32,022 nucleotides of DNA from assembly GCA_964517155.1 (NCBI GenBank), contig CAZFAZ010000067.1, forward strand, positions 1-32,022, written 5' to 3'. This document shows positions 1 through 32,022 of the stretch, in pieces. The translations under genes and the position numbers were made by a program. Position 1 is the stretch's first letter. Each line of letters starts with the position of its first letter. This DNA comes from an uncultured Thermoplasmatales archaeon. Lineage in GTDB: Archaea; Thermoplasmatota; E2; DHVEG-1. The notes below the pieces were generated by a model, which saw only the letters and a list, made by a program, of their open reading frames with translations, did not search any database and was not told the origin of the DNA.

Positions 1-13
1 CCTGCCGGGCCCA
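1..13 (+). tRNA. Possible 3' end of a tRNA cut by the window edge (T-stem 3' side, acceptor strand CGGGCCC, discriminator A)
   Basis: GC-rich CCTGCCGGGCCCA in an AT-rich context resembles archaeal tRNA 3' ends (e.g. Val/Ile with a GGGCCCG acceptor stem) and is followed by T-rich sequence. Only 13 nt are visible. Confidence 0.35.
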
Positions 14-48
14 TAACTTTATTTTAAGTATTTTATTGCAGGTTTTTA

Positions 49-969
49 ATGAAACACGTAACAATTAGCATATTTCACGATGAAAAACTTGTAAGTGAAC
101 TTGGTAAAAAAAGCACAGCTAGCGATATTTTAATGTCTAACAGAAAAACAGATGATTGTATATTTACGTTCATGTCACCTGTTGAAGATAAACTCACTAC
201 AAAAACTATGATACTTTCTACAATTGATTTTGCAATTATTTCTTGTGAACAAATAACTTCAGATGTAGGTGAAACAATTCTTCTGTTAGATTCAGTTGGT
301 ATAAAAGAGGGAATGATAATTGTTCCAGAATATTCAGATACAACACAACTTACAAATCTAATAAAAGATACAACACTTCAAAATTTTACAATAACTGAAA
401 AAAATATTTCAAAAATAATGCAGATTCTTGAAAAGATAAACCCTGAAAGAAACATATCTGCACCACCTGTAATAATAGTTGATCATTCTTTTAGTGTAAA
501 AGGTGTTGGAGAAGTAATCCTAGGAGTTGTGAAACAAGGAATTATTCATAAGCATGATAAACTGATGCTTCTACCAATAAATAAAGAAGTAGTAATACGC
601 TCAATTCAGATGCAAGATAAAGATTTTGACGAAGCATCAACAGGATGCAGAGTAGGACTTGCAATAAAAGGTGCAACTGCTGAAGAGATGAAAAGAGGCT
701 CTGCATTCACAGTTTCTGATGCTGCAAAAACAGATACAAAGTTTACACTAAAATTTACTAAAAATCGTTTTTATCCAGAAGTCAAAAAAGGAGTATTTCA
801 TGCAACAATTGGAATGCAAAGTATACCTATTACAATAACAGACATAAAAGAAAATACTATTACAATTGAAACTGAAAAACCAGTTTGCTATACAAAAGAT
901 GACAACTTTATTTTACTTGATTTAAATGCTAAAAAACTGCATCATATAGGAAATGGAAAAATAGTATAA
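49..969 (+). CDS. Archaeal SelB-like protein (aSelBL; EF-Tu domain 2 with degenerate G domain)
   Basis: EF-Tu/SelB domain II motifs VDHSFSVKGVGEVILG, IRSIQMQD, GCRVGLAIKG, EMKRG; no P-loop in the short N-terminal region. Confidence 0.8.
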   Translation: MKHVTISIFHDEKLVSELGKKSTASDILMSNRKTDDCIFTFMSPVEDKLTTKTMILSTIDFAIISCEQITSDVGETILLLDSVGIKEGMIIVPEYSDTTQLTNLIKDTTLQNFTITEKNISKIMQILEKINPERNISAPPVIIVDHSFSVKGVGEVILGVVKQGIIHKHDKLMLLPINKEVVIRSIQMQDKDFDEASTGCRVGLAIKGATAEEMKRGSAFTVSDAAKTDTKFTLKFTKNRFYPEVKKGVFHATIGMQSIPITITDIKENTITIETEKPVCYTKDDNFILLDLNAKKLHHIGNGKIV

Positions 970-974
970 GCATC

Positions 975-2087
975 TCATTGATTTATAGTTACAAACTTTT
1001 GAAGTCTTTTAAAAGCATGCATTTTTTCTTTATCACCAATATTTGCCTGAGAGATTCCTTGTTTTATAAATTCGGTCGACTCATCCATAGATTTGCGATC
1101 TACTTCAAAAGGTACGCCGTCTTTTCCTCCGTGAGCAAAGCTGAACTTCACGGGGTCATTCCATGAAGGTTTATCACCATAAATAAGATCAGAAATAAGC
1201 GCCAAAGCCCGCACTGTTTTAGGGCCAACGCCTTTCAATGATAGAAGTTCCTCATAGTTTTTAGGTTGAAAATCATAGATTTCCCTCATTTTATTCCAAT
1301 TAATGCTACGGGGCATATCAAGACTTACTATAGCTCTAGAATAATTATTACCAGCCCATTCATCCAAAGTAGTCTGAGTCTCAAGTCTGGTAAGTGATGC
1401 CCAATCATTTACAAGATGACGAGGATGATCTTTTACCAAATCGACACAAGTTTTCTGAGAAGAGACACTGTTTTTTGAAACCATATTAAGAACCTTACCA
1501 GCATTTTCTCCAATAATTGAACTATGCGGATCTTTTATAAAGCTATCAAAGCCCGACAACCAGTGATACCGGCGAGCATAATTAGTATCAGAACACATTC
1601 CCTGCTGAATTACAGACCATTTACCACCTTCAGTAAACAAAAAAACATGATGATACAGAGTATGACCATCTTGAATTGCAGTATTATCTACTTTTGCACT
1701 CATACGACTTGAATACTGTAGTTCTTTTATTTTTGAATCAGTGAAACTAAAGGTTTCTCCGATTTGTTCTATTTGCTGAATGGTTTTTCTCGAGGCTTTT
1801 CCTTTGCCACCTGCTATTGCAAAACCATGCTGCTCAGGTTTTATCGCTTCTTTAAGTGCACCACATGTAACAGTAGTTGTACCACTAGAATGGTAATCAT
1901 AGCCAAGTACACACGAAAAAGATTGAAACCAAAAGGTATCTGATATGCGTTTCAAAAATTCATCTTTCCCATATTCATTAATAATTACTTCGACAATTCC
2001 TTCGGAGAGTTTTACCATCCTATCAAATAACCACTTTGGTGCTTTACCACCATGCAAAGGTAGATTTGCAACACCTGTTCTTGCCAT
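975..2087 (-). CDS. DUF763 family protein (C-terminal helix-hairpin-helix)
   Basis: Motifs LPLHGGKAPKWL, HSSGTTT, AKVDNTAIQDG, W-x-VIQQGM, ARRYHW, LKGVGPKTVRAL, FSFAHGGKDG. Confidence 0.9.
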   Translation of the reverse strand: MARTGVANLPLHGGKAPKWLFDRMVKLSEGIVEVIINEYGKDEFLKRISDTFWFQSFSCVLGYDYHSSGTTTVTCGALKEAIKPEQHGFAIAGGKGKASRKTIQQIEQIGETFSFTDSKIKELQYSSRMSAKVDNTAIQDGHTLYHHVFLFTEGGKWSVIQQGMCSDTNYARRYHWLSGFDSFIKDPHSSIIGENAGKVLNMVSKNSVSSQKTCVDLVKDHPRHLVNDWASLTRLETQTTLDEWAGNNYSRAIVSLDMPRSINWNKMREIYDFQPKNYEELLSLKGVGPKTVRALALISDLIYGDKPSWNDPVKFSFAHGGKDGVPFEVDRKSMDESTEFIKQGISQANIGDKEKMHAFKRLQKFVTINQ

Positions 2088-2171
2088 AATAAAATCAAAA
2101 GTGTTAATTGTAGATTATAAAGTTTCTAAGAGTTGATTAAAAGTATTCTTGAGTTTTGAGACAAAGCCTGC

Positions 2172-2190
2172 GAATACTTTCAATGACCCC
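2172..2190. repeat. 19-bp direct repeat, left copy (GAATACTTTCAATGACCCC)
   Basis: Identical to 4182-4200; the two copies bracket the PIN-GNAT and ASCH genes. Confidence 0.9.
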
Positions 2191-2258
2191 TAAAAAAAGT
2201 ATTTAATAAAATAAAAGTACTATCTATCAGAAGAAATCAACAATTAATAGGTTAGAAC

Positions 2259-3773
2259 ATGAGAATATTAATTGATACTAACATTTTTATTTACCGTGAA
2301 GACGATCAACCCCTTAAAGAAAATTTACAAAGACTATTACGAATATTAAACGAGACAAATGTTACTATTCTGATTCACCCGGCATCTGTAAAAGAGCTAG
2401 AAAAAGACAAAGATAAAAAACGAAGAGAAACCACTCTTTCAAAAATAGAAACCTATCCTATTTTAAAAAAACCGCCAGAATATCAGAAAGATACCAATTT
2501 CACAGACAGCCTAGAAAAAGAAAAAAATATTCACGATGAAATTGACAACGCAATTTTATATACCGTGTATCGTGATGCCGTAGATTTTTTAATAACAGAG
2601 GATAAAGGAATCCATAAAAAAGCAAAGGAAATAAAAATTTCAGATAGAATCTTTCTAATTCAAGATGCTTTAGAATTCTTTGAGGAATATACAAGGACAA
2701 AACCATTAACAACACCGCCTGCACTCAAAAAAGATTTTGTTTATAATCTAGATATAAATGATCCAATATTTAGTTCCTTAAGAAAAGAATACACGGGTTT
2801 CGACAGCTGGTTTAAAAAAATAGCTCGAAAGGGGCGAGAATGCTTCGTAAGTTATAGATCTGATGGGAGCATCGGAGCTGTTTTAATATACAAAATAGAA
2901 GATGAACCAATAGAAGATAGCAGGCCGAGACTGCCAAAAAGAAAAAGAGTAAAGATATGCACACTAAAAGTTACACATATTGGTCATAAAATCGGTGAAC
3001 TTTTTATAAAAATGTGTGTCAAATATGCAATTAACAATCAGATTTATGAGATATATCTAACACATTTTACTCAAGAAGAAGATATGCTGGTGAATCTAAT
3101 AACTCAATATGGATTCTCAAAAGTTGCTATAAATAAAAATGGAGAAGACGTTTATCTAAAAAAATTAACAATTAAAAAAAATCAAACAGAAAAATTATCA
3201 TTTGTCGAAATAGACAAACAATATTACCCGAGTTTATATGATGGCAAAAAAGTAAAAAAATTCATTATACCAATCAGACCTCAATACTACAATAGACTTT
3301 TTACAGACTCAAAAGAAAGACAATCAAGCTTGACAGAATATTCAGGCGATTTCATAATTGAAGGAAACACTATTAAAAAAGCATATTTAACTCATTCAAA
3401 AATAAAGAAAATGACCCCCGGAGATATCATCTTATTCTATTTATCAAGAGGAACAAAACAACTAAGTGAAATACGACCAGTTGGCGCAATTGAGGAAGTG
3501 CATCAAGGAATTAAGGACAGCAACGACATCATCAAATACGTTGGTAAAAGAACCGTATACTCTAAAGAAGAAATAAAGCAAATGTCTCAAAAACCAACAA
3601 CAGTGATTTTATTTCAACATCATTTTTATTTAGAAAAATCACTATCCTTAAATAAACTATTAAAGATGAATATATTGTCTGCAGCACCACAGACGATTAC
3701 AGAGATAGATCATAAAAAATATTTAATATTAAAAGAGGAGGGTGAGATAGATAAACGTTTTACTGTCAATTAA
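2259..3773 (+). CDS. PIN nuclease - GNAT acetyltransferase - EVE/ASCH-like (PUA) fusion protein; predicted toxin/defence component
   Basis: N-terminal PIN motifs ILIDTNIFI and DFLITEDKG; GNAT-like KICTLKV...GHKIGELFIK...YGF; C-terminal PUA-like KKAYL...MTPGDIILFY...APQTIT. Confidence 0.8.
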   Translation: MRILIDTNIFIYREDDQPLKENLQRLLRILNETNVTILIHPASVKELEKDKDKKRRETTLSKIETYPILKKPPEYQKDTNFTDSLEKEKNIHDEIDNAILYTVYRDAVDFLITEDKGIHKKAKEIKISDRIFLIQDALEFFEEYTRTKPLTTPPALKKDFVYNLDINDPIFSSLRKEYTGFDSWFKKIARKGRECFVSYRSDGSIGAVLIYKIEDEPIEDSRPRLPKRKRVKICTLKVTHIGHKIGELFIKMCVKYAINNQIYEIYLTHFTQEEDMLVNLITQYGFSKVAINKNGEDVYLKKLTIKKNQTEKLSFVEIDKQYYPSLYDGKKVKKFIIPIRPQYYNRLFTDSKERQSSLTEYSGDFIIEGNTIKKAYLTHSKIKKMTPGDIILFYLSRGTKQLSEIRPVGAIEEVHQGIKDSNDIIKYVGKRTVYSKEEIKQMSQKPTTVILFQHHFYLEKSLSLNKLLKMNILSAAPQTITEIDHKKYLILKEEGEIDKRFTVN

Positions 3774-4137
3774 ACCAAAATATGTTGAAAAAATATTAAC
3801 AGGAGAAAAACAATACGAGTTTAGAAAAAGAATTTTTAGAAATAAAAATGTAGAAAAAGCAGTCATCTACTCAACCGCTCCTACAAAAAAAATAGTCGGA
3901 GAATTCAGCATAGGAAGTATTATTGAAGATGATCCAGTTAGATTATGGATAGAACTTCAAGAGGTATCTGGTATAGATGAAAAAGAGTTTTTTGAATATT
4001 TTAAAAATCTTAATAAAGGATTTGCAATAGGAATTGAGAATCTAAATATTTTTGATGAACCTATTGAACCAAATGAATTAATCAGTGATTTTTCTCCACC
4101 GCAGTCATTTTGTTATATAAATAGCAAAATGCCTTAA
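3751..4137 (+). CDS. ASCH domain protein, 128 aa (absent from the ORF track; apparent ATA start)
   Basis: Translates as (I/M)NVLLSIKPKYVEKILTGEKQYEFRKRIF...VIYSTAPTKKIVGEF...PPQSFCYI, with the ASCH GxKxxExR signature. SD-like GAGGAGGGTGA lies upstream; overlaps the upstream gene by 23 nt; stop TAA at 4135-4137. Confidence 0.85.
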   Translation: MNVLLSIKPKYVEKILTGEKQYEFRKRIFRNKNVEKAVIYSTAPTKKIVGEFSIGSIIEDDPVRLWIELQEVSGIDEKEFFEYFKNLNKGFAIGIENLNIFDEPIEPNELISDFSPPQSFCYINSKMP

Positions 4138-4181
4138 GAATTTTAGATGAATAGTCTCTTTTTGTATTAATTAATAAAAAT

Positions 4182-4200
4182 GAATACTTTCAATGACCCC
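4182..4200. repeat. 19-bp direct repeat, right copy (GAATACTTTCAATGACCCC)
   Basis: Identical to 2172-2190, offset by 2010 bp. Confidence 0.9.
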
Positions 4201-4391
4201 CTTTTTAGATATATAAACTAGAAGAACGTATATGGTCTTAGAATGACGATAAGATACGGGGGACATGCCAGCCAAACTGGCATCTCTGCCATATATTTCA
4301 GATTTAATAAATTAAGCATCCCAAATTCCCATCCCCTCCTCTTTTTTTCTTTTATGACACTTTTTTAATATTACCACTTGTATTCACTTAG

Positions 4392-6365
4392 TTGTTTATG
4401 CAAAAGCAGCTTTCATCATTTGATATCTATGTAATTGTAAATGAGTTAAAAAATCTCAAAGATGCATACATAGAAAAAATATATCAGCTTTCTCGTGACG
4501 AGATTTTAATTAAAGTAAAAAATGTAAATACAAAACAAAAAGAACAACTTTTTATCAGAAACGGAGAACTAATATGTCTTTCAGATAACGAGTTTCAAAC
4601 CCCTGAAAAACCCTCTAGTTTTGCAATGGCGCTTAGAAAATATCTAACAAACGGTAGAATAAAGGATATAATTCAGCATGAGTTTGATCGTATAATAAAA
4701 ATTATAATAAGTAAAAAAGAAGGAGATTACACTTTAATCTGCGAATTTTTTTCAAAAGGAAATATCATTCTTGTAAACCCACAAGAAAACATAATTGTAC
4801 CACTTATCAGAGAAAGCTGGGCACATAGAAAAATTAAAGGTAAAGAACAATACACTGCACCCCCTCCACAGATAAATCCATTTAAACTTAGTTTTGATGA
4901 TTTTAAAAAACGCTTCAAAGAAAGCACAAGTGATATTGTCAGAACTCTTGCTGTAAGTATCAATTTAAGTGGCTCTATTGCAGAAGAAATATGTATTAGA
5001 AGCAATGTAGATAAAAAAACATCTGTAAATGATGTTGATGATGAAACTTTATCAAAGATTTTTGAAAATATCCAAAGTTTTCTCAATATTTTTATTGATA
5101 AAAAATTCCAACCAACACTTATTAAAAAAGATGATGAAATAATTGATATTTTACCATTTAAATTTGAAAAATATACAGATGCAAAATTCGAAAAAATAGA
5201 AAATTTCTCCAAAGGCCTAAGTTTTTTTATAAAAAAGCAAAAAACAGAAGTTAAAAAAGATAAATCTTTTGAAAAATCACTTGGTAAACTTGAGCGCCAG
5301 CTTACACAGCAAAAAGAAGCAATTACAACAATTGAAAAACAAATAAACGAGAAAAAAATTGAAGGAGATCTTATCTATCTTCATTATCAAGAGATAGAAG
5401 AACTACTCTCTGAAATTAAAAACATATTAGATTTAAAAGAAAAAGATGAAAAAATACAAGAGTTAAACAATAAAAATATTGTTAAATTTTTTAATCCAGA
5501 AGAAAAACTTTTAATTTTAAATTTATCTGATACAACCGGTAAAGTTTTTGAGGTAAAAACAAGTTTTAGATTGTCTGTTTCTCAAAATGCTGAAAAAGCA
5601 TATGATGAAAACAAAAAACTTAGAAACAAACTTGCAGGCACCCAAAAATCGATAAATAATACTTTGGAAGAATTTGAACAACTTAAAAAAAGACAAAAAA
5701 CAATTGAAAAAGAATCTGAAAAACGCGCTGTCAAAAACAAAAAAATTTTCTGGTTTGAGCGTTACCGCTGGTTTATTAGCAGTGATACAAATCTTGTAAT
5801 CGGCGGTCGTGATGCTAAAACTAATGATAAAATTGTTAAAAAATATCTAACAGATAAAGATAGATACGCGCATGCAGATGTGCAAGGTGCACCAAGTATC
5901 ATTATCAAAAACAAAAACATCTCTGATGAAGAAGTAAAAATTTCAGATGATACACTTGAAGAGGCTTGTATTTATGCAACAAGTTTTAGTAAAGCCTGGA
6001 AGCAGTTTGCTGAAGCTCAAGCATATTGGGTTTTACCTGAGCAGGTAAGTAAAACACCTCAGAGCGGTGAATTTGTACCGCATGGTGCATTTATCATACG
6101 TGGAAAACGTAATTATTATCGTTGTAAACTTGAACTTGCAGTCGGTGAAATAGAGTTAGAAAAAGTTAAAAAAATTATGTGTGGGCCAATATCTTCCGTT
6201 AAAAAATGGTCAAAAAGATATATTGTTTTAGTTCCAGGAGATACAAAAAAAATTGATATTGCAAAAAAACTAAGTAAAATATTTGATGTAAATGTTGATG
6301 AAGTAGATCGCGTAATTCCTGCGGGTGGCTCAAAGATTATTGATAACGTAGGTGTAAAATTATGA
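4392..6365 (+). CDS. rqcH: Ribosome quality control factor Rqc2/RqcH (NFACT / FbpA-like); start may be the ATG at 4398
   Basis: LSSFD, IYQ, PSSFAMALRKYL, QHEFDRI, GNIIL, coiled coil, WFERYRWFISS, GGRDAKTND, HADVQGAPS, QVSKTPQSGEF, GAFIIRGKRN. Confidence 0.92.
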   Translation: MFMQKQLSSFDIYVIVNELKNLKDAYIEKIYQLSRDEILIKVKNVNTKQKEQLFIRNGELICLSDNEFQTPEKPSSFAMALRKYLTNGRIKDIIQHEFDRIIKIIISKKEGDYTLICEFFSKGNIILVNPQENIIVPLIRESWAHRKIKGKEQYTAPPPQINPFKLSFDDFKKRFKESTSDIVRTLAVSINLSGSIAEEICIRSNVDKKTSVNDVDDETLSKIFENIQSFLNIFIDKKFQPTLIKKDDEIIDILPFKFEKYTDAKFEKIENFSKGLSFFIKKQKTEVKKDKSFEKSLGKLERQLTQQKEAITTIEKQINEKKIEGDLIYLHYQEIEELLSEIKNILDLKEKDEKIQELNNKNIVKFFNPEEKLLILNLSDTTGKVFEVKTSFRLSVSQNAEKAYDENKKLRNKLAGTQKSINNTLEEFEQLKKRQKTIEKESEKRAVKNKKIFWFERYRWFISSDTNLVIGGRDAKTNDKIVKKYLTDKDRYAHADVQGAPSIIIKNKNISDEEVKISDDTLEEACIYATSFSKAWKQFAEAQAYWVLPEQVSKTPQSGEFVPHGAFIIRGKRNYYRCKLELAVGEIELEKVKKIMCGPISSVKKWSKRYIVLVPGDTKKIDIAKKLSKIFDVNVDEVDRVIPAGGSKIIDNVGVKL

Positions 6366-7408
6366 AGGTTGTCTTCAAAGATTTAAAACATGGCGAAGTA
6401 AAGGTTGTTGCAGAAAATCTTGATGACATATGGCATCTTTATAATATAATTGATGTAGGTGATCTGATAAGAGCTGTTACTTTTAGAACTGTCGACGATG
6501 GAAAAGAGGATAAACTTCGTTCAAAAAAATCTGATAAGAAACGCATGAAACTTGGGATATTAGTTGAAGAGGTAAAGTTTCATGAGTTTTCAGATAGACT
6601 TAGAATACATGGTAAAATTGTTGAAGGACCTCAGGATTTAGGTTCTTTTCATACACTAAATGTTACTGATGAATCAATGGAGCCTATCTCAATTGTTAAA
6701 AGTAGTTGGAAGCATTATCATCTAAAACGTATTGATGAAGCAGTGCAGCAAAGAAACGAGCCTGTTGTAACCTTTGTATCTCTTGATGAGGATACTGCAA
6801 CTGTTGCAGTGCTACGTCAAAGTGGTATACAATATATTGCAGATGTATCCTCTAAGCGTTCTGGTAAAATGTATGATTCACCAGATACTATAAATGATTA
6901 TTTTGCTGAGATATTATCTGTTCTTAAAACAAATAGTAAAACAGGTGCAGATTTAGTTATAGTAGGCCCTGGTTTTAGTCGTGAACATTTTATAAAATAT
7001 GGATGCGAAAAAAATCCTGAAATGTTTACTAAATATCATGTTCACAGTACAGGTCATGCTGGTATGAATGGAGTTCAAGAAGCGATAAAAACAGGAATTG
7101 TAAAGCAGATTACTCAGGAAAACAGAGTAGTTTTTGAAACAGAGCAAGTTGAAAAACTATTTGAAGAAATACGTAAAAGTGGTCTTGCAGCCTATGGTTT
7201 TGTAGAAGTACAGCATGCATTAAACAGTGGCGCTGTTCAAAGGCTGCTTATAACAGATAAATTAGTTCGAACAAAAGAAGGAGAAAAACTGCTTGATATC
7301 GCAAAACAAAACAATAGTGATTTTACAATAATAAATACAATGCATGATGCAGGTAAAAAAATAGAAGGAATAGGTGGCATAGGAGCCATTTTAAGATTCA
7401 AGATTTAA
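6362..7408 (+). CDS. pelA: Pelota (mRNA surveillance / ribosome rescue protein)
   Basis: ENLDDIWHLYNII, RLRIHGKI, GSFHTL, VIVGPGF, AYGFVEV..A..GAVQRLLI, GGIGAILRF; ATGA overlap with the upstream stop. Confidence 0.95.
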   Translation: MKVVFKDLKHGEVKVVAENLDDIWHLYNIIDVGDLIRAVTFRTVDDGKEDKLRSKKSDKKRMKLGILVEEVKFHEFSDRLRIHGKIVEGPQDLGSFHTLNVTDESMEPISIVKSSWKHYHLKRIDEAVQQRNEPVVTFVSLDEDTATVAVLRQSGIQYIADVSSKRSGKMYDSPDTINDYFAEILSVLKTNSKTGADLVIVGPGFSREHFIKYGCEKNPEMFTKYHVHSTGHAGMNGVQEAIKTGIVKQITQENRVVFETEQVEKLFEEIRKSGLAAYGFVEVQHALNSGAVQRLLITDKLVRTKEGEKLLDIAKQNNSDFTIINTMHDAGKKIEGIGGIGAILRFKI

Positions 7409-7450
7409 TTATTTTGCCTAAAATAAATAGAAATATAGGTCTAATGAAGA

Positions 7451-8200
7451 TTAATTTTTACCTGGTAGACCTAACGTACTATATGTTTTTGGCATTGATG
7501 TAGTAAGTCCGGTTTCAACTAAATCATCATTATTTGTATATTCTTCTTCAAGATTATAGTAGTAATAGTTATATGTTATCTCAGGTGTGAAGCTGTCTTT
7601 TCCAAGTTTTTCTAAAAGCAACATTATCGGTCTTAATATGCTCTCACCATGTTTAACTGATACTTCTAATGTGTATGTTTGAGTCAATCCTGTAGTTGAT
7701 AGGTTTTCAGCAAGTTTTTCTTCTGCATCATTCATATCTTTTGCTTTTATCTCATAAATATTTATAGGACTTGAGCAGAATACGTTAATAGTTTCATTGC
7801 CTTTACCTGTAATCTGTTTTGAACCTACTTCGTTTTCATTTTCATCATAAACGGTTATAGTTATAGTGTTTTGTCTACCTTTTTTAAACAAGAAACCAGG
7901 ATCTTTATCTTCATATTCAACATATATGTCAACGCCTTTTAAGTTATCAGATGATACTTCAAATGTACCAACATATGGTTTTTTGTTTTTCATAGTATAC
8001 TCAGAATTATCCAATGATAATACACCTGAACGTTCTTCAACATTTACTTTGTAAACAATCAATTCGTCTTCTTCTGGTATTTTATCATCTGGTTCTGTAT
8101 CAGTATATAAAATCACGCCTATTGCTGCAATAATTAGTATTACAACTGCTGCAGCCGCAATTATTTTATCGCTTTTTTTCAAATTCATAATTTTCACCAT
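7451..8200 (-). CDS. Hypothetical protein with N-terminal membrane anchor and acidic extracellular region
   Basis: Basic N-terminus followed by hydrophobic IIAAAAVVILIIAAIGVILY; no family recognised. Confidence 0.65.
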   Translation of the reverse strand: MVKIMNLKKSDKIIAAAAVVILIIAAIGVILYTDTEPDDKIPEEDELIVYKVNVEERSGVLSLDNSEYTMKNKKPYVGTFEVSSDNLKGVDIYVEYEDKDPGFLFKKGRQNTITITVYDENENEVGSKQITGKGNETINVFCSSPINIYEIKAKDMNDAEEKLAENLSTTGLTQTYTLEVSVKHGESILRPIMLLLEKLGKDSFTPEITYNYYYYNLEEEYTNNDDLVETGLTTSMPKTYSTLGLPGKN

Positions 8201-8348
8201 GGTATTTTATAATTTTAATACTATTTTTCTATATTTATAAGTATATTTATACCTTTATTAAGTTTTTCCTCAAATATTTATAAATATACTAATCTAATAA
8301 TAATTAAGGACTAAATAATATTTAAATCTTTTGTTTTTTATAAATATT

Positions 8349-9356
8349 TTAAAAAATTATGCTTAAATCCTGGCCACAGCTCTTGCACTTACCCCTATCC
8401 AGCTTATTTAAATTTACAGAAAAACCAACCCTTTTTATACAAATACTACCGCATTTAGGACAAACAGTATCTTCATACTCTCCACTTGCAACATTACCAA
8501 GGTAAACAAAAGAAAGACCAGTTTTCTTTGCAATATTAAAAACATTAATCAGCGTATCCATCGGAGTACGAGAAACATTAAGCATATTATGATCAGGATG
8601 AAAACGGCTAAAATGAACAGGAATATTTCCCCCCAGTTTTTCAACGACCCACAAACAAAACTTTTCAACTTCTTCACTTGAATCATTATAACCTGGTATT
8701 ACTAGATACGTAAGCTCAATATGAATGCCCAACTCCTTTGCTAAAACACATGTATCCAAAACAGGCTGCAAACGTGCATTACAAACCTTTCTATAAAACT
8801 CTTCAGTAAAACCCTTAACATCAATATTCATTGCATCTAAAACACAAGAAATCTGCTTTAAAGGCTCTTTTGAAATATAACCATTTGTAACATAAACAGT
8901 ATACAAACCCTGTTTCTTTGCAAGCTTTGCACAATCCAAAGTAAATTCATACCAGATACTAGGCTCATTATAAGTAAAAGCAATACCTCCGCAATCCTGC
9001 TCCTTTGCATGTTTTATAACATCCTCCGAGGTAATTTCACGACTATAAGAAAAATCAGGTTTTGCAGTAGAAATATCATAATTCTGACAATGAAGACAAC
9101 TAAAATTACAGCCAACCGCACCAATAGAAAAAACACTACTACCCGGATGAAAATGATACAAAGGTTTTTTTTCAATCGGATCTACCGCCATAGAAGAACA
9201 AAGACCATAAATCAAACTGTAAAGTTTACCCTCTTTATTTTGCCTAACACCACAAACACCTGTATCACCCTCAGTTATCCTACAATTATGACTGCAAAGA
9301 TTACATTGAACCTTTGAATTTTCTAATTTTTTGTAAAAACTTGCTTCTTTTATCAT
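8349..9356 (-). CDS. amrS: AmmeMemoRadiSam system radical SAM enzyme (PFL-activase-like)
   Basis: CNLCSHNC N-terminal cluster, DPIEKKPLYHFHPG, CNFSCLHCQN, AFTYNEP, HFSRFHP, C-terminal CPKC/CKSC. Confidence 0.88.
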   Translation of the reverse strand: MIKEASFYKKLENSKVQCNLCSHNCRITEGDTGVCGVRQNKEGKLYSLIYGLCSSMAVDPIEKKPLYHFHPGSSVFSIGAVGCNFSCLHCQNYDISTAKPDFSYSREITSEDVIKHAKEQDCGGIAFTYNEPSIWYEFTLDCAKLAKKQGLYTVYVTNGYISKEPLKQISCVLDAMNIDVKGFTEEFYRKVCNARLQPVLDTCVLAKELGIHIELTYLVIPGYNDSSEEVEKFCLWVVEKLGGNIPVHFSRFHPDHNMLNVSRTPMDTLINVFNIAKKTGLSFVYLGNVASGEYEDTVCPKCGSICIKRVGFSVNLNKLDRGKCKSCGQDLSIIF

Positions 9357-9393
9357 TTACAATTAGTAAAAAACACAATAATTGTTTAAAAAC

Positions 9394-10707
9394 CTATTGC
9401 CCAAGAACTAAACCTTTCACATTTAAAAGATTACCACTTTTTGGATATTTATCATTTATCTGAGGCTCCATTTTATTATAATCCTCAAGCTCAGGGGTAT
9501 TTCTTAAAACATATTTAGCATAATAAAATGCTTCTTCTACAGAAACACTACCATCTCTAAACAAATTCAGACGAGTAGGACGACCTGTATCACGCAAACC
9601 AGGTCTAAAACCATCTGCATCTCCTGTTTTAATACCTTCAAACCAAAGCAAAGTAAAAAGTGGACCATGTTCCATACTTGCATAACCTACACGAAACTTA
9701 CTAGCACCAGATATAAGTACACGACCAGGCTTTGCAAGACCTGATTTAAACGCAAAAATCTCAGAAAAACCAAATATAGTTTTATCAGCAAAACCACCGC
9801 TAAAACAAGCATCAACCATAACACATGTTTTACGAGATTTAAGAGTAGCAAGAGCATCGCCTATTTCTTTATCATTTATCATCTCTTCATCCCATAAAAA
9901 TATAGAGCTACGCTCTAAAATTTTGCCACCTGTCAAAACATTATCATTATCACCCTGGCCATGACTAGAAATCCAAATAAAAACTTCGCTGTCTTCAAAA
10001 TTATTTGACTCCTGTACAATATGTTCAAGAGTAGATAAAACAATATTTTTAGTCGCAGCTGAATAAGTTATACCATGCTTATTATAGCGCTGCTGCAAAG
10101 TATATATTTTTTCTCCAAGACCATTATTATCTCTAATCCAGCCATCATCAAAAAGAATGAAAATATTAGAAGCAGGATAATTATAATTTTCAATAAAATA
10201 TTCAGCCATTTCTTCAGCTAGATATAAACCGCCGTTACCAAGTTTACTTTCTTCATCTACAGGAAAATTTGCAGCAACTATAAATGCCGCCCATTTATTA
10301 GACAAAACATTGGTAGATTCAGATTTAAAAACCTTAACTGTTATCTCATCAATATCTGAAAAAACTGCACCATCCCAAGCACGAGCAGAAATATCGTAAA
10401 AACCATCAGTTAAATCAAAAATATTCCAGGTGTAACTCCACTGAGCAGTTCCCTCAACCTCAAACCAGGTATCATTTATCATTATCTCAACTTTCTTAAT
10501 TGTCTGATCACCATCTGGATCTGTTGCAATACCTGAAATTGTTACAATATTTGAAACTGTTGAATCATGTTTTGGATACTGTATTTCAACTGTTGGTTTA
10601 TCATTGTATACTCTTTCTTCTTTAAAATAACCTGAAAAAATAGCAAACACTAGTAATAAAATAACAAGTATTGATATTACTGAAATTAAGACTTTTGTGA
10701 TATTCAT
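9394..10707 (-). CDS. Membrane-anchored Ig-like domain + caspase/legumain-like (clan CD) cysteine peptidase
   Basis: N-terminal TM; Ig-like PTVEIQYP...ISGIATDPDG...WSYTW...ARAWDG; catalytic dyad motifs FIWISSHG and MVDACFSGG. Confidence 0.8.
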   Translation of the reverse strand: MNITKVLISVISILVILLLVFAIFSGYFKEERVYNDKPTVEIQYPKHDSTVSNIVTISGIATDPDGDQTIKKVEIMINDTWFEVEGTAQWSYTWNIFDLTDGFYDISARAWDGAVFSDIDEITVKVFKSESTNVLSNKWAAFIVAANFPVDEESKLGNGGLYLAEEMAEYFIENYNYPASNIFILFDDGWIRDNNGLGEKIYTLQQRYNKHGITYSAATKNIVLSTLEHIVQESNNFEDSEVFIWISSHGQGDNDNVLTGGKILERSSIFLWDEEMINDKEIGDALATLKSRKTCVMVDACFSGGFADKTIFGFSEIFAFKSGLAKPGRVLISGASKFRVGYASMEHGPLFTLLWFEGIKTGDADGFRPGLRDTGRPTRLNLFRDGSVSVEEAFYYAKYVLRNTPELEDYNKMEPQINDKYPKSGNLLNVKGLVLGQ

Positions 10708-10838
10708 AGTTCTTACAATATAATATGTTATATTTTATAATTTAAAAACTTTGTTTAACAGTCATATCCCAATATATATATTCAAAAACTTTATCACATT
10801 GCTTTTGTTTCCGCAAAATAACAAATGAGGCGATACAT

Positions 10839-11867
10839 TTGAAAAAAATGACATATGCCGATACGGGAGTAGACATAATAAAAGAAGAAAAGGCAATAAA
10901 ACAAATAATCTCTAGTTTTAAAACAAAAAGGAAAGACAAAATCGGTAAACCAATGGGTGGACACTACGCAGGCATGATAGAGTTTGGAGAAAATGCTTTA
11001 GTTTTATGCACAGATGGAGTTGGAAGCAAAGTATTAATTGCCCATGAACTAAAAAAATATGATACAGTAGGAATCGATTGTATCGCAATGAATGTAAACG
11101 ATGCAATATGTGTAGGCGCAGAACCTCTAGCATTTGTCGATTATCTTGCAATTGATGATCCAAAACCAGAAATCACAAAAGAAATTGGCAAAGGCCTTGA
11201 AAAAGGAGCAGCATTATCAAACATATCAATAATTAGCGGTGAGACTGCATCACTACCTGAGATAATAAATGGTTTTGATCTTGCAGGAACATGTCTAGCA
11301 TATGTAAAAAAAGACAAAATAGTCACAGGTGAAAAAATAAAACCAGGAGATGTAATAATCGGGCTTTCAAGCACTGGTATTCACTCAAACGGATATAGTC
11401 TTGCAAGAAAAGTAGTAACAGAAAACAATTTTTCATACAAAGATAAATTTCCAGATAATTTGTATCCTGGTAAAACAATAGGAGAAATATATCTTACACC
11501 TACTCAAATTTATGTAAAAGAAACAGTAGCACTACTTAAAAAAATAAATGTACATGGCGTTGCGCATGTAACTGGAAGCGGACTTAAAAAACTACAAAGA
11601 ATAAACAAAAATGTAAAATTTGTAATTGATGACCCTTTTGAGCCGCAACCTGTATTTAGATTCATACAAAAATACGGCGACATAGCTGATCATGAAATGT
11701 ATCAAACTTTTAACATGGGAATGGGGCTTATAATCGTTGTATCAAAAAAAGATGCAAATGAATCACTTAAAATTTTAAAGAAACACAGCCTTTCCGATGT
11801 AAAAATTGTTGGTAGAATTGAAAAAGGAAAAGGTGTTTTACACGAACCGCTTAGTTTAAGATTCTAA
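10839..11867 (+). CDS. purM: Phosphoribosylformylglycinamidine cyclo-ligase (AIR synthetase)
   Basis: TYADTGVDI, TDGVGSK, GIDCIAMNVND, GETASLP, SSTGIHSNGYSL, AHVTGSG, TFNMGMG. Confidence 0.97.
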   Translation: MKKMTYADTGVDIIKEEKAIKQIISSFKTKRKDKIGKPMGGHYAGMIEFGENALVLCTDGVGSKVLIAHELKKYDTVGIDCIAMNVNDAICVGAEPLAFVDYLAIDDPKPEITKEIGKGLEKGAALSNISIISGETASLPEIINGFDLAGTCLAYVKKDKIVTGEKIKPGDVIIGLSSTGIHSNGYSLARKVVTENNFSYKDKFPDNLYPGKTIGEIYLTPTQIYVKETVALLKKINVHGVAHVTGSGLKKLQRINKNVKFVIDDPFEPQPVFRFIQKYGDIADHEMYQTFNMGMGLIIVVSKKDANESLKILKKHSLSDVKIVGRIEKGKGVLHEPLSLRF

Positions 11868-11905
11868 CAAAAAAACAGATACTTAGCAAGTTTATTATCT
11901 GATAA

Positions 11906-12652
11906 TCATAAGAAAAATATTAGATACATTAAACTTAGAAGTACAGGTTGATGAATAAAATAAATTACCAATGAATTTCTACCTAAAAAAGACATAGGTT
12001 TTACAAAAATATTTGATGATAAATCTTTGATAGAATATCTGCGCTTTGCATCAGTATATAACAAGTTTCCAACAGAAATGCCAATTAAAAAAACACCAAA
12101 CCATGGAAGAAGAGGAAAAAAATCAATCCATGCAAAATTTTTAGGTAAAAAACCAAAAGGGATCAACCAATTAAAACCAAAAGTTAATGTTTTAAGATAC
12201 AAACCAGCTACAACCAAAGAAAAACCAAAAACAATGTTTAGATATGTAGTTTTAATAAATGGAGTTGAAAAGATAACTGATATACTAATACAATGCAATA
12301 TCCCAAAAACAACAAAAATCTCTGGTAAAAAAATATATGAAACAAATGTTATAATCAATCCTAAAGAAAAAATAAAAATACCTCTTTTTATAAATTTAAT
12401 TTTAATTTGTTTTTCTGAAAATTTGTTTTTTAATTTAGAGTAATTTAATGTTAGTGAAACCCCTGCAAATAACACAAAAACTGTTGGAACAATGCTTGCT
12501 AAATATGGAATTATTCCAGAATACAAACGCCATTTAATTATTGAAAAATGCTGCAAATCATACAAAAAATGAAAAACAATCATTACAATTAATGCAATAC
12601 CTCGTAAAAAATCTATCTCCCAGAGTCTCCCATCTCCATTTCGCAGTATCAT
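11906..12652 (-). CDS. DUF1624 / heparan-alpha-glucosaminide N-acetyltransferase-like membrane protein (copy 1)
   Basis: RLWEIDFLRGIA..MIVFH, FGILHCI, DFFPLLPWFG, LGRNSLVIYFIHQP; multiple TM helices. Confidence 0.88.
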   Translation of the reverse strand: MILRNGDGRLWEIDFLRGIALIVMIVFHFLYDLQHFSIIKWRLYSGIIPYLASIVPTVFVLFAGVSLTLNYSKLKNKFSEKQIKIKFIKRGIFIFSLGLIITFVSYIFLPEIFVVFGILHCISISVIFSTPFIKTTYLNIVFGFSLVVAGLYLKTLTFGFNWLIPFGFLPKNFAWIDFFPLLPWFGVFLIGISVGNLLYTDAKRRYSIKDLSSNIFVKPMSFLGRNSLVIYFIHQPVLLSLMYLIFFL

Positions 12653-12710
12653 AAATACAGCATCCTCTAATAATAAAGTGGTTTATTAATTTTAAAGAAA
12701 AAATAAAGTA

Positions 12711-12735
12711 TTGCAATATAGCAACTATATCGCAA
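12711..12735 (-). terminator. Stem-loop followed by a U-rich tract; putative terminator (or operator) between the DUF1624 paralogs
   Basis: TTGCAATATAG-CAA-CTATATCGCAA, 11-bp arms; the single mismatch is a G-U pair on the minus-strand RNA; followed on the minus strand by TACTTTATTTTTTCTTT. Confidence 0.55.
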
Positions 12736-12757
12736 AATCCGCAGAAAAAAATTACAA

Positions 12758-13513
12758 CTATAAAAATATTAGATAAATCAAAATTAAAATTATTGGCTGA
12801 TGAACAAAATATACAAAAAGAGAATGCTTACCTAGAAAACAAAAAATTTTTACGAATTTAAACCTAGAAAAATCATTGATATGAAAACTTCTTTTACAGC
12901 CGATATACAAAGTATTCCCAATAAAAATACCAATTAAAACGACACCAAACCAAGGCAAAAGTGGAAAATAATCAATAGTATAAAAGCCTCTTGGAACAAA
13001 GCCTACCCATAACAGATAAGCAAAACCAAAAACCATTGTTTTAAGAACTATTCCAATAAATATCAAAACTATGCCTAAAAATAAATTACTAAACCTGTAT
13101 TTTAAGAAAGGAATAGAAAAAATTATACAAAGACCAATACAGTGTAACACTCCAAATATTATAAAACCACGATCTAGGAAAAACCAGGTAACAACAGTAA
13201 TTATAAGCCCTAAACAAAAAATCATTATTCCTCTTTTTATAAATTTTAAAAAAATCTCTTTTTCTGATAAAACATTTTTAATTTTGGAATAACTAAGAGT
13301 CAGAGAAACACCAACAAGTAAAAGAAAAATAGTTCCAATAGAACGCAAAAACAAAAGATTCAAACCAGAATACAGATTTATTTTAACAATACCTAAAAAT
13401 TCAAGATCAAATAATATATGAAAAACAATCATCATAATAATTGCAACGCCACGGAGAAAATCTATCTCCCAGAATCTCTCATTTTTAGTTTTACTCACAA
13501 AAAGGTAAAACAA
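12758..13513 (-). CDS. DUF1624 / heparan-alpha-glucosaminide N-acetyltransferase-like membrane protein (copy 2); start may be the GTG at 13498
   Basis: RFWEIDFLRGVA..MIVFH, FGVLHCI, DYFPLLPWFG, LGKHSLFVYFVHQP. Confidence 0.88.
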   Translation of the reverse strand: MFYLFVSKTKNERFWEIDFLRGVAIIMMIVFHILFDLEFLGIVKINLYSGLNLLFLRSIGTIFLLLVGVSLTLSYSKIKNVLSEKEIFLKFIKRGIMIFCLGLIITVVTWFFLDRGFIIFGVLHCIGLCIIFSIPFLKYRFSNLFLGIVLIFIGIVLKTMVFGFAYLLWVGFVPRGFYTIDYFPLLPWFGVVLIGIFIGNTLYIGCKRSFHINDFSRFKFVKIFCFLGKHSLFVYFVHQPIILILIYLIFL

Positions 13514-13545
13514 AACAGTTTATTTAAAAAAATTGATAAAAAAAG

Positions 13546-13620
13546 TAGCGGGGAATGGATTTGAACCATTGATCTACGGGTTATGGGCCCGTCGGGATTT
13601 CCTGGCTACCCCACCCCGCT
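13546..13620 (-). tRNA. Initiator tRNA-Met (CAT)
   Basis: Reverse complement AGCGGGGTGGGGTAGCCAGGAAATCCCGACGGGCCCATAACCCGTAGATCAATGGTTCAAATCCATTCCCCGCTA folds as a cloverleaf; A1-U72 pair and three G-C pairs in the anticodon stem mark an archaeal initiator; CCA not encoded. Confidence 0.95.
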
Positions 13621-13757
13621 ATAAAATACAGGTAGCCTTCCTGTTTTCTTTTCGGAATAACGTTTCTTATACTTAAAGTTAATACATTACAAAATAAAAA
13701 ATCAATATAAAAATATTTATTAACTATACTTATGATTGATAAATGAGGTTTTTGAAT

Positions 13758-13961
13758 ATGGATATTCAGACTCATCTCATCAAAAAAGTTGCAAATGATT
13801 CGAGATTCTGTACAAATTGTGATAAACAAATACTTAAAGGAGAAGTATACCATCTGGAAGAAGGAATTAACCAGCATATTCATTCACTATTAGCACGTAA
13901 TTTCTGCTCAAATTGTTATGCAAAATATGGTGAGAAAAAACTTTTGAAAGGCAATGAATAA
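13758..13961 (+). CDS. Small putative zinc-finger protein (CxxC...CxxC)
   Basis: CTNC..I.KGE.Y...FCSNC; SD-like GAGGT at 13745-13749 favours the ATG at 13758 over 13743. Confidence 0.7.
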   Translation: MDIQTHLIKKVANDSRFCTNCDKQILKGEVYHLEEGINQHIHSLLARNFCSNCYAKYGEKKLLKGNE

Positions 13962-14041
13962 ACATTAAAAATCAAAAAATTAATGTTTTTTTGCAAAAAG
14001 TTTTATGAGTGATATGTATATTAGTGGTCTTCCTAGTTTAT

Positions 14042-14145
14042 GCAGGGGTACCCGAGCGGTCAAAGGGGCAGGGCTTAGGAATGTTTCTAAGCATTAAGAT
14101 ACCCTGTGACGTAGGTCTTCGAGCGTTCAAATCGCTCCCCCTGCA
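14042..14145 (+). tRNA. tRNA-Leu (TAG) with a 21-nt intron at position 37/38 (14080-14100)
   Basis: GCAGGGG...CCCCTGC-A acceptor stem; anticodon arm CAGGG-CT-TAG-G|intron|A-CCCTG; long variable arm; GTTCAAATC T loop; BHB motif with CTTA/TAAG helix and GGA and ATA bulges. Confidence 0.95.
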
Positions 14146-14161
14146 CTAATAATTAAGCGGT

Positions 14162-14707
14162 GTGCAAGTTATGAAAATTATTGCTTTTACAGGTATGCCT
14201 TTTTCTGGTAAATCCGAAGCTGTAAAAATTGCAAAAGAACAAAATATTCCTGTTATTCGCATGGGCGATATGGTTTGGCAAGAAACAAAAAAACAAGGTT
14301 TTGAACTAAACGACAAAAACGTAGGCACAGTTGCAAATAACATGCGAAAAGAACATGGAATGAACATTTGGGCAGTAAAAACAATTGAAAAAATCAAAAA
14401 AATAAAAGATACAGATATTTTAGTAATCGATGGTGTTAGAAATCTACAAGAAGTTGAAACTTTTAAAAAAAAATTAGGTGATGATTTTTTACTTGTTGCA
14501 GTTAAAGTATCTGATCATCTGCGCTATCAACGCGCTATGATCCGAGGCAGACAAGACGACAGCAAAAATTTAACAAAAATCAAAGAGCGCGATAAACGTG
14601 AGCTTGAGTGGGGTTTAAACAAAGTTATTGATTCTGCAGATATAATTATTTCAAATGAAGGGACTCTTGAAGAACTGCATGATAAGATTAAACAGGTTTT
14701 TACATAG
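14162..14707 (+). CDS. P-loop nucleotide kinase, dephospho-CoA-kinase-like (UPF0200-type); start likely the ATG at 14171
   Basis: TGMPFSGKS P-loop, MGDMV, VIDGVR, RGRQDD, ERDKRELEWG, ADIIISNEG. Confidence 0.8.
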   Translation: MQVMKIIAFTGMPFSGKSEAVKIAKEQNIPVIRMGDMVWQETKKQGFELNDKNVGTVANNMRKEHGMNIWAVKTIEKIKKIKDTDILVIDGVRNLQEVETFKKKLGDDFLLVAVKVSDHLRYQRAMIRGRQDDSKNLTKIKERDKRELEWGLNKVIDSADIIISNEGTLEELHDKIKQVFT

Positions 14708-14767
14708 TAAAACGATAAACTTATCTAGGGTTTGTTTGATGTTCGGCTGCAAGGGGTATAAAGTTTT

Positions 14768-15016
14768 ATGTTTGAAGCAAAAGTTACAATAGGTTTAAAA
14801 AAAGGAGTATCTGACCCAGAAGGAGTAAACACACTTAAAGCATTAAAACTACTTGGTTTTGACAATGTTGTTGAGGCAAAAACTACAAGAACCGTTGATA
14901 TTTTAATCGATGGAAAAAATGAAAGCGACGTGCGAAAAAGCGTTGAGCAGATGTGTCAGCGTTTGCTTACTAACCCTGTTGTTCATACTTATGAAATCAA
15001 GATTATAAAAAAATAA
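14768..15016 (+). CDS. purS: FGAM synthase subunit PurS
   Basis: LKKGVSDPEG, MCQRLLTNPV; immediately upstream of purL. Confidence 0.95.
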   Translation: MFEAKVTIGLKKGVSDPEGVNTLKALKLLGFDNVVEAKTTRTVDILIDGKNESDVRKSVEQMCQRLLTNPVVHTYEIKIIKK

Positions 15017-15033
15017 AAGATTCCGGGGAATTA

Positions 15034-17391
15034 TTGGTGAACATTGATAAATTATTTAAGAAAAAAACTGACAAGTTTGAACGCTACGAAGTTGATGTAT
15101 TTTCTGCATCTGATACAGAACTTGTAAAAATCTCAAATAAAATGGGGCTTGCCCTTGCCTTGCCTGAGATGAAAAATATACAAACATATTTTAAAGATAA
15201 AAATCGCCTTCCAACTGATATCGAACTTCAAGCTCTTGGTCAAGCATGGAGTGAACACTGCTGTTATAAATCTAGCAAAGTACCATTAAAACAACATGTT
15301 TTTGGAATCGCAGAAGACAAAATTGTAGCAAGAGAAGATGCAGGAATAATTGAGTTTGACAAAGAGCATTATTATTGTGCCGCGCTTGAATCACATAATC
15401 ATCCAAGTGCAGTTGAACCCTATGGCGGTGCTGCAACAGGAGTCGGTGGCATCGTGAGAGACGTAATTTGCATGGGAGCTCAACCAATTGCCTATATCGA
15501 TCCATTGTTTTTTGGACCTCTTGATTTACCACAAAGCAAACTACCAAAAGGTGTAAAACACCCCCGGTTTTTGTTTAAAGGTGTAGTCGACGGCATCCGT
15601 GATTACGGCAATCGTATTGGCATTCCTACTCTTTCAGGACAGGTATATTTTCATAAAGGATATACTGGAAACTGTCTGGTAAATGTCGGCTGCATAGGTA
15701 TCATGAAAAAAAAAGAGCTCATTCATAGCTGTGCAAAGGCACCAGGTAATGTTTATGTGTATGTCGGTGGAAAAACTGGTCGTGACGGTATTCATGGTGT
15801 AACATTTGCTAGTACCGAGCTTAAGGATGACAGTGAAGAAAGCAGCAGATCAGCTGTACAGGTAGGCGATCCGATTACAAAAGAGCCTGTCATGCATGTA
15901 ACTCTTGAATGCAACCGCAAAGGACTACTTGAAGGTTTAAAGGATTTTGGAGGAGGAGGACTATCTTGCGTTAGTGGAGAGCTTGCGTATGCCGCAGGTT
16001 TTGGCGCAGAAATAGTACTTGATCATATACCACTTAAAGAAGAAGGTCTTTTGCCTTGGGAGATATGGGTGTCCGAAAGCCAGGAGCGTATGATGTTTCT
16101 TGTTGCACCTGAAAATGTAAACGAAGTCTTACATATCTGTAAACAATGGGATGTAACAGCCGAAGTTGTAGGACAAGTTATTTCTGAAAAAATTACTCGT
16201 GTAATCTATAAAGGCGTAAAAATCCTTGAAATGGATATGGATTTTTATACAGGTGGACCAGTATATGATACTTGTCAGCGTCCATTTTCAATTATAGAGA
16301 AAAAAGAGATAAAAGACCCTGATTTTAAAATACCAGATTTAAATGACGCTATTAAAAAATTAATAGGAAGTCACAATATTGCTTCAAAGGAATGGGTTAT
16401 AAGACAGTACGACCACGAAGTCCGTGGAAATACTGTTATAAAACCGTTACAGGGAAAAATCAACTTTGAAACGCATGGTGATGCAACTGTTTTAAAACCA
16501 CTTGAAGAAAGTTTCAGAGGTATCGCCGTAACAGCAAATGTTAATCCCAGGTTTATGGAACGTGATCAATATTGGGGTGCAATTTCTGCAATAGATGAAA
16601 CATGTAGAAATCTTGTATCGGTTGGTGCGGCTCCTGATTCACTTCTTGATTGTCTTAATTTTGGAAACCCTGAAAAACCTGAGAAAATGGGTGAGCTTTA
16701 TGAAGCATGCAGAGGCCTTGGCGATGCCGCACGTGAACTTAAACTGCCTTTTATGAGTGGAAACGTTAGTCTTTATAATGAATCAGTTAAAACATCGGTT
16801 CCACCAACACCCGAAATAATGGGTGTTGGAATTGTCGAAGATATTCGCAAATGTGTAACATCTGATTTTAAATCAGAAGGAAATCTTGTGTATCTAGTTG
16901 GTAAAGAAACCGAGAAAGAACTGGGTGGATCTGAGTATTATAAAGTTCTTAAAGTCGATGGAGGCATTGTTCCAAAAACAGATTTAAATATCTTAAAAAA
17001 AGCTATGAATGCAATACTTTCATTAATTGATAAAAAACAAATTGTTTCTTGTCATGATATAAGCGAGGGCGGCCTTGGTGTATGCATCTCTGAGATGTGC
17101 ATAGGTTCAAACCTTGGTGCAGAAGTAGATTTAAGCAATGTTTCAAAGGATTTACGCTCTGATTTTAAACTGTTTTCAGAAAGTAATACTAGATGGATTG
17201 TAGAAGTTAAAAAAGAAAAACAGAAAGATTTCGAAAAAACTTTAAAAGAAAATAAAACCAGTTTTGTTAAAATTGGTCAGATAAAATCTGATAAAATATT
17301 AATAAAAGATAACGGTAAAACAATAATTGATCAAAAAATAAGTGATTTAAAAGATATCTGGAAAAATGCAATTTGGGATATAATGGGATAA
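15034..17391 (+). CDS. purL: FGAM synthase subunit PurL (small type)
   Basis: WSEHCCYKSS, ESHNHPS.VEPYGGAATGVGG..RD, TGRDGIHG, QVGDP, SESQERM, QYDHEV, DCLNFGNP, SGNVSLYN, HDISEGG. Confidence 0.97.
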   Translation: MVNIDKLFKKKTDKFERYEVDVFSASDTELVKISNKMGLALALPEMKNIQTYFKDKNRLPTDIELQALGQAWSEHCCYKSSKVPLKQHVFGIAEDKIVAREDAGIIEFDKEHYYCAALESHNHPSAVEPYGGAATGVGGIVRDVICMGAQPIAYIDPLFFGPLDLPQSKLPKGVKHPRFLFKGVVDGIRDYGNRIGIPTLSGQVYFHKGYTGNCLVNVGCIGIMKKKELIHSCAKAPGNVYVYVGGKTGRDGIHGVTFASTELKDDSEESSRSAVQVGDPITKEPVMHVTLECNRKGLLEGLKDFGGGGLSCVSGELAYAAGFGAEIVLDHIPLKEEGLLPWEIWVSESQERMMFLVAPENVNEVLHICKQWDVTAEVVGQVISEKITRVIYKGVKILEMDMDFYTGGPVYDTCQRPFSIIEKKEIKDPDFKIPDLNDAIKKLIGSHNIASKEWVIRQYDHEVRGNTVIKPLQGKINFETHGDATVLKPLEESFRGIAVTANVNPRFMERDQYWGAISAIDETCRNLVSVGAAPDSLLDCLNFGNPEKPEKMGELYEACRGLGDAARELKLPFMSGNVSLYNESVKTSVPPTPEIMGVGIVEDIRKCVTSDFKSEGNLVYLVGKETEKELGGSEYYKVLKVDGGIVPKTDLNILKKAMNAILSLIDKKQIVSCHDISEGGLGVCISEMCIGSNLGAEVDLSNVSKDLRSDFKLFSESNTRWIVEVKKEKQKDFEKTLKENKTSFVKIGQIKSDKILIKDNGKTIIDQKISDLKDIWKNAIWDIMG

Positions 17392-17427
17392 AAAACTATA
17401 ACAACTCTTATTTATTTACTATTCTTA

Positions 17428-17484
17428 GTGATGAACGAACCCTTTCTGAGTCTTTTAGACTATGATGAAGATCTTGAGTGCTGA
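17428..17484 (+). ncRNA. Archaeal C/D-box guide sRNA
   Basis: C box GTGATGA (17428-34), 11-nt guide, D' CTGA (17446-49), AGTCT-TTT-AGACT hairpin, C' ATGATGA (17462-68), 12-nt guide AGATCTTGAGTG, D CTGA (17481-84); lies between convergent genes. Confidence 0.9.
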
Positions 17485-17487
17485 ATT

Positions 17488-17928
17488 TTAGATATGCTCG
17501 CTGAGCATATCTGCAATTTTTTCTAAAAATATTTTATCTTTTATTGTAAAAGCACCTATTTTATCTGAGTCTACATCTATTTCACCAACAATTTTATCTT
17601 GTTTTTTAATTGGTACTACGATTTCTGCTTTAGTAGATACAAAACAAGCCAAATAACGACTATCAACATGCACATCATCTAAAACTTCTGTTTTTCCAGT
17701 TGCTGCAGCGCTACCGCATACTCCTTTACCAATTGGAATTTTCGTATGTTCTGTAGCATGTGGTCCTTTCCAGGGACCAAGAACTAAATCATTTCCTTTA
17801 ACAATATAAATTCCAACCCAATTGTAATGTTCAAAGTTATCACATAAAAAATCTACAACATCTTGTAAAACATTTGAAGAGTTTTTAGTTATACTTTTAA
17901 TTTGTTTTTCAGCAGCCTTATATTCCAA
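17488..17928 (-). CDS. GAF domain protein, free methionine-R-sulfoxide reductase (fRMsr/MsrC)-like
   Basis: NWVGIY, LVLGPW.G, I.IGKGVCG.AA, YLAC..STKAEIVVPI, GEIDVDS; TTG start with SD AGGTGA. Confidence 0.82.
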   Translation of the reverse strand: MEYKAAEKQIKSITKNSSNVLQDVVDFLCDNFEHYNWVGIYIVKGNDLVLGPWKGPHATEHTKIPIGKGVCGSAAATGKTEVLDDVHVDSRYLACFVSTKAEIVVPIKKQDKIVGEIDVDSDKIGAFTIKDKIFLEKIADMLSEHI

Positions 17929-17939
17929 AACAAATCACC

Positions 17940-19172
17940 TTATTTATAATCAAAAAGACTTGTTTGTTTATCATTGGGCATAACAGGCATTGAAATCATT
18001 TCTTCAGAACTTGGAAGCTGTATTTTACCGTATTCCCCGCCACCACCAGGAATAATTATTACTTTTTTATCCCTAAATGCTTGTATCGCTTCAGTTACAG
18101 CAGGAATTGTAACCTTTGAAATCTGATTTATATCTGCATCAAGTAACACATTTATTTCACTATTAAAAGCATCAATAAGTTCTGTCCAAAGTTTTGTAAC
18201 TTTCAAAGTAAAAGGATTACGCTGACCGACAGCCTTTGTAATAATTTCTGATAAAGGTATAAGATGAACATAAGGAGGTCTGTGATCTGGATGAACAGGT
18301 TCAGGATAATCTGCTTTTTCATATATTCTATCTTTTACACCTTTTTTAATTCGTTTACCGCAGCTACATTTCCATTTACGTCTAACAGCATCCTCTAAAG
18401 TATAATGCGTAAAACAACTGATACATGCAGATTCATGATATTTTCCTTCTTGAGGGGGAAGACCAACATTTAAAACTGGTTTATTACCATCTTGTCTAAG
18501 TATTGCTTTTTTAAGCTCCTTAAAAGTCGCCTCTTTCATTTCAAAACGATTAAACTCTCTGCCTAATCTAACAGGATGCGCACTATGACAATCAGAATTA
18601 GTTAAAAATGTAAGCCTGTGCAATTCCTTTATTCTGTCTGCAAAATCAGTATCTGCACTAAGACCAAGCTCCGCAAAGATAACATAATCTGCCATACTGC
18701 CATAACAATCTTTTAATGAATCAAAATAAGCATAAATCGCAGTCCACGGCGTAAAGCAATGAGCGGGGCCAATTAAAGCATCTACATCTTTTGCAATTTG
18801 AGCAAGCTCTTCACCCGTAAGATTAACGTTTGGCCGGCCATCTGTTTCAAGATTACGAGATTTAGGTTTAATTCTTTCTTTAAAATCTTCTGCAGAGCTA
18901 AAGCTTGGAAAATAAACCAGGTGATGAACACGTTTTTCTGCTTCAATCTCAACACTTAAAATAAAACGAGTTTTATTAAGTTTAAAAGTCCCCTCATCAA
19001 CTTGACTGCATTGTTTTATTTCTTTCATCCATCCGCTGTGAAGACAATCACCGGTTGCCATCAGATCAATACCTTTACGAGGTGCTTCAAGGCTAATTGT
19101 TTCAATACTCATCTTATCGCTAGTTCCACCAGAGAAACGTGAATGAATATGTAAATCGGCATTAACAATCAT
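17940..19172 (-). CDS. Endonuclease Q (PHP domain + zinc finger; TIGR00375 family) with C-terminal PIP box
   Basis: ADLHIHSRFS, GPAHCFTPW, ELGLSADT, TNSDCHS, RLGREFN, GKYH..ACISC..CSCG..IKKGV, HLIPLSE, PGGGGEYG, C-terminal QTSLFDY. ATG at 19172 preferred over the TTG at 19190. Confidence 0.88.
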   Translation of the reverse strand: MIVNADLHIHSRFSGGTSDKMSIETISLEAPRKGIDLMATGDCLHSGWMKEIKQCSQVDEGTFKLNKTRFILSVEIEAEKRVHHLVYFPSFSSAEDFKERIKPKSRNLETDGRPNVNLTGEELAQIAKDVDALIGPAHCFTPWTAIYAYFDSLKDCYGSMADYVIFAELGLSADTDFADRIKELHRLTFLTNSDCHSAHPVRLGREFNRFEMKEATFKELKKAILRQDGNKPVLNVGLPPQEGKYHESACISCFTHYTLEDAVRRKWKCSCGKRIKKGVKDRIYEKADYPEPVHPDHRPPYVHLIPLSEIITKAVGQRNPFTLKVTKLWTELIDAFNSEINVLLDADINQISKVTIPAVTEAIQAFRDKKVIIIPGGGGEYGKIQLPSSEEMISMPVMPNDKQTSLFDYK

Positions 19173-19246
19173 GGTCTTTAAAATCCCCAAGACTTGTATA
19201 ACAGAAGTTGTTTATTGAATTTACGTAAAAAAAGAATAAAAAATAG

Positions 19247-21001
19247 TTAGAGTTTTTCACCACAACCCGTACAAAACATAGCATCTTTTTCTAGTTTTTT
19301 ACCACATTTTGGACATACATCAACTGCTTGTTCTTGTTTATTTTCAATGTTAGTTTTAACAGGTTGAACAACAGTCTTTTTCTCTTTTGTTTTTTGTTTC
19401 TCAGGAGTTTTTGGTTGGAAAAAATCTTTTTTATCAGCAATCATAAGAATTCCTGCAACAAAAAAGAGTATACCTGATAGTATAAGATATATTGAACCTA
19501 TTCCAAGACCCCAAGCAAAATCACCAGATCCCTCTATGCCAAAAGACGAAAGAGATATAGAATAAAATCCTCCAATAGGACTACTGCTCATTTGACCTAT
19601 TACTCCTGCGAGGGTATCTCCCTCTGTACCACCACCAGACATGCCCCTCCCAAGGATAGTACCCATAAATATTATTGCAACGATTAAAACCACAACTATC
19701 ACTATCATTCTTACGCCTTTAAAAATATATTTTAAACCAAGTTTATGACTTTTATGTATGCCAATAGTTGCAAGTATCATAAAAATAAAACCGATGATAA
19801 AAATATATGTAAAAGGAAATGAAACAGCACTCATTGGAATAGGGCCATTAATACTGGGGACAAAAAGCTGTATACCGTTAAGTCCATCAATAGTAATCAC
19901 ATCATTCATCACAACAGTTTGATACACCTCAGAGTCAATATTTACAGATACCGTATACCAAGTATTAAACAAGCCAAGAAAAGCAAAAACTATAGCAACA
20001 AAACATAAGATATTACCTATTGTATGAAGATTTAAACCATCTATATAAAACATAGATACAATTCTTGGACCGAGACCATATTTTTTATGCCTGCGATATA
20101 TTTTAAAACAAATTAATGCAAGAGATAAAGCAGTGATTATTATAAGAAATGTTATAAAATTATATAAAAACCATTCCATTTGTAGAATCGTACTATCTAT
20201 AGGTGCTAAACCAGAACCCCAAGACAAACCATCTTTCATATAGTTACCATTCATATCTTGACGATATAAAGGACCATTTGGACCGGCTCTGCCTGTCAAA
20301 AAATCTTCTTTGCTATTTACCTCGCCCCATAAACCTTCAAAAGTAAGCCAGGTTTGAGAGCTCAACTCTTCCAACTCATAATCGTTTGCTGTTAGAACTT
20401 TACCATTATCTCCTACTATATCATTTGCAATACCAAGTTTACCAGAATAAGAACGCAGATAATTTGCATGAGAGCCACGTGAGACATATACCTTGAAATG
20501 GTTTCCCTCTTTTTCTACCATATCCCATGTTGCACTCTGGCCACTATAATGCTGGCTATAGGCTACACTTGTTGGACTGGAGCCAGAAAGAACAATCTGT
20601 ACCATCTCCCAGTCACCCTCATGCTGATTACTCTCACCTAGATTAAAAACATAAAACATCCAATACTGAATAACAGTACTTCCACCCGAAGTATCAACCC
20701 TATAATAAACAGTATAACCTACAGATGAATCCTTACTTTGTAGTTTATTTTGATAATCAGAAAGCATATTATCATTAGCATCATAATACTGGATTGTTTC
20801 ACCCTCAAGTATAGTCTCACTTAAAACAGAATTTGCAAGAAAATATTCAACACTCACAGGATAAAAAGTCTCTCCGCCTTCAAAATAAAGTATTGGTTTA
20901 TAATCCTCTTCAATTCCTGCACTTGCAGTCATCCCAAAAAAAGGAACAAAAAGTAAGATAAAGCCTACAATAAACAACTTCATTAAATTTGATTTTTTCA
21001 T
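19247..21001 (-). CDS. Membrane protein: signal peptide, Vps62-like extracellular domain, about 5 TM helices, C-terminal zinc ribbon
   Basis: Signal ending in TASA; YKPILYF, QYWMFYVFN, HEGDWE, YSQH, VYVSRGSHANY; C-terminal CPKCG...FCTGCG. Confidence 0.7.
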   Translation of the reverse strand: MKKSNLMKLFIVGFILLFVPFFGMTASAGIEEDYKPILYFEGGETFYPVSVEYFLANSVLSETILEGETIQYYDANDNMLSDYQNKLQSKDSSVGYTVYYRVDTSGGSTVIQYWMFYVFNLGESNQHEGDWEMVQIVLSGSSPTSVAYSQHYSGQSATWDMVEKEGNHFKVYVSRGSHANYLRSYSGKLGIANDIVGDNGKVLTANDYELEELSSQTWLTFEGLWGEVNSKEDFLTGRAGPNGPLYRQDMNGNYMKDGLSWGSGLAPIDSTILQMEWFLYNFITFLIIITALSLALICFKIYRRHKKYGLGPRIVSMFYIDGLNLHTIGNILCFVAIVFAFLGLFNTWYTVSVNIDSEVYQTVVMNDVITIDGLNGIQLFVPSINGPIPMSAVSFPFTYIFIIGFIFMILATIGIHKSHKLGLKYIFKGVRMIVIVVVLIVAIIFMGTILGRGMSGGGTEGDTLAGVIGQMSSSPIGGFYSISLSSFGIEGSGDFAWGLGIGSIYLILSGILFFVAGILMIADKKDFFQPKTPEKQKTKEKKTVVQPVKTNIENKQEQAVDVCPKCGKKLEKDAMFCTGCGEKL

Positions 21002-21185
21002 TTTTTCCTCCCCAAAACTTTTAATTGTAATTCAAAAGCATATTCTTAATTGTTTTCAAATTAAAAAAAAATGAAAAAAAACGCTGTTTTTAATAGCAAC
21101 ATTTATTAGCCTGTACTCCATATGAAAAATGGTAAAAAATACCCTAAAAGATGGGATGAAAAAAACTTGTGTGAAAATTACCTGA

Positions 21186-23138
<1,953 letters not shown>

Positions 23139-23147
23139 GGTGATATT

Positions 23148-26100
23148 ATGACTGACGAAGAACAACCAAAAAAAGAATATATACGAACTCTTGAATCTGA
23201 GATGAAACGCGCATTCATTGATTATTCGATGAGTGTTATTATGAGCAGAGCCTTACCCGATGTTCGTGATGGTCTAAAACCTGTACATAGGCGTATTTTG
23301 TATGCCATGAATGATATGGGACTTACCAGCAGAAGTGCTTATAAGAAATCCGCAAGAGTGGTGGGTGAAACTTTAGGAAAATATCATCCACATGGTGATC
23401 AAGCAGTATATGACTCAATGGTTCGCATGGCTCAAGATTTCTCACTTCGTTATCCTTTAGTTGATGGGCAAGGTAACTTTGGTAGTGTTGATGGTGATAG
23501 TGCTGCTGCTATGCGTTATTGTGTAACAGGCGACACTCTTTTATTAACTGAAGAGGGCATGATGGAAATAAAGGATGTATCTGATGAAGTTGAAACAGAT
23601 ATAGACTTAAAAATTATGAATTACCAACATAATGTTACAAAAGCATCTAAGTTTTTTAATTCAGGAAAACATCCAACGATTCATCTACAAACATTACAAG
23701 GATATGAGTTAGAAGGATCTTACAATCATCCATTATTAACATGGGTTAATGATAATGGATTACCTCATATTAAATGGAAAGCATTGGAAGATCTTTCAGA
23801 AAATGATTTTGTTGTATTGAATAGAAAAACAAATTTATTTAACATAAAAGAGATTAAACTCCAACAATATTTTCCACCTATAACTAATAAACAAATTAAT
23901 TTTGATTTACCTAAAATATTAAACAATGATTTAGCATTCTTACTTGGCGCTCTTGTTTCTGAAGGAAGTTTTCATAACAATCAAATTTTATTTAATAATG
24001 CCAATGAAGAATTTTATAATCTTGTCAAACAAGCCATACTAAATCAATTTCAAAAAATAAATTTATATGAACGAAAGTTAAAAACATCCAATTGTGTTGA
24101 ATTAAGCATTTACCCTAAACAAATCGTTCAATTTCTCATAAATATAGGTTTAACACAAGTTAAATCGGATGAAAAAGAAATACCTCATACTATTCTAAAG
24201 GCAAAAAAAGAAACAATTGTTGCCTTTTTAAAGGGTTTATTTGAAGGTGATGGATCTGTTATTTTTAAAACAGATAAGAGACACGGTGGACATAGTATTG
24301 AACTAACCTATAATTCAAAAAGTAAAAAGTTAATTTATCAGTTAAAAACACTTCTATTAAACTTTGGAATTGTTACAACCAAACCATATGTCGATAAAAG
24401 AAACAATTGTTATAAGTTGATTGTTTCTGACATTTCAAATATTAAGAAATTTAGAGATGAGATAGGTTTTGCATGCTCTAAAAAATCCAATATTTTAGAA
24501 AAAGTTAATTTAATCAATGAAGATCGTATGAGCAAAAATGATTATATTCCATTTTTATCTGAGTATCTTCGTAACAAATATGATCATCAAGTTATTAAAA
24601 AGCATAATTTTGATAGGTATAACAAATTAAAAGAAAAATATGAGATACTTGCAAGTATTGTAGATTCGGTTGACAAAAAACTTCTTGATGAATTATTAAA
24701 ATATGAATATTTTTTCAACCAAGTAAAAACAATTAAACCAACTAATCAAGAAAAAAATGTCTATTCATTACGCGTTGATAGCAACTGTCATTCATATATT
24801 GCAAATGGTTTTACAAACCATAATACCGAATCAAGACTTGCAAAAATATCTGCACTTATGCTCCAGGATATAGAAAAAGAAACAGTTGAATGGACAGATA
24901 ATTTTGATGGTAGCCTCAAGGAACCACTTATGCTTCCTGCAGTTTTACCAAATTTACTAGTAAATGGTTCATCAGGAATTGCTGTTGGAATGGCAACCAA
25001 TATGGCGCCACATAACATTACAGAAGTAATCGATGGTACAATACAGGTCATAGATAATCCTGATATAAGTACGGCAGACCTTATGGAAACAATCCAAGGC
25101 CCTGATTTTCCAACGGGTGGAATTATTTATGGTCGAGGAGGAATACTGCAAGCTTATTCTGAAGGAAAAGGCCTTGTTAGAGTAAGAGCGAAAACCCATT
25201 TCGAGGGTGACGAGAAAAAGAAAATAATCATTACAGAACTTCCTTATCAAGTCAACAAAGCAAACCTTCTCAAAACAATTGCAGAGCTTGTTAAAGATAA
25301 AAAAATAGAGGGTATAAGTGATCTGCGCGACGAGTCAGACAGGGAGGGCATGCGTGTTGTAATTGAGCTTAAACGTGATGCAATTGAAGATGTAGTTTTA
25401 TCTCAGCTTTTTAAGCATACTGAAATGCAGACAACTTTTGGAATTAATAATTTAGCAATTGTTGAAGGAGAGCCAAAGATTCTCAAGCTCAAAGAAATAA
25501 TTCAGCATTTTATAGAGTACCGTGTGCTTGTAATTACTCGCAGAACTAATTATGATTTAAAGAAAGCACAGGAAAAAATGCATATTCTTGAAGGTTTTAT
25601 GATTGCTCTTAAAAACATTGATGAAGTAATAAAAATTATTAGAGCAAGTAAAACTGTTGATGAAGCAAAACAAAGACTCATACAAAGATTTGAATTTACA
25701 GATATACAAGTAAAAGCAATACTTGACCTTCGTCTGCAAAAGTTAACTGGCATGGAAATTGAAGCAGTCGAGCGTGATTATAATGAAACTAAAAAATTAA
25801 TCGAGCAACTTGAATGGCTTTTATCTGATAAACAGCATATTCTTGATGAAATTAAAAGAGAATTAATAGATATAAAAGAAAAATTTGGTGATGAGCGTCG
25901 AACACAAATAGTTGAAGGTGAAATCGACATAGATATGGAGGATTTAATACCAGTTCAAGATGTTGTAATTACAATTACTGAAACAGGTTATATCAAACGA
26001 ATTCCATGTGAAACATATAGAGTACAGAGACGTGGTGGAAAAGGCCTTGTTGGAATGAAAACAAAAGAAGAAGATATAGTTGTTGATTCATTTATCACAA

Positions 26101-26918
26101 GTACTCATGACTACATAATGTTTTTCACAAACCAGGGTAAATGTTTCTGGCTTAAAGGTTATAAGATACCTGAAGGTAGCCGCCATCACAAAGGAAAAGC
26201 AATAATCAACTTGCTTCCAAGACTTGAAGAAGGTGAATACGTAGAAACCGCAATTCCAATTCATGAGTTTGATGAAAACCATTACCTTGTTTTTGCAACC
26301 AAGAACGGCATCATTAAAAAAACAGTTCTCTCAGCATACAGCAACATTCGTGTTAATGGCGTACGTGCAATAAACCTGGATGAAGGCGATGAACTCATTG
26401 AAACAAGACTATCTGATGGAAACCAGACAATCATGATTGCGACAGCAAACGGTCAAGCATGCAGATTTGATGAAAAAGAAACAAGGGCCATGGGACGTGT
26501 CACACGAGGAGTAATCGGAGTAAGATTAAGAAAAGGCGATAAAGTAGTCTCAATGGCAGTAGTAGGTGAAGAAGGAAACTTGCTTACTATTACTGAAAAC
26601 GGTTTTGGAAAAAGATCACCCATTAGCGAATACCGAAAAACACACCGTTGTAGTAAAGGCGTTAGAACAATTATTACAAACGAAAGAAATGGTAAAGTAC
26701 TCTGGGTTAAAGAAGTCGAAGACGATGATGAAATAATGCTTACCAGCCGTGAGGGAATGATGGTACGAATCCCTGTAAACGGCATACGCGTACAAGGCCG
26801 AAGCACGATGGGTGTCACAATTATGAAGCTCAACGAAGGAGATAAAGTCGTAAGCGTTGCAAAAATGAAAGAAGAAGTTGAAGAAGAAAACGTAGAATGT
26901 GAAAATGATAATATATAA
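23148..26918 (+). CDS. gyrA: DNA gyrase subunit A precursor containing an intein (821 aa after splicing)
   Basis: [28 protein letters not shown]|intein|[21 protein letters not shown], GyrA-box QRRGGKG, beta-pinwheel CTD. Confidence 0.98.
23520..24824 (+). mobile_element. 435-aa intein with LAGLIDADG homing endonuclease in GyrA
   Basis: Starts CVTGDT; block [18 protein letters not shown] motifs [12 protein letters not shown] and [10 protein letters not shown]; ends VYSLRV...ANGFTNHN with Thr at +1; removal restores AAAMRYTESRL. Confidence 0.95.
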
Positions 26919-26953
26919 CAATAAGACAATCCTAAATTATACAATTGCGCCAT

Positions 26954-26965
26954 AAAGTTTATATA
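26954..26965 (+). promoter_or_regulatory. BRE/TATA promoter for the short ORF at 27019
   Basis: AAAG-TTTATATA matches the archaeal BRE-TATA consensus, about 55 nt upstream of the ATG. Confidence 0.55.
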
Positions 26966-27018
26966 CTTACAAGACGCTATTATTATTTAGATTTTATAAT
27001 AAATGGAGGAACAAAAAA

Positions 27019-27078
27019 ATGCCAACAAAATCAATGGCCTCTTTTGGAAAGTGGCTTGCTCTTAAAAAAGAAGAATAA
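27019..27078 (+). CDS. 19-aa short ORF MPTKSMASFGKWLALKKEE; candidate precursor peptide
   Basis: GGAGG SD at 27005-27009, 9 nt before the ATG; TATA upstream; hairpin downstream; first gene of a peptide-modification-type cluster. Confidence 0.5.
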   Translation: MPTKSMASFGKWLALKKEE

Positions 27079-27090
27079 ACATTACGATCA

Positions 27091-27108
27091 GAGGGTTTTT
27101 TAACCTTC
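27091..27108 (+). terminator. Hairpin after the short ORF (terminator or stability stem)
   Basis: GAGGGTT-TTTT-AACCTTC (7 bp with one G-U), followed by a T-rich stretch around 27116-27124. Confidence 0.45.
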
Positions 27109-27174
27109 AATCAACTTTTTATTTATAAAAATGCATTAGTGGTTTTGATAGTATTGATAAAGGATGCATAATAC

Positions 27175-28383
27175 GTGTGTGAAGAGATTTTAAAAAAGAA
27201 ACAGAAATTGTATATCTTGCGAGGAGAACATATTTTTGTAATAAAGGCCTTTGAAGATGTTGACTCTTCATCATTTAGATATTCCATACCACTTAAATAC
27301 AAAGATCAAATACCAATTTTTCTTGATTTAAAAGGCAATTTTTTATCTTATGAATTAATTAAAGAAAAGGAGTGTCACAATAGAGTAATTATATTTAGAA
27401 TACCAAAAATGAAAAAGGATGAAGAGATTAAAATTTCATTAGATTATTGGACTTTAGCAATAAAAAATGAGTATAAATGCGCTGAGTATAAGAACGACAT
27501 CGATCTTAAAAAATGGACAGATTCTACGGAATCTATAAAATCGGATAATATTTTGATAAAGATCACTTCAAAAATATTAAGAGGTTTTACAAAAAAACAA
27601 TTGAATTTTATTCATAATGTATCGATATGGAACGCATTTCATCGATCGTTTTTCACGTTTATTAAAAGGAATTTAGTAGATCATCCTAGGTTAAATAAGG
27701 TGTTTTTATCAGATGTATATTGGTATCGACTTGAGGATTCGGTTTCATCACTTATTTTTGGCAGTGTTTGCGCTGGAAAAGCAAATCTACAAGCAGCTAT
27801 TCTTCGTGCAAATGGCATCCCTTCAAGAATTCTAATCTCAACTAGCATGTTTTTCGGAAAAGATCAATGGTTAGATTCTCAGCATTACTTAGTTGAAGCA
27901 TATACTTTAGACCGCGGATGGATTAGAGTTCAATCTGGGCAAATATGTACCCCATCAAAAGATAACATCATTTTAAGGATAGTAAACCCCGAAGAAGAGA
28001 ACATTGCAGGTAATGGTTTCAGTGAAACAGGTGGCGCAGCTCCTTGGTTTTGGTTTGATAATAAAAATGTGTTTTTTGGAATTCCTAAAGGACATATGAG
28101 CTATAAAATCCCGAAAACAAAAAAAGTAGGATTTCCAGCTACGAGAGGATGGAGGGAAGGTTATATCGAGGTTCCAAAAGAGATTAGCGAAAAAATGATT
28201 AAAGCAACAGATGAAGCATGGGAGTTGTTTTTTGAAATTTCTTCAAGAAATAATAAAGACGGAGATAATTTTAACAAAGCAAAAATGCTTCATAAGGACT
28301 CGATAGAAAATCTAAAGAATAATGATTTCAAAAGTTATATTGATACTATGAAACATGTAAAAGAGTTATATCTTGCCCTCTAA
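27175..28383 (+). CDS. Transglutaminase-like (papain-fold) domain protein
   Basis: GSVCAGKANLQAAILRANGIPSR (catalytic Cys), QHYLVEAY (His), GWIRVQ (Gln where Asp is usual). Confidence 0.8.
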   Translation: MCEEILKKKQKLYILRGEHIFVIKAFEDVDSSSFRYSIPLKYKDQIPIFLDLKGNFLSYELIKEKECHNRVIIFRIPKMKKDEEIKISLDYWTLAIKNEYKCAEYKNDIDLKKWTDSTESIKSDNILIKITSKILRGFTKKQLNFIHNVSIWNAFHRSFFTFIKRNLVDHPRLNKVFLSDVYWYRLEDSVSSLIFGSVCAGKANLQAAILRANGIPSRILISTSMFFGKDQWLDSQHYLVEAYTLDRGWIRVQSGQICTPSKDNIILRIVNPEEENIAGNGFSETGGAAPWFWFDNKNVFFGIPKGHMSYKIPKTKKVGFPATRGWREGYIEVPKEISEKMIKATDEAWELFFEISSRNNKDGDNFNKAKMLHKDSIENLKNNDFKSYIDTMKHVKELYLAL

Positions 28384-28396
28384 TCATTTACAGAGA

Positions 28397-30217
28397 CTAG
28401 TTATAACTTTTGCCAATTTTATTCAACAACAAAAGTATTTTTTCTTCCAGGTTTTTATCAATTACTTCATGGTCAAAAGGATTTGATTGTAAATTATAAA
28501 AGAAACTTTTTTTCTCATCTAGATGATCATCAATTAACTGTATGTATTTTTGATATGTTTTGGAATCGTATTTTCTTTTATGTAAAAAATCGAAAAAGCT
28601 AGACTGCATTTGTGGATGACAGTCAAGATTTAACAACAATTCAAAGTATTTTTTTGCCTCAGAGTATTGTTTTACAGCTAAGTGTAAAAAAGGCAATATG
28701 TAAAAAAGATTAATCATCTGTAAAAAATTATCCTCTCTTCTGATATATATGCAATAATAACATAATTCTTTAGATAGATAAGTTTCAATATTCTTGATGA
28801 GTAGTTTAATGCTTTTTTCGTCATTTATCCATTTATCGCTACTTAGATATTTACAAAAATCTTTAATTCCATAAAAATAGTTAAATCTATCTTCAAAGTT
28901 TTTGCTTTTAATTAGTATTCTATTAAAAGGATCGTGATCAACTGATATTGGAGACATAATTACTCTTACAGTTGGAAATTGCAAAACTTTGTTTGTAAAG
29001 TCAATAATAAAAAGTTCCCAATTGTTTTTTTCACAAATTTCAATTATTGTATTTACATCATCATAAAAATCATTATTTATTGGGAAATGTATTTTTTTAA
29101 TAGATATTTTTTCTCCTTTTTCAAGAAATGAATAATCACCATAATAATCATAATCTCTAAGGAAATACTTATATTCGTTATCCAACCCGGCATATTTTTT
29201 CTGCATTTTTTTTGTCCATGTATCATACAAAATATCCAAAGAACTAGGTGTTTTTTTATCTTTATCGTGAAGACCTTTTTTATCTAAAATTAACATTTGT
29301 AAATGTTCAGTAAAACATCTGATAATTGCTTCTTCTAACTTAAAATGCGATCCGACGCTTATCCTTTTATAATCTCTGTCTTTTTTTAATTTGTTTTTCT
29401 CAAATTCAAGATTTTTATTGATAAATAAAACTCCTACTACGGGAACTACATTTCCAAGAGACATATCCTTTATTATTGGTTCAATATTCAGCGATTTTAA
29501 AAGACTTATACTTTTTTGTATTTCATGGTTTTTAATTGAAGACTGATCAATTGTTGGACATAAAAGTTTTTCAGTCATTATTTTAATTATGGCATATCTT
29601 TCAAAGATTTCAAAAGATGCCTGGGTTATCGCTTCTTCATAAGTATTGCCACTAGCCAAGCCATTTGTAGTGCTGTTCAAATCAATTAAAAAAGTAGGTA
29701 TTTTTTCATATTTACTAGTTTTAAAAGAATATGCATCAACTAGTGTATTTAACAATCCCTCATTTTTAAATAAATTATAGGTTTCTTGGCATATATCCTT
29801 AACAAAAAATTTATTGACATTAAGGACGTTAATGGAATCATGATCATCTGTTTTTAAGTATCCTCTTAAAAAAGATCTGCTTTCAACAACGTGCAACAAA
29901 TCCTGAAAAATACTAGGATTTTTTGGCAATGGAATTTTAAATTCTATGAATCCTGTAGAATATCTTTCAACAAGTTCGGCATAAGCACCAGCCATTGCCA
30001 ATTGTTTTGATGTTGCTTTTCCATATTGCCCCCATCCTAATTCATTAATAAATGCATGGCCAAGTACTATATCAAAATCTTGAATAGAAACATTTTTTTC
30101 ATCATAGCAAATCTGTAATCCAATCTCGTTAAACCCTTCTTTTATTCGTTTTACCGTGTTTTCAGGATAATCTGATTTAGAATTATTGTATATCTTTGGT
30201 GAATTTTGTAGTTTCAT
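28397..30217 (-). CDS. YcaO-family ATP-dependent peptide backbone-modifying enzyme with a C-terminal helical extension
   Basis: YGKAT...AMAGAYAELVERY, STTNGLASGNTYEEAITQASFEIFERY, AIIRCFTEHLQ, FPTVRVI; no C-terminal PxP motif. Confidence 0.9.
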   Translation of the reverse strand: MKLQNSPKIYNNSKSDYPENTVKRIKEGFNEIGLQICYDEKNVSIQDFDIVLGHAFINELGWGQYGKATSKQLAMAGAYAELVERYSTGFIEFKIPLPKNPSIFQDLLHVVESRSFLRGYLKTDDHDSINVLNVNKFFVKDICQETYNLFKNEGLLNTLVDAYSFKTSKYEKIPTFLIDLNSTTNGLASGNTYEEAITQASFEIFERYAIIKIMTEKLLCPTIDQSSIKNHEIQKSISLLKSLNIEPIIKDMSLGNVVPVVGVLFINKNLEFEKNKLKKDRDYKRISVGSHFKLEEAIIRCFTEHLQMLILDKKGLHDKDKKTPSSLDILYDTWTKKMQKKYAGLDNEYKYFLRDYDYYGDYSFLEKGEKISIKKIHFPINNDFYDDVNTIIEICEKNNWELFIIDFTNKVLQFPTVRVIMSPISVDHDPFNRILIKSKNFEDRFNYFYGIKDFCKYLSSDKWINDEKSIKLLIKNIETYLSKELCYYCIYIRREDNFLQMINLFYILPFLHLAVKQYSEAKKYFELLLNLDCHPQMQSSFFDFLHKRKYDSKTYQKYIQLIDDHLDEKKSFFYNLQSNPFDHEVIDKNLEEKILLLLNKIGKSYN

Positions 30218-30227
30218 AGCAAAACAC

Positions 30228-31514
30228 CTAACTTTTCTTAAAAAACATGATATTTAGCGGATATTTCATAGAGTTTTTATAGTAATATACTTCATAGCCG
30301 ATTTTTTTAAGATAATTCGCAGCAAATTCTGTTCTTTTCAACAATTCTTCATCATCAACATGCGGTTTTATATTTTCTGCAATCGTATTTTTCATACATG
30401 AAAATTGATTTATGATACCCATATCCAAATCAAATTTTTTAAAAAATTCCAAGGTTTCCATAAACTCAGAATTTGTTTCAGACGGAAATCCTATAATTGC
30501 CTCGGATCCTAACTTAACATTGTGATATTTTTTCAATGCTGTAAAAGCATTGCACAATTCTTCCCGTGTATAATATCGATTCATTAGTTGAAGAATCCTA
30601 GTATTTGCAGATTGAATGGCAGAAAATACCCACGTAATTTTACCAGTTTTCAATAAATCCTCAAATTCATCTAAATGTCTAATAAGCCATCTTGGAGATA
30701 TTGACTCGATGTGTATAGTATAACTACCATTAATCTTAAGTATTTCTTTTAGCAACTCAATAAAATTTGTTTTGATATCTAGGCCATAATTACCCAGATC
30801 GTCAGATACAATTCTAAAGATTTTATAACCTTCATTTAATCCTCTTTTAAATTCTGTAACGCATTGCGATATTGCCTTACTTTGCAGAGGCCCTATAGCA
30901 TTTTTGATTGAGCAATAAGAACAATTACCGAGACAACCGTTAGACACTCTTAAAAAAAATGCTTTTTTGCCCATAATTTTTGCCAAGTATTTTTTTGAAT
31001 TGTCACCATAAATCATTTTAGAGATAAATACGGATAAAGTTATGTATTTATCATAAATACTTGATAAAAAAGAGTTTGACAAATAATTATCTATAACCTG
31101 ACCTGCTTGTTGAATATCTGGATTCCACCATAATTTATTTGTATCAGATATCTCATCAAACTTTGTTTTATTTTTTGGAAATAACTCGTCAACTTTTTCT
31201 GGATTTTTTACCAAATCTTTTGTTACTACTGTTTTTCCATTAAAAATTTCTTTAAGTTCTTCCTTTTTTACCTCAGGCAAACATCCAATAACAATTAATT
31301 CTGCAGGATATTTCTGAAATTCTTCTACTTTTTCCATCGAACTTTTTGCTGCTTTATTTGAATATGCACAAGTATTTAAGATTATTAAATCTGCTTTTTT
31401 AGGATTTTTTACCATCTCAAAATTATTTTTTAAAAGATAATTGTTGATTCTCCTTGTATCCAAACTTCTACGAGTACAAACAAGATTTCCGTACAAATAA
31501 AATTTTTTTACCAT
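30228..31514 (-). CDS. Methylthiotransferase-type (MiaB/RimO/MtaB-like) radical SAM enzyme lacking a TRAM domain
   Basis: UPF0004-type Cys ligands VCTRRSLD, LNTCAY, VIGCL; GCLGNCSYC; IQSAN..IL..MNR.Y; IIGFPSET; the protein ends shortly after the radical SAM barrel. Confidence 0.85.
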   Translation of the reverse strand: MVKKFYLYGNLVCTRRSLDTRRINNYLLKNNFEMVKNPKKADLIILNTCAYSNKAAKSSMEKVEEFQKYPAELIVIGCLPEVKKEELKEIFNGKTVVTKDLVKNPEKVDELFPKNKTKFDEISDTNKLWWNPDIQQAGQVIDNYLSNSFLSSIYDKYITLSVFISKMIYGDNSKKYLAKIMGKKAFFLRVSNGCLGNCSYCSIKNAIGPLQSKAISQCVTEFKRGLNEGYKIFRIVSDDLGNYGLDIKTNFIELLKEILKINGSYTIHIESISPRWLIRHLDEFEDLLKTGKITWVFSAIQSANTRILQLMNRYYTREELCNAFTALKKYHNVKLGSEAIIGFPSETNSEFMETLEFFKKFDLDMGIINQFSCMKNTIAENIKPHVDDEELLKRTEFAANYLKKIGYEVYYYKNSMKYPLNIMFFKKS

Positions 31515-31602
31515 TTATCATCTTTAGTTAATATAATTTAGATATATTTAGTTATTTAAAAAAAGCTTTATGAACAATTCATTATATCTCATTTTGTCAT
31601 CT

Positions 31603-32022
31603 ATGAAAATTTTATTTATATGGGCAGGGCCACCAACAACAGGACATATTGGAAAGAAAATAAATTTATTTAATGAACTACGTTCAAGGATTTTATTCTC
31701 CCCGAGATCTCCAACATTTCCATTACTTGCAAATATTACGCCCAATGTACATGAAATTGATATCATTGAAGCCTTAACAGTTAAAGATGTTGATTTTGAC
31801 AGAAAATATGATTTAGTAGGTATATCTTGTTTAACTCGTTTTGCTTTTACCGCATACAACATAGCAGATGGATTTAGACGAAAAGGAACAAAAGTCGTAA
31901 TTGGTGGTTGGCATGCATCAGCACTCCCCAAAGAAGCAAAACAACACGCAGATGCAGTAGTAATAGGTGAGGCAGAGGAAACATGGCCACAGCTTTTAAA
32001 TGATTTTGAAAAAAAATCACTT
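31603..32022 (+). CDS. Cobalamin-binding domain of a B12-dependent radical SAM enzyme (partial; runs off the window)
   Basis: Open frame MKILFIWAGPP...PLLANITP...YDLVGISCLT...AYNIADGFRRKGTKVVIGGWHASALPKEAKQHADAVVIGEAEETW; not in the ORF track because it has no stop in the window. Confidence 0.88.
   Translation, partial: MKILFIWAGPPTTGHIGKKINLFNELRSRILFSPRSPTFPLLANITPNVHEIDIIEALTVKDVDFDRKYDLVGISCLTRFAFTAYNIADGFRRKGTKVVIGGWHASALPKEAKQHADAVVIGEAEETWPQLLNDFEKKSL

Follow-up and report, generated by a model that had tools for sequence, protein, structure and literature searches.

What does the gene group that follows gyrA in the window (the whole stretch of DNA analysed, 32022 bp) act on, and is the 19-codon ORF that heads it the substrate of the enzymes encoded beside it? 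The original prediction was that these enzymes jointly modify a peptide and form no named class of RiPP.

Layout of the locus

All five genes expected after gyrA are present where the original prediction had put them (Table 1), in the order 19-codon ORF, transglutaminase-like gene, YcaO gene, MiaB/RimO-like radical-SAM (rSAM) gene and partial B12-binding rSAM gene. The rSAM and YcaO genes had been described as a convergent pair; they are indeed separated by only 10 bp, with a Shine-Dalgarno (SD)-like AGGTG that overlaps the rSAM stop codon, but both lie on the minus strand in the same orientation, and it is with the transglutaminase-like gene that the pair converges, the facing stops being 13 bp apart. 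Judged from its sequence, the TATA-box-like element may be an archaeal promoter of the peptide gene, and the T6 run is a candidate archaeal oligo-T terminator or attenuation point.

The window is an entire contig (C67), so that the cluster does run past the assembly edge, as had been foreseen. None of the genome's other contigs has an end overlapping that of C67, and because the locus is cut there its gene set is only partly represented. The window yielded no transporter or immunity gene, and RRE (PqqD-like) domains (PF05402) gave no match at E ≤ 0.01 in the four window proteins.

Table 1. Features of the locus downstream of gyrA, with positions in the window.
Feature	Position	Strand	Basis or remark
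TATA-box-like TTTATATA behind an A-rich BRE-like stretch	26958..26965	+	Read from sequence; 54 nt upstream of the peptide ATG
Shine-Dalgarno-like GGAGG	27005..27009	+	9 nt before the short-ORF ATG
Precursor-peptide gene, 19 codons, clade A	27019..27078	+	Family membership, third-position variation, sole genome match
T6 run	27096..27101	+	18 nt past the peptide stop
Transglutaminase-fold Cys/His enzyme, 402 aa	27175..28383	+	PF01841
YcaO, 606 aa	28397..30217	-	PF02624, E 8e-40
TRAM-less MiaB/RimO-like rSAM, 428 aa	30228..31514	-	UPF0004 + Radical_SAM
B12-binding rSAM, N-terminal 151 codons, cut by the contig end	31570..32022	+	PF02310

The short peptide gene and its family

The comparison set comprised 33 non-redundant loci encoding a ~600-aa YcaO of the window type. 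Related short ORFs of 19–35 codons were found in 23 of these loci, amounting to a family of 31 genes with two or three copies in seven loci. The window peptide has a small residue after Met, Phe followed by the invariant Gly10, a hydrophobic stretch and a short Lys/Glu tail, and every peptide of the family likewise displays an aromatic residue followed by the invariant Gly, a hydrophobic stretch and a tail, the latter of 4–17 purely charged residues. The distance from the N-terminus to this Gly is fairly constant (8–11 residues). Strict conservation across the peptide clades extends to one or two residues, with no Cys, Ser or Thr conserved across them; within clade A, Ser is kept at −2 from the Gly and Lys at +1, neither being conserved in clades B and C. 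Tail charge showed no correlation with YcaO charge. No member of the peptide family was found in 10 of the 33 loci, of which seven lie on contigs cut near the cluster and three have ample flanks (L008, L104 and L165).

Several lines of comparison show that the 19-codon gene is translated and belongs to a conserved peptide family that co-diversifies with YcaO. In the clade-A core, entropy at codon positions 1, 2 and 3 was 4.7, 2.8 and 10.1, and pairwise codon differences in the peptide core were synonymous in 350 cases and non-synonymous in 201 (AGC/TCT serine switches included). SD-like motifs precede 25 of 30 peptide genes, compared with 3.6% of random 13-mers, and 16 of 30 are followed within 45 nt by a run of at least five T (background 22%). 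A search of the genome's 82,004 small ORFs with the family profile returned the window ORF as sole match (E 1.4e-6; runner-up 1.8), which places it beyond chance, and a search of 63,396 small ORFs from the surroundings of distant YcaOs returned none (best E 0.25). The position and strand of the peptide gene relative to the enzymes differ among loci, which speaks against a role as uORF or attenuator for any single gene. Peptide clade A matches one YcaO clade (SH-aLRT 97 in a quick tree), and the four peptide types require three changes on the YcaO tree, the minimum, a value equalled in none of 200 shuffles.

The homologous YcaOs thus keep a similar short ORF as well as their enzyme neighbours, i.e. 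a B12-rSAM in 23 of 33 loci, a transglutaminase-like gene in 13 of the 15 loci of the window's YcaO clade (A; 0 of 18 outside it) and an adjoining MiaB-like rSAM in seven of 33. This conservation across loci, together with the co-diversification, supports the prediction of joint action on a peptide. As far as searched, the cluster is restricted to one family of uncultivated Thermoplasmatota: a close YcaO was found in 3 of 53 other genomes of that family and in 0 of 347 genomes of the phylum's other families. It is apparently an undescribed, conserved peptide-modification system, and literature searches, which did not reach into supplements, found no published description of it.

The modifying enzymes

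The YcaO combines an ATP-dependent amide-activation domain with a C-terminal helical domain of ~180 aa, has a pI of 6.93 and counts ~50 homologue clusters at 40–53% identity; each locus encodes one, except L089 with a partial second copy. Its AF2 model (pLDDT 88.7) gave a best full-length fold match to E. coli YcaO (EcYcaO, 4q86; TM 0.55–0.59), followed by M. jannaschii MJ1094. The latter is also the nearest PDB sequence, with MusD, TruD and LynD as further significant matches. According to PMC13063428, EcYcaO thioamidates uL16, so that both nearest solved YcaOs are thioamide formers. Scores against the NCBIfam families were 70.8 bits for TIGR03266 (McrA-glycine thioamidation; cut-off 365), 65.6 bits for NF040716 (E. 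coli type; cut-off 700) and 65.3 bits for TIGR03604 (SagD family; cut-off 219), and at 71, 66 and 65 bits thioamide-forming and azoline-forming families are not told apart. No E1/ThiF-like cyclodehydratase partner was seen across the annotated neighbourhoods, and the peptides lack a Cys, Ser or Thr common to all clades. The genome (90.8% complete) contains no detectable MCR_alpha and no PF07812 match, the latter being detected in a control genome; TfuA, to which PF07812 corresponds, is the partner that commonly accompanies thioamidation. We propose that this YcaO is a backbone-modifying enzyme. Distant ~600-aa relatives from Heimdallarchaeota and Woesearchaeota MAGs (L018 and L074) lie within ribosomal-protein operons, suggesting that related enzymes may have protein substrates, and in one locus (L010) the YcaO adjoins the S15 gene.

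The MiaB/RimO-like rSAM, a proposed methylthiotransferase (MTTase) acting on the peptide, has Cys13/49/78 (UPF0004) and Cys194/198/201 (CxxxCxxC) invariant in nine sequences and an insert of ~50 residues between its domains. It showed no match to TRAM (PF01938), scored 211.3 bits against the TIGR00089 cut-off of 251, and has RimO (4jc0) as its nearest PDB sequence. This TRAM-less family numbers 5–6 paralogues in the genome, and a TRAM-bearing paralogue lies away from the cluster, on contig C33, beside LysRS. The cluster does not look like a set of housekeeping tRNA or ribosomal-protein modifiers: the rSAM is without TRAM, the TRAM-bearing enzyme is elsewhere, the YcaO scores far under the McrA and E. 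coli cut-offs, and the system is patchy among relatives. The partial B12-rSAM, a proposed C-methyltransferase, is 52% identical to a full-length B12-rSAM beside the YcaO of another genome (G023). Many paralogues of the B12-rSAM and of the TRAM-less MTTase occur elsewhere in the genome in clusters without YcaO or family peptide, so that both families may have other substrates.

The transglutaminase-like protein belongs to its superfamily by a PF01841 score of 28.7 bits (cut-off 23) and by the core residues Cys199 and His237, the assigned catalytic pair, invariant in 11 homologues. Its AF2 model (pLDDT 78) has an N-terminal β-sandwich and a C-terminal helical domain, and its best fold match is a putative cysteine protease (3isr, E 6e-12), TgpA also being matched. 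In the clades other than that of the window, C25 peptidases (11 of 33 loci; best NCBIfam match PorU sortase), GNAT or AMP-ligases take the place of this gene. We propose that the enzyme processes the charged tail, as a peptidase or transpeptidase; the lasso-type role suggested for it at first is only an analogy.

A candidate pathway and known systems

We read the locus, with a probability of roughly 0.7, as a RiPP-type peptide-modification cluster whose precursor carries a C-terminal, follower-like tail. The peptide would have no long leader, its first ~14–15 residues forming the core and its short charged C-terminus serving as a handle in the manner of a follower. Since nearly all the peptides have a small residue 2, loss of the initiator Met is probable. 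At the site of the invariant Gly and its aromatic neighbour, the YcaO would phosphorylate the backbone amide and then, as the leading candidate chemistry, exchange O for S, yielding a thioamide like the McrA thioglycine and the uL16 thioamide of E. coli, an assignment that is tentative and falls a little short of even odds. The B12-rSAM would C-methylate unactivated carbons within the hydrophobic core, and the TRAM-less MiaB/RimO-like enzyme would add a methylthio group as optional tailoring. The transglutaminase-fold Cys/His enzyme would clip the charged tail, optionally with transfer, a role that C25 peptidases may fill in sister clades.

The same kind of RiPP pathway could employ another YcaO chemistry, namely oxazoline formation from the Ser at −2 (clade A only), amidine formation via the N-terminal or the Lys amine, or ATP-dependent peptide cleavage as in MusD. 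The absence of TfuA from the genome, the clade-A conservation of Ser and Lys, the fairly constant spacing between N-terminus and Gly, and the matches to MusD, TruD and LynD are all consistent with this, but neither the Ser nor the Lys is kept in clades B and C, the annotated neighbourhoods showed no cyclodehydratase partner and the SagD score is far under its cut-off. The GNAT and AMP-ligase genes of sister clades, moreover, suggest an N-terminus that is free for acylation rather than closed into an amidine ring. We consider these chemistries, taken together, unlikely though worth retaining.

A peptide-derived cofactor or small molecule acting inside the cell, rather than a secreted peptide, is distinctly less probable. 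On this reading, the Cys peptidase would cut out the conserved aromatic-Gly pair after its cross-linking or other modification, much as in the PQQ and mycofactocin pathways, in which radical-SAM enzymes are central. Peptidases are constant partners of the cluster, none of the annotated neighbourhoods conserves a transporter or immunity gene, and the one or two strictly conserved residues are what cofactor precursors show. Against this, the distribution is very patchy even inside one family, the surroundings conserve no redox enzyme as a partner, and the multi-copy, diverging precursors with clade-specific GNAT, AMP-ligase and MTTase genes are more like those of a natural-product RiPP.

Modification of a cellular protein (e.g. 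a ribosomal one, cf. uL16), with the short ORF as regulator, accessory subunit or decoy, would accord with the fold match to the uL16-assigned EcYcaO (PMC13063428), with the ribosomal-protein neighbours in L018, L074 and L010 and with the uS12-modifying RimO as nearest solved relative of the rSAM, but is very improbable, given that members of the peptide family were seen nowhere but next to YcaOs of this clade, with which they co-diversify, that most relatives with the same ribosome lack the system, that the YcaO scores 65.6 bits against the E. coli-family cut-off of 700 and has a pI of 6.9 as opposed to the 4.4 given for EcYcaO in the same paper, and that the rSAM is without TRAM.

Returning to the RiPP-type cluster, the locus fits the class in its general sense, with a short precursor beside the enzymes that is conserved and co-varies with them (31 genes, 23 of 33 loci). 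The original view that it matches no named class holds against the bottromycin, TfuA, TOMM and lasso systems. An azoline-forming TOMM cyclodehydratase is rejected by 65.3 bits against the TIGR03604 cut-off of 219, by the lack of an E1/ThiF-like partner in the annotated neighbourhoods and by the lack of a Cys, Ser or Thr conserved across clades. The locus resembles lasso pathways in placing a transglutaminase-fold Cys/His enzyme beside a short precursor, but the enzyme here is a PF01841 protein with β-sandwich and helical extra domains and a putative cleavage role, and the Asn-synthetase-like cyclase and RRE of lasso pathways are absent from the window and 12 annotated close loci. In sister clades, the C25-family protein that replaces it recalls the clan CD C25/PorU-type enzymes. 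Like the thioamitides and other TfuA-YcaO RiPPs, the cluster follows RiPP logic and has a YcaO as the proposed source of a backbone thioamide; it differs in having no TfuA (PF07812 is absent from the 90.8% complete genome, which rejects that class), no long leader and a wholly different tailoring set.

Similarity to the thioamidating YcaOs of McrA and uL16 is closer, since they are nearest among solved structures by sequence and fold, operate like the window YcaO with no E1/ThiF partner and modify sites with a Gly beside hydrophobic or aromatic residues (uL16 Met82-Gly83 in E. coli), EcYcaO also sharing the two-domain architecture of ~600 aa. Their substrate is a folded protein, whereas the one proposed here is a peptide of 19–35 residues encoded next door. 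A McrA-glycine YcaO is rejected by the TIGR03266 score (70.8 of 365 bits) and the missing MCR_alpha, an E. coli-type YcaO by the NF040716 score, a pI of 6.93 that is not acidic and the conserved small ORF adjacent. The cluster rSAM shares with MiaB, RimO and MtaB the three-Cys UPF0004 domain and the CxxxCxxC core, RimO being nearest among solved structures, but differs in its missing TRAM, its ~50-residue insert, its score below the TIGR00089 cut-off and its expanded paralogues. No peptide natural product is known to us that owes a methylthio group to an enzyme of the MiaB/RimO family.

Bottromycin biosynthesis relies on stand-alone YcaOs (BotC/BotCD), B12-rSAM C-methyltransferases, a C-terminal follower of ~35 residues and a Cys-derived thiazoline, with a BotP-type aminopeptidase, an amidohydrolase, an α/β-hydrolase and a P450 among its tailoring genes. 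A bottromycin-type pathway proper is rejected for the present locus, which has one YcaO rather than two, lacks a conserved Cys from which a thiazoline could form and shows, in the general Pfam annotation of its neighbours, none of those tailoring genes; the tail of 4–17 purely charged residues also contrasts with the ~35-residue follower, and the cluster is archaeal, with a MiaB-like rSAM and Cys peptidases. Both systems nevertheless combine a stand-alone YcaO with one or more B12-binding rSAM enzymes, and in both a short precursor has an N-terminal core, an apparently C-terminal recognition region or handle and an initiator Met expected to be removed.

Gene order and genome setting

The window is one complete contig (32,022 bp) of a genome bin of 1.59 Mb in 91 contigs (90.8% complete), and its left part carries housekeeping genes (purL/purM-like, gyrB and gyrA). 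All five genes that the original prediction had placed after gyrA, as a candidate undescribed RiPP locus, are present. The tight spacing claimed for the radical-SAM (rSAM) and YcaO genes, a 10-bp gap with a Shine–Dalgarno (SD)-like AGGTG, was confirmed, but the pair is not mutually convergent as had been stated: both genes are co-directional and together converge on the transglutaminase-like gene.

Coordinates of gyrA and of the downstream genes in the window
Feature	Position	Strand	Remarks
gyrA	23148-26918	+	intein of ~425 residues (Intein_splicing match at residues 134-559) with a LAGLIDADG homing-endonuclease domain
Short ORF, 19 codons	27019-27078	+	GGAGG 9 nt upstream; TATA-like box 54 nt upstream; T6 run 18 nt downstream
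Transglutaminase-like gene	27175-28383	+	
YcaO gene	28397-30217	-	
MiaB/RimO-like rSAM gene	30228-31514	-	stop 10 bp before the YcaO start; AGGTG overlapping that stop
B12-binding rSAM gene (B12-rSAM), first 151 codons	31570-32022	+	gene cut by the contig end

The locus was also correctly predicted to continue beyond the window, as the B12-rSAM gene is truncated at position 32022; no downstream contig was found in the bin, the 3' end of the window overlapping no other contig end of this genome. Contigs C57 and C58 were rejected as continuations because both overlap the start of contig C33 by exactly 99 nt. These two contigs (7431 and 7421 bp respectively) are 89.5% identical along their entire length; they derive either from a recent duplication or from two strain variants in the bin that formed a bubble in the assembly.

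A family of short peptide genes

Homologs of the YcaO formed ~50 clusters of similar length and 40-53% identity (P0002-P0051 of 76 matches). Loci were collected from species-representative genomes (best 80 of 146 confirmed, out of 196 candidate stretches), metagenome contigs (best 80 of 227 confirmed, out of 570 candidates) and the genomes of two relatives. A close, full-length-type YcaO was found in 40 loci, of which 33 were left after removing seven near-identical duplicates (L091, L093, L095, L101, L107, L110 and L113). As had been anticipated, these YcaOs keep a short ORF similar to that of the window, with 31 such genes in 23 of the 33 loci and two or three copies in seven of them. These family peptides were first seen in scans of intergenic regions and re-derived by coordinates, the member in locus L114 being added by profile.

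All family peptides share an invariant Gly located 8-13 residues from the start and preceded by an aromatic or hydrophobic residue, as well as hydrophobic residues at +2 and +3 from this Gly. The residue after the initiator Met is small (Pro, Ala, Val, Ser or Thr) in 29 of 30 listed genes, and the peptides bear a mostly charged tail of 4-17 residues, acidic in most of the window's clade, basic in other clades and of mixed Lys/Glu composition in the window's peptide. The residue at the boundary between core and tail is Asn in most peptides of clade A (the window's type), Asp or Asn in clade C, and Lys in clade B as well as in the window's own peptide. Such residues would be consistent with Cys peptidases that cut specifically at Asn/Asp or at Lys, a pattern from which the window's Lys departs.

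Across the nine core codons of clade A, the entropies of the first, second and third codon positions summed to 4.7, 2.8 and 10.1 respectively, and pairwise codon differences (350 synonymous vs. 201 non-synonymous) included switches between the two serine codon families. An SD-like motif was detected 4-16 nt upstream of 25 of 30 peptide genes (3.6% in random 13-mers) and a run of five or more T within 45 nt downstream of 16 of 30 (22% background). The peptide profile separated the 31 ORFs (E <= 1e-4) from the remaining ORFs of the same loci (next best E 0.46), a separation that is partly circular because 30 of the 31 built the model. Run against 63,396 small ORFs flanking distant YcaO relatives, the same profile gave no match (best E 0.25), and of the 82,004 small ORFs in the genome as a whole it matched that of the window alone. 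Third-position variation, SD and T-run signals, profile separation and specificity outside the family together show that these ORFs behave as translated genes specific to this YcaO clade. The peptide genes were missed at the ORF-calling thresholds of 60-70 aa used in this analysis, and standard annotation probably misses such short genes given typical gene-caller length limits; an SD motif, a small second residue, an aromatic-Gly pair and a charged tail offer a search rule for overlooked precursors.

No family peptide was found in 10 of the 33 loci, and in seven of these the contig stops within ~1 kb of the cluster. Loci L008, L104 and L165 have room in their flanks yet lack a family peptide, which counts against a RiPP reading. 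Locus L014 encodes a different short ORF (2162-2275, + strand; 37 codons, with a Cys pair and a Lys-rich tail, after a GGTGAT motif) between GNAT/DUF2085 and B12-rSAM genes and beside a clade-A-type YcaO; this ORF may be a divergent precursor.

Partner enzymes and co-diversification

Partner genes were sought by tblastn with representatives and by Pfam searches of 121 neighbours from 11 loci. The expectation that YcaO homologs would keep the same neighbours was borne out, the B12-rSAM (two sub-types) being present in 23 of 33 loci, the transglutaminase-like gene in 13 loci, all of the window's clade, and a MiaB-like rSAM adjoining YcaO in seven (an eighth lies 5 kb off). C25-family peptidases were found in 11 of the 33 loci, GNAT acetyltransferases in seven and PaaK/F390-synthetase-like AMP-ligases in five. 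All these counts are lower bounds, since many contigs are just 3-9 kb long. Clade-B locus L010 (4981-9675) has no adjoining B12-rSAM and carries instead a SPASM-domain rSAM, a second rSAM, a PAPS-reductase-like ATP-pyrophosphatase, a GFO/IDH-type oxidoreductase and a methyltransferase. The different RiPP-like architecture of L016 (5800-13984; Bacteroidales MAG) places a 453-aa YcaO relative beside a PqqD-like RiPP recognition element (RRE), an Asn-synthase-like protein, a sulfotransferase and an APS kinase.

In a quick maximum-likelihood tree (IQ-TREE) of the 33 YcaOs, the loci with clade-A peptides fell within one clade of 15 rows (SH-aLRT 97), to which all 13 transglutaminase-like genes were confined (0 of 18 outside). 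The C25, GNAT and AMP-ligase genes are found in its sister group, as are the two other main peptide types. The four peptide labels required three changes on this tree, the minimum possible and a value reached by none of 200 shuffles; as kin share labels, this reflects clustering and not independent events. A conserved peptide family that appears to co-diversify with YcaO supports the proposal that the genes jointly modify a peptide. Across the phylum, a close YcaO (E <= 1e-80) was detected in three of the 53 other genomes that belong to the same family and in none of the 347 genomes representing 49 further families, and it was not found in the two other genomes of the genus (83% and 88% complete). 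The YcaO/peptide system is accessory.

The MiaB/RimO-like rSAM retains the CxxxCxxC motif and, in its auxiliary-cluster domain, all three Cys; it has no TRAM (the C-terminal MTTase domain), contains a ~50-residue insert and scores under the subfamily cut-off; its nearest solved relative is RimO. A separate TRAM-bearing paralog beside LysRS is likely a tRNA enzyme. Cys199 and His237 of the transglutaminase-like protein are invariant. Its closest structural neighbours are the putative cysteine protease 3isr and TgpA; a PDB sequence search with this protein gave no match. PorU sortase was the best NCBIfam match of the C25 proteins of the sister clades, far under the cut-off. The window contains no RRE, transporter or immunity gene, a further count against a RiPP reading.

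The genome also encodes about ten B12-rSAM and five or six TRAM-less rSAM paralogs in other clusters, together with sulfotransferases, a carbamoyltransferase and AMP-ligases and with neither YcaO nor family peptide, so both enzyme families clearly have other substrates too. Three such rSAM-rich clusters (C10:1-7500 with C28:18700-22030; C85:3200-9800; and C33:1-1800 with C57/C58) contain tandem B12-rSAM genes (three, two and two copies) and TRAM-less MiaB-like rSAM genes, and rSAM-rich clusters further hold methyltransferases, a FemAB-like protein and UbiA.

YcaO chemistry and comparison with known systems

The AF2 model of the YcaO (pLDDT 88.7) gave E. coli YcaO as best full-length fold match (TM 0.55-0.59, E 4e-20), followed by Methanocaldococcus jannaschii MJ1094, while a profile-to-PDB sequence search placed MJ1094 (E 2e-23) at the top, directly ahead of E. 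coli YcaO. NCBIfam scores did not tell YcaO sub-types apart, all being far under curated cut-offs. MJ1094 forms thioamides in McrA, a protein with no counterpart in this genome. E. coli YcaO is described as thioamide-forming on Met82 of uL16 (PMC13063428). The peptide clades have no conserved Cys, Ser or Thr in common, and no E1/ThiF-like partner was found in the annotated neighbourhoods. We tentatively favour thioamidation at the invariant Gly, at slightly less than even odds, because the nearest characterised relatives form thioamides, heterocyclisable residues and a cyclodehydratase partner are missing, the Gly lies beside an aromatic residue in a context that presumably resembles the thioglycine site of McrA, and the GNAT and AMP-ligase genes of the sister clades suggest an N-terminus that would be free and acylated, not cyclised. 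The absence of TfuA from the genome (90.8% complete) counts against this RiPP/thioamide reading. Complex prediction with the YcaO of locus L086 and its 35-residue peptide scored 0.02, which is neutral as to binding. Tail charge showed no correlation with YcaO net charge or pI across 20 loci (rho -0.15, p 0.52).

Two distant ~600-aa YcaO relatives, 29-34% identical, lie inside ribosomal-protein operons (L018:9929-11734, Heimdallarchaeota MAG; L074:10001-11803, Woesearchaeota MAG), one between S10 and L3-L4-L23-L2 and the other beside S7. By analogy with E. coli YcaO and uL16, this hints that the wider family may act on a protein substrate, modifying the backbone of archaeal ribosomal proteins. 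A role of the short ORF as uORF or attenuator is disfavoured, since the position and strand of the peptide gene relative to the enzymes change from locus to locus (upstream of the transglutaminase-like gene; upstream of C25 and YcaO; divergent from YcaO; or between C25 and B12-rSAM). A second YcaO of this genome (C31:13226-15145, equivalent to L088:8227-10146; 639 aa, with C-terminal TPR repeats, 25% identical to that of the window) lies between uvrB/uvrC and HdrA/B/C-like genes. No short ORF similar to the family peptides was found near it, near the genome's other rSAM arrays or near distant YcaOs.

What the comparison of loci shows is an apparently translated, conserved peptide gene that is genetically coupled to YcaO and to variable tailoring enzymes. 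In the modification pathway that we propose, the peptide would be the substrate, its N-terminal ~14 residues the core, and the charged tail a follower-like handle to be removed by a Cys peptidase, which has a transglutaminase fold in the window and belongs to the C25 family in other loci. YcaO would activate the amide at the invariant Gly; family chemistry suggests C-methylation by the B12-rSAM and methylthiolation by the MiaB-like enzyme. The full reading, to which we give a probability of roughly 0.3, is a new Thermoplasmatota RiPP class in which very short precursors (19-35 residues) that have no leader and end in a charged follower tail would yield ~14-residue peptides. A TfuA-independent enzyme resembling E. 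coli YcaO would give these a backbone thioamide of thioglycine type, the B12-rSAM would add C-methylations and, in some clades including that of the window, the TRAM-less MiaB/RimO-like enzyme would add a methylthio group. We consider the finding real and the original interpretation supported, the chemistry and biological role being putative.

Archaeal RiPPs are barely characterised. In this family the candidate substrate is short enough to synthesise (19 residues), only one target residue is invariant, and naturally occurring variants come with differing tailoring enzymes. The family could reveal how TfuA-less, E. coli-like YcaOs act on peptides, how a short charged follower replaces a leader, and whether MiaB/RimO-like enzymes methylthiolate peptides. 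Methylthiolation here would, if true, be to our knowledge the first use of the MiaB/RimO-like family on a peptide natural product, and would link YcaO genetically and directly with a RimO-like enzyme.

An archaeal RiPP survey describes YcaO/rSAM-type clusters as abundant and widespread, uncharacterised, and such that they could not be activated (bioRxiv 10.1101/2024.10.07.616454). Full-text searches of main texts found no description of this cluster type, although Supplementary Data 1 of that survey may list such clusters as generic YcaO entries; among publications naming both YcaO and Thermoplasmat*, no title or abstract concerned it. The claim that the combination is no named RiPP class stands, as the cluster belongs neither to the TfuA-type thioamidated RiPPs nor to the azoline-forming TOMMs or lasso peptide pathways, and its YcaO lies outside the McrA and E. 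coli YcaO families. The closest known logic is, by analogy, that of bottromycin, in which B12-rSAM enzymes likewise accompany a stand-alone YcaO and the follower is C-terminal, although the cluster falls outside bottromycin's defining features. Its gene content is that of a putative YcaO cluster of RiPP type, set apart by an unusual combination of enzymes and an unusual, very short precursor of follower type.
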